Source of the DNA: Blastocatellia bacterium
GTDB lineage: Bacteria > Acidobacteriota > Blastocatellia > UBA7656
DNA length: 64,000 nucleotides
Assembly: GCA_963765495.1 (NCBI GenBank)
Contig: CAVXWP010000007.1
Location: forward strand, 256,001 to 320,000
Reading direction: 5' to 3'
Shown: positions 1-64,000 of the stretch, piece by piece
Layout of the letters: each line of letters begins with the position of its first letter
How positions within the stretch are numbered: the stretch's first letter is position 1
The notes under the pieces: model-generated
What the model was told of the DNA's origin: nothing
What the model saw: the letters and a program-made list of their open reading frames with translations, nothing else
Databases searched by the model: none
Program-made: the position numbers and the translations under genes

Positions 1-2922
1 TCTATCTTCGGTCGTAAGATTGATATGAATTTCACGCAGGCGGAGCGGTTCGCGAGTTTTTTTGACAGACTCGAAGAGCTTATCGGCCTCCCCCTCAGGG
101 GCTATAAAAGCCGTTTCATGCCACAGGCGGCCTGTGATCCGGTCGCGTTCCAAACCGCAGGCGCGCTCGATTATTTCCAGATAGCGGGGGCTTGCCTGAA
201 GCAATTCCTTTGTCTCGGCGTCGTAGATCGCAATGGCTACCTGATGCGCGTTTTCAACCATCAGTTTGAGCTTTTCGCGCCGTTTCAGGGCTTCAGAGGC
301 CATTTGCCGGGTCACGTCTTCGGCATAGATCACAACGCCGTCAACCTTGCCCGTGTTATCGTGGATGGGAACGACCGTGTAATCGAAATAGACTTCCTGC
401 GCTTTTTCCTGTTCGTACAGATGAGTCAATAATCTGGGCGCAGTCATTATTTCGTCCTGACGGTAAGCCTCGCGCGCGAGGTCAGCAAGCCTGATTATAT
501 CCGATCCCTGTGCGGCATCATCGAGCGGGTGGCCCAGCACCTCCTGACCGCCAAGCAGCGATTGAAACAGATGGTTGAAGGCTTCTATCACAAGCGTCGA
601 CCCTCTGAGGATGAGAATATAGAAAGGAGCCAGCTCGATCATCTCGATAAGTCGCACTCGTTCGTCGGCAAGATGGCGGGATGTCTCCTGCAACTCACCC
701 GAGCGGGCGTTCAGCTCTTCATTTGTAGTCTCAAGCTCTTCGTTTGTGGCTTGCAGTTCTTCGTTGCTGGTCTCAAGTTCCTCGTTTGTAGCCTGTAGCT
801 CTTCGTTTGTGGCCTCGAACTCTTCGTTTGTGGCCTGTAACTCTTCCTGGGTCAGCATCAACTCTTCGTTTGCGGCCTGCAATGCCTCGTTTGCGTCCTG
901 AAGCTCTTTGTTCATTTCGTTCAGACGCCTGTTGTTGGCCGTAAGCTCTTCGACCAGTTGATGCTGCTCGGCCTGCATCGCCTCCAATCGCCTGCGAGTC
1001 TGAACCGTTTCAGTAGAGTCAATAGCCGTAACCAGAGCCATGTCGGCCGTCCCTGATTCCATTTGCATTATGGCTATGGAAACAGAGACGTAGCGCCCTT
1101 CGCTGCCGATTTGATCGCGCAACTCGATGTCGGGCAGCAGTATGGTCGTGCGCTCGTGAAAGACCCTGTCTATGGCCGAGCGCAATACGCCGTAGGGCAA
1201 CCCGTGAATCGCGTGGAGGAAATCCTGATCGACTGCCGCTTCGCGGATTCCGAGCAACCGCCGCGCCGTTCCGTTTGCCGTAAGCAGACGATACTCCGCA
1301 TCTATTATGGCCGTGCCTATGGGCAGATAGCGCAGCACAAGCTCATTGAATCGCCGCAGTTGAAGGTATGCGATATCGGAAGAGAGCGAGTCCTGATTCA
1401 ATGCAGGTCTTTCGGCCGTAGGTCTTGATTGACTCGGGTTGCGCCGTTTGCTGGAATTTCCGGGCACAAAAACTTCATTGTCATGATTTATCCTGCCCGG
1501 CAGCGGCCCGTTTGTGCAGCGATAGATTTTCCACTTCTTGTTGACTATTTCATAGTTGGATTTCGACGGGCGAGCGGTTTCGGCCTTGCCCAGAAAGATA
1601 TAACCATTTACCTGATACAGCGAGTAGGCGAATAAATCCATCACGTTTTGTTGAAGTTCGGGTTTGAAATAGATCAGCAGGTTGCGGCATACAACCAGAT
1701 CGATTCGAGGGAAAGGTGTGCCCCGGCTCAAATCCTGCTGGCCGAATATCACTATCTGTCGAATCGCTTTCGAGATGTGAAAGCCGTGATCTGCGGGTGT
1801 GAAGAAACGCGCGCGATAATCATCCGGCAGATTACGCAGAATGTTTTCCGGGTACAACCCCCTGCGGGCAAAGCTAATGGCCTCTTCATCAAGGTCGGTG
1901 GCAAATATCTTTATGCTCCATTCGGGCAACTCGTTGCCGAGCAAATCGGCCAGCAGGAAGGCCAGCGAATAAGGCTCTTCGCCCGTGGCGCATCCGGCCG
2001 ACCACAACCGCAGGACGCGCCCGCGTCTGCGGCCCTCTTCAATCAGAGCGGGCAGCACATCCTTTTTGAGATAGGCGAAGGCTTCCGGGTCGCGGAAAAA
2101 TTCGGTGACTTTAATCAACAACGCCATGACGAGTTCGGCAATCTCTTCCGGGTGAATATTCAGATACTCGGCATACTCTTCCAGAGCGCGACAGTGAATG
2201 ACGGTCATGCGGCGGGATATGCGCCGGTAAATAGTAGAGTGCTTATAAGGGGTGAAGTCAATATGGGTGTGCAGTGAGACGGCCTTAAGTATTTCGCGCA
2301 AGGCGACCTGAGATTCTTCAACCTCTTCCGATAGCTTTACACCCTTCACAAAGTCCTGGAGCAAGCCACCTATCTGTTCAATATCGGCCACCTGATCGAC
2401 GGCCGTGGGAGGCAGGGCCAGCGGCATGGCCGGATAGCGGGCAGTCGCCGGGTTCTGGATAATGACCGTACCGCCCGCGCTTTTTACCTCGACCGCGCCT
2501 GCCGCCCCGTCAGACCCGGTTCCGGTAAGTATCACGGCTATCAATCGTTCGCCGTAAGATTCAGCCGCGCTCGACAGCAGCAAATCCACCGAGGGCCTCG
2601 GGCGGTCGGCGTGATCGCTTTCAAACTTCACGGTGCCGTCGTGTATAGACACGTGCCGGTTTGAGGGCACTACGTAAACCTTGCCCGGCTCAAGCGGGGT
2701 CTCGTCGCTTACGATCACGATGGGAAGCGTCGAGCGCCGTTCGAGGATGGGGCCGAGATTGCTTGGGCGGCTGGGGTCAAGGTGTTGAGCCAGCACGATA
2801 GGCGCGGGAAACTCTTTGGGCAACGTGCTGACCAGGATAGAAAGCGCCTCAATGCCGCCAGCCGACGATCCGACTACTACCAGATTTGATGGATGTTCAT
2901 CAGTCGCTTCCTCTTTGCTCAA
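1..2922 (-). CDS. CheB methylesterase-CheR methyltransferase fusion with coiled coil and PAS domains (3' end outside window)
   Basis: Absent from the ORF track because it runs off the edge. Hand translation from TTG at 2922: MSKEEATDEHPSNLVVVGSSAGG...AQHLDP...ILTGTGSDGA (CheB Ser/His/Asp motifs), EELQATNEELETTNEEL heptads at ~700-900, then PAS-like sequence; 720 down to 1 checked open in this frame. Confidence 0.88.
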   Translation of the reverse strand, partial: MSKEEATDEHPSNLVVVGSSAGGIEALSILVSTLPKEFPAPIVLAQHLDPSRPSNLGPILERRSTLPIVIVSDETPLEPGKVYVVPSNRHVSIHDGTVKFESDHADRPRPSVDLLLSSAAESYGERLIAVILTGTGSDGAAGAVEVKSAGGTVIIQNPATARYPAMPLALPPTAVDQVADIEQIGGLLQDFVKGVKLSEEVEESQVALREILKAVSLHTHIDFTPYKHSTIYRRISRRMTVIHCRALEEYAEYLNIHPEEIAELVMALLIKVTEFFRDPEAFAYLKKDVLPALIEEGRRRGRVLRLWSAGCATGEEPYSLAFLLADLLGNELPEWSIKIFATDLDEEAISFARRGLYPENILRNLPDDYRARFFTPADHGFHISKAIRQIVIFGQQDLSRGTPFPRIDLVVCRNLLIYFKPELQQNVMDLFAYSLYQVNGYIFLGKAETARPSKSNYEIVNKKWKIYRCTNGPLPGRINHDNEVFVPGNSSKRRNPSQSRPTAERPALNQDSLSSDIAYLQLRRFNELVLRYLPIGTAIIDAEYRLLTANGTARRLLGIREAAVDQDFLHAIHGLPYGVLRSAIDRVFHERTTILLPDIELRDQIGSEGRYVSVSIAIMQMESGTADMALVTAIDSTETVQTRRRLEAMQAEQHQLVEELTANNRRLNEMNKELQDANEALQAANEELMLTQEELQATNEEFEATNEELQATNEELETSNEELQATNEELETTNEELNARSGELQETSRHLADERVRLIEMIELAPFYILILRGSTLVIEAFNHLFQSLLGGQEVLGHPLDDAAQGSDIIRLADLAREAYRQDEIMTAPRLLTHLYEQEKAQEVYFDYTVVPIHDNTGKVDGVVIYAEDVTRQMASEALKRREKLKLMVENAHQVAIAIYDAETKELLQASPRYLEIIERACGLERDRITGRLWHETAFIAPEGEADKLFESVKKTREPLRLREIHINLTTEDR

Positions 2923-3374
2923 TTGGTACCCTTTCCCAGACTTATTATGTCCACATAAAAGACGGACGTTAGAATCCTGATAGATGGTTGAAAAGAACTG
3001 TTTGATTAATGCGTCTACAAGTTTCCAAACTATAATTCAATTAGCTCAGGAAAAACAACTGGCCGCAGCATGTTCGATTTGCGGGGGGAGGGCACAAAAA
3101 CAATCCGCTATGTATAGCTCGACACGCCTGGATTTCGAAACAAGTTATGCCGAGCGATTCCCGACAGGTTTCGGGCTCCCGGTCAGGAGCTTTTATACAT
3201 CACGCCGAAACTTCAATATAAACATGTCGCGGTTAGCCTCCGAAGTTTTCTCATAATTCAGAGGTAAAACTCGGACACTCAGCGTCACTTTAAGAGTGCC
3301 TTAAGTGTATCGTCTGACGGTGGGAATGTCTAGGACGTTCAATTTCTAGGAGCACTACCTGTCATATCCATTCT

Positions 3375-3469
3375 GATGCGCTCAATGATGCGTGATTTGG
3401 CAGACTTGCAAAGTTGTTTTAACACGCGCCCTGCCTGATAGTCACGCATCACGCATCATTGAGCGCATC
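3375..3469. repeat. Inverted 7-mer (GATGCGT) element
   Basis: Perfect 22-bp IR gatgcgctcaatgatgcgtgat (3375-3396) / atcacgcatcattgagcgcatc (3448-3469). Confidence 0.9.
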
Positions 3470-3883
3470 GCCTTTATATCGGCTCAAAAGCTCTTTCTTG
3501 AATTTGTATTGCTGTCTTAATTCCTTTAGCTTTGCCATCTCTTCTTGAAAGACCAGCGAGTCCTTTTTCCAGGCTTCAAATTCTCTCCGATAGTTGGCAA
3601 CCTCCTGCCGACAGGTTTCCACAAATCTGTTCAAAGAATCGGCCGTCTTACAGGCATCCAATTCCTTTCGATATGTGTCGGCCATGCGGTTGAGGGATTC
3701 CACCTGCATTTGCAGGATGGCATATAGAGCCTCTGTTTGCTCAACCTGAGCCTCTATGAGTGTCTCTAATTCAGCCAGGTTTTTCCCCCGACTGCTCCCG
3801 CTCGGGGCTGAGGGATTTTCATTGTCTAAAACTCTCTCATTCTGCCCGTTTGCCATAACCCATACCCCCTTGTTTGCAGACAC
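3449..3883 (-). CDS. Hypothetical coiled-coil protein
   Basis: 144-aa ORF with heptad-like E/L/Q/K pattern; stop codon lies within the repeat element. Confidence 0.55.
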   Translation of the reverse strand: MSANKGVWVMANGQNERVLDNENPSAPSGSSRGKNLAELETLIEAQVEQTEALYAILQMQVESLNRMADTYRKELDACKTADSLNRFVETCRQEVANYRREFEAWKKDSLVFQEEMAKLKELRQQYKFKKELLSRYKGDALNDA

Positions 3884-4029
3884 TTATGGTCACGTTCTGC
3901 TTGAAATGGATTCACTGTACTAAAAGCAATCTGAAGTGATTTCGGCTAAGGAAGCCGATGAGCCTCGCCCAGCCTATCACAAAGGCTATCCAAATGCCAG
4001 AAATATTTTTTGCGTCCAGGTGAGTCTGT

Positions 4030-4458
4030 TCAGGCGAGTTCGCGAATGCTGATTTTTCTTTCAGAATCGGAGAGATATTCTATGTTTACCGAGGCGGCAT
4101 CGGCGGGCGGGGAGGGCAATCTTTCGGCCCACTCGATTAATGTAATGGCGTGCTCGTTTTCAAAAATTTCGTCGAGGCCGAGTTCTCTCGACGCGCCCGA
4201 TTCCAATCTGTAAAGGTCAACGTGATAAAGCGGCAGCCGCGCTTCATAAACATTAACAAGCGTGAACGAAGGGCTTGTTACGTCTGCCGGGTCGAGGCCG
4301 AGACCGGCAGCCACCCCCTTGGCAAACACGGTCTTGCCCGCGCCAAGGTCCCCGCTCAATAAAAAAATCGCCCGCCGGTCGAGTTGCTCTCCAATACGGC
4401 GGCCAAGCTCGAATGTCTCATCAGCCGAGCGCGTGATGAACTCTCCGGTGATCTTCAT
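4030..4458 (-). CDS. tsaE: tRNA threonylcarbamoyladenosine biosynthesis ATPase
   Basis: LSGDLGAGKT, VTSPSFTL, HVDLYRL, IEWAE motifs; adjacent to nnr. Confidence 0.95.
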   Translation of the reverse strand: MKITGEFITRSADETFELGRRIGEQLDRRAIFLLSGDLGAGKTVFAKGVAAGLGLDPADVTSPSFTLVNVYEARLPLYHVDLYRLESGASRELGLDEIFENEHAITLIEWAERLPSPPADAASVNIEYLSDSERKISIRELA

Positions 4459-4461
4459 ATA

Positions 4462-4562
4462 CGCTCAATGATGCGTGATGCGTGATACGTGATTTACTTG
4501 ATCTGCAATATGCCTTTAATCAACAGGCTCCCTTTGAGTCACGCATCGCGCGTCACGCATCA
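4462..4562. repeat. Inverted 7-mer (GATGCGT) element
   Basis: cgctcaatgatgcgtgatgcgtga ... tcacgcatcgcgcgtcacgcatca; left end matches the 3375 element. Confidence 0.85.
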
Positions 4563-4565
4563 CTC

Positions 4566-6170
4566 CTAAAGTCTCTCCTGATCGCCGCCTGTTTCCATAA
4601 ACGCATCCCCGATATGCGCCGATATATCCGAGGCGATCATAGCGCGAATACCTGCGCGCGAGGCCGCAAGGTCGCCTGCAAGCCCGTGCAGATAAACGGC
4701 CGCTATCGTGGCCGCCAGAGGGTCATCTTTCCTCTGCGCCACAAGGCTTGCGATGATGCCTGTCAGCACGTCTCCCGTCCCACCCGTTGCCATGCCGGAA
4801 TTGCCGGTCGGGTTGACAAAGACCTCTCCGTCGGGCGATGCGATGAGCGTGCGACTGCCCTTGAGAACGACTATCACGCTGTGCGCGGTTGCGAAATCGC
4901 GGGCTATCTCAACACGGTCTTTTATGACCTCGGAAATCTCTTTGCCGGTGAGCCGGGCCATCTCTCCCGGATGCGGGGTGAGGATCAAAGGGAGTTCCCG
5001 GCTTCCGCGAAGGTTTTCCGCCCACGGAACGAGCGAGTTCAACCCGTCGGCATCAATGACTGCGGGGCACGTCCTCCGCATCACGAGGGCGTGGACGAAT
5101 GTTCGCGTAGACTCTTCGGATGAGCCGAGACCGGGGCCGAGAGCCAAAACGTCTCGCGTCGAGGCAAGCTCAAGCGCACGGTCAATCGCTTCGCGGGAAA
5201 CAGTGCCGGAATCGGTTTCTGCCAGAGGCTCGGTCATGCACTCGGTCAGAATCCGAGCGGCCACAACTTTCTGAGAACCTTCCGGCGTGGCTACGGTCAC
5301 AAGGCCCGCGCCCGCGCGAAGGGCCGATTCTCCGACTAGGCAGGCGGCTCCGGTCTTGCCCTGCGATCCCGCCACTACAAGCACCTTGCCCGCATCGCCT
5401 TTGTTGGCCTGCGGGCTCCGGCGCGATAGGGCAAGCCATTCTTCAACCATCTCCTGCTCGACAAGTGAAAGGCGCGAGCCCGATGAGTTGATTAAACCAT
5501 CGGGCGAGCCTATGCGTCCGACGATCAACTCTCCGCCGTAGAGGGAGGCGGGAGGGAGAACGCTTGCGATCTTGGGCGCTGTAAAGGTCACGGTCAGGTG
5601 CGCGATGACGGCGGGGCCCGGCAATTCGGCCGAGTCCGAGTCTATCCCCGAAGGAATATCGACCGCGACTATAAAGCCTTGGTCGCTCTGATCGTTCAGG
5701 AAGTTTATAGCCTCTTCATAAAGACCGGCTGCGGGGCGCGAAAGCCCTGTGCCCAGCACCGCGTCAAAGAAAATATCGTATTTCTGTTTTCGGGCTTCCT
5801 CGTGGAACTGCCCGGCGTTTTCGATCTCAATCAGGCGAAACTCGCGATTGGAATCGGAGGCTATGCGGCGGGCAATCTCGAAATTCGTTCGCGCATCGCC
5901 TTTGGCATCGTCTATGCGACCGAGCAAGAGCAGATCAACCGAAGCGCCTCTGATATAAAGCTGACGGGCTATGGCTGCGCCGTCGCCTCCGTTGTTGCCC
6001 CGTCCGCAGACGATCAACGCGCGTTTGCCTGTGACCGAGTCGAGCTTTTCTTCGACCGCCTCAACCGTGCGAGCGGCGGCATTCTCCATAAGCAGTATGC
6101 CCGGCACGTTGTATCGCTCGGTGGTGAGCCGGTCAACCTCTCCCATCTGTGCGGCTGTTAAAATCTTCAT
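4566..6170 (-). CDS. nnr: Bifunctional NAD(P)HX epimerase/dehydratase (YjeF)
   Basis: LMENAA, GRGNNGGDG, DIPSG, LTPHPGEM, GGTGDVL motifs; start taken at MKILTAAQM. Confidence 0.95.
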   Translation of the reverse strand: MKILTAAQMGEVDRLTTERYNVPGILLMENAAARTVEAVEEKLDSVTGKRALIVCGRGNNGGDGAAIARQLYIRGASVDLLLLGRIDDAKGDARTNFEIARRIASDSNREFRLIEIENAGQFHEEARKQKYDIFFDAVLGTGLSRPAAGLYEEAINFLNDQSDQGFIVAVDIPSGIDSDSAELPGPAVIAHLTVTFTAPKIASVLPPASLYGGELIVGRIGSPDGLINSSGSRLSLVEQEMVEEWLALSRRSPQANKGDAGKVLVVAGSQGKTGAACLVGESALRAGAGLVTVATPEGSQKVVAARILTECMTEPLAETDSGTVSREAIDRALELASTRDVLALGPGLGSSEESTRTFVHALVMRRTCPAVIDADGLNSLVPWAENLRGSRELPLILTPHPGEMARLTGKEISEVIKDRVEIARDFATAHSVIVVLKGSRTLIASPDGEVFVNPTGNSGMATGGTGDVLTGIIASLVAQRKDDPLAATIAAVYLHGLAGDLAASRAGIRAMIASDISAHIGDAFMETGGDQERL

Positions 6171-6193
6171 ACACGCGATGATAGGCCAGCCGC

Positions 6194-6228
6194 TCTCAAA
6201 TCTCAAATTTCAAAGCTCAAATCTCAAA
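6194..6228. repeat. Unpaired 7-mer array (TCTCAAA x5, degenerate)
   Basis: tctcaaa tctcaaa tttcaaa gctcaaa tctcaaa. Confidence 0.8.
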
Positions 6229-6235
6229 AGCGCGC

Positions 6236-8425
6236 TCAAGTAATGATCAGGTTCAGGAAGGGGTCCACTTCTACGCTTCGGCCCTTTGGGATGAGAGTTG
6301 TGGAACTGTACTCGGCGATGATTGCCGGGCCTCGGAACCTGTCGCCCGACATAAGATCGTCGCGCAGGTAAACGGGCGTTGGCTGAGCGCGTTCCGTCAG
6401 ATAGACCTTTGCATTGTAGGCCGCCCGTATCTTGCGCGGCTCGGTCGAAGGCGAACGCTTGAATCGCGGCTTATCGGTGAGGCCGGTAGCCCGAACACGC
6501 AAGGATACGATTTCGCCCGGTCGCGTGTGGTCGCTGTAGCCGTATCGCTCGGCGTGAGCCTTGTGAAAGGCAGACTCGAACCTGTGATTCCATGGGACTT
6601 CTATCTCGAAGGATTGACCTACGTATCGCATGGCCGCCAATCGCTGAAGTCTGACCTGATTGCCTTTGAACCCCTCGCGTGCCAGATCGCTTTCGGCCTC
6701 GCGTTCGAGCGCGGCAAATACCCGCTCGATGGCCGGGAAGTTGTGATCCGCGCTATTCATCATGACCGTGCGAGAGTAATCTTTCACGACATCGCCAAGC
6801 AGCACGCCGAGAGCCGAAAGTGTGCCGGGAGAGCGCGGCACAAGCACGCGGGGAATCCTTAGCGCTTCGGCGAGCGCCGAGACATGCAGCCCGCCCGCGC
6901 CGCCAAAACTCACAAGGGTAAATAATCTCGGGTCCTGCCCTCGTTCGACCGATACTACCCTGAGCGCCCGTTCCATGTTTGCGTTCGCAACGCGAATAAC
7001 CCCCAATGCGGCGCGCTCGGGCGTAATCTTCTCGCGGCTGAAGCGAGACATGTCCGCTGCAAGCTCGGACAGAAAATGACGAGCGCGTTCTAAATCGAGC
7101 CGCATCTCACCGCCAAGCAGAGCCGAACCGCCGAAGCGTCCAAGCACGAGATTGGCGTCTGTGACCGTAACCTGTTCCCCACGTCCGTAGCAGGCGGGTC
7201 CGGGTTCTGCGCCCGCCGATTCGGGGCCTACGCGGAGCGCGCCCGCCTCGTCCACGCGGGCGATAGAGCCGCCGCCGGCCCCCACAGTATGAATATCAAT
7301 TATAGGCACTGCCACCGGCAAATCGGCCACCAGAGCCTCATTCGTGGTTCGCGCCTCCCCACGGCAAAGCGCCACATCCGTGGAAGTGCCGCCCATATCG
7401 AAAGTGATGATGTCGCGTATCCCTGCGCCTGTTGAGACGCGCAACGCGCCAACTACGCCGCCTGCCGGACCTGAAAGTATCGCCCGCACGGGCTCGGCGG
7501 CGGCGGTCTCTGCCGACACCGAGCCGCCGTTTGATTGCATCACTCTCAGGGGCCTGGGGCCTGGGGCCTGGCTAGGGGCCGGGGGTCGGGGGCCGGGGGT
7601 CGGGGGGCCGGTCGGAGGCCGGTTACTGCTTTTTGTTTCTTTGGTTTTCTTATGTTTCCTGCTTTCAGTGTTCTTGAAATTGGCTGCGGTTTTCCGGTCG
7701 CTTACCCCTAACCTCTGATCCCCGGCCCCCGGCCCCCGGCCCCCGGCCCCCACTAGAAGCCCTTCGTTGAGCGAGCGCAGATAACGCGACATCAAGGGGA
7801 CCAGATAGGCGTTGATGACTACGGTTGAGGTGCGCTCGTACTCGCGGTATTCGGGCAGTATCTTATGAGACAAAGAGACAGGAAGATCGAGGGAGGCGAG
7901 CGCATCTGCTATCTGCTGTTCGTGCGCGGGGTTGGTGAAGGAAAATAGCAGGCAGACGGCTATGGATTCGACCTTCTGAGTTTTGATTTCGCGGATTATC
8001 TGTTTGAGACTTTTCTTGTCGAGCCTTTTGATGATAGCACCGTCCGGCCCCGTCCGTTCGTTTGCGCCGAATCTCAGCTCTCGCGGGATAAGCGGCGCAG
8101 GTCGCGTAACCATCAGGTTATAGAGTTCGGGCCGCGCCTGACGGCCTATCTCAAGCACGTCTTCGAAGCCTTCGGTGGTGATGAGCGCCGCGCGAGCGCC
8201 CTTGCGTTCAAGCAGCGCGTTTGTGGCTACAGTAGTCCCGTGGACGATTTCAGAAGGCGCAACCCCGTAGTCAGCCAGTATGCGCGCGACGCCCTCAAGT
8301 ATCGAGTCGGCAGGATTGGCGGGAGTCGAAGACAGCTTGAAGGTGGTAAGGCGTGAACCTTGAGAAACGACGAAATCGGTGAATGTTCCTCCGGTATCTA
8401 TTCCGATTCTTATCGGCTGTGACAA
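6236..8425 (-). CDS. Hydantoinase/oxoprolinase family A-type subunit with low-complexity insertion
   Basis: GIDTGGTFTD, HGTTVATNA, SGPAGG, DMGGTSTD, VGAGGGSIA motifs. Confidence 0.92.
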   Translation of the reverse strand: MSQPIRIGIDTGGTFTDFVVSQGSRLTTFKLSSTPANPADSILEGVARILADYGVAPSEIVHGTTVATNALLERKGARAALITTEGFEDVLEIGRQARPELYNLMVTRPAPLIPRELRFGANERTGPDGAIIKRLDKKSLKQIIREIKTQKVESIAVCLLFSFTNPAHEQQIADALASLDLPVSLSHKILPEYREYERTSTVVINAYLVPLMSRYLRSLNEGLLVGAGGRGPGAGDQRLGVSDRKTAANFKNTESRKHKKTKETKSSNRPPTGPPTPGPRPPAPSQAPGPRPLRVMQSNGGSVSAETAAAEPVRAILSGPAGGVVGALRVSTGAGIRDIITFDMGGTSTDVALCRGEARTTNEALVADLPVAVPIIDIHTVGAGGGSIARVDEAGALRVGPESAGAEPGPACYGRGEQVTVTDANLVLGRFGGSALLGGEMRLDLERARHFLSELAADMSRFSREKITPERAALGVIRVANANMERALRVVSVERGQDPRLFTLVSFGGAGGLHVSALAEALRIPRVLVPRSPGTLSALGVLLGDVVKDYSRTVMMNSADHNFPAIERVFAALEREAESDLAREGFKGNQVRLQRLAAMRYVGQSFEIEVPWNHRFESAFHKAHAERYGYSDHTRPGEIVSLRVRATGLTDKPRFKRSPSTEPRKIRAAYNAKVYLTERAQPTPVYLRDDLMSGDRFRGPAIIAEYSSTTLIPKGRSVEVDPFLNLIIT
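7549..7751. repeat. Inverted 7-mer (GGGGCCG/GGGGCCT) element in frame inside the hydantoinase gene
   Basis: ggggcctggggcctgg...ggggccgggggtcggggg ... cccggcccccggcccccggccccc. Confidence 0.85.
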
Positions 8426-8549
8426 TCTGCTCTACTCCTAAGCTCAGGAAGCCCGCGCGGTTCGTTTGCGGATGCGTGAAAAGTCGAAGGGGCAGGGAAG
8501 CCGGTTATCATAAGCTTCAAACCCTGCCCCTCTGATCTTGCGCGAGCGA

Positions 8550-9002
8550 CTAAGAGATTATTAGCGATTTGGTTTCATCGATGCTCACGAGCCGCACCTT
8601 GAAGTGGAGCGTCTCGCCCGCAAGCAAATGGTTTGCGTCGAGCGTGACATCGTCGCCTTCGACATCGATTATCCTGACCGGCATGCTCTGGCCCGACGGC
8701 AGTTCAAGCTCGAAGCCGAGGCCGATGGCCGGCGTCACATCGGGCGGAAAGGCCGCGCGCGGAACCACCTTGACAAGCTCTTCGTGATATTCGCCGTAGG
8801 CTTGATCCGGCACCAGCGTGATGTCGCGGGTTTCATTGACTTCCATACCTCGCACGCCGTCGTCAAATCCGGGTATGACATCGCCTGAACCGACCGTAAA
8901 TTTGAGCGGCTGATTTCCTTCCGAACTGTCAAACATCGTCCCGTCGTCCAGAGTGCCGGTGTAGTGTATTGATATTGTGTCTCCTTCTTGGACTTTTGCC
9001 AT
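8550..9002 (-). CDS. FKBP-type peptidyl-prolyl isomerase (SlyD/FkpB-like, no His tail)
   Basis: HYTGTLDDGTMFDSS, VIPGF, AYG, DANHLLAGETLHF. Confidence 0.92.
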   Translation of the reverse strand: MAKVQEGDTISIHYTGTLDDGTMFDSSEGNQPLKFTVGSGDVIPGFDDGVRGMEVNETRDITLVPDQAYGEYHEELVKVVPRAAFPPDVTPAIGLGFELELPSGQSMPVRIIDVEGDDVTLDANHLLAGETLHFKVRLVSIDETKSLIIS

Positions 9003-9234
9003 TACTTTCTCCTGATACTGAATCTTTACGTTTAGAAAGCCTGTGGGTCGCACGAGCACAAGCCGGTGTGAATTGCCTTGCTAGTCGCTTGCAGGTGAGA
9101 CGCATCTCGCGTGCAGAGAAAAGCTTTAATGAATAAAAAAGATACCATATTCATCGAAAGAGTGTCTAAAAAAAGACGCTGCGATGCGGGGAAAGATGAG
9201 GGCTATTCGCTTCTCAAAGAGGGAGCAGCTTTGT

Positions 9235-9311
9235 GAATCTTTGCGCGCTTTGCGTCTTTGCGAGCGACAGGTTCTGGCCGGGTCGCAAAGACGCAAAGCG
9301 CGCAGAGATTC
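9235..9311. repeat. Inverted repeat built from CTTTGCG-core 8/9-mer units
   Basis: aatctttgcgcgctttgcgtctttgcga / tcgcaaagacgcaaagcgcgcagagatt, one mismatch. Confidence 0.85.
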
Positions 9312-9418
9312 TTCTTGGAATTAAATGATGCTGATCTCTCTTCCGTATCTCTCTCAGGTTGGCAAGCAGGTCATAACCGGGATAGGATTATGTAATAAAG
9401 AAGAATTCGGGAATTAAG

Positions 9419-10522
9419 ATGTGCAAGGTTAAGAACTCGATTTTATCGCTCGCGCTGATCCTGTTTGCGATGGCCGGCGCGGTCTCGGCGCAGGTGCCTC
9501 AATCCGATAATCAGGATGAACCTATACGGCTCAAGGCCGATCTGGTCACGGTCATGGCTGCTGTTGTAGACTCAAAAGGCGGCGCAATCAAATCGCTTAA
9601 AGCCGAAGACTTCGACATCTATGAAAACGGCGTGAAGCAGGAAATATCTCATTTCGCGCCTACCGAAGAGCCTTTCTCGATAATGCTTTTGCTCGATATT
9701 TCAGGCTCTACTTCCGCCGACATCGAATTGATCAAACACGCGGCAAAAAGCTTTCTCGGCCAGTTGCGCAAGGATGATCGCGTTGGCGTGATAGTCTTCA
9801 GCCGCGAGATCGAGATGATCGCCGATTTCACAGACAGCCGTCAGCAGGTAGAGTCGGCCATCGCCCGCATAGGCACGCCCGAGGGGGATGACGATCACAG
9901 GTTTAATGCAAACACAGGCACATCCTTTTATGACGCGATGTATCTGGCCGTAGACGAAAGCCCGCTCAAGCAGACCGAAGGGCGCAAGGCGATAATCTGC
10001 ATGTCGGACGGCGTCGATTCCACGAGCAAGTACAAATACGCGGCGGCGGCGCGGATTGCCGAAGAGTCGGAAGCGTCGGTCTATTTTCTCGAACTCAACA
10101 CGCAGGCGGCCATGCTGGACGGCCTCCTGAAACCTGCCGACGATCCGGGCTACATCAACTTTTCTCAGAGCCAGTTGGATCGTTACTTCGACACTTATGA
10201 CCCCGATTCGATTGAGCGTCACAAACCGCGCAAGATGATCCAGCCGGAATTGCGCCGCGAGATTGCCGCCAAACTCTACGAAATGGCCAAAGACGAAATA
10301 AAAGAGTTGGCCGACCGTACGGGCGGGCGCGTTTATCAGGTCAGCGCGCTCACTGATCTGTCGAGTGTTTATAAACAGGTAGCCGATGACCTGCGCTCGC
10401 AATATTTCATCGGCTACTACCCGACTAACGATAAAGCCGACGGTCGATGGCGCACGCTTCGCGTAGAGGTTCACCGCAAAGACGCAGCCGTTCGCTCGCG
10501 TTCCGGCTACTGGGCGAAGTAG
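9419..10522 (+). CDS. Exported vWA-domain protein (Acidobacterial VWFA-related type)
   Basis: Signal peptide, F-x-IYENG-x-KQEI-x-HF, MIDAS DISGS, SDGVD, LRSQYFIGYYP...RSGY. Confidence 0.88.
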   Translation: MCKVKNSILSLALILFAMAGAVSAQVPQSDNQDEPIRLKADLVTVMAAVVDSKGGAIKSLKAEDFDIYENGVKQEISHFAPTEEPFSIMLLLDISGSTSADIELIKHAAKSFLGQLRKDDRVGVIVFSREIEMIADFTDSRQQVESAIARIGTPEGDDDHRFNANTGTSFYDAMYLAVDESPLKQTEGRKAIICMSDGVDSTSKYKYAAAARIAEESEASVYFLELNTQAAMLDGLLKPADDPGYINFSQSQLDRYFDTYDPDSIERHKPRKMIQPELRREIAAKLYEMAKDEIKELADRTGGRVYQVSALTDLSSVYKQVADDLRSQYFIGYYPTNDKADGRWRTLRVEVHRKDAAVRSRSGYWAK

Positions 10523-10523
10523 G

Positions 10524-10645
10524 AGGGATGAAGGATGAGGGATGAGGGATGAAAAGGAGTTTAAAATAACTACTCGATGAAAAGTGATTCATCGGTTATC
10601 GAGATATTCCCTGAGAGTCCTTTTCATCCCTCATCCCTCATCCCT
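10524..10645. repeat. Inverted 7-mer (GGATGAG) element
   Basis: Perfect 26-bp IR 10533-10558 / 10618-10643. Confidence 0.9.
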
Positions 10646-10653
10646 TAAAGATT

Positions 10654-11622
10654 ATGGCTTTATTACTGAAAGAAGAAGATGTAACCGAGCTGCTCGACAT
10701 CGAGACGGCTATCGCTGCGGTCGAAGAGGTCTTGCGCGATCAGGCCGAGGGCGAGGCTCAGAATCGGCCTCGCTCTCGCGTGGCAATGCCTGCTTCGCAA
10801 TTGCACGTGATGTCGGCGGGCGATAAGCGGCTTGGCGTCTGCGGGCTCAAGGCGTATACGGCTTCGCGCAAGGGAGCGCGATTCCTTGTAATGCTTTACG
10901 AGGCGGAAACCGGCGACCTGCTCGCCATAATCGAGGCCGACAGACTCGGCCAGATGCGGACGGGCGCGGCTACGGGCGTGGCTACAAAGTATATGGCCCG
11001 CGCCGACGCTCGACGGGTAGGCATATTCGGCACGGGCTGGCAGGCCGAAAGCCAGTTGATGGCCGTCTGCACCGTGCGGCAGATCGAGCGGATAAAGGCT
11101 TACAGCCGCACGGCGGAACATCGCGAAGCATTCGCCCGCCGCATGTCATCTTTGCTTGGTGTTGAAGTCGTGGCAGCCGAGACCCCCGAAGAGACCGTCC
11201 GCGACTCTTCGATCATAATCACGATGACGACCGCCCGCACGCCTGTGTTCAAAGGCGAATGGCTGGAGCCGGGCGCGCACGTCAACGCTACGGGATCGAA
11301 TTTTCTGGCCAAAGCCGAAATAGATGTCGAAACAATCCGGCGCGCATCACTTGTAGCCGTTGATTCCGTGGAGCAGTCTCGAATGGAAGCCGGAGACCTG
11401 ATGCCCGCAATCGAGCGCGGAGTAATAAGCTGGGAATCGGTGGTGGAACTGGGCCGCATCATTGCCGGACAGATCGCGGGCCGCCGAGACGATACCGACA
11501 TCACGCTGTTTAAATCTAACGGCATCGCGCTTGAAGACATCTCGACCGCCCTCAGTGTTTATAATCTCGCTCGCGCAAGAGACATCGGCCAGGAGATAGA
11601 TTTGTGGGACAAAACGGGTTGA
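10654..11622 (+). CDS. Ornithine cyclodeaminase / mu-crystallin family protein
   Basis: RTGAATG, GTGWQA Rossmann motif, FKSNGIALED. Confidence 0.92.
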   Translation: MALLLKEEDVTELLDIETAIAAVEEVLRDQAEGEAQNRPRSRVAMPASQLHVMSAGDKRLGVCGLKAYTASRKGARFLVMLYEAETGDLLAIIEADRLGQMRTGAATGVATKYMARADARRVGIFGTGWQAESQLMAVCTVRQIERIKAYSRTAEHREAFARRMSSLLGVEVVAAETPEETVRDSSIIITMTTARTPVFKGEWLEPGAHVNATGSNFLAKAEIDVETIRRASLVAVDSVEQSRMEAGDLMPAIERGVISWESVVELGRIIAGQIAGRRDDTDITLFKSNGIALEDISTALSVYNLARARDIGQEIDLWDKTG

Positions 11623-11654
11623 TTCCCATTACCCGGACAATGTTTGCGACCTTA

Positions 11655-11872
11655 GACCAATTTCCAGTCGCATATGCGGTAAATATTGGGGCAGCCCGAA
11701 TGAGTACATTTATTGTGGCTGCCCGGATTGCCCGAGATGGCCTGAGATGTGCCTCGCACACGGCGGGCGATGACTGCCATCGCGCTTACGACGGATTCGG
11801 GCAGGGACAAGCCCGCGCCGTGCGAAGCACATCATGCGCCAATCGCCCCTACACTTATGCGGGAATTGGTAT
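11655..11872. repeat. REP-like/MITE-like palindromic element
   Basis: Imperfect terminal IR ccaatttcc..cgcata / tatgcgggaattgg, internal hairpin gggcagcc/ggctgccc, GTAG-type end tcgcccctac. Confidence 0.45.
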
Positions 11873-11915
11873 GAAATCTCAAATCTCAGAGAGGGGGCAA
11901 GCCGCAAAAACAAAT

Positions 11916-11938
11916 AGGGGCGAGATTGTCTCGCCCCT
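11916..11938. terminator. Hairpin between convergent genes, probable pckA terminator
   Basis: aggggcgaga-ttg-tctcgcccct, with A-rich run on the left (U-tract on minus strand). Confidence 0.6.
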
Positions 11939-11984
11939 TCCAATGTTTCCCAATAACATTGGTTCAACAGAATTGAAACTTTTG

Positions 11985-13553
11985 CTACTCAATCGCCCGC
12001 GCGATTTCAGGATTCAATCCTTCCCATTTCTGCATGTACTCGCGCCGCTCGTTCTTTAGTCGCTCGACCATCTGATTGTATTCTTCGAGACGGCCCTGAT
12101 GGTCGTAGAGCTTGCGCGGCTGGAGAATATCTTCATCCTCGCCTTCGATGCCGGGGATATGCCGCGCTACTTCGTAACCGAAATCCGGGTCTGTTTCCCA
12201 CTCAATCGTACCTTCGGCGATCCCCTTTACTATCGCCGATGAGTGATGTATTCGCACCTTTTTCGAGCGCTCGTCTTCATCGCGGCCTCCGACCCGGCCC
12301 GTGTTCATCAGATAGACATCTATCGGCGAAGACTCCATAAGCTCAAGAAAACGATTGCCCTGATTGGCGTGTTTGAGCGGGAAGAAAGGGTTTGTGCCGG
12401 GCACGCGCAAAAACTTGCCCGCCTCAGCCGCCCCGCCTGCCGAAGTGCCTCGCGTCTCGCCCAGCATGAAGTAAGCCGATGCCTGCTCTTTGTTCAGGCG
12501 GGCCACCCCCGGGATGATGTTGTCATTGCGGTTGAGGATCAAAAGGAAGTCGGCGCGGTCGATCTCACGCGCATCCAGGGCTCCGGCTATGTCCTGCATG
12601 CGAACAACGGCCCGCCCGTTTTGCGTGTAGCTGGTATCGTAGAAATCAAGCTCGCCCCCCTCCATCTGCGATACGTTTTCCAGATAGGCGTGTTCGCTTG
12701 TAACCGCCTTGTAGATCGTGGGCTCGTCTCTTTCGTTCAGCCCGAATGTCTTTGCGAAGCAACCGTTTTCCGTAGCGTAAACCTTGCCGCCGGGCATCAG
12801 CGCCAGAAAATCATCCTGAACCGGAGAAGAGTTGTTCTGCTTGGTAAAGGTGGTCGTAGTCTTGCCCGTGCCGGAAAGCCCTATGATCAACCCCACGCGG
12901 TTGCGGCCTTCGACGGGTATGACCTTGCATCCGGCGTGCAGCGCCAGTCCGCCACGGTCATAGACCATCTGATTCCACATCCTGAGCCCGCCCTTTTTCG
13001 ACTCGCCGAAGTAGTCGCTGTTGAATACCCGCGTTATGCCGCTTGAGAGATCAACCGCGATCAGACGATCCGCAGGATAGCCATCCATCTTCAGATTCGG
13101 AGTGTATATTACCGTGAGTTTCGGCTCAAAACTGCCGAGTTCTTCGTCGCTCACCGGATAGTACAGGTGTTGCTGCATCGCGCCGATATTGGCATTCGAC
13201 CGCTCAATTATGAGACGGGCAGGTACGCGGAAATCGGGATCATTACCGATGTAGCCGTCAACTACTATCATCTCCGTGGTACGGATGTAATCGTCTTGAA
13301 TCTTTGAGACTCGTCTGTATTCTTCAAGTGTTATGGTCTGCGAATCGAAGAGTTCGGGCGTGTCGGTTGCGACATAAGTTGAAAGCTTGGATCTGGCATC
13401 AACTCTTGTCTGGGTGTTTGTATTGTTGTAGACGGTGATGCGGGTATTGGGCATCTCTTTGGTAAGTTCTCGCAGGCGGTCGGGCGACGGGTTCCAAATG
13501 ACTTTTTTGGGCTCCACCGGCAACCTGCTGATCTTCGTATGCGGTTTGCTCAT
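11985..13553 (-). CDS. pckA: Phosphoenolpyruvate carboxykinase (ATP)
   Basis: YFGESKKG, LHAG, GLSGTGKTT, QDD, ENGCFAK, YLMNTG. Confidence 0.92.
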   Translation of the reverse strand: MSKPHTKISRLPVEPKKVIWNPSPDRLRELTKEMPNTRITVYNNTNTQTRVDARSKLSTYVATDTPELFDSQTITLEEYRRVSKIQDDYIRTTEMIVVDGYIGNDPDFRVPARLIIERSNANIGAMQQHLYYPVSDEELGSFEPKLTVIYTPNLKMDGYPADRLIAVDLSSGITRVFNSDYFGESKKGGLRMWNQMVYDRGGLALHAGCKVIPVEGRNRVGLIIGLSGTGKTTTTFTKQNNSSPVQDDFLALMPGGKVYATENGCFAKTFGLNERDEPTIYKAVTSEHAYLENVSQMEGGELDFYDTSYTQNGRAVVRMQDIAGALDAREIDRADFLLILNRNDNIIPGVARLNKEQASAYFMLGETRGTSAGGAAEAGKFLRVPGTNPFFPLKHANQGNRFLELMESSPIDVYLMNTGRVGGRDEDERSKKVRIHHSSAIVKGIAEGTIEWETDPDFGYEVARHIPGIEGEDEDILQPRKLYDHQGRLEEYNQMVERLKNERREYMQKWEGLNPEIARAIE

Positions 13554-13741
13554 TCAGGCCTCCAATCAGGTTGGTTAAATTAATTGATTACTCAGACCAT
13601 GAATCTTAACCGAATGCCCCCTTTATGACAATATTAGACAATATAGAGCCTGTCTGAATACGAGCGCCGGTATTTTCTGATGGCGGTAGGAATCTTGATT
13701 AATCCCCTCGAATCCTGGCTTCCGCTTTTCACCTTTTGGTT

Positions 13742-15214
13742 TTACCAGAGCCCGAGCAGCTTCCACCACGTGAAGCCGATTGCCACCCAGATCAGTATGT
13801 TGGGAACCGATACGATAAGGCCCAGCCACCACCAGGTGCGCTGTTTGACGTAGCCCGCGCCGAAATAGATGGGAGCGGGCGTCGTGCCGTAATGCGTAAG
13901 CGAGGCCATGAGATTGGATAGATAAGCCATCGAAAGCACGGCAAGAAACGGCGGTGCTCCGGCAGCGATTATCACTATCAAAAACGGCGTATACATCGCC
14001 GTCGAATGCGCCGTGATGCTTGCGAAACCGTAGTGAGCGTAAAAATAGATCAGCACGAGTACGCCGAGAGCCGCCCACCACGCCCAGCCAACGGTAAAGC
14101 TTGCAGCGGAGTCTGCGAAACGATTTGTGATGCCCGTCTCTCCGAGTGCTTCGGCCATTCGCACAAGCCCGCCATACCATATGTAAACATCCCATGCGGC
14201 GCGCTCCGATACTACGTCTTCCCATTCCAGCACGCCCGTCACAAGCAGCACGCAGATGCCTGCTACGGCGATCACGGCATAGTTGATTCCATGAAATGCG
14301 GTCGTAAGCCACATGCCCGCCACAAAGAGGAAGACCATCAACATCAATTTCTCTGGCCTGGACATTCCTCCCATGCGTTTTAATTCATCCGAAGCGAGGC
14401 GGGCCGCGCCGGGCGTGCGTTTTATTTCCGGCGGAAATATTTTGTAGATCAGCAGCGGTATCAGAGCCAGTGAGACCAGCCCCGGCACTATGGCTCCGAG
14501 CGCCCATTGCGTATAGGTTAACTCGATCCCCGTAACATCTTTTGCGAATTTTGCGATCAACACATTTGACGCCTGCCCGGTCAAAAACATCGCGCAGACT
14601 ATGACATCGCATTGATAGATGAGCGGCATCAGGAAAGCGCCCAGCCTTCCGGCCGTGGGGCCGGGTCTTGAATCATAAGCCTCGGCGAGGCTCTCGGCTA
14701 TCGGGAATATTATTCCGCCGCAACGCGCTCCGTTTGAGGGAATTACCGAGGCCAGAACCATGTCGGTCGAAGCAAGCGCATAAGCGAGCCCGAGCGAGCG
14801 ATGGCCTATGGCGCGGATGAAGAGAAAAGCTATTCGCCTGCCAAGCCCCGTCTTTATCATCCCGCGAGACATCATAAAGGCTGCAAGCACAAGCCACACA
14901 AGCGGGTCGGCGTAACCTTCGAGCGCCCTGGCCACGGGCATCACGCCTGTGATGGCTATCGTTGAAACCCCGAGCAGCACCATCGCCCCGCCCGGCAGCG
15001 GTTGCGCAATCAAACCCATGATGGTCGCTACGAAGATGGCAAGCAATCGCCAGGACTCGACCGCAATCCCCGAAGGAACCGGGATCATCAGGACGGCAAG
15101 GCCCGAAAGCAAAACCGCAGCCCATCGAATGAGAGCGCCCCCGCGATCTCTTGTGCGGGCATTTTTTACTTCAATCGGCGGGTCGGAATGAGTCGGATCA
15201 GGGACGGGATGCAT
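13742..15214 (-). CDS. DASS family anion/dicarboxylate transporter
   Basis: KTGLGRRIA, PSNGARCGG, FLTG..SN, FASITAH, THYG..PAP; multiple TM helices. Confidence 0.92.
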   Translation of the reverse strand: MHPVPDPTHSDPPIEVKNARTRDRGGALIRWAAVLLSGLAVLMIPVPSGIAVESWRLLAIFVATIMGLIAQPLPGGAMVLLGVSTIAITGVMPVARALEGYADPLVWLVLAAFMMSRGMIKTGLGRRIAFLFIRAIGHRSLGLAYALASTDMVLASVIPSNGARCGGIIFPIAESLAEAYDSRPGPTAGRLGAFLMPLIYQCDVIVCAMFLTGQASNVLIAKFAKDVTGIELTYTQWALGAIVPGLVSLALIPLLIYKIFPPEIKRTPGAARLASDELKRMGGMSRPEKLMLMVFLFVAGMWLTTAFHGINYAVIAVAGICVLLVTGVLEWEDVVSERAAWDVYIWYGGLVRMAEALGETGITNRFADSAASFTVGWAWWAALGVLVLIYFYAHYGFASITAHSTAMYTPFLIVIIAAGAPPFLAVLSMAYLSNLMASLTHYGTTPAPIYFGAGYVKQRTWWWLGLIVSVPNILIWVAIGFTWWKLLGLW

Positions 15215-15365
15215 GCGCGATAAACCTTCCGGGTTCGAGAGTCTTCGAGTCGGGCGCGATACTAACATCGAGAGCAGTCATACTCAAGTGCTCGAATAAT
15301 TCCGATACCGGCCTTGAAAAAAAACCGCGTGAGACTATATAACATACCGACAGCGGGAGACCCTC

Positions 15366-16994
15366 ATGAAGCAACAACTCGATTTCAAGTCTCGACCCGG
15401 AGTCTATTCGCGGCTCTGCCTCTGGCTAGCCCTCGCCTTGCTTTTTGTAGCTGTCTCTCCTGCGTCGGCTCACGCCCAGAAATGTAACAAGCTGTTTCCG
15501 GCAGGCAACGGGCAGGATGATTCGGCTCGGATAAATGAGTGCCTGCAAAACGAGGGACGCGCAAAGCTCAAGAAAGGAACTTTTCTGCTCTATAGCCCTA
15601 TAGTATTTCCGCGCACTTCAAAATCGGGCAATGATGTTGTGAGCGGAGTCAGGTTGATAGGCAAGAACCGCGATAAGACACGGCTGGTCGTGCAATCCGA
15701 TTGCGGCGCTCACTGGCCTTTTGAGGAAGGGTCGTCGCCGGGTCTGTATCAGCCTGTCATCCAGGCGGTCAGATCGCCTGGCGCTATAATCAAAAACTTC
15801 GAGCTTGATTTGAGCAATCTGAGAAAAGACTGCGGCTATATGGGCAGCTACGTCGTCACTCTCAATAAGAGCCCCGGAAGCAATGTGACTAATCTTGGAA
15901 TATTCGGTTCTCAGTATGGAGGCGTTTCTTACACGACAGGGGGCGCAAACTCAGGGGGCATCTCCGTAGTGCTTTCCCCCGGGTCGCTTGTGAGCGGAAA
16001 TATCATGAGAGATATTGGGTTTGCCAAAGAGAACGGAGGGACTTCGGCGGGGTCTTCCGGTCTGGCCGTTATAAATTCGGGCAATACCATTGTCGAGGAC
16101 AACGAAATAACGCGGGTTGCGTTTGGCATAATAATTTCGAATACGGATCTTTCGGGCGACAGCAGCGGAACCGTCGTGAAAGGCAACCATATAATCGGGG
16201 CAGCCGGAGTCAGTTGCCCGGATTGTTCACAGGGGCGCGCAATCAAGCTTCAAGCCTGCGGGCCGGGCGGTGAACCGCCTCTGGAGAACATAGTCGTACG
16301 CGACAACACGGCTACCGATTTTGGCGGCCCGCACGGCGTGCAGGACGGGTCAGGGCTCGACCTCGTATGCGGAGTCCGTTACAGCATCTTCGAAAACAAC
16401 AAGCTCATCGGAGCGCCGACCGCCGAATTCGGGCTTCAGATAAGAAGCTCATATGCCGGGACATCCGTAAACACGACTCATCATAATATATTCAACTTCA
16501 ACACCTTTGCTTCGGGCAGGGGCAGGCTCGGCTGCAACCTTGAGTGCTCCGATGTGAACTTTACAGGCGACGGGCCGGATCAGATTGGCATACAGCGAAA
16601 CGGACAGGACAGGGCGGGCAGCAATACTTTTTCCAGCCTCAGAACCGCAAATGACCGGGGATGCAACGAGTACAGCCACGCCTTTGTCGTTTACCTGAGC
16701 GGCAAGAATTTCGTCCGGCAGGGCGAAAACATTTTACTGGCCGCAAGCGGGGTACGTCCTTCCCGGCGGGTGCGGTTCCGCTTCGTTCGAACAGAAGATG
16801 GAATCACGGTAAGCGAATATAGTTCGCAGCCCGCTCAAAGTAATTGCGTTTTGAATCAGGAAGAGTATTTGATCGAGCCGGATCTGTTCACGCCCGGCTC
16901 GTATCAGGTATTTGCCGATTACGATGACGGCAACACCGATGCCGTTATCTCCGACGATCCGATTGCCGTCATCACTGTGAAGCAGGGCAAGTAG
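15366..16994 (+). CDS. Secreted right-handed parallel beta-helix protein
   Basis: Signal peptide ending AHA, GNGQDDSARINECL start like pectate-lyase-type folds, repeated G-I-x-x...N-x-x-x-x-N-x-I rungs. Confidence 0.7.
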   Translation: MKQQLDFKSRPGVYSRLCLWLALALLFVAVSPASAHAQKCNKLFPAGNGQDDSARINECLQNEGRAKLKKGTFLLYSPIVFPRTSKSGNDVVSGVRLIGKNRDKTRLVVQSDCGAHWPFEEGSSPGLYQPVIQAVRSPGAIIKNFELDLSNLRKDCGYMGSYVVTLNKSPGSNVTNLGIFGSQYGGVSYTTGGANSGGISVVLSPGSLVSGNIMRDIGFAKENGGTSAGSSGLAVINSGNTIVEDNEITRVAFGIIISNTDLSGDSSGTVVKGNHIIGAAGVSCPDCSQGRAIKLQACGPGGEPPLENIVVRDNTATDFGGPHGVQDGSGLDLVCGVRYSIFENNKLIGAPTAEFGLQIRSSYAGTSVNTTHHNIFNFNTFASGRGRLGCNLECSDVNFTGDGPDQIGIQRNGQDRAGSNTFSSLRTANDRGCNEYSHAFVVYLSGKNFVRQGENILLAASGVRPSRRVRFRFVRTEDGITVSEYSSQPAQSNCVLNQEEYLIEPDLFTPGSYQVFADYDDGNTDAVISDDPIAVITVKQGK

Positions 16995-17011
16995 AGTTTA
17001 AATATAGTTTT

Positions 17012-18850
17012 TCAATCTCCGGCCGATGCAGTTTGAATTGCCGGAGAAGATGTGACATCGGGTTTCATCCAGGACAACTGCACGAGCGCGTTTTCAGGGA
17101 CATTTCGCGGATCGCACACGCCACATCTTATGCAGACATCAATGGCCGGGCACGGTTTGGTTATGCGTTCGGCCATCGCGCGTTGATACTCTTTTTTCAT
17201 GAACTCGGTCGTAAGACCTATGTCAACCACGTCCCACGGCAGAGCCTCGTCAAGCGAGCGCCGCCTGAGCGCATAGCCGGAATATTTCCGCATGGCCTGT
17301 CGCCAGTTGCCCGTCCTGTCCACTTCGAGTATGAACTCCGAAACGCGGCGGTCGCCAAGCGATATCAACGCCTGGAGATGAGCGATGCGCGATGACATTG
17401 CGCGCACCTCTACGTTAGGGATGTGTTTGAATGCGCGAGTCAGATACTTGATCTTTTGATCCAGCACGCGCTCGGGCTCTATGGGCTCCCACTGAAAAGG
17501 AGTCTGCGGTTTTGGCACAAAGGCGTTGAGCGAAACTATGATTGAGCCTACGCGACCGCGAGGGCGGGCGATCTCGATCATCCGATCGCGGATGCGCTCG
17601 GTCAATGCGACTATTGCATCGAGGTCTTCTTCTTCTTCGGTCGGCAGCCCGATCATCATGTAGAGCTTGAGATTGAATATGCCGCGCTCAAATATCATCT
17701 CGGCGATCTCGACTATCTGATCGTTTGTGAGGTTTTTGTTTATGACGCGACGAAGGCGATCCGAGCCGGTTTCAGGAGCGATGGCCAGTTGCTGATCGTT
17801 GCGGCGCACAAGCGCGTCGAGCAGTTCCGGCGAAATCTGATCGAGCCGGAGCGATGAAACCGACACCTGATAATCGAGTTCCTCAAGCCCGTCGAGTATC
17901 TTGTGAATCTCGGGGTGGTCGCATACGGCTGTGGCCACGAGGCCGATCTTGTCGGTGAGCTTTCGCATATCGGCTGCGCGGGCAAGCAACTTTTCAGCAG
18001 AAAAGACTCGCGGGGCAAGGTATGAGTATCCGGCCCAGCAGAACCGGCAACCCATCGAACACCCGCGAGAAATCTCTACCAGATAACGACCGCTCATCTC
18101 GGTATTCTCGGTCAGAATCTCGCTTGCGGGGATAAATGCATCATCAAAGCGTCCGTTGCCCTCCTGCTTGCGCATGGGATTGCGCATGGTAAAGACCCTG
18201 CGGGGGGCGCCCTCCTTCGGTTCGAGATGCCCCATGCTGCCGTCTTCGTGATAATGGGCTTCGTAAAATCTGGGCACGTAAAAACCCGGCTCGCGTGTGA
18301 GGCGAAGGAGCAAATCTTCGCGCGATTCGGCCTCGCTCATTACTTTGAGCAATGCGGGGATGAGGACTTCGCCTTCGCCCACGGTTACCACGTCAATAAA
18401 TGGCGCTACGGGTTCGGGATTGAGAAAGGCCGCCGCGCCACCCATCACTACGAGCGGGTGCCATTCGTTTCTGCTTTCGGCCATCACGGGAATCTTTGAA
18501 AGCCTGAGCAGTTTTGGGATATTCAGATAATCGGTCTCAAACGAGACAGAGATGGCAAGCAGATCGAAATCCGAAACAGGGATTTCGCTTTCGAGCGAAA
18601 CCAGCGGCGAACGCGTGCGCTCAAGCTCGCGCTCGATGTCCGGGTCGGGTATGAAGACGCGTTCACACGACACGCCCGAATTCATATTGAAAAGCTGGTA
18701 CACAGACTGAAATCCGAGATTCGACATCCCTATGTGATAGGTGTTTGGATATGCCAGCGCGATATCGATTCCAAGCCCGTGAGGTTTGTGATAAACCAGT
18801 CCCGTCTCTTCGCTCAGTATTTTTCTATATCGATCTTTTATCTTCTGCAT
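17012..18850 (-). CDS. Radical SAM protein, function unknown
   Basis: EISRGCSMGCRFC (CxxxCxxC), YPNTY..GMSNLG, FVPKPQTPFQW, C-terminal CxxCGxC. Confidence 0.9.
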   Translation of the reverse strand: MQKIKDRYRKILSEETGLVYHKPHGLGIDIALAYPNTYHIGMSNLGFQSVYQLFNMNSGVSCERVFIPDPDIERELERTRSPLVSLESEIPVSDFDLLAISVSFETDYLNIPKLLRLSKIPVMAESRNEWHPLVVMGGAAAFLNPEPVAPFIDVVTVGEGEVLIPALLKVMSEAESREDLLLRLTREPGFYVPRFYEAHYHEDGSMGHLEPKEGAPRRVFTMRNPMRKQEGNGRFDDAFIPASEILTENTEMSGRYLVEISRGCSMGCRFCWAGYSYLAPRVFSAEKLLARAADMRKLTDKIGLVATAVCDHPEIHKILDGLEELDYQVSVSSLRLDQISPELLDALVRRNDQQLAIAPETGSDRLRRVINKNLTNDQIVEIAEMIFERGIFNLKLYMMIGLPTEEEEDLDAIVALTERIRDRMIEIARPRGRVGSIIVSLNAFVPKPQTPFQWEPIEPERVLDQKIKYLTRAFKHIPNVEVRAMSSRIAHLQALISLGDRRVSEFILEVDRTGNWRQAMRKYSGYALRRRSLDEALPWDVVDIGLTTEFMKKEYQRAMAERITKPCPAIDVCIRCGVCDPRNVPENALVQLSWMKPDVTSSPAIQTASAGD

Positions 18851-18869
18851 CTAAAATCCAATCAATTTT

Positions 18870-19562
18870 TTATTCGAAAATATTCAGCAACTCGGTAATT
18901 GATTCGGCCAGATAATCCGGGCGCTCGCCTTCGAGTCCGGCGCGTGGGAACGGCCCCCACAGCGCGGCTACAGTTCGCACGCCCGCCCTGCGCCCGGCGA
19001 TGATGTCGTGACGGCTGTCACCGACATAGACCGCGCTTTCAGCCGACAGATTCAATTTATCAAGCGCCGTAAGTATTGGCTCCGGGTCAGGTTTGTGGCG
19101 ATCAGTATCTTCGAGGAAAACAGCCGCGTCCATCATCTCATAAAGCGAGCAGAGGTTGAGACCGCGTGTGGCAAGTTCTCGTCCCTTGGATGTGACTACG
19201 GCGGTTGAATAACCTCGCGCGCGAAGCTCTGCAATTACCTGCTGAGTCTTGTCGAAAGGCCGGGCCATCGAATCGTGATTCGCCGCATTGAATTGCCGGT
19301 ACTCCGAAAGCAAACGCTCTATCAAATCCGAACCCTCTTCTCGTTCGCTCAAAATTTCAATGCCGCCTGACCGGGTTGCGAGAATCTTCATTGCTTCTCG
19401 CAAGGGGATGCCAAAGGTTTCAATAAGCGCCTCGCGTGAATGGCTTTGCCCGCAAACCGTCTCCCACGAATGGTCGAAACAGCGCAATATTAAGTTTGTA
19501 GTATCTATCAGCGTGCCGTCCAGATCGAACAGTATCGCTCGCGTTTCCATCATTCGATTCAC
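18870..19562 (-). CDS. HAD-superfamily phosphatase (PpaX/Gph-like)
   Basis: FDLDGTL, VVTSK, KPDPEP, YVGDS..D. Confidence 0.92.
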   Translation of the reverse strand: MNRMMETRAILFDLDGTLIDTTNLILRCFDHSWETVCGQSHSREALIETFGIPLREAMKILATRSGGIEILSEREEGSDLIERLLSEYRQFNAANHDSMARPFDKTQQVIAELRARGYSTAVVTSKGRELATRGLNLCSLYEMMDAAVFLEDTDRHKPDPEPILTALDKLNLSAESAVYVGDSRHDIIAGRRAGVRTVAALWGPFPRAGLEGERPDYLAESITELLNIFE

Positions 19563-19650
19563 TCATGCTCTCTACCGGCGAGGTTTCCGAGCTAACCATT
19601 ATAGTTGCCCGGGAATTGATTCGCAATCACACGACCTTAAGTGCGATTGC

Positions 19651-20421
19651 TTACATTTTTCGCCGCGCACTGCCCAGGGCGGCCAGCATGGCAAGGCTCA
19701 CGATCACGGCAACAGACCCTCGTATTGTGTATTTTACCCAGAAGAGCAAGAGGATGCTTGCGGCGAGAAACAACCTTGCTATGACAAAAGAAGGAACATA
19801 GGCGCGAGGCTTGCCTCCTATAACTCCTGCGCCGGAAGCGACCGCCGCAAGCCCTGCGATTATAAGGATTACGAGCGAAACGGTTCCGTGCGGCACTCCG
19901 AGGTAATCACGCGCCAAGGGGAGCGCGATACCTGCAAGTATTAAAAGGATTCCCGCCGCCTTCACCGTTATGCTTGCTATGTCGATGCTCTCTCTGCGAA
20001 AGGCTGCCTCGCGAGATCTGTGAATGGAAATGCCAATGTTGTCATCAATTGAGAGCGGGTCCGGGCCGAGAATGAGAAGAGCGATAGAGGTGGCAAGCAA
20101 TGTGAGAGGAAATTCGAAACCGCCGCGCTCCGTCAACCCGATGGACCAGTGGACTTGCGTGACCGCTACGATCATAACGCACAGATGACCGAGCGCGCCC
20201 AGCCGGACCAGTAAGCCTGAAAGCAATAAAAGCCCGCCGCCAAATTCAGCGACTATTACCAGATAAGATAAAAAAGAAGGGATGCCGCCAAGCGCATTTG
20301 TGGCAAACCCCTGTGGATCAATCAGTTTGGTCAATCCGTGCGCGAAAAATACAACCCCGACTATCAATTCTATAGGCAGTGCCGCCCAGGCAGGCCTTAT
20401 ACTCCCGGCTTCAAAAGACAT
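19651..20421 (-). CDS. DoxX family membrane protein with extra C-terminal TM region
   Basis: FFAHGLTKL, EFGGGLLL..G, H, GFEFPL, GPDPLSID, then ~4 further hydrophobic helices. Confidence 0.8.
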   Translation of the reverse strand: MSFEAGSIRPAWAALPIELIVGVVFFAHGLTKLIDPQGFATNALGGIPSFLSYLVIVAEFGGGLLLLSGLLVRLGALGHLCVMIVAVTQVHWSIGLTERGGFEFPLTLLATSIALLILGPDPLSIDDNIGISIHRSREAAFRRESIDIASITVKAAGILLILAGIALPLARDYLGVPHGTVSLVILIIAGLAAVASGAGVIGGKPRAYVPSFVIARLFLAASILLLFWVKYTIRGSVAVIVSLAMLAALGSARRKM

Positions 20422-21053
20422 CTATCACTAACCTCCATCATTATCTGCACCTGGTTGCATAGTCGAGAGTTTCGATAAGACCTCTCGCCGTTGCGCAACC
20501 TCAGTCTGGCGCAAGCAAAGCAAGCGGATATTCTATTATTAAGCTGCCGACGGAAACAAGCTGACTGCATGATTAATGAATTGATAACCGGAGCCATTTC
20601 ATATCTATGATCGATTATCGGGTTCTATCAATACATTTAGCTGCCACAGGCCAGAGCCAGACGAGACCTGAAAGCGTTTGATGTAATAGCCAGACAATCG
20701 AATGCCGCTGATCGCTCAGGTGACGGAGTTGAAATCCCTTGGGGCACATCTATCCTGTATCAATTTAGAAGACAGAGCTTTAATGACTTGAAGTCAATCC
20801 CTGAAAAATCAAACGATAAGCCTAACGCGAATAGGTGAGTGACAGTTAAATTCTTCACATTCAGCGCAAAAATCCATGGTAAGAGAGTACCACTGGATAC
20901 AAAGTTCCCGATCAGTTGCCTAGTTAGTATCCGCCCGGGTCGGATGTCCCTCATCATTTTTGTGGAGAAAAGAGCGGAACGGGAATTAATTCTTCTTACA
21001 AATAGGGAGTTTACAACTCCAAGCTTCGCAGTAATTTCGATGGGGCATTGTTA

Positions 21054-21069
21054 TGGCACGTCGTATGCA
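21054..21069 (+). promoter_or_regulatory. Candidate sigma-54 promoter
   Basis: TGGCAC-gtcgt-ATGCA, GG-N10-GC spacing, in a ~1.1 kb intergenic region. Confidence 0.45.
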
Positions 21070-21147
21070 CTGGTCCCGGGTGGGTTGTGCCAAGTGTAGT
21101 GTATTTCTGTTTCAATAGTGATAGGGATTTAAGCTTGAAGATTTTGG

Positions 21148-21176
21148 TTGCTTTTATAGATTATTCGCTATATGAT
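21148..21176 (+). promoter_or_regulatory. Candidate sigma-70 promoter for paralog 1
   Basis: TTGCTT-17 nt-TATGAT. Confidence 0.55.
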
Positions 21177-21506
21177 ACGCATTCTTTGAAACGGCCGGGC
21201 ATTAATCATCGCTCAGGTCTAAACCCCGTGGTTGTACGTACGGGTTGGGAACACCGATTGACCCATATAAGAAATAACACCGAATGAGATGGACTCGAAC
21301 GAAAGCTGTCCGGCAAGAGAGGCTGAACAGATGACAGCGGGAGCCTTTGTAATAAAGTCTTTCAAGCCACTTGTTGGTTGGAAAAGTCCCCGCAACCCCT
21401 ATGTCGGAAATCGCAAATCGAGATGATCTTATGTGAAATTATCCGGGAAGCGACTGGATAGGACGATTTTAGAATTCCGAAATATCATTTTGGAGAGGGA
21501 TAGAAG

Positions 21507-24500
21507 ATGAAAATAAAAAGAGCAGTGATGATGGCAGTGCTGGCAGTGGCAGTTGTCTCACTGGCTGTGCCGATCTTTGGCCTTCGCGCCTCGGCCTCCA
21601 GTGCCTCAACTCCCCCAATTGCCTCTCTTGCCTCAAGACCGGCTTCCTCCGGTCCTGTTGCTCCGGTTGTCGAGCCCACCACTACCGTGGCTCCTCAGCC
21701 TTCAAGCGACAACAATAAGATTCCTCAGGCGACCCTTGATGCACTCGGCATCAAGCGCGTTCCTAAAAACAAACTCGGGGCTATCAGGCAGCAGATCGCA
21801 GCCGGTATTGCCGGTAGATCCAATGCCTCTATCGCCAGACCTGCTGACGGCAAGATCAGCGTCACTGGCCGCCAGTCTCGCCGCTCTAGCCCGCCTCTGA
21901 TCGGCCAACCTGTCGTTTTGAATGAGAACGCCGCCTTGTCGGCTGCCGTCATCACAACGGTCGGCGGACGCGACACTCAGTTTTCTGAGGTGGCATTGGT
22001 AGCCGACTGGGACGGTCGCGAAGATTGTGCTGTTGATCGCGGCGTCAAGATTGACGATCTCTCGGAAGTTGAGCCTGATATCGATTTCGTTTTGACTCGG
22101 GCAGCAATCTCTGAGCACACACGCGGCAACGGCCATCCCTTCTTCAATATTTATTATTATGGTGATTCGGTCGGCAATCTCTATATCGGCATAGACTTTT
22201 TTGGGGATGCTCTTGTAGATACGATTCTGATCATCAACGTTCCCGAACTGGTCACAACAGGGACGACAAACGGGTTCACGCTTTTGAATCCAACTGCGGG
22301 TGATTTCACAGACGATCAGGTGACCATAACCGGTATCGCCGTTAACCCCGTAGCTGACCTCGGTGATTTTTCCGAAGGACCTGACTCTAATTTTGACCTG
22401 TGCGATACGGATGCGTTTCCTGAGGCGCGACACGGAGAGGTGATTTACTTCTCGACTCACGACACGGAAGGCGGAGCCTCGAATGCCGCCAATCAACCCA
22501 TCCGTACTCGCATTTTTGCAATAGGATTGTTTGAGAATTCGGATGCGCTTGGCGGATTCGTTCAGTTCACAAACGTCCGGCAATTGCTCCGCAGCCAGTT
22601 TTCAAACGTCGCGGGCGTGGCCGTCGATGATGACGGCAGCTTGTATTTCGAATTGGTCAACCTCGTCACTCTCAATCCGAGCACGGGGACCGGTTCGGAA
22701 GGCGCTGCCATCTTCAAGGCTACCGAACTCAAACGCACCGTTTGCGGCGACACGGGCCGCATCAACCGCGTGATCCCGTTGATACCGACCCCGTCGACAA
22801 TCACCTCGACCACGGCCCTGACCAACGGCTCGACGAGGTTGACAAACTACACCGGGGCCTCGACGAATTTCGGCAACATCGTGGCTATCACCTGCGGGCC
22901 CTGCAACGTGCTTTATGCAGCCGTCTCTGCCTCTAACACCGGGATTCAGTCCCTTGCTCAGGGCAGATTCAAGGCCACCTCAACCTTCCCAGACGGATTG
23001 CCTTCGATGGTGATCAGTTTCGCCGACTGCGGCGGGGCCTTTGACATGTGCTCAGGAGAGGCCGTGGCCTTGATTGATCCCAATGTAGGCGGCATCCTTC
23101 CAATTGCAGACGGGCGAGCAGACGGGGGAGGCGATTTTGGCAACTGGAGAGTCTTCGTCGTAGGCAACGGACCAGACCTCCCGAGCATAGGAACGAACGC
23201 GCTGGCAGGCAACATCCCCATAACCCAGCACATAGATATGCAGATAGACTTCTCCTCGCACTCTGGGATAGCAGTAAACCAGGAGTCAACCGTGTATGTG
23301 ATAAGCGGAGGAGCGCCGGCAGCCGACTCGGGAGCCTCGCCGTTTGTGACAGAAGTGTTGTGCTTCCCCGACTGGTGTCCGATGGATCGGCGAGCGGATT
23401 ATGTGGACTACCGAGGGAACTCGTTCCCGAACCCGCCAGCCAGTGGAGGGAATGTAGGAGATGGAGATTCGGATCGATTCGATCACATCTACTATCAAGC
23501 ACCGATAGACACGGTGAATCTGCTGCCGACTGGCTTGAGTGGATTGGCAGTTGGATTCCTTCGACAGACAAACCGACTTGTGGGAACAAGCCCGTTTGCG
23601 ATACCGCTAGCAGACGGGAGCCCGCTTGGTGTGACCCAGACCGTGCTTGGCGATGATGATTTCGCAGGGCCGATCATATTTGAAGATCTCGATCCGAGCC
23701 ATCAGGTAGCCGGAGGAGACGATCAGAACACGCCCTTCCGTGGCGATGACAATGACGGATCAGGCGACCCCTCCCTTGATGGGGCGCTTGAAGGCGGATT
23801 CGAGTTCTGCTTTGGTGGCGGGACGACAATCGGAGCCAACTGCGATTCAGACGGCGTCGATGTCTGGAACGCCTTCTTCTGGAACTCAAACGGCAACATC
23901 ACTTTCGGCGAGGGCGATCCTACGCCAAGCCCGAATGTGCTGATATTCAGAGCCGGTCCTCCGAGAATCGCTCCGGCCTGGGTCGACCTAAACCCCGACA
24001 CTCGTGGAGCAGACTTTGGATTGGGACCAGACTTTGGCACCTTCCCTGTGATGGCACTGGGATTTGCCAACATCAACTCGTTCAAGATTCGATGGATCAA
24101 CGTGCCAGAGTTCGGCACGATCGGAGTCGACGAAGTAAACTTCGCGCAGTGTATGTCGTCGAACACGTTCTCAGTGACGCTGTATGACGATGGAACAGGC
24201 TGCGACGAGAACGAGGCGCAGGCCTTCAATCCTGCAAACCCGATAGGCAACAACGCCGTGCCGTTCGACCGACAGGAAGGGCCGACCGACCTGCGCTACA
24301 CGGTGGAACCGGTTACAGGGACAATCGTAGGATGCCCGCCGCGCAATCCGGGAAGCGGGAACTTCTGCTTCGAGTATTGCAGGATGGACCTGCTAGGGAC
24401 GAAGGATCGCCCGGTGCTTGTGGGCTACACCATAGGGTTCCGCGATCCGTTGAACCCGCCAGGACTGTGCGCGTCAAACCTGTCGTGTCTGGCCAGAGAA

Positions 24501-25933
24501 GTCGAACAGCCCGACGGCCACTTTGGAGTGATCCCGAATTGCGATCAGGCGCAGGTGGGAGCGATCTGCCCGTGCTTGATAGGAGAAGGGACGGAGCCGG
24601 AGATCTACGAGTTGTTCAACACAGGAGTTGATGCAGTGGTGAATTCGCAGGGACAGGTGACGTTTGCCAAACCGTCATTTGACCTGAGATTCGAAGGAAA
24701 CGGAGACTGCACGCCGCTGCGTCAGGATGAGAACAATCGAGGGAAGGTGTGCTTCTACGGAGTAGGATGCGGAGAGCCGCCCAACCCGACCTGCAGGCGG
24801 TGATAGTACCGGCAGGAGCCGGGACACCGAACGCAGGAACAGACATAGTAGACCGACTCTGCGCAGTAGGAGTAGAGATAGTCGGATGTGGATTCCTGCC
24901 AAATGAAGTGACGACGATCTGCTCTGGGATCGGAACGGAGACAGGAATACCGATAGTACGACCCGGAAAGACAGTGACGACAGCGGTCGAGGCGGTATGC
25001 GAAGTCGACGTGAAGGGAGACGGGACGACGGAAGTGCCGATCGTATTGGCAAACGTGGTGCCAGTGAGCAAGAACCTGATCACGGCGAGTTTCCCGACCG
25101 TGAGTTTCGGATCAGCCGGAGCAGCAGCGACGAGCACGGCCTTCCCGCTGGGATGCTGTGGAGGAGTAGTGGAAGTAATAGTGACAACGACGTTCACGGA
25201 TGGAGACAACAATGTGTTTGGAGACTTCACGAGGACGTCGGTGTGCGCAGTGAACCTTGGCGTGAGAGCACCGGTAGTGTTGAGTGCGTCGCCGTCATCA
25301 GGGAATTGTGCGGTACCACAGGACATCCTGATAGTGGGATCGTGCTTCCTGACGCCGGGAGCAGTGACATCGGTGTTTGCAGTAGCCGAAGACGGGACAG
25401 TGGTACAGGCGACGGTATTCACGATCTTGAAGAACGACACGATAGATGCGTTATTCAACTTCGGGAGTGCTAACGCAGGGAAGGTGTTCCGAATCTTCGT
25501 AACAGGCCCAGGAGGGACGAGCAGGAACCTGTCGGCGTTGGTAGCGGGACAGACGTGCAACATACTTGGAAACGAGCAAGGGATCCAGGTGACGTTCACG
25601 TGTAATTCCGGAGGCAACCCTGGTGATAATGGAAACCCGCCAGACATCGCAAAACTGGATGAATGCCGGTTGAACCGAACATCATCAGGAGGGTTTGTGC
25701 TGACAGTGCTGGGAAGCAACATCAAGCAGGGAGCAACAGCAACAGTCGGAGGAGTGGAACCGAGGAAGATCAAGTTCAAGAGTCCGATCTCGGGGACGCA
25801 AGCCTTCGGTAAGTTGGTGTTGAAGGGACGAGTATGTCAAGGGCTGCCAGGAGCGATCATAGTGACGAATCCTGGACCGAACGGGGGACCGTCGCAGCCG
25901 TTGTCATGCGCCAAGACCTGTCCGTCGAACTAG
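21507..25933 (+). CDS. Large exported Cys/Asp/Gly-rich protein, copy 1; split by a 1-nt frameshift at ~24795 (pseudogene or sequencing error)
   Basis: ORFs 21507-24803 and 24749-25933 together are collinear with intact copy 2; signal peptide; NIDO-like NSNGNITFG...RIAPAWVDL; IPT/TIG-like PVVLSASPSSG. Confidence 0.85.
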
Positions 25934-25957
25934 TTAGACGGAAGCGATCAAGGGGAA

Positions 25958-26030
25958 AGGTGAGAGAGGAAACTCTCTCACCTGAATTTAGAAGCAAAGT
26001 TGAGGAGAATCGGTTTTTCCGGTTCTCCTC
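25958..26030 (+). other. Double-hairpin 3' UTR of copy 1
   Basis: aggtgagagag-gaaa-ctctctcacct, then gaggagaatcgg-tttt-tccggttctcctc; no immediate U-tract. Confidence 0.7.
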
Positions 26031-26305
26031 AGCAAACAGCCTCGGTTGTTTAGTTTGAATGTTCACTTTTGAAACGCTTTGTGAGTGAAAAAATTATCTT
26101 GTCGGTTTTTTATCGAAAGTGTCAGCATTATTTATTTTGATTATTTAAAGACTTGATTCTTTCAAACTTAAAGTGTATTTTTTCGGCTTGAAAAGAAGTT
26201 TTTTTCTGAAAAGGGAACACTTAAGTAGATGGTCTCAAACTACTGTCCGGCAAGAGGCCGGGCGCGCTTATTTTGGAAATACCCAATAACTTTGGAGAGG
26301 GATAG

Positions 26306-29300
26306 ATGATGAAAACAAAAAGAGCAGTGATGATGGCAGTGCTGGCAGTGGCAGTTGTCTCACTGGCTGTGCCGATTGTTGGGCTTCGCGCCTCGGCCTC
26401 CAGTGCCTCAACTTCCCCAATTGCCTCTCTTGCCTCAAGACCGGCTTCCTCCGGTCCTGTTGCTCCGGTTGTCGAGCCCACAGCGTCTGTGGCTCCTCAA
26501 CCTACAAGCGACAACAATAAGATTCCTCAGGCGACCCTTGATGCCCTCGGTGTCAAGCGGTTACCTGACGGCGTCTCTTCCAAATCTGTAGGGGAACGGT
26601 TTGCTCGCGGCTTGACCGGCGGCAAAAATAGCCCCAGACCTTCAATTCAGGGACCCGGTAACTCCGTGCCTCTGTTTGATCCTCATAACCGTCCTCACAG
26701 GCCTGCGGTTAGCGATCCTTCGATCGGTCAACCCGTCGTCCTCGACGGTACTGCCGCTTTCTCGGCTGCCGTTGCCACAAACGTCGGCGGACGCGACTCT
26801 CAGTTCTCTGAGGTTGCCTTGGTAGCCGACTGGGACGGACGCGAAGATTGTGCAGTTGACCGTGGCACCAAGATAGATGATTTCTCAGAGGTCGAACCTG
26901 AAATCGATTTCGTACTTACACGGGTTGCCATCTCTGAGCATACTATTGCCAACGGATTCCTTGATAACCAGTTTTATTATGGTGATTCGATCGGCAATTT
27001 CTATGTCAGCTTTGATCTTGATGGCGACGGGCTGGTTGATATTGTAAATGTTGTCAACATCCCTGAGCTCGTCGGCACGGGTGCCAGTGATGGTTTCGCT
27101 CTGCTCAACCCGACTGCGGGTGATTTTACTGATGATCAGGTGACCATAACCGGTATCGCCGTTAACCCCGTGGCCGACCTCGGTGATTTCGGACTGTGCG
27201 GAATAACGGGTGAAGTCACCTACGTTTCGATTCACGACACGGAAGGCGGAGCCTCGAATGCCGCCAATCAACCCATCCGCACTCGTATTTTCGCCTTTGC
27301 CACATTTGAGTTGGGCGGGGCCGTTTTTTCAGGCGGATCATTGCAGATACTCCGCAGCCAGTTCTCAAACGTAGCGGGCGTGGCCGTCGATGATGACGGC
27401 AACCTCTATTTCGAATTGGTTAACCTTGTCACTCTCAACCCGAGCACGGGGACCGGTTCGGAAGGCGCTGCCATCTTTAAGGCTACCGAACTCAAACGCA
27501 CCGTTTGCGACACAACCGGGCGCATCAACCGCGTGATCCCGTTGATACCGACCCCGTCGACAATCACCTCGACCACGGCTCTGTCCAACGGCTCGACGAG
27601 GTTGACAAACTACACCGGGGCCTCGACGAATTTCGGCAACATCGTGGCTATCACCTGCGGGCCCTGCAACGTGCTTTATGCAGCCGTCTCTGCCTCTAAC
27701 ACCGGGATTCAGTCCCTTGCTCAGGGCAGATTCAAGGCCACCTCAACCTTCCCAGACGGATTGCCTTCGATGGTGATCAGTTTCGCCGACTGCGGCGGGG
27801 CCTTTGACATGTGCTCAGGAGAGGCCGTGGCCTTGATTGATCCCAATGTAGGCGGCATCCTTCCAATTGCAGACGGGCGAGCAGACGGGGGAGGCGATTT
27901 TGGCAACTGGAGAGTCTTCGTCGTAGGCAACGGACCAGACCTCCCGAGCATAGGAACGAACGCGCTGGCAGGCAACATCCCCATAACCCAGCATATAGAT
28001 ATGCAGATAGACTTCTCCTCGCACTCTGGGATAGCAGTAAACCAGGAGTCAACCGTGTATGTGATAAGCGGAGGAGCGCCGGCAGCCGACTCGGGAGCCT
28101 CGCCGTTTGTGACAGAAGTGTTGTGCTTCCCCGACTGGTGTCCGATGGATCGGCGAGCGGATTATGTGGACTACCGAGGGAACTCGTTCCCGAACCCGCC
28201 AGCCAGTGGAGGGAATGTAGGAGATGGAGATTCGGATCGATTCGATCACATCTACTATCAAGCACCGATAGACACGGTGAATCTGCTGCCGACTGGCTTG
28301 AGTGGATTGGCAGTTGGTTTCATTCGTTACACGAATCGGCTTGCAGACAACCCGATAAGCGATGGGGTTGCCCTGGGCTTCACGCAGCCGATATTGGGAG
28401 ATGATGATTTCGCAGGGCCGATCATATTTGAAGATCTCGATCCGAGCCATCAGGCAGCCGGAGGAGACGATCAGAACACGCCCTTCCGTGGCGATGACAA
28501 TGACGGATCAGGCGACCCCTCCCTTGATGGGGCGCTTGAAGGCGGATTCGAGTTCTGCTTTGGTGGCGGGACGACAATCGGAGCCAACTGCGATTCAGAC
28601 GGCGTCGATGTCTGGAACGCCTTCTTCTGGAACTCAAACGGCAACATCACTTTCGGCGAGGGCGATCCTACGCCAAGCCCGAATGTGCTGATATTCAGAG
28701 CCGGTCCTCCGAGAATCGCTCCGGCCTGGGTCGACCTAAACCCCGACACTCGTGGGGCAGACTTTGGCCTTGGACCAGACTTTGGCACCTTCCCTGTGAT
28801 GGCACTGGGATTTGCCAACATCAACTCGTTCAAGATTCGATGGATCAACGTGCCAGAGTTCGGCACGATCGGAGTCGACGAAGTAAACTTCGCGCAGTGT
28901 ATGTCGTCGAACACGTTCTCAGTGACGCTGTATGACGATGGAACAGGCTGCGACGAGAACGAGGCGCAGGCCTTCAATCCTGCAAACCCGATAGGCAACA
29001 ACGCCGTGCCGTTCGACCGACAGGAAGGGCCGACCGACCTGCGCTACACGGTGGAACCGGTTACAGGGACAATCGTAGGATGCCCGCCGCGCAATCCGGG
29101 AAGCGGGAACTTCTGCTTCGAGTATTGCAGGATGGACCTGCTAGGGACGAAGGATCGCCCGGTGCTTGTGGGCTACACCATAGGGTTCCGCGATCCGTTG
29201 AACCCGCCAGGACTGTGCGCGTCAAACCTGTCGTGTCTGGCCAGAGAAGTCGAACAGCCCGACGGCCACTTTGGAGTGATCCCGAATTGCGATCAGGCGC

Positions 29301-30682
29301 AGGTGGGAGCGATCTGCCCGTGCTTGATAGGAGAAGGGACGGAGCCGGAGATCTACGAGTTGTTCAACACAGGAGTTGATGCAGTGGTGAATTCGCAGGG
29401 ACAGGTGACGTTTGCCAAACCGTCATTTGACCTGAGATTCGAAGGAAACGGAGACTGCACGCCGTTGAGACAGGATGAGAACAACCGAGGGAAGGTGTGC
29501 TTCTACGGAGTAGGATGCGGAGAGCCGCCCAACCCGACCTGCAATCTGGTGGTAGTACCGGCAGGAGCCGGGACACCGAACGCAGGAACAGACATAGTAG
29601 ACCGACTCTGCGCAGTAGGAGTAGAGATAGTCGGATGTGGATTCCTGCCAAATGAAGTGACGACGATCTGCTCTGGGATCGGAACGGAGACAGGAATACC
29701 GATAGTACGACCCGGAAAGACAGTGACGACAGCGGTCGAGGCGGTATGCGAAGTCGACGTGAAGGGAGACGGGACGACGGAAGTGCCGATCGTATTGGCA
29801 AACGTGGTGCCAGTGAGCAAGAACCTGATCACGGCGAGTTTCCCGACCGTGAGTTTCGGATCAGCCGGAGCAGCAGCGACGAGCACGGCCTTCCCGCTGG
29901 GATGCTGTGGAGGAGTAGTGGAAGTAATAGTGACAACGACGTTCACGGATGGAGACAACAATGTGTTTGGAGACTTCACGAGGACGTCGGTGTGCGCAGT
30001 GAACCTTGGCGTGAGAGCACCGGTAGTGTTGAGTGCGTCGCCGTCATCAGGGAATTGTGCGGTACCACAGGACATCCTGATAGTGGGATCGTGCTTCCTG
30101 ACGCCGGGAGCAGTGACATCGGTGTTTGCAGTAGCCGAAGACGGGACAGTGGTACAGGCGACGGTATTCACGATCTTGAAGAACGACACGATAGATGCGT
30201 TGTTCAACTTCGGGAGTGCTAACGCAGGGAAGGTGTTCCGAATCTTCGTAACAGGCCCAGGAGGGACGAGCAGGAACCTGTCGGCGTTGGTAGCGGGACA
30301 GACGTGCAACATACTTGGAAACGAGCAAGGGATCCAGGTGACGTTCACGTGTAATTCCGGAGGCAACCCTGGTGATAATGGAAACCCGCCAGACATCGCA
30401 AAACTGGATGAATGCCGGTTGAACCGAACATCATCAGGAGGGTTTGTGCTGACAGTGCTGGGAAGCAACATCAAGCAGGGAGCAACAGCAACAGTCGGAG
30501 GAGTGGAACCGAGGAAGATCAAGTTCAAGAGTCCGATCTCGGGGACGCAAGCCTTCGGTAAGTTGGTGTTGAAGGGACGAGTATGTCAAGGGCTGCCAGG
30601 AGCGATCATAGTGACGAATCCTGGACCGAACGGGGGACCGTCGCAGCCGTTGTCATGCTCCAAGACCTGTCCGTCGAACTAG
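26306..30682 (+). CDS. Large exported Cys/Asp/Gly-rich protein, copy 2 (intact, 1458 aa)
   Basis: RBS ggagaggg, signal peptide, DLDGDG Ca-loop-like motif, NIDO-like segment, C-terminal Ig/IPT-like domains. Confidence 0.9.
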   Translation: MMKTKRAVMMAVLAVAVVSLAVPIVGLRASASSASTSPIASLASRPASSGPVAPVVEPTASVAPQPTSDNNKIPQATLDALGVKRLPDGVSSKSVGERFARGLTGGKNSPRPSIQGPGNSVPLFDPHNRPHRPAVSDPSIGQPVVLDGTAAFSAAVATNVGGRDSQFSEVALVADWDGREDCAVDRGTKIDDFSEVEPEIDFVLTRVAISEHTIANGFLDNQFYYGDSIGNFYVSFDLDGDGLVDIVNVVNIPELVGTGASDGFALLNPTAGDFTDDQVTITGIAVNPVADLGDFGLCGITGEVTYVSIHDTEGGASNAANQPIRTRIFAFATFELGGAVFSGGSLQILRSQFSNVAGVAVDDDGNLYFELVNLVTLNPSTGTGSEGAAIFKATELKRTVCDTTGRINRVIPLIPTPSTITSTTALSNGSTRLTNYTGASTNFGNIVAITCGPCNVLYAAVSASNTGIQSLAQGRFKATSTFPDGLPSMVISFADCGGAFDMCSGEAVALIDPNVGGILPIADGRADGGGDFGNWRVFVVGNGPDLPSIGTNALAGNIPITQHIDMQIDFSSHSGIAVNQESTVYVISGGAPAADSGASPFVTEVLCFPDWCPMDRRADYVDYRGNSFPNPPASGGNVGDGDSDRFDHIYYQAPIDTVNLLPTGLSGLAVGFIRYTNRLADNPISDGVALGFTQPILGDDDFAGPIIFEDLDPSHQAAGGDDQNTPFRGDDNDGSGDPSLDGALEGGFEFCFGGGTTIGANCDSDGVDVWNAFFWNSNGNITFGEGDPTPSPNVLIFRAGPPRIAPAWVDLNPDTRGADFGLGPDFGTFPVMALGFANINSFKIRWINVPEFGTIGVDEVNFAQCMSSNTFSVTLYDDGTGCDENEAQAFNPANPIGNNAVPFDRQEGPTDLRYTVEPVTGTIVGCPPRNPGSGNFCFEYCRMDLLGTKDRPVLVGYTIGFRDPLNPPGLCASNLSCLAREVEQPDGHFGVIPNCDQAQVGAICPCLIGEGTEPEIYELFNTGVDAVVNSQGQVTFAKPSFDLRFEGNGDCTPLRQDENNRGKVCFYGVGCGEPPNPTCNLVVVPAGAGTPNAGTDIVDRLCAVGVEIVGCGFLPNEVTTICSGIGTETGIPIVRPGKTVTTAVEAVCEVDVKGDGTTEVPIVLANVVPVSKNLITASFPTVSFGSAGAAATSTAFPLGCCGGVVEVIVTTTFTDGDNNVFGDFTRTSVCAVNLGVRAPVVLSASPSSGNCAVPQDILIVGSCFLTPGAVTSVFAVAEDGTVVQATVFTILKNDTIDALFNFGSANAGKVFRIFVTGPGGTSRNLSALVAGQTCNILGNEQGIQVTFTCNSGGNPGDNGNPPDIAKLDECRLNRTSSGGFVLTVLGSNIKQGATATVGGVEPRKIKFKSPISGTQAFGKLVLKGRVCQGLPGAIIVTNPGPNGGPSQPLSCSKTCPSN

Positions 30683-30706
30683 TTAGACGGAAGCGATCAA
30701 GGGGAA

Positions 30707-30788
30707 AGGTGAGAGAGGAAACTCTCTCACCTGAATTTAGAAGCAAAGTTGAGGAGAATCGGTTTTTCCGGTTCTCCTTAATTTTTTT
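30707..30788 (+). terminator. Double hairpin plus U-tract, intrinsic terminator of copy 2
   Basis: Same two hairpins as copy 1, followed by taattttttt. Confidence 0.75.
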
Positions 30789-30847
30789 GCCTAATTTGGG
30801 CAAGCAAAGAACGTAGACCCATCGGTATTTTCGATTCAAGCAAAAGC

Positions 30848-30876
30848 TTGACATAATCGTAAACGGCATATAAGTT
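30848..30876 (+). promoter_or_regulatory. Sigma-70 promoter of ffh
   Basis: TTGACA-17 nt-TAAGTT, 30 nt upstream of the ATG. Confidence 0.65.
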
Positions 30877-30906
30877 ATTTGTTTCTGTCTTTATACGGGT
30901 AGTTAC

Positions 30907-32343
30907 ATGTTTGAAGCGCTTTCCGACAAATTAAGAAAAGTCCTTAAGGATCTGCGTGGCCAGGGCAAGTTGACCGAGGCTCACATCGAGGCTGCGATGC
31001 GCGAGATTCGTATCGCACTGCTAGAGGCCGACGTTAATTATAAGGTGGTCAAGTCTTTTGTTGATCGCGTTAAGGAAAAAGCCCTCGGCCAGGAAGTAAT
31101 CGGCACTCTCGCGCCTGCTCAACAGGTAGTAAAGATCGTCTATGACGAAATGGTTGAGATGCTTGGCGGGACCTCGACTCAACTCCTTTTCACAAAACGT
31201 ATACCAAATGTTGTGATGATTGTCGGTCTTCAGGGATCAGGCAAGACTACCACAACCGGCAAGCTTGCGAAGCTTCTGGCCGAAAACCAGAAGCGCCGGC
31301 CCTTGCTGCTGTCTGTGGACGTTTATCGTCCTGCCGCTCGCCAACAACTTTCCATAATAGGAGGAGCGATTGGCCAGCCGGTTTTTGAAGCGCCTGAAAC
31401 AAATGATCCGATTGAATTGTGTCGGCTGGCTATGCTCGAATGCCAGCATAAGGGTTATGATACTCTCCTCATTGATACCGCCGGTCGCCTGCACATTGAC
31501 GAAGCGTTGATGGTGGAACTGCAACGAATCAAGCAGGACACAACTCCATCAGAGATTCTCTTTATTGCCGACGCAATGACAGGACAAGATGCGGTGCGCT
31601 CGGCACAACAATTTCATGAGAGCGTCGGGTTGACCGGCGTGGTATTGACTAAGATGGAGGGTGACACGCGCGGCGGAGCAGCACTCTCTATCAAAGAGGT
31701 GACCGGGCAGCCCATAAAGTTTATTGGTGTGGGCGAACGCTATGACGCGATTGAGTCGTTTTATCCCGATCGTATTGCTCAACGCATCCTGGGGATGGGC
31801 GATGTTCTTTCTCTGATCGAGAAAGTGCAGTCGGAGGTGGATGAAGAAAAAGCGCTTGAGCTTCAGGAAAAGCTTGCGCGTGACAAGTTTTCGCTTGAAG
31901 ATTTTCGGGATCAGCTTCGTCAGATGAAACGATTGGGCTCGCTCGATAAGCTTCTTGACATGCTTCCTACCAATCTGCTCGGCGGCCTGAAGGTAACACC
32001 CGAACAGACGGCCGAGATGGAGTACAAATTAAAACTCACCGAGGCTATAATAAATTCAATGACGCCCGACGAGAGGCGTGACCATGGTCTTCTCAATGCG
32101 TCGCGTCGCAAACGCATCGCCCGAGGCAGTGGAACGAGTGTTCAGGAAGTTAACCAGATGATTAATGAATATCTGGAGATGCGCAAGATGATGCGTATGA
32201 TGACTTCCGGTGGGATGGGAGGCCTTATGGGTGGGCTGGGTGGTCGTCTTGCAGGTGGTCTTATGGGGGGCGGTCTCCCCGGATTTGGATCGGGCAACCG
32301 TCGCAAGGCTACCAAAAGAAGGAAAAAGAAAAAGAAACGGTGA
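30907..32343 (+). CDS. ffh: Signal recognition particle protein
   Basis: LLEADV, GLQGSGKTT, DTAGRL, RILGMGD, SRRKRIARGSG. Confidence 0.98.
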   Translation: MFEALSDKLRKVLKDLRGQGKLTEAHIEAAMREIRIALLEADVNYKVVKSFVDRVKEKALGQEVIGTLAPAQQVVKIVYDEMVEMLGGTSTQLLFTKRIPNVVMIVGLQGSGKTTTTGKLAKLLAENQKRRPLLLSVDVYRPAARQQLSIIGGAIGQPVFEAPETNDPIELCRLAMLECQHKGYDTLLIDTAGRLHIDEALMVELQRIKQDTTPSEILFIADAMTGQDAVRSAQQFHESVGLTGVVLTKMEGDTRGGAALSIKEVTGQPIKFIGVGERYDAIESFYPDRIAQRILGMGDVLSLIEKVQSEVDEEKALELQEKLARDKFSLEDFRDQLRQMKRLGSLDKLLDMLPTNLLGGLKVTPEQTAEMEYKLKLTEAIINSMTPDERRDHGLLNASRRKRIARGSGTSVQEVNQMINEYLEMRKMMRMMTSGGMGGLMGGLGGRLAGGLMGGGLPGFGSGNRRKATKRRKKKKKR

Positions 32344-32457
32344 GACAGAATTTTCGACTATAGTTTTCGTTAAGAGTTCAGTCATTTGTAAATTTCGGGT
32401 TGAATGAAGTTATAGCTTCTAATATCCGCGATATGCAATCGAACATGGAGGTGAAAT

Positions 32458-32718
32458 TTGCTAGCGATCAGGTTAACCAGAATGGGGGCGAAAAAGAAGC
32501 CCTTCTATAGAATCATTGTTACTGAAAAACGGTCGAAGCGAGATGGTCGCTTTATCGAATCCGTAGGATATTATGACCCTTGCCGTAACCCGGCCGATGT
32601 AAAGCTCGACCGCGAGCGGCTCAACTATTGGATTGAACGCGGGGCGCAGCCGACCGAAACGGTGCGGAGCATTATCAAGCGCAATTCCAAGCCCAGCAGC
32701 GTCGAAGCAAGCGCATGA
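32458..32718 (+). CDS. rpsP: 30S ribosomal protein S16
   Basis: [23 protein letters not shown]; TTG start after ggaggtg. Confidence 0.98.
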
Positions 32719-32800
32719 ATTGTTCGCGCCGTCGTGTAGTTTTTCAGTCACCGGCCGCGCCGCGCTTCCTTCCTCACACGCGTTCCGAAGGAGGCGGCTT

Positions 32801-33046
32801 ATGAACGACAGTTCATTGAAGGAAGTCATTGAGTCCATTGCCAGGGCTCTCGTGGATTCTCCCGAAGAGGTGGCGGTCAAAGAAATTGATGGGGAAGCAA
32901 CGACAGTACTTGAGTTGCGGGTCGCTCCACAAGATCTGGGAAAAGTCATCGGCAAGCAAGGTCGCACTGCCCGGGCGATGCGAACTATTTTGCGAGCGGC
33001 CGGTATGAAATTGAAGAAACGGTTCGTGCTCGAGATATTGGAATAG
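32801..33046 (+). CDS. khpA: KH-domain RNA-binding protein
   Basis: [17 protein letters not shown]; between rpsP and rimM; RBS aggagg. Confidence 0.93.
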
Positions 33047-33588
33047 TGGGCGTCATGGGAAACAATCAGGCGGGCGAAGAGGATGTTACGATAGCCCGCA
33101 TAATGAAGGCCCGGGGTATACGTGGGGAAGTGGCTTGCCGCATAGATACCGATTTTCCTGACAGATTTGCTACGCTTGAGCGGGTCAGTGTAAAGATGCC
33201 CGACGGTAAGCGGCTGGCCCTCACCGTTGAGGATTACTGGTTTCATAAGGATCGAGTGATCTTGAAGTTTGCAGGGTATGATACGCGAACTCTGGCTGAA
33301 AGCCTCGCGGGCGGCGAACTGGTAATTGCCGAATCCGATGCCCGACTGCTCGACGAAGACGAATTTTACGAGTATGCGATCATAGGCTCTGAGGTAGTGA
33401 CCACCGAGGGAGATATGCTTGGCCGGGTGAGCCAGTTATTGCGAACGAGTGGAAGTGATTTACTGATGGTTTTGAGCAACGAAGGGCGCGAGTACATGAT
33501 TCCCTTCGTTGATGATATTTGCACCGAAGTGGATGTAGAGGCAAAGCGGATCACGGTTGACCCGCCGGAAGGGCTCTTGGAATTGTAG
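33046..33588 (+). CDS. rimM: Ribosome maturation factor
   Basis: GIRGEV, EFY..IIG..V, IPFV, PPEGLL; synteny. Confidence 0.96.
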   Translation: MGVMGNNQAGEEDVTIARIMKARGIRGEVACRIDTDFPDRFATLERVSVKMPDGKRLALTVEDYWFHKDRVILKFAGYDTRTLAESLAGGELVIAESDARLLDEDEFYEYAIIGSEVVTTEGDMLGRVSQLLRTSGSDLLMVLSNEGREYMIPFVDDICTEVDVEAKRITVDPPEGLLEL

Positions 33589-33691
33589 ATTTTGGATTTT
33601 GGATTTTGGATGTAAGTGGCTTAATCCAAATCGTATCGGGTACGAAGCTGTGTCAAGCGCCGGGAGAATCCAAAATCTAAAATTCAAAATC
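33588..33691. repeat. Inverted 7-mer (GATTTTG) element
   Basis: gattttggattttggattttgga ... tccaaaatctaaaattcaaaatc, between rimM and trmD. Confidence 0.88.
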
Positions 33692-33731
33692 GCGCTGCGC
33701 GAAGCGCATAATGCGCCAAGAAAATCCTGTG

Positions 33732-34481
33732 ATGCGGTTCGATATTATAACGATTTTCCCGGAGATTTTCCGCGAGGTCTTTGATTTTGGAATAATCCGT
33801 CGCGCGGTCGAATCGGGCCTTATCCAGATAGGCATCCACGATCTGCGAGAGTTTACCTATGATCGGCATCATCAGGTAGATGATCGCCCTTTTGGGGGTG
33901 GGGCCGGGATGGTGATGAAGCCTGAGCCGCTGTTTCGCGCGGTCGAAGCTCTCAGGCACGACGCGCAGGCGGACAAGGCGACCACCCTGTTACTGTCGCC
34001 ACAGGGGCGCTTATTCAATCAGCGTGTTGCCGAAGAGTTGTCGCGTGCAGGGCATGCGGTTTTGATCTGCGGGCGATACGAAGGCGTTGATGAGCGCGTA
34101 GTAGAACATCTGGTGGATGATGAAATATCCATCGGCGATTATGTGCTTTCGGGTGGCGAAATACCGGCTATGGTCGTCATTGATGCTGTGACTCGTCTGA
34201 TACCGGGCGCGCTCGGATGTGGAGAGTCTGCCGAGCGCGAATCTTTCACCAAAGGATTGCTCGACTATCCGCATTATACGCGGCCTGCCGAATATCGCGG
34301 ATTGAAAGCTCCCGATGTTTTGTTGAGCGGCAATCACGGCGAGATCGAGCGATGGCGGCATCAGAAGGCCATTGAGAAGACGCTCCGCCGAAGACCGGAC
34401 ATCATCCGAAAAGAAGAATTACCGGATGAAGAACGGCGGCAGATCGAAGAAATTTTAAGAGATATTGAAGAGACTCAATAA
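33732..34481 (+). CDS. trmD: tRNA (guanine-N1)-methyltransferase
   Basis: VDDRPFGGGAGM, CGRYEGVDER, SIGDYVLSGGE, YTRP. Confidence 0.98.
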   Translation: MRFDIITIFPEIFREVFDFGIIRRAVESGLIQIGIHDLREFTYDRHHQVDDRPFGGGAGMVMKPEPLFRAVEALRHDAQADKATTLLLSPQGRLFNQRVAEELSRAGHAVLICGRYEGVDERVVEHLVDDEISIGDYVLSGGEIPAMVVIDAVTRLIPGALGCGESAERESFTKGLLDYPHYTRPAEYRGLKAPDVLLSGNHGEIERWRHQKAIEKTLRRRPDIIRKEELPDEERRQIEEILRDIEETQ

Positions 34482-34506
34482 ACTGTGAGTTAGTGAGGTA
34501 ATTGAA

Positions 34507-34962
34507 ATGAATCAATTAGTCCAGTCTGTCGAAGACCGACAGCTACGCAATGATATTCCAGATTTCCAGCCTGGTGACACGGTTCGCGTCCACGTGCGAA
34601 TCAAAGAGGGAGACAAGGAAAGACTCCAGGCTTTCGAAGGGGTCGTCATAGCGCGCAAGCACGCGGGCGTGCGTGAAACCATAACCGTGCGTAAGACCAG
34701 CTTTGGCGTGGGCGTCGAGCGCATCTTCCCGCTGCACGCTACAGTAATAGATCACATAGACGTAGTGCGTCGAGGTCGTGTGCGCCGCGCCAAGCTCTAT
34801 TATCTTCGCAAGCTGCGCGGCAAGGCCGCCCGCATTCGTGAGCGCGACACTCGCGCGGAGCGGGCCGCCGCCGCCGCCAAAGCTGCCGCAGCAGCCTCAG
34901 AGCGATCTTCCAGGGCTGATGTTGCGAGCGCACCGGCTGAAACAGAAACCGGGAATGAGTAA
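34507..34962 (+). CDS. rplS: 50S ribosomal protein L19
   Basis: [28 protein letters not shown]. Confidence 0.98.
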
Positions 34963-34978
34963 ACGCGAGACAAATTGA

Positions 34979-35076
34979 ACACCTCTTTGCGCTCCTTTAC
35001 GGGAGCGGTAGGAAGAGGTGTATTTTTTATGGACCCTGTCCGGGTGGATAGATTCAGCTACCCGGACAGGCTTTTC
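34979..35076 (+). terminator. Two tandem terminator-like hairpins after rplS
   Basis: acacctctt..aagaggtgt + atttttt; cctgtccgggt..acccggacagg + ctttt. Confidence 0.7.
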
Positions 35077-35237
35077 TATGTCTCTCACAGTCAAATCATC
35101 ATATCCCGATTCAGCCCTCTCGATTTTCGCAATTGAGTCACGCAACCATCTCGGCCCTCCACACGCGTAGCCGGTTCTGGTATCATCACTCGCGTCCTTC
35201 CTGGCGGAGGGGAAATCAAAAGGAAGTTCACTTTCTC

Positions 35238-36239
35238 ATGGCCGAAGCAAATGATCGGGGGAAAATCTTAGTTACGGGAGGAACGGGCTTTGTCGGCAGC
35301 CATCTGGTTGACCGTCTGGTCGAGAGGGGAAAGCGCGTCCGTTGTCTTGTGCGAAGCAGCAGCAATCTGCGTTACCTCAAGCCTGCTCAGATCGAGATCG
35401 TTTATGGCGGGCTGGATGACTCGACGGACTGGGATGAGGCGCTCCGAGATGTCGAAACTATTTATCACGTTGCAGGGCTGACATTTGCGCGTCGTCGTCA
35501 GGACTATTTCAAAGTGAATCATCAAGGGACAGAAGCGATTATTGCTGCTACGGTCCCGCGTCGCAATCAGATAAAGAAATTCATCCAGATCAGTTCGCTC
35601 GCGGCAATCGGGCCGGGACAGGGTAATCGCCCGGTCAACGAAGATACTACACCTCAGCCGGTCACAGCATATGGCCGCAGCAAGTTGATGGGGGAAGAGG
35701 CCGTCACGGCCGTGGCCGATCTTATCCCGGTAACCATAGTAAGGCCGCCCGCTGTTTATGGTCCGCGCGATTACGCGCTATATGAGTTGTTTAAGACTAT
35801 GGCTCGCGGCCTGTCGCCGATGATAGGCAATTATGACAAGCAGATCAGCCTCGTTCACGTTCGAGACCTTGTGGATGGAATAATCCTGGCGGGTGAAAGC
35901 AAGACCTCAACGGGGCGCGCCTATTTTATTTCGAGCGACGAAGTCTATTCGTGGCTTTCAGTCGCGGACCTGGTTGCGAAAGTGATCGGGCGACCTCTGC
36001 GCAAGATAGCGATTCCGCGAAATATAGCCTACGGCCTCGCCGTGGTGGCCGAAGGTCTGGCCGCAGTAACCGGCAAGCCGCCCGTCATAAATCGAGATAA
36101 GGTGACGGACCTCTCACAAACGTGCTGGGGGTGTTCAATCGAACGCGCACGATCAGAACTGGGATACAGCCAGCGCGTGCCGCTCGAAGAAGGGCTTCGC
36201 GAAACCATCTCCTGGTATAGAGGCGAGGGCTGGCTGTGA
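35238..36239 (+). CDS. NAD-dependent epimerase/dehydratase (extended SDR)
   Basis: VTGGTGFVG, HVAG, YGRSK, RPPAVYGP. Confidence 0.93.
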   Translation: MAEANDRGKILVTGGTGFVGSHLVDRLVERGKRVRCLVRSSSNLRYLKPAQIEIVYGGLDDSTDWDEALRDVETIYHVAGLTFARRRQDYFKVNHQGTEAIIAATVPRRNQIKKFIQISSLAAIGPGQGNRPVNEDTTPQPVTAYGRSKLMGEEAVTAVADLIPVTIVRPPAVYGPRDYALYELFKTMARGLSPMIGNYDKQISLVHVRDLVDGIILAGESKTSTGRAYFISSDEVYSWLSVADLVAKVIGRPLRKIAIPRNIAYGLAVVAEGLAAVTGKPPVINRDKVTDLSQTCWGCSIERARSELGYSQRVPLEEGLRETISWYRGEGWL

Positions 36240-37183
36240 GCGAATCAGACAGGGCAGAGAGAGAAGCTCCGACCTATATCCCTGACCCGGCAGAAAGCTA
36301 TATCGTTACCCAAGAGCCTTTTTATGCCGGAAGATTCAGCCCCGCCGATAAAGTAGTAATCGCTTACCTGATAATCATCGCCGCGCTCGCGGTTGTGTTC
36401 GCCGAGCGCGTGAATTCCTGGTGGCAGGTTATCGCGGGTCACGCGCTTCTCATCGCGTTAATCGCTTTGATGGCTAAATGGTCTCGCGGCCTATTTCTTA
36501 TGAGAGGGTGGTATCCGATAGTCCTTATCCCGCTGCTTTACAAGGAACTGGAGTATCTGATACCTCGCATCCATCCGCGTGATTTCGACTGGCAGCTTGC
36601 GGCGATTGATCATCGAATATTCGGCGCGCATCCGACCGTCTTGCTTGAGCGTGTGACGTGGCCGATGTTCACGGAAATCCTTCAGCTTTCCTATATAACA
36701 TACTATTTCCTGCCTCTGATTCTGGGCGGAGTCTTATGGATAAAAGGCTGGTTCAGGCGGTTTCACTTTTTGCTCTTTGTCGTTGTGCTTGGGTTTTTTC
36801 TCTCTTACCTCGGCTACATTGCGGTCCCGGCCACGGGGCCGCGATTCATTCTTGCCGATCAGCAAACCATACCGCTTTCAGGCGTTCTGGTTTTCGATTT
36901 TTTGCGTCACACGCTTGACCGCGCCGAAGGTATAACCCGCGATTGTTTTCCGAGCGGTCACGTAGAACTTACCTTGCTTGTGCTTTATTATGCGCACAGG
37001 TTCCATCGACGCACCTTCTGGTGGTTGCTTCCCTTTGGAAGCGCGTTGATAGTCTCGACGGTTTATCTGCGGTATCACTACGTTATAGACGTGATAGCGG
37101 GCGCTTTGCTTGCGCTTGCGATCATACTGATAGCGAAACCGCTTTACAAAGCGTTGGGCGGATATGCGGGGGGAAAGCTTTAA
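36236..37183 (+). CDS. PAP2-family membrane phosphatase/phosphotransferase
   Basis: PATGPR, FPSGH, YLRYHY..D; TM helices; overlaps upstream stop. Confidence 0.9.
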   Translation: MSESDRAEREAPTYIPDPAESYIVTQEPFYAGRFSPADKVVIAYLIIIAALAVVFAERVNSWWQVIAGHALLIALIALMAKWSRGLFLMRGWYPIVLIPLLYKELEYLIPRIHPRDFDWQLAAIDHRIFGAHPTVLLERVTWPMFTEILQLSYITYYFLPLILGGVLWIKGWFRRFHFLLFVVVLGFFLSYLGYIAVPATGPRFILADQQTIPLSGVLVFDFLRHTLDRAEGITRDCFPSGHVELTLLVLYYAHRFHRRTFWWLLPFGSALIVSTVYLRYHYVIDVIAGALLALAIILIAKPLYKALGGYAGGKL

Positions 37184-37291
37184 CAGGATTAACAGGCTTC
37201 CCCCAATTTTCTCTTGAATTCTTGTGAATCCTGTGAATCCTGTCAAAGTCTTTTCACGAATCACGAATTACGAATCACGAATCACGAATCA
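37178..37291. repeat. ACAGGATT-type 9-mer inverted repeat followed by unpaired (TCACGAA)x5
   Basis: ctttaacaggattaacagg ... cctgtgaatcctgtcaaag; tcacgaa array 37254-37291. Confidence 0.85.
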
Positions 37292-38407
37292 CTTCCGGGC
37301 AGGCAAATCAAATTTTGATTCGTCAACAGGCACGTTCTGTTTTATTTCGGCGAACTTCTGCGTAGAGGTATAGGGAGGGCGCGACCACCTGATCGTAAAC
37401 GGCATCTTTACGCCGTCTGTTGTTTTGTAATCTTCGAAGTCGGTTATTTCCGGGATGTTGCCGAGGGCCGTCTTGTATAGCACCAGCTTGCGTAAAAGCA
37501 GCCCGCTCTCGACATCGAAGTAGAGCTTTTCGCGGCTGCCATCCTTTGAAGTCGCCCCGATCGCGTAGACCTCGCGGTTCCTGATCCGCTCTTTGCCAAG
37601 GAGCCTCATCGCGGGATATTGCTCTTTGAGCTTCAGGTAATTATAGAAATCGGCATCGCGTTTTAGATCGCTCAGCTCTTCCCCGCTCAATTCGCGCGCG
37701 GTCTCGTCGCGGCCCGACCAGCCGATTGAACCGTTATATGCCGTCTTGTGAACGCCTCGCGGATAATTGCCAATGGTCAGTATTCGATCCGGCGCTTCCT
37801 GATATATCTCTAACGGCACAGATGTGGGAGGAGTCATCCTGTTAGTGTTGGTCAGCGTTCCTTTCGAGACGCGTGTTCGGAGTCGCTCAATGGCTTGCAT
37901 TCCGCCAATTGCGCGGATGTACTTAGCGGTTATTTCGTCGGCGGAGGGCAGGGAAGCGAGCGCCTTCGGATCGGTCGCTTGTGCTTCCGGTGCTTGCCAT
38001 TCTCCCTGATCTATGGCCGGTGTAGAATCGGGGTTGGGCTGGCCTTTGTGACAGGTAAAGCAATTTACCACCGCGCCGCCGCCATAGTTTTCTTTGTTTA
38101 TGCTCCGCATCATCAGTATCATTCGGCGGGCGCTTTGCTTGGCGGATTGTTGATCGCTTTCCCACGGATTAACGTGGCAAAAGGTACAACCTACGCCGAG
38201 CGAAGTCGACATGAAAGACATAACTCCATCAAGCTCAGAGGCCGGGAGATCTTTAAATACCTGGATGTTTTTGTAAACCTGATCGGCGGTCTTTTCTTCC
38301 TGAGCGTTTGCGGAGGGGGCTTCGACCATAAAGTCTGTTGCTAAAAAAAAGAGCGCGCCTGCTAAAGCGAAAACGAGGGCGGCGCGCGCGAGAATATTCC
38401 TGGTCAT
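37289..38407 (-). CDS. Exported di-haem c-type cytochrome (reaction-centre cytochrome c-like N-domain) fused to a LolA-like domain
   Basis: YKNIQV, SLGVGCTFCH, VNCFTCH; C-terminal LYFD.ESGLL...EDYK..DGVKMPF...QN..VDESKF. Confidence 0.8.
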   Translation of the reverse strand: MTRNILARAALVFALAGALFFLATDFMVEAPSANAQEEKTADQVYKNIQVFKDLPASELDGVMSFMSTSLGVGCTFCHVNPWESDQQSAKQSARRMILMMRSINKENYGGGAVVNCFTCHKGQPNPDSTPAIDQGEWQAPEAQATDPKALASLPSADEITAKYIRAIGGMQAIERLRTRVSKGTLTNTNRMTPPTSVPLEIYQEAPDRILTIGNYPRGVHKTAYNGSIGWSGRDETARELSGEELSDLKRDADFYNYLKLKEQYPAMRLLGKERIRNREVYAIGATSKDGSREKLYFDVESGLLLRKLVLYKTALGNIPEITDFEDYKTTDGVKMPFTIRWSRPPYTSTQKFAEIKQNVPVDESKFDLPARK

Positions 38408-38417
38408 CTTTTAGCCT

Positions 38418-38810
38418 TCATTTTTGGGGATCGGGACACTTGCAGTCCTCCTGGGTGATTATAGCATCGAAACGTTCTTGCTGTTGCGGGGTAAGCAGGG
38501 CGCGCATGCGCGAGCGAGCGCGAGCGCGCAATGTGTCATATCGCGGGCGCACATCGGCGCAGACCGCCTTGTAGTCGTTGCGGGTCTCGTCGAGGATGGC
38601 CTGCATACCGGATGCCTGATCGGCAGTTAAGTTGAGTTCGCGTTGCAAGGTATCGAAGTAGCTTTCGCTGTCTTTCATGGAAAGCGGTTGAGGAGCAGCC
38701 ACGCTTCGCCCTCGGATTCCTATAAGCGATGCCCCGGTGATACAACCGAGAGCGAAGACTACAAGCAATACGCCCCATATCTTGAACCACATTCTGCGCT
38801 GTGTATTCAT
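38418..38810 (-). CDS. Spy/CpxP-like membrane-anchored periplasmic protein
   Basis: N-terminal TM VFALG..G, ELNLTADQ and LLTPQQQ (LTxxQ motifs). Confidence 0.75.
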   Translation of the reverse strand: MNTQRRMWFKIWGVLLVVFALGCITGASLIGIRGRSVAAPQPLSMKDSESYFDTLQRELNLTADQASGMQAILDETRNDYKAVCADVRPRYDTLRARARSRMRALLTPQQQERFDAIITQEDCKCPDPQK

Positions 38811-39259
38811 CTCTTTGCCTCCGGGTTCTCACCGTTGAAGAGCGTGGCTATCACTTCATCGGTAGACACATTACACTCCGCGTTGTTTGAGATCGAGCAA
38901 GCCTGGAGTGGCGCGATACCACCCGTTCCCGTTTCAGGAGCGCCAATCAGATAATTGCCCGAAGTGGGCGCATTTGGCACATTCGGTCCAGCAGCCCAGA
39001 AGGCTGCCAGGGCCGCTAGGGCGATCAGGGCCATCACGGGTATTGCGCGCCGGGCTGTTGCGAGGGTCGCAAACCAGTCATTTCCAGTCTCGATTTTCGG
39101 CCCCTCATTGATGCGAGCGCGCACACGCGAATACAGAAATGGCGAAGACACGGCCGCTTCGATTTCCTCGTCACTCATGCGAGTGGCGTGTAATACGTTC
39201 ATGCCCGTCTGGTCCAGACGCTCTTCCTGGATATTGAACTTATTTCTTCGGAACATCAT
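38807..39259 (-). CDS. Putative anti-sigma factor
   Basis: Directly after ECF sigma; PFLYSRVRARI, one TM helix, short outer tail. Confidence 0.7.
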   Translation of the reverse strand: MMFRRNKFNIQEERLDQTGMNVLHATRMSDEEIEAAVSSPFLYSRVRARINEGPKIETGNDWFATLATARRAIPVMALIALAALAAFWAAGPNVPNAPTSGNYLIGAPETGTGGIAPLQACSISNNAECNVSTDEVIATLFNGENPEAKR

Positions 39260-39288
39260 TCCTCCACAGGTCGCTTCGCTTATTCTAA

Positions 39289-39921
39289 TCACAGAAATTC
39301 GCTCAACACGCGGCGCAATGCAATCCGCGCCCTGTGAGCGCGCACTTTTACCTTCGAGAAAGACCATCCAACCGTCTCCGATATTTCGTGAATGGAGAGC
39401 CCTTCGGCTTCAAGCAGGGTCAGCACAAGCCGGTCATCCGCGCTGAGACGAGAGAGAAGCTTGTCGGCAAGATCGCGCGAGATTGCTTTGGATTCGGCAT
39501 CTCTCGGAGGGCGATTATCCCGTATACGCGCCTTGAGGATAGCAGCTTCTTCTTCGGCAATATCGCCGGATCTGTGCTCGGGCCGCCGCCGCGCGCGGCG
39601 CAACTCGTCGTAGCAAGTGTTGATTGTAATGCGTGAAAGCCACGCCGCAAACGAGTGTCCGCGCTCAGGCGAGTAACTGTCAAGCGAGAAATATACCTTT
39701 GTGAAAACTTCCTGAATGATCTCTTCAACCTTATCCGAGTGATTGAAAAAACGGCCTCCGATACGCGCGACCTGTTTCTTATGGCGCTCGAATATCTGCT
39801 CGAAGGCAGACTCATCGCCCTCGCGAACAAGCCGGAGAAGCATCTCATCCGTAGCCGTATCATCGGGGCTCGAATTTAATCCTATCGTCGCAAGTCCACA
39901 TTTATCGGTGGCCTCATCCAT
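39289..39921 (-). CDS. ECF RNA polymerase sigma factor
   Basis: GDESAF, QEVF, FAAWLSRITINTCYDELRR, EISETVG..KVKVRAHRAR. Confidence 0.95.
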   Translation of the reverse strand: MDEATDKCGLATIGLNSSPDDTATDEMLLRLVREGDESAFEQIFERHKKQVARIGGRFFNHSDKVEEIIQEVFTKVYFSLDSYSPERGHSFAAWLSRITINTCYDELRRARRRPEHRSGDIAEEEAAILKARIRDNRPPRDAESKAISRDLADKLLSRLSADDRLVLTLLEAEGLSIHEISETVGWSFSKVKVRAHRARIALRRVLSEFL

Positions 39922-39981
39922 TCGATATCCCTGATCGCCGGTCCGGCGCAATAGCAGCAATCATAAACATCAATACCTATA

Positions 39982-40007
39982 AACGAGCAAATGAGCCGTT
40001 CGGTTAC
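39982..40007 (-). promoter_or_regulatory. ECF-type promoter, probably autoregulatory
   Basis: Minus strand GTAACC-16 nt-CGTT upstream of the sigma gene. Confidence 0.6.
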
Positions 40008-40019
40008 GAAAGGGGGCAA

Positions 40020-40098
40020 TGATTCGTTATTTACGGTAGCTTGCCTTTAATGATGCCTTGTAAGTCAGTTTAATCACGGATCACGGATCACGAATCAC
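40020..40098. repeat. Degenerate inverted 7-mer (GATTCGT/TCACGGA) element
   Basis: tgattcgt ... tcacggatcacggatcacgaatca. Confidence 0.65.
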
Positions 40099-40790
40099 AA
40101 ATCACGTACCCATCGAGCGATCTCATCCCGGGCCGCTGTGTAGACTTCCTGTTGAGACAAAGGCGCTCTCTTAGGCACCTTGAAAGAATGATCGCCGCCT
40201 TCGATCACAAAGATATCGGCGGGCGCGGATAGCCTTTTGAGGATTGGGCGTAACTCTTCTGGCGTGCCGAACGGATCGCGCTCGCCCTGAACGAAAAGCA
40301 TCGGTGCGCGTATTAGTGAAAGGTGTTCGGCTCGCAGTTGATCGGGTTTGCCCGGCGGGTGGAGCGGATAGCCTAAGAATACAAGCCCGCCGAGACCTTC
40401 TATGCCCGAAGCCGCGACCTGTGAAGCTATCCTCCCGCCGAGCGATTTGCCTCCGATAATCAGTCGGTTTTTTCGAGTCTTCTTGTGCTTGATCGCGGCA
40501 TTGATAGCAGCCAGATAGCAGGCTTCGAGTTTCTCTTTGCGGTCGGGTCCCCCGCGCCCCTTTTCGGCGTAGAGAAAGTTGAACGTCACTATGTCAACAC
40601 CACGCGCTGCAAGCCCTTCGGCAAATCCCACCATAAACGCGCTTGTTTGATTTGCCCCGGCTCCGTGCCCGAGCAGCAATATGACACCCGCGCGCTTGCG
40701 TCCTGCGGCTGAATACAGGAGCGCCGTTACGCGCTCTTCCGGGCTCACTTCGATTTGAAGCTCTTCCGGCATTTTTGCACTCGACCTCAT
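40095..40790 (-). CDS. Alpha/beta hydrolase
   Basis: HGAG, GGKSLGG nucleophile, GYPLHPPG, QGERDPF, GGDHSF; ATGA overlap with permease stop. Confidence 0.9.
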   Translation of the reverse strand: MRSSAKMPEELQIEVSPEERVTALLYSAAGRKRAGVILLLGHGAGANQTSAFMVGFAEGLAARGVDIVTFNFLYAEKGRGGPDRKEKLEACYLAAINAAIKHKKTRKNRLIIGGKSLGGRIASQVAASGIEGLGGLVFLGYPLHPPGKPDQLRAEHLSLIRAPMLFVQGERDPFGTPEELRPILKRLSAPADIFVIEGGDHSFKVPKRAPLSQQEVYTAARDEIARWVRDL

Positions 40791-42022
40791 TGCCAGCGAA
40801 ACAGCTTCAGCGCGAGCGCGAAACTGATCAATGTCCATATCATCATCACGCCTATTTGCGGCCAGTTTGACGTGAGCGAAGCGCCTTCGTTCATAACCGC
40901 GCGCAGCGAATCGTTTAATGCCGTAAGCGGCAGCGCCTTGATAAAAGGCTGAAAGATTTCTGGAAAGCGTGATGCCGAAAAAAATGTCCCCGAAAGCAAC
41001 CACATCGGCAGCATTACCAGATTCATCAATCCCGAAACGCCTTCAATCGTCTTCGGGCGCGAAGCCACAAGCATTCCTAGCCCCGCAAACGTCAACGCCC
41101 CCAGGAGCGAGAGGATCGCGAGAGACAGTACCGAGCCGTGAACCGAAACCTTGAAAACGATCCACGCAAACCCGATGACCGCCACTACCTCAAACGCCAG
41201 AAATACCAGACGCGAAAACATGAAAGAGAGCAAAAAATGCGACCTCTTCATAGGAGTGGCCGCTAGCCGTTTGAGCAGCTTCCGGGTTCGCGCCTGCACT
41301 ACCGCAAACCCCAGCCCCCACATGCCGCTTCCCATCAAGTTCATGCCGATCAGGCCGGGGATCAGGAAATCAATATATCGTGCGCCCGGCTCGGTCACGG
41401 TTTCATCGCTTATTTGCGCGACATCAGCGCGTCCGAGCGCGCGTTGGAGCGCGTCATCAACCGCCATTCGCGCCATCCTGCTTTCGGGCCTCGTAGGGTC
41501 AAACCTGTAATCGAAATCAGGGGCCGGCTGGTCTGTTTGAGAACTGGTTTCATTTCCATTGGTCGAGTTTTGAATAGCTGTCCCGGCATTTTCCTGGCCC
41601 CTGGCCCCCGGCCCCCAGCCCCCTTCGAGGGGGCTCACAACGAGTGCCACCTTGCCCGTTCTGAGTGCCTGCGCCGCCGCTTCGGGCGTCAGCACCACAG
41701 CCTGAAGGTCGGGTGATTGGGCGAGTTTGTTTGCTATGTCGCTTGCCGTTGCCTCGCTCGATTCGCTTTGCTCGACGGCGATGCGTATCTTTTGGGGCGT
41801 GGTGTTGCGAAAGGCTATACCAAGCGCAAATGCGAGCAGTATGGGAAAGACGAATACCCAGAAGACCGCCTCCGGCTCGCGCCCGAATTCGCGTACCCTC
41901 GCAAGCGTCAACTCGATGAGCGGGTGCAATCGTTTGCCGCTTTTCTGCTTCTCTGTCCTTGAAGCGGGCGGCCTCGTGTCGGCTCCAATGTCTGTGATCA
42001 ATTCATCCTGAACCTTAGCCAT
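40787..42022 (-). CDS. ABC-2 type exporter permease
   Basis: REPEAVFW, YIDFLIPG, LKRLAATP, LSGTFF, LPLT. Confidence 0.93.
   Translation of the reverse strand: MAKVQDELITDIGADTRPPASRTEKQKSGKRLHPLIELTLARVREFGREPEAVFWVFVFPILLAFALGIAFRNTTPQKIRIAVEQSESSEATASDIANKLAQSPDLQAVVLTPEAAAQALRTGKVALVVSPLEGGWGPGARGQENAGTAIQNSTNGNETSSQTDQPAPDFDYRFDPTRPESRMARMAVDDALQRALGRADVAQISDETVTEPGARYIDFLIPGLIGMNLMGSGMWGLGFAVVQARTRKLLKRLAATPMKRSHFLLSFMFSRLVFLAFEVVAVIGFAWIVFKVSVHGSVLSLAILSLLGALTFAGLGMLVASRPKTIEGVSGLMNLVMLPMWLLSGTFFSASRFPEIFQPFIKALPLTALNDSLRAVMNEGASLTSNWPQIGVMMIWTLISFALALKLFRWQ
41519..41624. repeat. Degenerate GGGGCC(A/G) 7-mer element in frame inside the permease gene
   Basis: aggggccggctgg ... ctggcccctggcccccggcccccagccccc. 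Confidence 0.65.
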
Positions 42023-42974
42023 CGCGTAGCATCCTCCCTGTCATGCTCACGAAAACATCTTCGAGCGTAGCCTGATGCGTGGTCAAAGTGATCAGCTCTG
42101 CGCCCTGGCGACTGATCTCTGCGAGCAGGGCGGGCAGCGCCGCTCCTATTTCTGAAACGGTAAGCAGATAGCCGCCGTTTCGCTCGCGCACTCCGCGCAC
42201 GCCTGAAAGCCCTGCAAGAGGCGCATCTTCAAGCCCTCCCTTGACGCTGAATTCGACTATCTGATCTGCGCCGAGCGACGCTATCAGTTCGGCGGGCGTG
42301 CCCAGAGCGATCATCTTTCCGTGATCCATTATCGCAATGCGGTCACACAATCGCGCCGCCTCTTCCATATAATGAGTGGTCAGTAAAATCGTACCGCCCT
42401 CACCCTGAAACTGCTCGATTATCTCCCAGAGCTTTAAGCGCGCCTGCGGATCGAGCCCCGTCGTAGGCTCGTCCAAAAAGAGCAGATCGGGATTGCTGAC
42501 AAGCGCGCACGCTACGGCAAGGCGCTGCTTCTGCCCGCCTGAAAGCTTTCCCACACGGCTCTTTCTTTTCTCTTCAAGTTCTACGGTGCGGATCACGTTA
42601 TCTACATCTCGCCCGCGTTTGTAGAAGCTGCGGAATAATCGAATGGTCTCTTCTACGGTCAGCTTGTCGGCAAGCTGAGTCTCCTGTAGCTGAACGCCGA
42701 GCCGCTGGCGCAGGGCCTGATCGTTGCCCGCGCCCCAGCGAAGCCCGAGCAATTCGACCGTGCCGCCATCAGGCGCATTTAGCCCTTCGAGTATCTCTAC
42801 CGTTGTGGTCTTGCCCGCGCCGTTCGGTCCCAGCAGACCAAAGCATTCGCCCGAGTACACTTCCAGGTCAAGGCCGTTAACCGCCGTAACATCTGCGTAG
42901 CGTTTGACCAGATTTGTGCATCGCAATGCGACCGATTTTGCGCGAACCTCAGAGGCTGTATTGGTTGATGTCAT
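42015..42974 (-). CDS. ABC exporter ATP-binding protein
   Basis: GPNGAGKTT, LSGGQ, LDEPT, TTHYMEEA, ATLEDVF. Confidence 0.96.
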   Translation of the reverse strand: MTSTNTASEVRAKSVALRCTNLVKRYADVTAVNGLDLEVYSGECFGLLGPNGAGKTTTVEILEGLNAPDGGTVELLGLRWGAGNDQALRQRLGVQLQETQLADKLTVEETIRLFRSFYKRGRDVDNVIRTVELEEKRKSRVGKLSGGQKQRLAVACALVSNPDLLFLDEPTTGLDPQARLKLWEIIEQFQGEGGTILLTTHYMEEAARLCDRIAIMDHGKMIALGTPAELIASLGADQIVEFSVKGGLEDAPLAGLSGVRGVRERNGGYLLTVSEIGAALPALLAEISRQGAELITLTTHQATLEDVFVSMTGRMLRDG

Positions 42975-43011
42975 GATAAAACTTGCCTGAATAACTGTGG
43001 GTTAACAATTG

Positions 43012-43053
43012 AAAAAACGGCCCGGCATCTGTGCGCCTGACGACCGCGAACCG
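43012..43053 (-). terminator. Terminator-like hairpin plus U6 in the ABC operon leader
   Basis: Minus strand cggttcgcggtcgtc...gatgccgggccg-tttttt (bulged stem with G:U pairs). Confidence 0.55.
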
Positions 43054-43063
43054 AGAGCAGGAT

Positions 43064-43084
43064 TTAACGAATCAATGCTTTCAT
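43064..43084 (-). CDS. Putative leader peptide MKALIR
   Basis: AAGGAG 7 nt before ATG AAA GCA TTG ATT CGT TAA. Confidence 0.55.
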   Translation of the reverse strand: MKALIR

Positions 43085-43106
43085 CGGGCTTCTCCTTGTT
43101 TGTCTC

Positions 43107-43135
43107 ATCCTACTACGAAGCGCCGTAGGTGACAA
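43107..43135 (-). promoter_or_regulatory. Sigma-70 promoter of the ABC operon
   Basis: TTGTCA-17 nt-TAGGAT; spacer contains ctacg-N6-cgtag palindrome. Confidence 0.65.
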
Positions 43136-43247
43136 GTCGGCGTCAAAAGTTTATCATCACTGGACTGAGGGCGACCGCGCGATGTAGGCTAGTGATGACT
43201 TGTGATTCGGACAGGGCGGGATTGCCCGGTGGGAGCGTCCTTTTCAT

Positions 43248-44342
43248 TTGGCTAGAGAGAGCAATCAACCCAATTTCGAGCAAGCGCTCGGCGAAAACGT
43301 GCCGCTCGCGCCTTTTACTACGCTCGGCGTAGGCGGCCCCGCGCGGTACTTTGCCGAGATAACCGACTCTGAAATGCTTCGTGTAGCCGTAGCCTGGGCC
43401 AGATCGCAAGCCCTTCCTGTATTCGTGCTTGGCGGCGGCAGCAATATCGTAGTGGCCGATGAAGGATTCCCCGGCCTTGTTCTGCGTCTGGCGACTCGCG
43501 GAACAGATGCTCGCGTCACAGATGAAAAAGTTGTCCTTACAGTTGGCGCGGGCGAAGACTGGGACTCGGTGGTCGCCGAGTGTGTGTCCAAAGACTGGGC
43601 CGGGCTGGAATGTCTTTCCGGTATACCGGGCCGCGTCGGCGCTACGCCTATACAAAATGTAGGCGCGTACGGACAGGAGACCAGCGAGACATTTGCTTCG
43701 CTCGAAGCCCTTGACCTTCGCACCGGAAAGCTCGTAGAGATGAGCGCAGATGAATGCGAATTCGGCTATCGCACCAGCCGCTTCAAGACGCGGGATCGCA
43801 ATCGGTTCATCATTACCAGAGTAACTTATCATTTGAGCGCCGATGGAAAGCCCTCCATACGCTATCTCGATCTTCAATTATACTTCACGGGCGGCGGGAT
43901 AAAATCGCCCCGGTTGAGTGATGTGCGCGAGGCTGTGCTCGCGATACGCCGCAGCAAAGCGATGGTCATAGACATGGCCGACCTGGATTCGCGCAGCGTG
44001 GGCTCTTTTTTCGTAAACCCCATCGTCACCCGCGAAGCGTTCGAAAAGATAAAACAAAGGGCTGACAAATTTGCCGACGGTAAACAGATGCCTTCGTTTG
44101 CGGCTCCGGGCGGACGCGTGAAATTGTCCGCCGCGTGGTTGATTGAACACGCGGGCTTTGAGCGCGGATACGTATACGGCAACGTCGGCATTTCCAATAA
44201 ACACGCGCTGGCCATTATCAATCGGGGAAATGGAACGGCCCGCGAAATCCTGGAATTTGCCGGTAGAATAAAGCTTCGAGTGCGCAACACCTTCGGAGTA
44301 ACCCTTACACCCGAACCCGTCTTTGTCGGCTTCGACAGATGA
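43248..44342 (+). CDS. murB: UDP-N-acetylmuramate dehydrogenase
   Basis: TTLGVGGPA, LGGGSN, GIPG..GATPIQNVGAYG, FGYR.SRFK, GSFFVNP, KHAL, PEP. Confidence 0.97.
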   Translation: MARESNQPNFEQALGENVPLAPFTTLGVGGPARYFAEITDSEMLRVAVAWARSQALPVFVLGGGSNIVVADEGFPGLVLRLATRGTDARVTDEKVVLTVGAGEDWDSVVAECVSKDWAGLECLSGIPGRVGATPIQNVGAYGQETSETFASLEALDLRTGKLVEMSADECEFGYRTSRFKTRDRNRFIITRVTYHLSADGKPSIRYLDLQLYFTGGGIKSPRLSDVREAVLAIRRSKAMVIDMADLDSRSVGSFFVNPIVTREAFEKIKQRADKFADGKQMPSFAAPGGRVKLSAAWLIEHAGFERGYVYGNVGISNKHALAIINRGNGTAREILEFAGRIKLRVRNTFGVTLTPEPVFVGFDR

Positions 44343-44418
44343 AGAGTGATGCGTGATGCGTGAGACATAAAACCCCTATTGAACTGCTCCCTGATATTCA
44401 ATCACGCATCACTCTTCA
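44340..44418. repeat. Inverted 7-mer (GATGCGT) element between convergent genes
   Basis: Perfect 18-bp IR tgaagagtgatgcgtgat / atcacgcatcactcttca; includes the murB stop. Confidence 0.9.
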
Positions 44419-44422
44419 CGCT

Positions 44423-45697
44423 TCATTTGAGCGGCTTACTCTGACGAGCAAGATTATATCGCTGATAAGACATCTTCTTGCGAGCCATCTTGATGTCGCC
44501 CTCGTTTGAAAGCTCCGCCTCCAGATCGTTTAGCATGCCAACCTGTTCACGCACTTCCGTATCGGCCATGTAAGGCGCGCAGGATTGAGCCAGATTCTGA
44601 AGCGTCCCGGTGACGATTGCTCGGGCCGCCACTATGTTTCCGCTATCAAGCTGGTCCATAGCCTCGCGCCGGGCGCGGGCCGACATCAATAACTGGACTG
44701 CCTTTACCACCCGTTCATCAACCGGATGCCGCTCGACCTCATCAATTCCGGCAAACTCGATTGAGATGGTTTCAAGCATCACTTCTCGACTGTTGGAATG
44801 CTCTCCCTGTTGATCCCACGCCAGCCTGACATCGAGTATCTTATATCGCTGGCCCGCCGATTTGGCCGGTAATTTCAGCCTGACGACTACATCTATCGCC
44901 GCTCCTGCCAGCAGGTTTGGCAGTTTATAGCGGCCCGTATGTGTTACTTCAAAATCATTCAACACGTCCTGAACCCTTACCCCGTCCGAAGGGGTAAGCC
45001 CGAGGCTCACCGTGTGTCCAACCTGTGCGATCAATCCTTCCATCTCGGTTGCGAAAATTCGCTCCATGTCCGAAGGCTTCTCGACGTGCCAGGCATTGCC
45101 CCGACCCGCCTCGGCCATGGGGATGAGAAGGTCTTCGTTGAAATCACTGCCTATGCCTATGGTCGAAGTGCTGACGCCGCGAGCGGCCAGCTCTCCAGCC
45201 TGCGAAACTATACGATCAACATTGGTCTCGCCGATATTTGCCAGACCATCGGTTATCAGCAGGACACGGTTGATCGCTCCCTCACTCAAATGCTTGCTTA
45301 CTTCCATGCCGCCACGCACCCATGCCTCGTGAAGCGCCGTAGAGTTGCGGGAGCGTATGTGCATCAAGCTTTCCTTAATCGCCTCACGATTTTCCGCCGT
45401 CTGGCTCGGAACCAGTACCTCTACTACATCATCGAATATGACTACGCTTACGCGGTCTTCGGGCAAGAGCTGGTCAATACAATAGGCAGCCGCCTGCCGC
45501 GCTCGCGCTATCTTCTCGCCCTGCATGCTGCCTGAGCGGTCGAGCACGATACTCAGATTCATCGGGGGCCGTTTTTTCTGGCCGTGGGGCGCAGGCGGCG
45601 TGATGCGGATCAGAAAATCGGCTGTCTGCTCTTTGCCCGCCCGAAAAACGGGGCGCTCCGTAATCACATCGACATCGGGTCTGTTGGTTGCTCTCAT
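44423..45697 (-). CDS. Cytoplasmic vWA-domain protein
   Basis: MIDAS DRSGS, STAL, TDGLAN, FNEDLL; no signal peptide; helical C-terminal tail. Confidence 0.9.
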   Translation of the reverse strand: MRATNRPDVDVITERPVFRAGKEQTADFLIRITPPAPHGQKKRPPMNLSIVLDRSGSMQGEKIARARQAAAYCIDQLLPEDRVSVVIFDDVVEVLVPSQTAENREAIKESLMHIRSRNSTALHEAWVRGGMEVSKHLSEGAINRVLLITDGLANIGETNVDRIVSQAGELAARGVSTSTIGIGSDFNEDLLIPMAEAGRGNAWHVEKPSDMERIFATEMEGLIAQVGHTVSLGLTPSDGVRVQDVLNDFEVTHTGRYKLPNLLAGAAIDVVVRLKLPAKSAGQRYKILDVRLAWDQQGEHSNSREVMLETISIEFAGIDEVERHPVDERVVKAVQLLMSARARREAMDQLDSGNIVAARAIVTGTLQNLAQSCAPYMADTEVREQVGMLNDLEAELSNEGDIKMARKKMSYQRYNLARQSKPLK

Positions 45698-45706
45698 TCG
45701 AATTAC

Positions 45707-46339
45707 TCACTTTCCAGCCTCTCGGCTATGAACTTCGATCTCACTTAATATTCTGCGCGCCAGGCGTTGACGGTCGCGACTGTCGTCGCTCAACATAAAA
45801 TCTTCACGGATATGAAGCTCAAATCCCGGCTCGATTTCGATGCGCTTCCAGGTAGCCTTTAACCCGGCGGGCGCTGGAGCTTTGCGGGCGGCCGGTGTCT
45901 GCGCGCGGGCTTCAGGCGCTTCGGGTCTTGAAGACCTGACCAGAGATTCCAGATACTCCATCGCCGGATTTACGGATTCCATCACAGCTTCGCCCGCACT
46001 TCCTATGCCTACCAATCGCTCAAGCTCTGTTACGCTTTTTCCTTCGACCAGTTCCTTGATTGTCTTTATCGAAAGATGATCTGCCTGTAGCCGCTTTACA
46101 GCCAGCAATTGCAGCAGATGAAGATAGCCGTAAACGGCCGATGTGCCCTGTTTGCCTTCGGGCGGAGCTATCAGCCCTTCGGTGCTGTAATAACGCACCA
46201 TCCTCTCATCCGGCACTTCATTGACGCTGCCTCGCTCTTGCCGGGGCACGAGACGGCCTGTTAAATTGGCTGCCTCGTTTGCTAACTCTACTGCTCCTAA
46301 ATACTTACGCTCTTTTAAGCTCTCTGGCCGGTTTTCCAT
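45707..46339 (-). CDS. MerR-like HTH protein
   Basis: RMVRYYSTEGLI.PP, YGYLHLLQL..VKRLQ...LSI..I; C-terminal WKRIEIEPGFELH. Confidence 0.85.
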   Translation of the reverse strand: MENRPESLKERKYLGAVELANEAANLTGRLVPRQERGSVNEVPDERMVRYYSTEGLIAPPEGKQGTSAVYGYLHLLQLLAVKRLQADHLSIKTIKELVEGKSVTELERLVGIGSAGEAVMESVNPAMEYLESLVRSSRPEAPEARAQTPAARKAPAPAGLKATWKRIEIEPGFELHIREDFMLSDDSRDRQRLARRILSEIEVHSREAGK

Positions 46340-46348
46340 ACAAGACCC

Positions 46349-46389
46349 AGTTTACTGTATACCTTAATTACTGTCAACAGCATTTACTG
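46349..46389 (-). promoter_or_regulatory. Near-consensus sigma-70 promoter with three CAGTAA boxes
   Basis: TTGACA (46372-77)-17 nt-TAAACT (46349-54), 9 nt before ATG; ttactg at 46352, 46368, 46384. Confidence 0.8.
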
Positions 46390-46678
46390 GGAAGATAAAA
46401 TTTGTTTTAGTGGGGGTGTGCAGAGTGAGGAAAATCTGCTAATATATAAGTGACAGCAAAGCACTGTCATCTCTTCTCCAAGAGTGAGCGGAATGGTGGA
46501 GGGCGACCGATGTGCAACGGTCACCCTCATTTTTTATACCCTCGATTCACCTGACGTGATAATTTATGATCGAAGTTTGCGGATGATGAGTTGACCGGCC
46601 GAATCTTTATACGGGAAATAGATTTGGCCGGGACAGGCCCGGCCTTGAAGAATTCTATGCTTACCTTACAGTTTTGAC

Positions 46679-47257
46679 CTACAGCAGTTTCTTTATATCT
46701 TCTTCGAAATTCGACATAGGACGCGCGCCTATATATTTTCGAACCACAGAGCCGTTTCGGTCGAGCACATAAGTGGTTGGTATTCCCTGGCTCACGTCAT
46801 ACTCGCCAAGCGCTTGCGGGGTGCTGACCATAAATATCGAATAGTTGATGTTAAAGCTTTGCATGAAAGGAGCCACGGCTCCGGCTCCTCCGTTGGGACC
46901 GCGCGGCGCAATCGGGTCAATCGAGACGCCTACCACTTCGAGACCCTGATCGCGGTACTTATTTTGAAGGGCGATAAAACCGGGTATCTCAGACCGGCAC
47001 GGTCCGCACCAGGTCGCCCAGAAATCGAGTATCACAACTTTGCCTTTATAGGTTTCCAGACTCTGCCGGATGTTGTTTGTTGATAGTGGCGTAGGCGATA
47101 CGGCTATTGGAGCCGTGCTGGCGGTGTTGTTGCTTACGGAGTTGCCGCCCGACATCAGCGCGAACCCTCCGATTACGACTATAATGCCAACGGCCAGTGC
47201 GATTATCAGAGGGGCGCGGCTCGTGCTCTTCTTTTTATTTTTCGATGTAACTGCCAT
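46679..47257 (-). CDS. TlpA/ResA-like thiol-disulfide oxidoreductase
   Basis: N-terminal TM, DFWATWCGPC, IPTT. Confidence 0.93.
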   Translation of the reverse strand: MAVTSKNKKKSTSRAPLIIALAVGIIVVIGGFALMSGGNSVSNNTASTAPIAVSPTPLSTNNIRQSLETYKGKVVILDFWATWCGPCRSEIPGFIALQNKYRDQGLEVVGVSIDPIAPRGPNGGAGAVAPFMQSFNINYSIFMVSTPQALGEYDVSQGIPTTYVLDRNGSVVRKYIGARPMSNFEEDIKKLL

Positions 47258-47472
47258 AATTCTCCTTCAAAAAATGATTGCCTTCTGATGAATCGGGGGC
47301 AATCCTTCATCAAGTGCCTGGATTGATCGTAACACTTTTTAGCGACCGTCTGTTAGATAACCAGGAAAATACCAGCATTATTCCATATTTTACCAGCCAC
47401 AGAGCCTCTTTTAGCGAAAGAAATAAGAGAAATAGGGTCTGCCCTACTTTGGGCATTCAACCGCTCACCTGC

Positions 47473-48120
47473 TTATATTACGCGTTTACGCGAAGGAGCG
47501 CGCGCCTTTGTAGCCGGATGACCGGGTTTCTCCTTCATTCTTACAGGTTGCAGTCCCGAATGTCGGCGCTCCAGAATTATCCGACATACGACGAGCGCCA
47601 GCAATCTGTGTATAAAGCGCGCTTCGCGTCTCATCACAGGCTCAACTCTTATGCGCACGGTCGTCTGTGTACGCCGCCGCGTGTCAAAGCTAAAACTCAT
47701 CAGCGTCGTGGCGTAAAACTGTTTGTTGACGCTCATGGAAATCTCTGATCTCAACCGGCTGCGATAGGACCTGAGAAGGCGAAAGTTATCGCCTTCGGCC
47801 ATCTCGACTCTCAACCCTGCTTTGTTGGGGTTGGCGCGGGCGCGCTCCACAAGAAATGATTCGCTGCCTTCGCTCGAAATAATAGCGATTCTCTTATCGA
47901 GCGGGCCGACCTTGATATCGAATCTCTCAGTTTCAGTCTCATAGACAGCTCGGCGCATTCCCTGCCATCGAAGCCGTCCGATTATACGACCGTCTACCGT
48001 AAATATGTGCCGCGCATTGCTGTGCCCTTCGCGTCTGACCACGATCTCGCCTTCTCCCATAAAATCGCGCTCAAAATCTTGATTTGCGTGGGCGCTAAGA
48101 ATTTCTATTTTCGCTTCCAT
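47473..48120 (-). CDS. Hypothetical protein
   Basis: 215-aa ORF co-oriented with neighbours; beta-rich pattern followed by a hydrophobic helix. Confidence 0.6.
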   Translation of the reverse strand: MEAKIEILSAHANQDFERDFMGEGEIVVRREGHSNARHIFTVDGRIIGRLRWQGMRRAVYETETERFDIKVGPLDKRIAIISSEGSESFLVERARANPNKAGLRVEMAEGDNFRLLRSYRSRLRSEISMSVNKQFYATTLMSFSFDTRRRTQTTVRIRVEPVMRREARFIHRLLALVVCRIILERRHSGLQPVRMKEKPGHPATKARAPSRKRVI

Positions 48121-48125
48121 AATAA

Positions 48126-48229
48126 GTGATTCGTGATTCGTGATTCGTAATTCGTGACTGTAGGAGAGGCCGTTTGATAAAGATCATTGGCAAGCCTGCT
48201 CGAATCACGGATCACGGATCACGAATCAC
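48126..48229. repeat. Inverted 7-mer (GATTCGT) element
   Basis: gtgattcgtgattcgtgattcgtaattcgtga ... cgaatcacggatcacggatcacgaatcac. Confidence 0.9.
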
Positions 48230-49260
48230 GCTCCTATATAACGCGCATAAAGACCTCGCGCGAGGGCCGGGTCCGAGGTTCCCCGGATTATGCTGCGAGC
48301 ATCGCGAAACACCGTTATGTCGTAGCCGTTCACGCGAAAACGCAGCAGGAAATCATTAAAGGCGACATCGCCCAGCGGTGCGAGTCTGTCGGCAAGCGCC
48401 TGAAAATCCAGATTGGCAGAGCCTCTGCCAGTGATTTGCACAGCGTCCCTTCCGCAGAGCGTTGTCGTCACCTGACGGGCTGCGCCCTTCAGATATTCGA
48501 ACTCGTTTAGCCCACAGGCCGGACACTGGGAGCGATCCTGAAAGGTTTCAAGATTGAGCCGGTTGATTTGAAAATCCCAGACATCAACTCTTATCAGCGA
48601 GTGATGCAGACTGTCGGTGTGGCCTGTGAGCAATTTTATCGCTTCGGCCGATTGGATTGAGCCGATTATGGAGACAATCGGCATTATCACCCCCGCCGTA
48701 TCACAGGTCGGACCCGAACCGGGCGCGGGCATCGCTTCAAGCACGCAGCGAAGGCAAGGCGATCTGCCGGGCAGAATGGTCATCGTCAAGCCGTATGACC
48801 CCACTGCCGCGCCATAAATCCACGGCTTGCCCGTTTTTATGCAAGCGTCATTTATCAAAAAGCGCGCCTCGAAATTATCCGTTCCATCAAGGACCAGATC
48901 GGCTCCATCGATTATCTCTTCGACATTACCGAAACTCACATCCGTGACCACGGGCTCCGCTTCAATATCGGAATTGACTCGCCCTATGCGCCGGGCTGCG
49001 GCTACGGCCTTTGGCAGGCGGTCGCGCGCATCGCTTTCTTCAAACATGATCTGGCGCTGGAGGTTGGATTCTTCAACAAAATCTCTGTCTACGAGCCGGA
49101 GCTTTCCCACGCCTGCGCGGGCGAGAGTCTCAGCCTGAACAGCGCCGAGCGCGCCGCACCCTATGATGACTACCCGCGACCGGGCTAGACGGTCCTGACC
49201 CTCTTCGCCTACACCCTCGAAAAGCACCTGGCGCGAATATCTCTCATGCATATCCATCAA
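48226..49260 (-). CDS. ThiF/MoeB family adenylyltransferase
   Basis: RYSRQ, GCGALG, SNLQRQ, DGTDN, CLRC, TCDTAG, CPAC. Confidence 0.93.
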
Positions 49261-49503
49261 CGCTTCATCGCTCCGGCTATCGACAACCGGCCTGAGAATA
49301 TCCGAGGCCGATTCTGGAAAGAATCATTCTACACGACGGCACCGGGGGCGGAAACCCGCTGCGTCTCGGTGTCGCTCTCAATCTCCTAACAATGTTGCGC
49401 ATACGTTGCACCATCGGATATAGTCTTTCCCGGATGGAGTGAGGGCTAACCGCTCACGGAGGCGCGATCCGTACTATATTTCGTGCGCCCACTCCTGTTT
49501 GTT

Positions 49504-49965
49504 ATGGCTAGCGAAAAAGTAGCGGCGACTAACCGAGAAGCCTACTTCAATTACCACATACTCGAAACCTATGAGTGCGGCATCGCGCTCACCGGCACAG
49601 AAGTAAAATCAATAAGAGAAGGGCGCTGCAATCTTAAAGACAGTTACGGCCAGGTGCGCGAGGGCGAGGCCTTTCTGCTGAACGCGCATATAAGTCCCTA
49701 CTCTCACGGCAATCGCGAAAATCATAACCCCACTCGCACCAGAAAATTGCTTCTGCACAAACCTGAAATAGAGCGCCTCTTAGGCAAGGTGCAAGAGAAG
49801 GGGCTCACGCTCGTCCCTACGAAGATGTATTTCAAGAACGGGCGTGTAAAGGTTGAGCTTGCGGTTGCAAAGGGTAAGAAACTCTATGATAAACGCGAGA
49901 CCGAGCGGAAGCGAGAGGCTGACCGCGAGGCCCGCGCTGTGATGAAAGAGGGATACCGCCGATGA
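49504..49965 (+). CDS. smpB: SsrA-binding protein
   Basis: GIALTGTEVKSIR, RTRKLLLH, GKKLYDKRE. Confidence 0.98.
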   Translation: MASEKVAATNREAYFNYHILETYECGIALTGTEVKSIREGRCNLKDSYGQVREGEAFLLNAHISPYSHGNRENHNPTRTRKLLLHKPEIERLLGKVQEKGLTLVPTKMYFKNGRVKVELAVAKGKKLYDKRETERKREADREARAVMKEGYRR

Positions 49966-50027
49966 CGGTCGATGGATTGCAAGCCCTGCGCTTGCTGTTT
50001 GAGATTAGAACTTAAGAGGGAGATGAG

Positions 50028-51539
50028 ATGGAAGTAAGAGCAGAGAACGGGAAGTTTTACGATGTCGAAGCCGATGCGCTGGTAGTGACTATTTACGAAG
50101 GCGAGGGCATTGACGACGATGCATTGAAGGAGCTTGACGAGCGCACCGGAGGCATAGTTGGCGAACTGCTTGGAGGCGACGAAATGCGCGGCAAACAGGG
50201 TGATATGGTCTACCTGTACCGGCCCGGCCAGATTCGCCCTCATCGGCTGCTTCTGGTGGGAGCAGGCAAGCGTGAAGACTATTCATTCGACACTATACGC
50301 AAGGTGACGGGCTCTGCGGCCAGGTTTTTGCGCAGCAAGGGCGCGCATTCGATGGCCATTCTGCGCCGTTCGCAGCTTGACCTCAGCCGAAGCGCGCAGG
50401 CCGCCGTCGAGGGGGCGCTGATCGGGTTGTTCGAACCCGATATGTACAAGACTCAGCATAAGGAAGAGCGGCGCATAGACGAATTGATACTGGTCTCATC
50501 CGTAGGCGGCGCGGAGGATGAACTCGAACGCGGAGTCGAGTGCGGGCGCATTATTGGCGAAGCGGTCAACTTTGCGCGAGAGCTATCAAACGAGCCCAGT
50601 TCCGTCCTCACTCCTACCGAACTTGCAGAGCGCGCAAGAGAGACCGCGAATCGTTTCGGGCTCGATATAGATGTTCTGGATGAAGCGCGAATGAAGGAAC
50701 TCGGAATGGGAGCCTTGCTCGGTGTCGCGCGCGGGTCGGATGAACCGGCCAGAATGATCGTGCTGCGCTATGAGCCGGAAGAGACCGAGCCGATGGGAAA
50801 TGACGCCGATATTATAGCGATAGTCGGTAAAGGCGTAACCTTCGATTCGGGCGGCATCTCTATAAAGCCTTCCGAAGGCATGGAAAAGATGAAGTATGAT
50901 ATGTCGGGCGCGGCAGCCACGCTTGCCGCTATGCGCGCCATTGCCCAGCTTAAACCGCGCGTCAACGTAATAGGCATAATGCCCGCGAGCGAGAATATGC
51001 CGTCGGGCCGCGCCTACAAGCCGGGCGACGTGTTGCGGGCGCTGACCGGAAAGACTATAGAGGTGATAAATACCGATGCCGAAGGCCGGTTGTTACTGGC
51101 CGACGCGATTGGTTATGCCCGTCGTCTCGGCGCTACCCAGATAATCGATCTGGCTACTTTGACCGGGGCGTGCGCAATCGCGCTTGGCTCGATCAACGTA
51201 GCGATAATGGGCAACGATCAGGCTTTGATAGATGAATTGCGCGTGGCCGCGCGCGATGTGGGCGAGCGGTTATGGCAGTTGCCTATGGACGACGAGTACC
51301 GTGAGATGATCAAGAGCGAGATCGCCGACATCAAGAATTCAGCAGGCCGGTACGCGGGCACGATCACGGCGGGCTGGTTCCTGCGCGAGTTTGTCGAAGA
51401 CACTTCATGGGTTCACCTCGATATTGCAGGCACCGCGTGGGAGAACGAGCGCAAGTCTTACATGGCTAAAGGGCCGACCGGCGTAGCGATTCGCACCCTC
51501 ATAAATTACGTTTCCAACTACGCGGCAAAACAGGGATGA
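50028..51539 (+). CDS. pepA: Leucyl aminopeptidase (M17)
   Basis: VGKGVTFDSGG, MKYDM, NTDAEGRL, DLATLTG, HLDIAG. Confidence 0.96.
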   Translation: MEVRAENGKFYDVEADALVVTIYEGEGIDDDALKELDERTGGIVGELLGGDEMRGKQGDMVYLYRPGQIRPHRLLLVGAGKREDYSFDTIRKVTGSAARFLRSKGAHSMAILRRSQLDLSRSAQAAVEGALIGLFEPDMYKTQHKEERRIDELILVSSVGGAEDELERGVECGRIIGEAVNFARELSNEPSSVLTPTELAERARETANRFGLDIDVLDEARMKELGMGALLGVARGSDEPARMIVLRYEPEETEPMGNDADIIAIVGKGVTFDSGGISIKPSEGMEKMKYDMSGAAATLAAMRAIAQLKPRVNVIGIMPASENMPSGRAYKPGDVLRALTGKTIEVINTDAEGRLLLADAIGYARRLGATQIIDLATLTGACAIALGSINVAIMGNDQALIDELRVAARDVGERLWQLPMDDEYREMIKSEIADIKNSAGRYAGTITAGWFLREFVEDTSWVHLDIAGTAWENERKSYMAKGPTGVAIRTLINYVSNYAAKQG

Positions 51540-51549
51540 GACTCAAAGG

Positions 51550-51708
51550 ATGAAAGACAGGGCCGGAGATGAAAGCGCGCAGGCAGACTCTCGCCGAAAA
51601 GATTTTCAATCTCCGGTTACTGCCTTTGCCTTCTCTCGCTCGCAGCAAACTGGCGCGCTCATATTGATGTTCTTGCTTGTGGCGCTCGTAATTTATCGCT
51701 TTTGCTGA
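51550..51708 (+). CDS. Possible 52-aa membrane protein
   Basis: Hand-translated MKDRAG...GALILMFLLVALVIYRFC*, starting 10 nt after the pepA stop. Confidence 0.35.
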   Translation: MKDRAGDESAQADSRRKDFQSPVTAFAFSRSQQTGALILMFLLVALVIYRFC

Positions 51709-52015
51709 TCGCGGGATTTGCCTTCTCTATGAGGCCGGAAAGAAGACTGCTCGATTATACTTTTCTGCTATCACACTCGCGGAGCCGCTGCCTCTTCGCA
51801 CTTGAGCGAAGTTCCCCATTTGATTGAGTAAAAAGGCTCTATCAGCGCCGTAGGTCGAGCATTTCGCTCAATCGAAATTGTCAGACTGGAAATCAAAGCA
51901 GGGCAAAGCCCCGAAAAACTCTCGAAAAAACCTTATTAGAAGAGATATTTTCAGGCGGCATCACGTCCAATCCAGGGCCACGGATTCCGGCACATTTGTT
52001 GCACTTTGCCCTTTT

Positions 52016-53230
52016 ATGCAAGCAAGCAAAGACATAGCGGATAAGGTTGAGCCAGGATGCCCCGGCAGACATGTTATCGCGTCTTTCAAGGGCCTGGAGG
52101 CCGGACCGACCTTGATCATAGTCGGCAGTATTCACGGCAATGAGCCTGCCGGGAGCCTCGCCGCTCGCCGCCTGCTGCCTGAGCTTGAGCGTCGCAGGCA
52201 CCTGCTTCGCGGAGAATTGCTGTTTCTTGTGGGTAACACGCGAGCGCTCGCTCACCACACGCGCTACATCGATGTAGACCTGAACAGGCACTGGACGATT
52301 GAAAACGTCAGGACAAGACTGTCGGGGGGCGAGGAGGCTGTTAATCTTTCCGAAGACCTTGAACTAAGTGAGCTTCTTGAAGAGATCGTGCCTGCCCTCA
52401 ACCGCGCTCAGGGTGATGTTTACTTCGTAGACCTTCACACAACATCGGCGGGTGGAGTTCCCTTCGCCACGGTCGGAGACACGCTTCGCAATCGCGCCTT
52501 CGCTTTCAATTTTCCCATAACAATCGTGCTGGGCATCGAAGAACAGATTGATGGCACCCTGCTGGAATATCTGAACAACGTCGGAGCCGTGACTATGGGC
52601 TTTGAATCCGGTCAGCACGATCTTCCATCTTCGGTGGACAATCACGAAGCGTTGATCTGGATCGCGCTTGTCGCGTGTGGGGTGCTTGATCGCGAAGATG
52701 TGCCACAGTTTGATCAATATATAAAGGTTCTCAGGCGGGCGAGCAGTGGGGCGAACATCATCGAAATTCGCTACCGCCATGCCATCCGACCGGAAGAAGA
52801 TTTCAAGATGGAGCCAGGCTTTAAGAGTTTTCAACCTGTTCGTCGGGGGCAACTTCTGGCTCGGGATCGCAATGGCCCGATCAGGGCGCGCGAGACCGGG
52901 ATGGTTGTAATGCCTCTGTATCAGGCGCTCGGTGATGACGGATTCTTTCTCGGCAGAAAGGTAAAGGGGTTCTGGCTCGGGCTTTCGAGTCTTCTAAGGC
53001 GAATCCACATTGCCGATTATATGCACCTGTTGCCGGGTGTGCGGCGTCACGGCCAGTATGAAAGCACTCTGATAGTCAACACCCGGCTTGCGCGCCTGTT
53101 CCCTCTTCAGGTCTTTCACCTGCTCGGCTTTCGCAAGCGACGATGGTCGAAGGGAGTGCTTGAGGTCAGTCGCCGTCGTTATGATCTGGCTGGTCCAAAG
53201 AGGTTTGAAATTCGGATAGAACGAGAATGA
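52016..53230 (+). CDS. Succinylglutamate desuccinylase/aspartoacylase family (M14-like) protein
   Basis: HGNE, DLNR, DLHT, FESG; start uncertain. Confidence 0.88.
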   Translation: MQASKDIADKVEPGCPGRHVIASFKGLEAGPTLIIVGSIHGNEPAGSLAARRLLPELERRRHLLRGELLFLVGNTRALAHHTRYIDVDLNRHWTIENVRTRLSGGEEAVNLSEDLELSELLEEIVPALNRAQGDVYFVDLHTTSAGGVPFATVGDTLRNRAFAFNFPITIVLGIEEQIDGTLLEYLNNVGAVTMGFESGQHDLPSSVDNHEALIWIALVACGVLDREDVPQFDQYIKVLRRASSGANIIEIRYRHAIRPEEDFKMEPGFKSFQPVRRGQLLARDRNGPIRARETGMVVMPLYQALGDDGFFLGRKVKGFWLGLSSLLRRIHIADYMHLLPGVRRHGQYESTLIVNTRLARLFPLQVFHLLGFRKRRWSKGVLEVSRRRYDLAGPKRFEIRIERE

Positions 53231-53261
53231 AGCAGATTGAGATGGGTGAGAGACAGAAGAG

Positions 53262-53741
53262 TCAATTTTCGCGTCCGTCTCCCCATTCGAGCACTTCGGC
53301 CCGCACGCGCGCTTTGCCGCTGCTTATAAAATCCAGTTGTTCTGCAACCGAGCGCGACAGGTCAAGGATGATGCCGTTTTCCTGATCTTTTTTAGAAGGT
53401 CCGCGATCCACTATGCGAACTTCGACAGAGCGATCATTCTCAAGATTCGTTATTCTCAGGATAGTGCCCATAGGATAAGAAGGATGCGCCGCCACCAGTC
53501 CGGCCCTGTCAAACACCTCGCCGCTATAGGTTCGTTTGCCGTGAAATGAATCGCTCAAATACGAAGCCAGACCGGTTTGAGTCTCCTTTGCCATTCTCGG
53601 CGCAGGCGGCGCTTCGGCGCTCTTATTGGAATTATCGGCTACGGGGGCGGCTTCCGGCGATGCGCAACCTGTCAATACAGATAACAGGACCAGTATCGCA
53701 GGCACGAGGATTTTGTTCTGTTGGGGGTGCAATCCAAACAT
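53262..53741 (-). CDS. rlpA: RlpA-family (DPBB) lipoprotein
   Basis: LTGC lipobox, GLASY..FHGKRT.SGE, AAH, DRGP, DLS. Confidence 0.88.
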   Translation of the reverse strand: MFGLHPQQNKILVPAILVLLSVLTGCASPEAAPVADNSNKSAEAPPAPRMAKETQTGLASYLSDSFHGKRTYSGEVFDRAGLVAAHPSYPMGTILRITNLENDRSVEVRIVDRGPSKKDQENGIILDLSRSVAEQLDFISSGKARVRAEVLEWGDGREN

Positions 53742-53810
53742 CACGCCTATTATGTATGAAATGTCTGTAAATGAGAAGCGCCGCGCGCTGGCACGGTCGT
53801 TTTTTTTGAC

Positions 53811-53877
53811 AGGCTTAGACAGGATTAACAAGATTCTCTTTTAATCCTTAGAAATCTTGTTACTCCTGTCTAAGCCT
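53811..53877. repeat. ACAGGATT-type inverted repeat
   Basis: 25-bp IR, one mismatch: aggcttagacaggattaacaagatt / aatcttgttactcctgtctaagcct. Confidence 0.85.
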
Positions 53878-53880
53878 TAC

Positions 53881-56800
53881 TTATCGAATAAGGAAGCTCA
53901 GGAAACGCGCGGCGCTCAACCTCAAACGAGCCATACGGGCGCGCATCGAGGCAAATAGGCTTCGCTCGCCCATCTCGGCAAAGAACGAATATGCCACGGG
54001 TGTGACGACAAGCGTAAGCACAAGACAAAGGCTCTGCCCTCCGATGATCGTAACCGCTATGGCGGAGCGTTGCGCTGACCCTGCGCCGATTCCTATCGCT
54101 GTCGGGATCAGTCCCGCGATGATCGATAGCGTAGTCATCAGGATGGGTCGCAGTCTGACGTGATTCGCCTGCAAGATCGCCTCTCGCAGAGGCACGCCCT
54201 GTTCGCGCAGTTTGTTTGTGTAATCAACCTGGAGTATGCCGTTCTTCTTCACAATCCCAAGGAGCAGCAACACGCCGAGCGCGCTCCACAAATTCAGAGT
54301 CCTGCCCGTCAGCCATAGCGACAAAAGCGCAAATGGAATCGAAAGCGGCAGACTCAGCATGATAGTAAACGGATGGAGGAAGCTTTCAAACTGAGCGGCA
54401 AGCACCATGTACATGAAGATCGAAGCGAGCAGAAACGCGATTATCAAATTCGTAGTCGTTTCATCGAGTATCTTGACCGAGCCTGTGAAGCGATATGTGT
54501 AGCCGGGCGGCAGTCCCACAGCTTTTATTTCGTTGGCGGCGGCGCGCGCAGCCGCATCAAGCGGGAAATCAGAGGCGTTATTGGCATTCACAGAGACCTG
54601 AAATTGCCGGTTGTATCGCTCGATGCGCGCGGGGCCGACGCCGGGTACTACCGAGGCAATGTTGTCGAGACGGACCTGCCCTATCTTTGTCGAGGGTATC
54701 ATCAACCGCGCCATAATCGTGGGGTCTTTCTGTTGTTCGGGCAGCAGTTGCATGGTTACATCGTATTGTTCGTCGCCTTCCTTGTAGGTCGATATCTGGT
54801 CTTCACCCGAAATCATCAACCGCACCGCCCCGGCTACGTCTGAGGCGCGGACTCCGAGGTCAGAGGCACGCTGGCGATCAATCTTGACCTGTAGCTCAGG
54901 GCTGTTGAGGCTCACACCCGGCTCGACATCGAGCAATCCCTTGACCTTGCGCATCTGATCGCCGACCTGTTTGGCAAGCTCGGCGGTCTTTTGAAAATCG
55001 GGCCCGAGGATCAATGCCCGCACAGGGAAATAAGTCTCGCCGCCGCCAAGCGCCGAAGGGATGACGATTTTGCTTCGCAGGTTCTGGTACTGAGAGGTTA
55101 TCTTGCGAATCTCATCGGCTATCTCAAGATTTGTCTGGTCGCGATTGGATACGTCCACGAGCCGGACGTAAACGTGCGAGTGGCTCGAAAGCCCCTCGTG
55201 AATAAACGGATTGACAAACTCTACGCCCGGAAGCTCTGCGACCTTGTTTGCAAGGTCTGTTGTCAGCTTCGATGTAGCGTCTATCGAATTGCCTTCGGGC
55301 AGGTTCAAAGAGACGGTAAGCTCGCTTTGATCGTCAGGCGGAATCCAGTCGCGGCCCACAAGGGCGTTGAGCGGAAAGGTGAGTGCAAACGTGGCGAGCG
55401 CCACAGCGACCACAACGGCGCGATGACTCAGAGACCAGTCGAGAATCCGCCCGTAAAGACGATCGATTCCAAAAAAGAAACTCGCTTCCTTTGACGTATG
55501 TTCGTGCGCCTCTGCCTTCTCGGGTTCTTCCTCTGTGCCCTTTTTGTGCGCTATGCGCTTGAGAAGCCGAGAACTGAGCATGGGCGTCAGCGTAAAGCTT
55601 ACAAGCATCGAGACCATAACCGAAAAGGCCATCGTCCAGCCAAATTGATTTACGTAACGGCGGGCATAGCCCGTCATGAAGGCGATTGGAACGAAGATGA
55701 TGACAAGCGATATGGTGGTTGCAACGACGGCGAGCGTGATCTCTTTAGTGGCCTCGATGGCCGCCTCCATCGGCGGATACTTTTTCTCTTCGATATAGCG
55801 AACTATGTTTTCAAGCACAACGATGGCGTCGTCAATCACTATGCCCACGGCCAGCGTCAACGCAAGCAGGGTCATATTGTTGAGCGTGAAATCCATTATC
55901 TTGAGCAGCGTGAAAGTGGCGATGATCGAAGTAGGGATAGCGACCGCCGAAATAAGAACCGACCGCAGGTTGCGGATAAAGAGCAGGACGACGAGCGCGG
56001 CCAGCAAACTTCCGAACAAGAGGTGTTCTTGCAGCGATGCGATGGATGCGTTTATAAAGACCGATTGATCGCGGATGATTCGAACCGTGACCCCCGGCGG
56101 CAGGGTCTTTTGAATCTCGGCCAGCCTGGTCTTTACGGCCTCGATTATCTTTACCGTGTTGGTTCCCGATTGCCTCCGCACGTCGAGCGAAACGGCCTGT
56201 TTGCCTTCGAGCATATTCCACGTCGTAGGCTCGGCAAAGCTATCCTCGACGCGCCCAATGTCGTTTATCCGAATCGGTGTGCCGTTGGCGTTTGTGACTA
56301 TCGTATCGCCAAACTGGCTGACTGCGTCTATGCGGCCAAGCGTCCGCACGCCAAGCTCGGAATCGCCCCGGACGATGCGCCCGCCGGGAACCTCCACGTT
56401 CTCGCTCTGTATGGCCTTCTCTACCTGATTGATCGTGATGCCGTAGGCATTGAGCTTTTCCGCGTCAACAAAGACGCGAATTTGCCGCTCACGACCGCCG
56501 TTGAGGCTCGCCTCGCCTACGCCGTCCACGGTCTCAAGGACGCGCTTTATCTGCTTGTCGGCAATCTCTGTGGTTTCGCGGAGGCTCTTATCGCTTGCGA
56601 TCACAAGCGATATCACGGGGTCGGCATCGGGGTCCGCCTTTTGAATGATCGGCGGCAGCAGGTTTGGAGGCAACTGGCGCAACGCGCCCGCGACCTTTTC
56701 TCTGACATCCTGCGCGGCGCTTTCGATGTCGCGTTCCAGCACGAATTTCAACGTCATGCGGGCCGAGCCTTCGAAGGTCATCGAACTCAACTCGTCAAGA

Positions 56801-57027
56801 CCGCTGATGGTGCTCACGGCCTCTTCGAGAGGGAGCACAACCTGCGTGGTCACCTCTTCGGGCGTAGCGCCGGGCAAACGCGCGTTTATGGTCACTGTGG
56901 CCGGGTCGGCCTTCGGGAAGAGGTCAACTCCGAGGTCGCGGAAAGAGAATATTCCGAGCACGACCAGAAAGCTGATCATCATAACGGCGAAAACAGGCCG
57001 CTTCACGCATACTTCCGCAATTGTCAT
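53881..57027 (-). CDS. RND efflux transporter permease (AcrB/AcrD/AcrF family)
   Basis: KRPVFA, GIVIDDAIVVLENI, KKNGILQVD, RLRPILMT. Confidence 0.97.
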   Translation of the reverse strand: MTIAEVCVKRPVFAVMMISFLVVLGIFSFRDLGVDLFPKADPATVTINARLPGATPEEVTTQVVLPLEEAVSTISGLDELSSMTFEGSARMTLKFVLERDIESAAQDVREKVAGALRQLPPNLLPPIIQKADPDADPVISLVIASDKSLRETTEIADKQIKRVLETVDGVGEASLNGGRERQIRVFVDAEKLNAYGITINQVEKAIQSENVEVPGGRIVRGDSELGVRTLGRIDAVSQFGDTIVTNANGTPIRINDIGRVEDSFAEPTTWNMLEGKQAVSLDVRRQSGTNTVKIIEAVKTRLAEIQKTLPPGVTVRIIRDQSVFINASIASLQEHLLFGSLLAALVVLLFIRNLRSVLISAVAIPTSIIATFTLLKIMDFTLNNMTLLALTLAVGIVIDDAIVVLENIVRYIEEKKYPPMEAAIEATKEITLAVVATTISLVIIFVPIAFMTGYARRYVNQFGWTMAFSVMVSMLVSFTLTPMLSSRLLKRIAHKKGTEEEPEKAEAHEHTSKEASFFFGIDRLYGRILDWSLSHRAVVVAVALATFALTFPLNALVGRDWIPPDDQSELTVSLNLPEGNSIDATSKLTTDLANKVAELPGVEFVNPFIHEGLSSHSHVYVRLVDVSNRDQTNLEIADEIRKITSQYQNLRSKIVIPSALGGGETYFPVRALILGPDFQKTAELAKQVGDQMRKVKGLLDVEPGVSLNSPELQVKIDRQRASDLGVRASDVAGAVRLMISGEDQISTYKEGDEQYDVTMQLLPEQQKDPTIMARLMIPSTKIGQVRLDNIASVVPGVGPARIERYNRQFQVSVNANNASDFPLDAAARAAANEIKAVGLPPGYTYRFTGSVKILDETTTNLIIAFLLASIFMYMVLAAQFESFLHPFTIMLSLPLSIPFALLSLWLTGRTLNLWSALGVLLLLGIVKKNGILQVDYTNKLREQGVPLREAILQANHVRLRPILMTTLSIIAGLIPTAIGIGAGSAQRSAIAVTIIGGQSLCLVLTLVVTPVAYSFFAEMGERSLFASMRARMARLRLSAARFLSFLIR

Positions 57028-57051
57028 CTGCTTTACTCCGATGAGGCCGAG

Positions 57052-58287
57052 CTATGGAATCTCTTCGACCGCAGCGCCATCTTTCAATTCCTGTCCCGGT
57101 GTGGGGAGCGCCAGTCGCTCGCCTTCCCTGACGCCTTCGATTATCTCTACAAGATCGCCCGTCCGGCTTCCGAGTTTGACATCCCTCTCCTTGAGCGCAT
57201 TGCCCTCAATCACGTAGACCTTGTAGACGCCGTAGACATACTGTAACGCCTCTGCCGGAACGACCAGCGCGCTCTCCATCCTGTTTGACGGTATCGTCGA
57301 TTTGACGAAGAATCCCGGCTTGAGCAAGCCTTCGCGGTTTGCGATCAGGGCTTCGACTTCGAGCGAACGGGTCTGCTGGTCTACGGAAGGGTTTATCCGC
57401 GACACGGTTCCTGTGAAGGTGCGGTCCGGGTAGGCTTCTACCGAGACCGTGACGGGCTGGCCGGGGCGAACCCAGGCGGCCATCTTCTCGGGCACCTGTA
57501 ACCTGACGCGCAGAGGGTCGGCGTTGACTATGACCATCACGGAGGTCTGAACTTTCAGGTACTGACCCTGCGTCACCATTCGCTCTTTGATCTGACCCGC
57601 GAACGGCGCTCGGATCACCGAATCAGAGAGCTTCTTTTGGGCCAGCGCCATCGAGGCGCGATACTGAGCCAGTTGCGCCCGCAGATTTTCGACCCCCTGA
57701 ACCGCCAGGTCATAAGCGGCGCGAACGGCCTTGTATTTCGCTTCGGCCTCATCGAAATCCTGCCGGGGAAGCACACCCTGCTCGAAAAGCGACTTTGCGC
57801 GTTTGTATTTCTGCTCGGCGTCATTGAGATCGGCTGCGGCCTTCTTCACCTCGGCGGCCTCGCGCACATCCTTGATGTCTTCGCCGTTTGCGGGAAGTCC
57901 GAGCTTTGCGCGTGCCTGTCCCAGGGCTGCGCGTTGTTGTTCCAGGGTCAACTGTAGCTCGGCCGGAGAAACCTCCACTATCGGTTGGCCGCGAGAGACG
58001 CGGTCTCCGACATCGACCAGCACGCGCTCGACTCTGCCCTCCACTTCCGAACTGACAGTTACCTCGTCAAACGGAAAGAGCGAGCCGACTGATTCCACAT
58101 TTCGCTGGATCTGTTTTAACTCTACAGGAGCGACGCGGGCCTGGACGGCGACCTGTGCCGCCGTATTAACCTGCTTGCCTGAAACTTTGTTTGAGCAGGA
58201 GAGAGAACAGAAAATCACTACGGAAAAGAGCGAGGCCGCAAGGAGTCGAGTTGGCCAGTTCGCGCTCGGATTTTGAACATCTATCAT
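57052..58287 (-). CDS. RND periplasmic adaptor (membrane fusion protein)
   Basis: Lipoyl halves VSSEVEGRV/IRAPFAG around a coiled coil, LKPG.F, VPAEA. Confidence 0.95.
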   Translation of the reverse strand: MIDVQNPSANWPTRLLAASLFSVVIFCSLSCSNKVSGKQVNTAAQVAVQARVAPVELKQIQRNVESVGSLFPFDEVTVSSEVEGRVERVLVDVGDRVSRGQPIVEVSPAELQLTLEQQRAALGQARAKLGLPANGEDIKDVREAAEVKKAAADLNDAEQKYKRAKSLFEQGVLPRQDFDEAEAKYKAVRAAYDLAVQGVENLRAQLAQYRASMALAQKKLSDSVIRAPFAGQIKERMVTQGQYLKVQTSVMVIVNADPLRVRLQVPEKMAAWVRPGQPVTVSVEAYPDRTFTGTVSRINPSVDQQTRSLEVEALIANREGLLKPGFFVKSTIPSNRMESALVVPAEALQYVYGVYKVYVIEGNALKERDVKLGSRTGDLVEIIEGVREGERLALPTPGQELKDGAAVEEIP

Positions 58288-58526
58288 TGCGATACCTTCC
58301 CAATAAGCACATTGGAGCATTCAAGGAATGAAAATCATACACCAAACAAGGTCTGATTCAGAAGCCTTCGACAAAATGCTATTACGGTGGAGCGGAATTG
58401 AGGGTTACAGCCAAGTTTGCTCTTTGAAATCGGGTCGTCAGAGGTCGGTGGAAATGAATTTGAAAGGGTGGGAAAAAGGCAATTTCGATTTTGCTAAAAT
58501 TGATTTGCCGGGCTTGTTAATCCGAC

Positions 58527-59222
58527 TCAGGAGATAGCCCTTGCGATGCCGAAGGCAGCGGCAGCGGCCACGCCTCCGATCAGCATGGTTTGCAGGGCGC
58601 TTTTCAAAGGGCGTGCGCCTGTGAATGTGCCTTTGATGTATCCGAAGACCAGAAGCGCCAGAAGCGTCACCGCGACTGAAAACATAAGCGCGCTTGTCGC
58701 GTTTGCCAAAATCATGTAAGGCAGCAGGGGGACAAAGCCTCCGGCGATGTATGAACCGCCGATGGTCGCCGCGCTTTTTAACGCTCTGCCGGGATCGGGT
58801 TTTTCAAGGCCAAGCTCGAATCTCATCATGAAATCGACCCACGCCTCGGGGCGAGAGGCAAGGGCCATAACGACAGGGGCGCTCTCTTCATCGGTCAGAC
58901 CGTAAGCCCGGAAGACATCGCGAACCTCGGCCTTTTCTTCCCCGGGTTTCTCTTTGACCTCAAGCCTCTCCCGCCTGCGCTCGCTTGCGTAATGCTCCGA
59001 GTCGCTTTTGGCCGCCAGATATCCGCCCAACCCCATTGCAATCGAGCCTGCGGCAATCTCAGCCAGGCCCGCGATGACGACTATGCCGGTTGAATCTACT
59101 GCGCCCGAAAGCCCCGCCGCGAGCGCAAACGGAACGGTCAACCCGTCGGACATGCCTATGACTATGTCTCTAACGACTTCCCCGGCTGTGAAGTGGTGTT
59201 CGATGTGGCGCGTTTGTGGCAA
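58527..59222 (-). CDS. VIT1/CCC1 family Fe/Mn transporter
   Basis: RDIVIGMSDGL, AGSIAMGLGGYL, Glu-rich loop, MRFELG. Confidence 0.94.
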   Translation of the reverse strand: MPQTRHIEHHFTAGEVVRDIVIGMSDGLTVPFALAAGLSGAVDSTGIVVIAGLAEIAAGSIAMGLGGYLAAKSDSEHYASERRRERLEVKEKPGEEKAEVRDVFRAYGLTDEESAPVVMALASRPEAWVDFMMRFELGLEKPDPGRALKSAATIGGSYIAGGFVPLLPYMILANATSALMFSVAVTLLALLVFGYIKGTFTGARPLKSALQTMLIGGVAAAAAFGIARAIS

Positions 59223-59238
59223 GAGGTTTCTCCTCGAT

Positions 59239-59937
59239 CTACTTCTGGTTGCTCCAGCCTTCGCCCGTTGCTCTTATTTCACGGTCAAAGACATCAGTAA
59301 AATGGGTTGTGACAACATTGGCGACCTCGCGCATATCGAGGCTTTGCCCAAGAAGTTTGGACAGTGAAGTGACGCCCTTATCGGTGATGCCGCACGGAAT
59401 GATCATTCGAAAGTAATTCAAATCGGTGTTGACGTTGAGAGCAAAGCCATGACTTGTGATCCATCGGGCTATCCTCACACCGATAGCGGCTACTTTTTCA
59501 TTGCCTACCCAGACTCCGGTCAGCCCCTTTATGCGCTCTGCTGTCACGCCGAAGTCGGCTATTGTGCGTATCAGCACCTCTTCGAGGTCGCGCACATAGC
59601 GATGCACATCGCACCTGTCCGGTTTTAGATTGATTATCGGATAACCGACAAGCTGCCCCGGCCCGTGATAAGTCACATCGCCGCCGCGACCAGTCTCGTG
59701 AACCTCTATCGAATTGAGTTGAAGCTGGTGGCTATCGGCAAGAATATTGGCGCGGCTGGCTCCGCGCCCGAGCGTGAATACGTGATTGTGTTCGAGCAGG
59801 AATAACTGTTCGGGGTCTTCGCCTGACCTGAGACGCTCGACGGCCTCCTGTTGCAACGCGAGCGCGTCGGCATAGCCAATCAGGCCAAGCATCATTGCAT
59901 TGCATACGCGACTGAATTCAGGTGTCTGTGAAACCAT
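59239..59937 (-). CDS. lipB: Octanoyltransferase
   Basis: EH..VFTLG, RGGDVTYHGPGQ, KVAAIG, HGFALN, PCG. Confidence 0.97.
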   Translation of the reverse strand: MVSQTPEFSRVCNAMMLGLIGYADALALQQEAVERLRSGEDPEQLFLLEHNHVFTLGRGASRANILADSHQLQLNSIEVHETGRGGDVTYHGPGQLVGYPIINLKPDRCDVHRYVRDLEEVLIRTIADFGVTAERIKGLTGVWVGNEKVAAIGVRIARWITSHGFALNVNTDLNYFRMIIPCGITDKGVTSLSKLLGQSLDMREVANVVTTHFTDVFDREIRATGEGWSNQK

Positions 59938-59939
59938 AG

Positions 59940-60020
59940 ATGATGCGTGATTTGTGATGCGTGACTCTCGTGGAGATTGGCTGTCATCAATCATCTGGTA
60001 TTTTCACGCATCACGCATCA
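59940..60020. repeat. Inverted 7-mer (GATGCGT) element
   Basis: tgatgcgtgatttgtgatgcgtga ... tcacgcatcacgcatca. Confidence 0.85.
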
Positions 60021-60029
60021 CTCGTCGCT

Positions 60030-61490
60030 TCACGAGGTGAAATTAGCCGATTCGATCACGTCTCTCACGGTTGCCATGAATTGATCGGCTACCGCGCCGT
60101 CAATGATTCGATGATCGAAGCTCAGGCCGATCAGTCCGATTTGCCGGATGGCAATCGCGTCGTCAATGACTACGGGGCGTTTCTTAATCACGCCGATTCC
60201 AAGTATGGCGACCTGCGGCTGATTGATTATAGGAGTGCCGATAAGGCCGCCGAACACGCCGGGGTTTGTTATGGTAAAAGTCCCGCCCGCTACCTCGTCG
60301 GGCTTCAGTTGTTTCGAGCGCGCCCGCTCTCCCAGATCGTTGACCGCGCGGGCGATCCCGAGCAGAGATTTCTCGTCGGCGTTGCGGACTACCGGAACTA
60401 TCAAACCCCAATCGAGCGCCACGGCCACGCCGATGTTTATGTCTTTTTTGTAGACTATCTGATCGCCCCACACGGCCGAGTTGATGATAGGCCACTTCTT
60501 GATTCCTTCGATCACCGCTTTGATGATAAAAGGCAGGAAGGTCAGTTTCACTCCGTCGCGGTTCAGGTAATCGCCTTTGAGCTTGTCTCTGAGCCGGGCA
60601 GTCTCGGTGAAATCGACTTCCATAAACGACGTGACGTGAGCCGACGTGCGGCGGCTTTCGACCATTCGTTCCGCGATGCGGCGGCGCATCACCGACATAG
60701 GTTCGATCTCTACCCGGTCGCCGTCGTTGAAAGGCTGCGGGCCGACTTCGGTTTCCGCAGGCATCTTGAGCGGCTGGGGAGCGCGAGCGGGAGCCGAGGG
60801 TTGGACAGGTGTGGCAGGTTGAGCGGGCGCGATCCCTTGCGCGTGCGCTGCGGCGGGGCCCGCCTTTTCGACCTCGGCGCGGTTTTCGATAAAACTGAGA
60901 ATATCGTTTTTGGTGACTCGCCCGCTTATGCCTGTGCCTTCTATCTGAGAGATGTCTACGTTATTCTCCTCGGCTATCTTGCGGACCAGAGGCGACGAGC
61001 GCGTGCGGCGCGAATCTTCCGGTGTAGGCTCGGCGGCAGGCTGTCCTTCGTCCACTCCGCTCATCCCCCATTCAGCTTCAGGTATCTTTTCTCCTTCGGG
61101 TGTAGCGGGCGCGACGGGAGATGGCGCAGGCGCAGTCTCTACTTTTGCAGTCTCTACTTTTGCAGTCTCTTCTTTTGCCGGGGGCGCAGTCTCGGCCGGT
61201 TTCGATTCGGTCGTTTCAGCCGCAGCGGGTTGAGCCGCAGCGGGTTGAGCCGCGCCGCCGTTTATGATCGCAACCACGGTGTTGATTTCGACCGTCTCGC
61301 CCTCGGCTACTTTTATCTCTGACAGCACGCCCGACACCGGAGCGGGTATCTCCGCGTCCACCTTATCGGTAGATATTTCAAAAAGCGGCTCGTCGCGTTT
61401 GACCGTATCCCCTACCTGCTTGAGCCATTTTACTATCGTACCTTCTGCGATGGATTCTCCCATCTGCGGCATTCTGACTTCTTCGCTCAT
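60030..61490 (-). CDS. 2-oxoacid dehydrogenase E2 (dihydrolipoamide acyltransferase)
   Basis: One lipoyl domain (TDKV), E3-binding SPLVRKIA..GTG..GRV, DHRIIDG. Confidence 0.96.
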   Translation of the reverse strand: MSEEVRMPQMGESIAEGTIVKWLKQVGDTVKRDEPLFEISTDKVDAEIPAPVSGVLSEIKVAEGETVEINTVVAIINGGAAQPAAAQPAAAETTESKPAETAPPAKEETAKVETAKVETAPAPSPVAPATPEGEKIPEAEWGMSGVDEGQPAAEPTPEDSRRTRSSPLVRKIAEENNVDISQIEGTGISGRVTKNDILSFIENRAEVEKAGPAAAHAQGIAPAQPATPVQPSAPARAPQPLKMPAETEVGPQPFNDGDRVEIEPMSVMRRRIAERMVESRRTSAHVTSFMEVDFTETARLRDKLKGDYLNRDGVKLTFLPFIIKAVIEGIKKWPIINSAVWGDQIVYKKDINIGVAVALDWGLIVPVVRNADEKSLLGIARAVNDLGERARSKQLKPDEVAGGTFTITNPGVFGGLIGTPIINQPQVAILGIGVIKKRPVVIDDAIAIRQIGLIGLSFDHRIIDGAVADQFMATVRDVIESANFTS

Positions 61491-61524
61491 AACTCTCCCA
61501 TCTCTTCAACGGTTTGGTCGCCGC

Positions 61525-62505
61525 TCAATAGGCCGCGAGCGCGCGAGCTGCTTTCAATACGTCGTCCACCTGCGGCATGAAGAACTCTTCCAGAGGAGGC
61601 GCATAAGGCACAGGCGAATCAATCGAAGTGACTCTTTGCACCGGACCATCGAGATATTCGAATGCCTCTTCGTTTATGACGGCGGTGATTTCGCCCGCCA
61701 TGCCACCCGTTCGCGTGGCTTCGTGCAGAATCAAAACCTTACTGGTCTTCTTGACCGATTCCAGAATCGTCTCGCGGTCAAAGGGGAGAAGCGACCTCAG
61801 ATCAATCACCTCCACGTCGATGCCTTCTTCCTGCATACGGTCGGCGGCTTCGAGCGCGGTGTAGACCATCGCGCCGTAAGTTATGATCGTCTGGTCGCGC
61901 CCCTCGCGGCGAATGCTCGCCTTGCCTATAGGCACGATGTAATCTTCGTCGGGCAATTCCTGTTTGATCTTCGGATTGCGATAAAGCGCCTTGTGCTCAA
62001 AAAAGAGCACCGGGTCATCGTCGCGGATTGCCGCCTTGATCAACCCCTTTGCATCATAGGGAGTCGAAGGCTCGACCATCTTGAGGCCGGGCGTATTGAG
62101 GAAAAACGATTCGACATTCTGCGAGTGAAAAGGCCCGCCGTGCACGCCCCCCCCGCAGGGTCCGCGCACTACCATGGGGATGCCTATGCCCTGGCGATAG
62201 CGGCTCTTTGCGGCGTAGTTGGTCAGCATATCGAAGCAGCACGAAATGAAGTCAATAAACTGCATCTCGGCCACCGGGCGCATGCCCATCATCGCAGCGC
62301 CGCAGGCCGCCCCTACGATGGCGCTTTCGGAAATCGGCGTATCGATAACGCGGTCCCGTCCGAAGTGGTCGTAAAAACCATCGGTCACCTTGAAGGCCCC
62401 GCCGTAAACGCCTATATCTTCGCCGAGGAGGAAGACGCGTTCGTCGCGTTCCATCTCTTCCCAGAGCCCCTGGCGTATCGCTTCGAGTAAAGTTATTGCT
62501 CCCAT
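61525..62505 (-). CDS. 2-oxoacid dehydrogenase E1 beta subunit
   Basis: GEDIG.YGGAF, DTPISE, EMQF.DF, HSQ. Confidence 0.96.
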   Translation of the reverse strand: MGAITLLEAIRQGLWEEMERDERVFLLGEDIGVYGGAFKVTDGFYDHFGRDRVIDTPISESAIVGAACGAAMMGMRPVAEMQFIDFISCCFDMLTNYAAKSRYRQGIGIPMVVRGPCGGGVHGGPFHSQNVESFFLNTPGLKMVEPSTPYDAKGLIKAAIRDDDPVLFFEHKALYRNPKIKQELPDEDYIVPIGKASIRREGRDQTIITYGAMVYTALEAADRMQEEGIDVEVIDLRSLLPFDRETILESVKKTSKVLILHEATRTGGMAGEITAVINEEAFEYLDGPVQRVTSIDSPVPYAPPLEEFFMPQVDDVLKAARALAAY

Positions 62506-62543
62506 AGTGTCAACATTCTAATAATAGTGAAAATCTTCGTTGC

Positions 62544-62640
62544 GTGATTCGTGATTCGTGATTCGTGAAAACACCAGTTGGCTTATAACAGTCAATCTGG
62601 CTGAGGGTCACGGATCACGCATCACGAATCGCGAATCATC
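62544..62640. repeat. Inverted 7-mer (GATTCGT) element overlapping the E1 alpha 3' end
   Basis: gtgattcgtgattcgtgattcgtga ... tcacggatcacgcatcacgaatcgcgaatca. Confidence 0.88.
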
Positions 62641-63603
62641 GCCATAGACCCCGCTCAACGCCTCTTCCGGCTGAGGGGGCGGCTGTGTTTCTGCCCAGGC
62701 CAGGTCTTCATCGAGCAATGTTTCGACCCGGTTGTTCACATCTTTTATATCGACTTCGGTCGCTATCTGATTCTCAAGGAGCGCCCGCTCGAAATGATCC
62801 AGCGGATCGAGCCTGCGCCACCCGTCGAGCACTTCTTTTGGCACATAAGATTGATTATCGTGAGCCGCGTGGCCTCGCATGCGAAAGGTCTTTGCTTCGA
62901 TCAGAGTCGGCCCGCCCGCTTCACGCGCCCTGTCCACCGCGCGGCGGGCGCAATGGTAGACCGCCATCACATCGTTGCCGTCTACGATCTCGCCGGGCAT
63001 CCCATAAGCCTTTGCCCGATCAGCGAGATTTAGAATTTTCATCTGCTTGCTTGTGGGCGTAGAGTAAGCGTAGCCGTTGTTTTCGGCTATGATGACAAGC
63101 GGCAGGTTCTGGACCGAGGCGAAATTCATCGCTTCGTGAAATGCGCCCGTGCTTGTTGCCCCGTCCCCGATGTAGACCATTCCGACGCTCGATTTTCCCT
63201 GCATGCGAAGCGCAAGCACAACGCCGTTCATCACGGCTACAAGCGTCCCGAGCGGGCTGACCGTTCCGATAAAGCCGCGTTCGAGGTCTGTGATGTGAAT
63301 GTTTTGATCTCGCCCGCGCGAAAGCCCGGTAGCGCGCCACAGGTAGTTGGCAAAGATTTCTCGCGGACGCGCTCCCATAACGAGCATAGCACCCATATCG
63401 CGTGTCAGAGGCGAAAGTATATCGCCCTGAGCCTTGTCCAAAGCAAAGGCGGACCCGACTGCGGTCGCTTCCTGGCCGAGGCTTCGAAAGAGACCGCCCA
63501 CGATCTTGCCTTGCTTTAACAGATTTTCGAGCTTGTCTTCGAGCGAGCGGGTCAGTCGCATGAAGTAAAGCAGTTCGAGCTGATCTTCTCTTGGGAGTTC
63601 CAT
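62608..63603 (-). CDS. 2-oxoacid dehydrogenase E1 alpha subunit
   Basis: GQEA, TPP motif GDGATS...ENN, R..GH...D. Confidence 0.96.
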   Translation of the reverse strand: MELPREDQLELLYFMRLTRSLEDKLENLLKQGKIVGGLFRSLGQEATAVGSAFALDKAQGDILSPLTRDMGAMLVMGARPREIFANYLWRATGLSRGRDQNIHITDLERGFIGTVSPLGTLVAVMNGVVLALRMQGKSSVGMVYIGDGATSTGAFHEAMNFASVQNLPLVIIAENNGYAYSTPTSKQMKILNLADRAKAYGMPGEIVDGNDVMAVYHCARRAVDRAREAGGPTLIEAKTFRMRGHAAHDNQSYVPKEVLDGWRRLDPLDHFERALLENQIATEVDIKDVNNRVETLLDEDLAWAETQPPPQPEEALSGVYGDDSRFVMRDP

Positions 63604-63607
63604 CTAT

Positions 63608-63685
63608 TGTCAAATGTCCGCTGTCGGTTGTCCGTCGTCGGTTGTCCAAAAGCGGCTACAACAACGGACCGCTGACAACGGACTA
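63608..63685. repeat. Inverted 7-mer (TGTCCGY/TGTCGGT) element
   Basis: tgtccgctgtcggttgtccgtcgtcggttgtcc ... acaacaacggaccgctgacaacggac. Confidence 0.75.
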
Positions 63686-63692
63686 CCGATGA

Positions 63693-64000
63693 TTAGATAT
63701 GAATAACCATGCCGTGCGCGTCTTCGACCGCTTCGTGGAAGGTCTCCGAGACGGTCGGGTGCGCGTGCATGGTGTGGATCAATTCTTCCACCGTGGATTC
63801 CATTTGCAGAGCCACGCAGCCTTCGATTACGAGTTCCGTGGCGTGTGGTCCGATGATGTGTACGCCAAGAAGCTCGTCGTAGCGCGCATCGCTTACTACC
63901 TTCACAAGTCCTTCGGTCGCGCCGAGTATCTGAGCCTTAGCGATCACTGGAATGGGGAATTTGCCTATCTTGACATCATAGCCGCGCTCGCGCGCTTTCG
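63693..64000 (-). CDS. lpdA: Dihydrolipoamide dehydrogenase, C-terminal part (5' end outside window)
   Basis: LLGVHIIGPHATEL, HAHPTVSE. Confidence 0.93.
   Translation of the reverse strand, partial: KARERGYDVKIGKFPIPVIAKAQILGATEGLVKVVSDARYDELLGVHIIGPHATELVIEGCVALQMESTVEELIHTMHAHPTVSETFHEAVEDAHGMVIHI

What the first reader, a model, noticed from the sequence alone, without database searches (positions are those of the whole stretch)
21507..30682. Opposite nucleotide skews inside each paralog (pyrimidine 5' end, purine 3' half): GRINS-like repeats with a purine signature
Seen: hand counts give 42/60 pyrimidines at 21601-21660 (A7 G11 C25 T17) and 42/60 purines at 24961-25020 (A18 G24 C12 T6). 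These are two illustrative lines, not a full scan. The bias sits largely at synonymous sites: 5' codons are cct/gct/gcc/gtt/tcc, while 3' codons are gga/gta/gtg/acg/aca/gca, unlike the ggc/gcc usage of neighbouring genes. The switch is near 23100-23200 and recurs in copy 2, and the strongest skews fall in the blocks shared between copies. Established: GRINS (genetic repeats of intense nucleotide skews) are kb-scale skewed repeats linked to gene conversion in assembly-line PKS genes; as I recall, their skew pairs G with T. Here it pairs G with A, in a non-PKS gene. Inference: either a strand-biased mutagenic conversion process of a different signature, or selection against homologous pairing or mRNA folding.
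Basis: partly seen in the sequence, partly recalled or inferred. Interest (0 to 1): 0.78.

Follow-up and report, generated by a model that had tools for sequence, protein, structure and literature searches.

The report
Purine-skewed, gene-converted repeat genes (GRINS-like)
Two tandem copies of a large secreted-protein gene are kept nearly identical by gene conversion, and their silent codon positions run from pyrimidine-rich at the start to about 90% purine at the end; the same polar pattern marks many repeated genes in this soil acidobacterial genome, which gives a handle on how such skewed repeats (GRINS) arise.

Summary
At 4-fold degenerate sites the purine fraction (R4) of copy 2 runs from 0.18-0.35 (26380-27500) to 0.85-0.97 (29300-30680). 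The genome mean is 0.477. The 3' fragment of copy 1 has the highest R4 of 4732 long ORFs. The skew is purely purine/pyrimidine: keto/amino and GC content stay flat.

The 1.8-kb 3' block (99.5% identical between copies) meets the published operational definition of GRINS, as the minority type with anticorrelated GC and TA skews.

The pattern is genome-wide. Of 64 duplicated gene families, 16 show a strong pyrimidine-to-purine gradient along the coding strand and none the reverse; 44 of 4528 non-duplicated genes (1%) do. The families include transposases with five different Pfam domain sets, two identical tuf genes, radical-SAM genes and C25 peptidases. fusA, rpoB and rpoC, which lie between the tuf copies, are unskewed.

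Inside long genes the gradient starts at the homology-block boundary. Across Acidobacteriota, all 12 analysed genomes with twin tuf copies have purine-rich tuf; 8 of 10 single-copy genomes do not.

Best reading: a recombination-linked, strand-polar, purine/pyrimidine-biased conversion process. The mismatch-repair mechanism I propose is inference only.

The parts
21507..24803 (+). Copy 1, 5' ORF (1098 aa): signal peptide, Pro/Ser/Ala-rich linker, large Cys-rich secreted protein with no assigned family.
   Evidence: ORF list and translation. No Pfam hit over cut-off. 89% aa identity to copy 2. R4 in 100-codon windows is 0.16-0.21 near codons 50-250 and rises to 0.84 (L014).
24749..25933 (+). Copy 1, 3' ORF (394 aa) in another frame; the most purine-skewed ORF in the genome.
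   Evidence: Translation. 98% identical to residues 1076-1458 of copy 2. R4 is 0.874, the highest of 4732 ORFs.
24790..24805 (+). Break in copy 1: a 1-nt deletion with three clustered substitutions relative to copies 2 and 3. It splits copy 1 into two ORFs.
   Evidence: Alignments. Copy 1 reads TGCAGGC-GGTGATA where copy 2 reads TGCAATCTGGTGGTA. The site is not in a homopolymer. A Logan contig of run X1 carries the intact form, but it cannot be assigned to a copy.
26306..30682 (+). Copy 2, intact gene (1458 aa).
   Evidence: Homologues are found in 24 of 24 genomes searched in the same family, and the named relatives are Blastocatellia/Acidobacteriota MAGs.
26380..27500 (+). Pyrimidine-rich synonymous-site zone of copy 2. 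The counterpart in copy 1 is about 21580-22700.
   Evidence: R4 0.18-0.35. Mean GC skew -0.04 and mean TA skew +0.14 over 26306-27500; the GRINS threshold is not met here. Mostly diverged from copy 1 (mean 69% identity).
27500..28255 (+). First ramp: an identical block in which R4 rises from about 0.3-0.5 to 0.9. The copy-1 counterpart is about 22750-23555.
   Evidence: Windows are >=97% identical to copies 1 and 3.
28256..28400 (+). Short diverged segment with an indel that interrupts homology (copy 1: about 23555-23650). The purine ramp resets after it.
   Evidence: Alignment. Identity 0.72 at window 28256. R4 is 0.91 just before the segment and 0.38-0.54 after it.
28850..30682 (+). Second ramp and plateau: the purine-skewed block that meets the GRINS definition. 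The copy-1 counterpart is about 24100-25933.
   Evidence: 99.5% identical to copy 1, mean |GC skew| 0.183 (positive), mean |TA skew| 0.186 (negative), mean R4 0.86. 295 of 345 4-fold sites are purines (summed).
24616..25779 (-). Long antisense ORF (387 aa); read as a by-product of the skew, not a gene. The twin in copy 2 is 29503-30528 (-), 341 aa.
   Evidence: ORF list. From the coordinates, the third codon position of the antisense frame lies opposite the sense third position. It is therefore mostly pyrimidine, and all three stop codons end in a purine. This is an inference from the sequence; no homology test was run.

Best explanation
What is there. The region holds two tandem paralogs of a large secreted protein of unknown function, and a third copy lies elsewhere in the genome. 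Gene conversion keeps long blocks of them near-identical. Their synonymous sites have been recoded by a process tied to that recombination.

The pattern. Within each homology block the coding strand is pyrimidine-rich at the 5' boundary and purine-rich at the 3' boundary. This is unchanged by reverse complementation, so it amounts to saying that both DNA strands are purine-rich toward their 3' ends within the block.

Classification. By the published operational definition the 3' block is a GRINS, of the purine/pyrimidine type (GC and TA skews anticorrelated).

What is shown:
- The skew sits at silent sites.
- It is confined to duplicated DNA.
- It occurs in unrelated gene families.
- It starts at homology-block boundaries.
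- Across Acidobacteriota it tracks whether tuf exists as two identical copies.

What is inferred (mechanism). When a broken copy is repaired from another copy, the strand that enters heteroduplex is the top strand to the left of the break and the bottom strand to the right. Which strand is involved therefore changes steadily across the block. A purine/pyrimidine difference between copies gives a purine:purine mismatch in one geometry and a pyrimidine:pyrimidine mismatch in the other. If MutS-type repair corrects the first kind better than the second, conversion is biased by base class and by position. Over many rounds this would build the observed gradient.
For: 1. Silent-site, purine/pyrimidine-only signature.. 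In the 50 skewed duplicated genes, the change from first to last third is +0.53 for purine fraction, -0.07 for keto fraction and -0.01 for GC.

2. Link to duplication.
- Duplicated DNA (>=500 bp, >=80% identity; 304 kb) has 6.5% of 150-nt windows with both skews >0.25, against 0.6% elsewhere. 951 of 1022 strongly skewed duplicated windows are the G-with-A type.
- A gradient >0.3 is seen in 16 of 64 duplicated gene families and 44 of 4528 non-duplicated genes. A gradient <-0.3 is seen in 0 and 20 respectively. Fisher odds ratio 34. All 6 families with >=5 copies show the gradient.

3. Unrelated genes with Pfam-confirmed frames: transposases with IS4, IS110, DDE_Tnp_1, DDE_Tnp_1_5 and DDE_Tnp_4 domains, EF-Tu, radical SAM and peptidase C25.

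4. Expression is ruled out. Twin tuf copies run 0.32 to 0.89. fusA, rpoC and rpoB, which lie between them on the same strand, are at 0.41-0.45 with a flat profile; rplA and rplJ span 0.39-0.65 with no rise.

5. Block-boundary alignment.
- In L028 the unique nt 1-275 have R4 0.41-0.50. Homology begins at nt 277-283, and R4 is 0.00-0.06 at 301-600.
- L029 has 2.3 kb of unskewed unique 5' sequence before the same block.
- L037 carries an internal block with its own ramp.
- The target gene resets its ramp after the diverged gap.

6. Independent genomes.
- In G015 the only block >=97% identical is the purine-rich one. G018 and G004 copies are <90% identical and unskewed.
- tuf R4 minus flanking-gene R4 is positive in 12 of 12 genomes with twin identical copies (mean +0.28, six taxonomic families). 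It is negative in 8 of 10 single-copy genomes (mean -0.03). It is +0.06 in 4 genomes with diverged twins.

7. Lineage-specific drive on base class. In the 5' third of tuf, transversions outnumber transitions 1473 to 582 over 55 genus pairs. G000 against G021 gives 42 to 6.

8. Repair genes. G000 has two mutS1 genes and one mutL, and no NucS was found.

9. Precedent. In mouse cells, break geometry decides which strand wins mismatch resolution between repeats (PMC9001825, abstract only).
Against: 1. A purely strand-symmetric model does not explain tuf in G008 and G021, or tuf in other acidobacterial families. There it is purine-rich along its whole length although the repeat unit is exactly the ORF.

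2. Many duplicated families show no skew: 48 of 64 have a gradient <=0.3, including the 12.7-kb and 8.9-kb repeats.

3. Within the target gene the link to identity is only moderate (Spearman about 0.37). The diverged 5' block is still pyrimidine-skewed, and one identical stretch (28400-28850) is not skewed.

4. Differences between near-identical copies are not enriched in transversions: tuf pairs give 10:0, 20:13, 9:4 and 10:7 transitions to transversions.

5. Block-boundary alignment could partly be inherited with the duplicated module rather than generated in place.

6. Two single-copy tuf genomes (G112, G055) are purine-rich. A second copy may be unassembled there.

7. The relative repair efficiency of purine:purine and pyrimidine:pyrimidine mismatches is recalled from E. 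coli work. It was not tested here and is unknown for Acidobacteriota.

8. Related genomes are not independent, and twin identity was verified by alignment in only 4 genomes. The rest were judged from equal search scores.
Confidence: 0.7

Rival explanations
1. Recombination-associated mutagenesis, not biased mismatch correction. The 3' single-stranded tails made during repeat-to-repeat repair lose purines or gain pyrimidines through damage or error-prone synthesis, and the changed strand is then fixed and spread by conversion.
For: It predicts the same restriction to repeats, the same symmetry and the same position dependence. In the skewed zones the pyrimidine-enriched strand gains T more than C. 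From the counts against the genome composition, A is about 2.3-fold and G about 1.5-fold enriched on the purine-rich strand. That would suit purine loss followed by insertion of A opposite the gap.
Against: Differences between near-identical copies are not transversion-rich. No data here separate this reading from biased correction.
Confidence: 0.2
2. Skew comes first and conversion second. Low-complexity, skewed DNA recombines more readily, so skewed segments are the ones that stay identical. This is the proposal of the GRINS authors.
For: PMC8256042, Discussion (section read). In G015 only the skewed block is still >=97% identical. The diverged 5' block of the target gene is skewed without being identical.
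Against: It does not say where the skew comes from, why it has a fixed polarity, or why it begins at homology boundaries. Single-copy tuf genes are mostly unskewed.
Confidence: 0.12
3. Selection on the transcript or on translation. Candidates are purine loading to keep the mRNA unstructured, avoidance or creation of Rho-binding C-rich tracts, or use of a separate tRNA pool.
For: The bias lies on the coding strand, and tuf in several families is purine-rich throughout. AGGAG is 1.5-fold over-represented on the purine-rich strand: 84 observed against 54.6 expected from synonymous shuffles.
Against: The pattern is shared by poorly and highly expressed genes of unrelated function. It is absent from fusA, rpoB, rpoC, rplA and rplJ next to tuf and from 99% of single-copy genes. 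Inside long genes it starts at homology boundaries, not at gene starts. It is lost when paralogs diverge.
Confidence: 0.05
4. Foreign origin, chromosome-scale strand asymmetry, or an assembly or polishing artefact.
For: Many skewed genes are mobile elements. The genome looks like a metagenome assembly: the best holder run is a soil metagenome.
Against: No donor genome could supply a within-gene swing from 0.0 to 1.0. Chromosome-scale GC skew is at most 0.07 per 50 kb. The pattern recurs in tuf and in the target family in other genomes from other records, and in an independent Logan contig.
Confidence: 0.03

Closest known systems
[quoted passage not shown] 2021, PMC8256042
   Same: Kilobase-scale duplicated coding DNA with intense, correlated GC and TA skews that are strongest at third codon positions. 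The skews switch sign along one strand and are associated with gene conversion. The paper reports them in many phyla and gene families, with transposases the commonest host (passages; Discussion).
   Different: Here G pairs with A. The paper notes anticorrelated cases only in passing. The host is an acidobacterium, a phylum not among the five surveyed there. Targets include tuf. The skew has a fixed polarity tied to homology-block boundaries; searches of the main text for gradient, polarity, orientation, heteroduplex, mismatch repair, Acidobacteria and elongation factor found nothing, and 'boundar' hit only a reference title. The paper's supplements could not be read.
tufA/tufB concerted evolution by gene conversion in enterobacteria (recalled knowledge)
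   Same: Two dispersed tuf copies are kept near-identical, and the repeat is limited to the ORF.
   Different: E. coli K-12 tufB shows no purine skew (R4 0.37 to 0.38). The acidobacterial twins have R4 of 0.56-0.87 against 0.44 in flanking genes.
GC-biased gene conversion
   Same: A repair bias during recombination that shifts base composition at silent sites without selection on the product.
   Different: That bias is strand-symmetric and favours G and C. Here GC content at 4-fold sites is unchanged (0.59 against 0.57), and the bias is purine against pyrimidine, strand-specific and position-dependent.
Replication- or transcription-linked strand asymmetry (GC skew, purine loading)
   Same: An excess of G and/or A on one strand.
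   Different: Chromosome-scale skew here is at most 0.07, while the local skew is 0.2-0.35. The sign flips within a gene, and neighbouring genes in the same operon are unaffected.

Membership tests
GRINS (operational definition of PMC8256042) | Duplicated region longer than 500 bp | tested here: met
   The 3' block 28850-30682 is 1.83 kb. The whole repeat unit is about 4.5 kb.
GRINS (operational definition of PMC8256042) | More than 80% DNA identity to another region. In the paper this is within the same PKS; here it is within the same genome, partly in tandem. | tested here: met
   99.5% identity to copy 1 over 28850-30682. Also >=97% identical to copy 3 over most of that block.
GRINS (operational definition of PMC8256042) | Mean absolute GC skew and mean absolute TA skew both above 0.15 (150-nt windows, 30-nt step) | tested here: met
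   0.183 and 0.186 for 28850-30682, and 0.217 and 0.197 for 29200-30682. Not met for the whole region 21507-30682 (0.134 and 0.137) or for the 5' part 26306-27500 (0.090 and 0.144).
GRINS (operational definition of PMC8256042) | Skews correlated with each other and most marked at third codon positions | tested here: met
   r = -0.40 and -0.46. Purine fraction shifts most at codon position 3, and R4 ranges from 0.18 to 0.97.
GRINS (typical form) | GC and TA skews positively correlated (G with T) | tested here: not met
   The correlation is negative. Keto fraction at 4-fold sites is flat at 0.49 to 0.52. The paper says anticorrelation 'was also observed', so this places the element in the minority type and does not exclude it.
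GRINS (typical form) | Evidence of gene conversion between copies | tested here: met
   Mosaic of identical blocks and blocks 46-83% identical among three copies, one of them on another contig.
Codon bias from high expression | The same codon preference in other highly expressed genes | tested here: not met
   fusA, rpoB and rpoC have R4 of 0.41-0.45 in both end thirds; rplA and rplJ span 0.39-0.65 with no 5'-to-3' rise. Transposases share the pattern.
Chromosome-scale strand asymmetry | Skew of constant sign over tens of kb, shared by neighbouring genes | tested here: not met
   50-kb GC skew lies between -0.07 and +0.06. Window neighbours have R4 of 0.38-0.51.

The most novel reading that the evidence does not exclude
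Skewed repeats are the footprint of position-dependent, base-class-biased gene conversion, and the class of skew is set by the mismatch-recognition system of the lineage.

- MutS-bearing bacteria such as this acidobacterium would handle purine:purine and pyrimidine:pyrimidine mismatches unequally. They would then build purine/pyrimidine gradients that run from one end of each homology block to the other.
- Actinobacteria lack MutS-MutL and use NucS. NucS prefers G-T, G-G and T-T mismatches and acts weakly or not at all on others, A-C in particular (review PMC8228993, passages). They would build the G+T against A+C skews of classical GRINS.

A pilot fits the class prediction:
- Keto fraction at 4-fold sites falls 5' to 3' in 6 of 6 actinobacterial IS110 genes, by 0.06-0.31.
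- In 6 IS110 genes from MutS lineages it changes by 0.00 to -0.12.
- The one strong gradient in that second group, in an Enterobacter IS, is purine/pyrimidine (R4 0.23 to 0.57).

The direction of the actinobacterial gradient was not predicted. If the reading is true, it would explain the unknown origin of GRINS and reveal a new kind of biased gene conversion.
Probability: 0.3. Interest if true: 0.9.

Novelty: new variant of a known kind. Interest (0 to 1): 0.72.

Why it matters
GRINS were described in 2021, and the authors stated that their origin, spread and maintenance were unknown (PMC8256042, abstract and Discussion).

This genome offers a clean case in which several variables can be read straight from the sequence:
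- The skew is of a single base class, purine against pyrimidine.
- It has a fixed polarity.
- It begins at homology-block boundaries.
- It affects housekeeping duplicates (tuf) as well as mobile elements.
- It appears or disappears across a phylum according to whether tuf exists as twin identical copies.

Together these make a mechanistic hypothesis directly testable: repair geometry combined with mismatch-class bias.

There are practical consequences too:
- Such recoding produces long spurious antisense ORFs.
- It distorts codon-usage and horizontal-transfer predictors.
- It breaks draft assemblies at tuf.
- It marks where paralogs are exchanging sequence.

Tried and rejected
Chi-like motif. 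I compared 5- to 7-mers in the purine-rich strands of 13 genes with 200 synonymous shuffles. Only AGGAG stood out (84 observed, 54.6 expected, z 6.2). No longer motif did. The bias is therefore a general base-class effect and not motif-driven.

Replication direction. GC skew in 50-kb windows is too weak (at most 0.07) to assign leading and lagging strands. The replication-oriented component could not be tested.

Transition/transversion spectrum between near-identical copies. No transversion excess, so it is uninformative about mechanism.

Protein function. There is no Pfam family for copy 2; copy 1 gives only a sub-threshold DUF959 hit. NCBIfam gives only a sub-threshold CoaZ repeat hit. There is no PDB relative. 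Function is left unknown. No structure was predicted, because it would not bear on the skew.

Reads.
- No RNA holder is listed.
- Run X1 (soil metagenome, 0.91 of sampled words) is probably the source sample. Its one Logan contig across 24300-25300 carries the intact T at 24793, but it may represent copy 2 or 3. The copy-1 frameshift is therefore neither confirmed nor refuted.
- Run X2 holds only short fragments 90-99% alike from a relative. No habitat claim is made.

Whole-HSP identity map. It was too coarse and was replaced by per-window identity.

Streptomyces PKS plasmid. I wanted it to test polarity in classical GRINS. Two accession numbers recalled from memory were not in the collection, so I dropped that step and ran an IS110 pilot instead. 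The pilot is small, copy numbers are uncertain, and in high-GC actinobacteria G/C dominates 4-fold sites.

Literature. Seven searches found no paper describing a polar purine/pyrimidine gradient in bacterial repeats or skewed tuf genes. Only 5 papers mention GRINS. The library lacks most subscription journals, and supplements were closed. SI Figs S2 and S7 and Table S1 of the GRINS paper may bear on anticorrelated and transposase GRINS.

Rows dropped.
- One search used 35 tuf loci.
- Left out: L078 and L086 (unpublished genomes G087 and G063, never analysed).
- Left out by oversight: L082 (G091) and L084 (G047), both twin-copy genomes, with first-third and last-third R4 of 0.63/0.56 and 0.57/0.58.
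- Left out as partial or contig-end loci: L040, L049, L050, L054-L059 and L064-L066.
- Left out as second copies of genomes already counted: L060-L063.
- Genes were approximated by non-overlapping ORFs of >=150 aa, not by a gene caller.

Full report
**The region.** Window 21507-30682 holds two tandem + strand paralogs. Copy 2 (26306-30682) is an intact 1458-aa gene. Copy 1 is split into 21507-24803 and 24749-25933. The split comes from a 1-nt deletion with three clustered substitutions near 24793-24803. A third full copy lies at G000:C1:712136-716554, 89% identical in protein. A distant paralog (46%) lies at C1:280045-283047. The protein has a signal-peptide-like start, a Pro/Ser/Ala-rich linker and many cysteines. 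It has no Pfam, NCBIfam or PDB assignment. Homologues were found in 24 of 24 searched genomes of the same family. The named relatives are Blastocatellia/Acidobacteriota MAGs. The genome is 7.30 Mb in 17 contigs.

**Checking the observation.** I measured the purine fraction at 4-fold degenerate sites (R4) in 50-codon windows of copy 2:
- 0.18-0.35 over 26381-27505;
- crossing 0.5 near 27730-27960;
- 0.86-0.91 at 28031-28255;
- a fall to 0.38-0.54 at 28406-28855;
- then 0.68-0.97 to the stop codon.

Between the first and last thirds, G/(G+C) goes from 0.36 to 0.84 and A/(A+T) from 0.33 to 0.92. Keto fraction (0.49, 0.52) and GC content (0.59, 0.57) do not move. The bias is therefore of one class only, purine against pyrimidine. 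Copies 1 and 3 have the same profile.

**Background.** The genome-wide R4 is 0.477, and the 1st to 99th percentile range per gene is 0.34-0.61 over 4732 long ORFs. The copy-1 3' ORF is the highest of all at 0.874. Only 273 of 64,840 100-codon windows reach 0.8, and 47 of them lie in the three copies. Six neighbouring genes in the window sit at 0.38-0.51 with no gradient. Chromosome-scale GC skew is at most 0.07.

**Relation to identity.** The copies are a mosaic of identical and diverged blocks. Windows >=95% identical deviate from the R4 baseline by 0.286, and windows <85% identical by 0.178 (Spearman 0.36-0.38). The relation is real but not tight. The diverged 5' block is still pyrimidine-skewed, and the identical stretch 28400-28850 is not skewed. 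That stretch is informative: it follows a short diverged segment with an indel (28256-28400). R4 is 0.9 just before the interruption, drops to 0.4-0.5 after it, and climbs back to 0.9 by about 29300. The gene therefore carries two ramps, one per uninterrupted homology block.

**Comparison with GRINS.** I read passages and the Discussion of PMC8256042. Its operational definition is:
- more than 500 bp;
- more than 80% identity to another region;
- mean |GC skew| and mean |TA skew| above 0.15 in 150-nt windows.

Block 28850-30682 gives 1.83 kb, 99.5%, 0.183 and 0.186, so it qualifies. The whole region (0.134 and 0.137) and the 5' part (0.090 and 0.144) do not. GC and TA skews are anticorrelated here (r = -0.40 and -0.46). 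The paper says most GRINS are positively correlated and that anticorrelation 'was also observed'. It also says GRINS occur in many phyla and gene families, with transposases the commonest host in four of five phyla. The feature is thus a member of a known kind, of its less common type. The paper gives no mechanism. Its main text does not mention a gradient, polarity, orientation, heteroduplex, mismatch repair, Acidobacteria or elongation factor.

**The pattern is genome-wide.**
- Duplicated DNA (>=500 bp, >=80% identity; 304 kb) has 6.5% of 150-nt windows with both skews above 0.25, against 0.6% in non-duplicated DNA.
- 951 of 1022 strongly skewed duplicated windows are the G-with-A type.
- The 273 extreme R4 windows fall in 62 ORFs, many of them multi-copy.
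- Pfam confirmed the reading frames: transposases with five different domain sets, two EF-Tu genes, two radical-SAM genes, three C25 peptidase paralogs, and HYR/DUF11 surface proteins.
- In all 16 representatives profiled, R4 rises along the coding strand toward 0.7-1.0 at the 3' end. In most it starts from about 0.0-0.3; the short C25 peptidase L036 is already at 0.7-0.8 at its start.

**Polarity statistics.** Taking R4 of the last third minus R4 of the first third:
- 140 duplicated genes average +0.218, and 4528 non-duplicated genes average +0.007.
- By family, 16 of 64 duplicated families exceed +0.3 and none is below -0.3. Among non-duplicated genes the counts are 44 and 20 (odds ratio 34).
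- All six families with five or more copies show the gradient.
- In the 50 skewed duplicated genes the gradient is +0.53 for purines, -0.07 for keto bases and -0.01 for GC.

**Not expression, not strand.** The two tuf copies (C2:435716-436903 and C2:454392-455579) are 99% identical, and the repeat is limited to the ORF. They run from 0.32 to 0.89. Between them, on the same strand, fusA, rpoC and rpoB sit at 0.41-0.45 in both end thirds. rplA and rplJ span 0.39-0.65 and fall slightly rather than rise.

**Polarity follows the homology block, not the gene.**
- In the C25 peptidase gene L028, the unique first 275 nt have R4 of 0.41-0.50.
- Homology to L029 (99.5%) and L037 (92%) begins at nt 277-283. 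R4 is 0.00-0.06 at 301-600 and rises to 0.75 by about 1100.
- It resets at about 1200-1400, near the end of the three-way block (nt 1501). It then rises to 0.9-1.0 over the last 1.3 kb.
- L029 has 2.3 kb of unskewed unique sequence before the same block.
- L037 has an internal block with its own ramp.

Because a pyrimidine-to-purine run reads the same on both strands, the plain statement is this: in each homology block, both strands are purine-rich toward their 3' ends. On the + strand, purine content differs between the right and left thirds of a repeat by more than 0.1 in 11 of 41 repeat families, always higher on the right. None shows the reverse. A caveat is that a ramp could be inherited with a duplicated module and not generated in place.

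**Other genomes: the target family.**
- In G015 the two dispersed copies share only one block >=97% identical, and that block is the purine-rich one (R4 0.8-0.9).
- In G018 and G004 the copies are below 90% identical everywhere, and R4 stays at 0.2-0.7.
- G008 is purine-rich throughout, and its last third is >=97% identical to partial copies at contig ends.

**Other genomes: tuf.** I compared tuf R4 with the R4 of flanking same-strand ORFs in 35 loci.

| tuf status | Genomes | tuf R4 | Flank R4 | Difference |
|---|---|---|---|---|
| Twin copies of equal score (six taxonomic families) | 12 | 0.72 | 0.44 | positive in 12 of 12 |
| One copy found | 10 | 0.43 | 0.46 | negative in 8 of 10 |
| Two diverged copies | 4 | 0.43 | 0.37 | mean +0.06 |
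| Blastocatellia drafts of uncertain copy number | 8 | 0.66 | 0.44 | mean +0.23 |
| One full copy plus a partial copy (G026) | 1 | 0.67 | 0.46 | +0.20 |

- Twin identity was checked by alignment in 4 of the 12 genomes. Relatives are not independent.
- Among 11 genera of the family, the 5' third of tuf differs mainly by transversions: 1473 against 582 transitions over 55 pairs, and 42 against 6 for G000 versus G021. That points to lineage-specific drives on base class.
- E. coli K-12 tufB is unskewed (0.37 to 0.38).
- Some E. coli IS genes lean the same way as here: IS1 insB 0.52 to 0.96, IS3 insF 0.49 to 0.71, IS5 0.36 to 0.55. IS30 is flat.

**Mechanism (inference).** The facts call for a process with these properties:
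- it acts only where a second copy exists;
- it works on base class;
- it is strand-specific;
- it changes sign across the homology block.

Repair of a broken copy from another copy has that geometry. To the left of a break the top strand is the 3' tail that pairs with the donor, and to the right it is the bottom strand. Averaged over break positions, the strand in heteroduplex changes steadily across the block. A purine/pyrimidine difference between copies gives a purine:purine mismatch in one geometry and a pyrimidine:pyrimidine mismatch in the other.

If the former are corrected against the invading strand and the latter are left alone, invading strands gain pyrimidines. That gives the observed direction. 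The difference in repair efficiency is what I recall for E. coli MutS. It was not tested here.

G000 has two mutS1 genes and one mutL, and no NucS was found. A mouse study shows that break position decides which strand wins mismatch resolution between repeats (PMC9001825, abstract only).

Points that do not fit:
- tuf in G008, G021 and other families is purine-rich along its whole length. A second, orientation-dependent component is needed.
- Many duplicated families are unskewed.
- Differences between near-identical copies are not transversion-rich.
- Strand-specific damage of resected tails would predict the same pattern, and I cannot separate the two readings.

**A wider lead.** NucS replaces MutS-MutL in Actinobacteria. 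It prefers G-T, G-G and T-T mismatches and acts weakly or not at all on others, A-C in particular (review PMC8228993, passages). The same geometry would then give G+T against A+C skews, which is the classical GRINS signature.

A pilot on IS110 transposase genes from plasmids gave:
- Keto fraction at 4-fold sites falls 5' to 3' in 6 of 6 actinobacterial genes (by 0.06-0.31, and by at least 0.22 in 4).
- It changes by 0.00 to -0.12 in 6 genes from MutS lineages.
- In that second group the only strong gradient, in an Enterobacter IS, is purine/pyrimidine (0.23 to 0.57).

The class of skew fits the idea, but its direction was not predicted. The sample is small, and copy numbers are uncertain.

**Verdict.** The window's feature is a purine/pyrimidine-type GRINS in a gene-converted paralog family. 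What goes beyond the published description is:
- the fixed polarity anchored on homology blocks;
- its reach to tuf and other cellular duplicates in an unsurveyed phylum;
- the copy-number contrast across that phylum.

The long antisense ORFs at 24616-25779 and 29503-30528 are best read as by-products. Their third codon positions face the purine-rich sense third positions, which removes stop codons.

Noticed in passing
G000:C1:311124-314861 (L028) and G000:C7:559920-565667 (L029): In two C25-peptidase paralogs that are 99.5% identical over 3.46 kb, R4 is 0.92-1.00 in every 50-codon window from nt 2251 to 3675, and exactly 1.00 in most of them.
   Followed up: partly
G000:C14:103590-105716 and G000:C9:864573-866699: A duplicated radical-SAM gene resembles the tetraether lipid synthase Tes (319 bits, below the 450-bit cut-off). 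It has the most extreme gradient in the genome, from 0.0 to 1.0.
   Followed up: partly
G000:C9:303484-306120 and G000:C15:168455-170956: Two full-length mutS1-type genes score over the family cut-off in one genome, alongside a single mutL. Given the proposed role of mismatch repair, the second MutS may be worth study.
   Followed up: no
L110-L115 (Streptomyces, Rhodococcus and Glutamicibacter plasmids): IS110 transposase genes of Actinobacteria show a 5'-to-3' fall in keto fraction at 4-fold sites, for example 0.57 to 0.27 and 0.61 to 0.30. This is a polar gradient of the other base class.
   Followed up: partly
L109:11178-11681 (E. coli K-12 IS1 insB) and L120 (Enterobacter IS110-family element): Some enterobacterial IS genes show a weaker pyrimidine-to-purine gradient: insB 0.52 to 0.96, and the Enterobacter IS 0.23 to 0.57. 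E. coli tufB shows none.
   Followed up: partly
Relatives G001-G040: tuf was not found, or lay at a contig end or on a contig of its own, in many draft genomes of the class. This suggests that twin tuf copies break short-read assemblies.
   Followed up: no
G000:C9:32401-33700 and G000:C2:165201-167700: These stretches have raw purine content of 0.91 and 0.88 on the + strand over 600-nt windows, far beyond the finding's 0.61. They may be low-complexity repeats. I did not examine them.
   Followed up: no
window 24790-24805: Copy 1 carries a 1-nt deletion within a patch of three substitutions, outside any homopolymer. Copy 1 may be a decaying copy that is still being converted in its 3' part.
   Followed up: partly
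Purine-rich strands of 13 skewed genes: The Shine-Dalgarno-like pentamer AGGAG is 1.5-fold over-represented relative to synonymous shuffles (84 observed, 54.6 expected).
   Followed up: no
G000:C9:43519-44766 (L032): An IS110 gene split into two ORFs is purine-rich throughout (R4 0.85 in both ORFs) and has no pyrimidine-rich 5' part, unlike the intact IS110 families.
   Followed up: no
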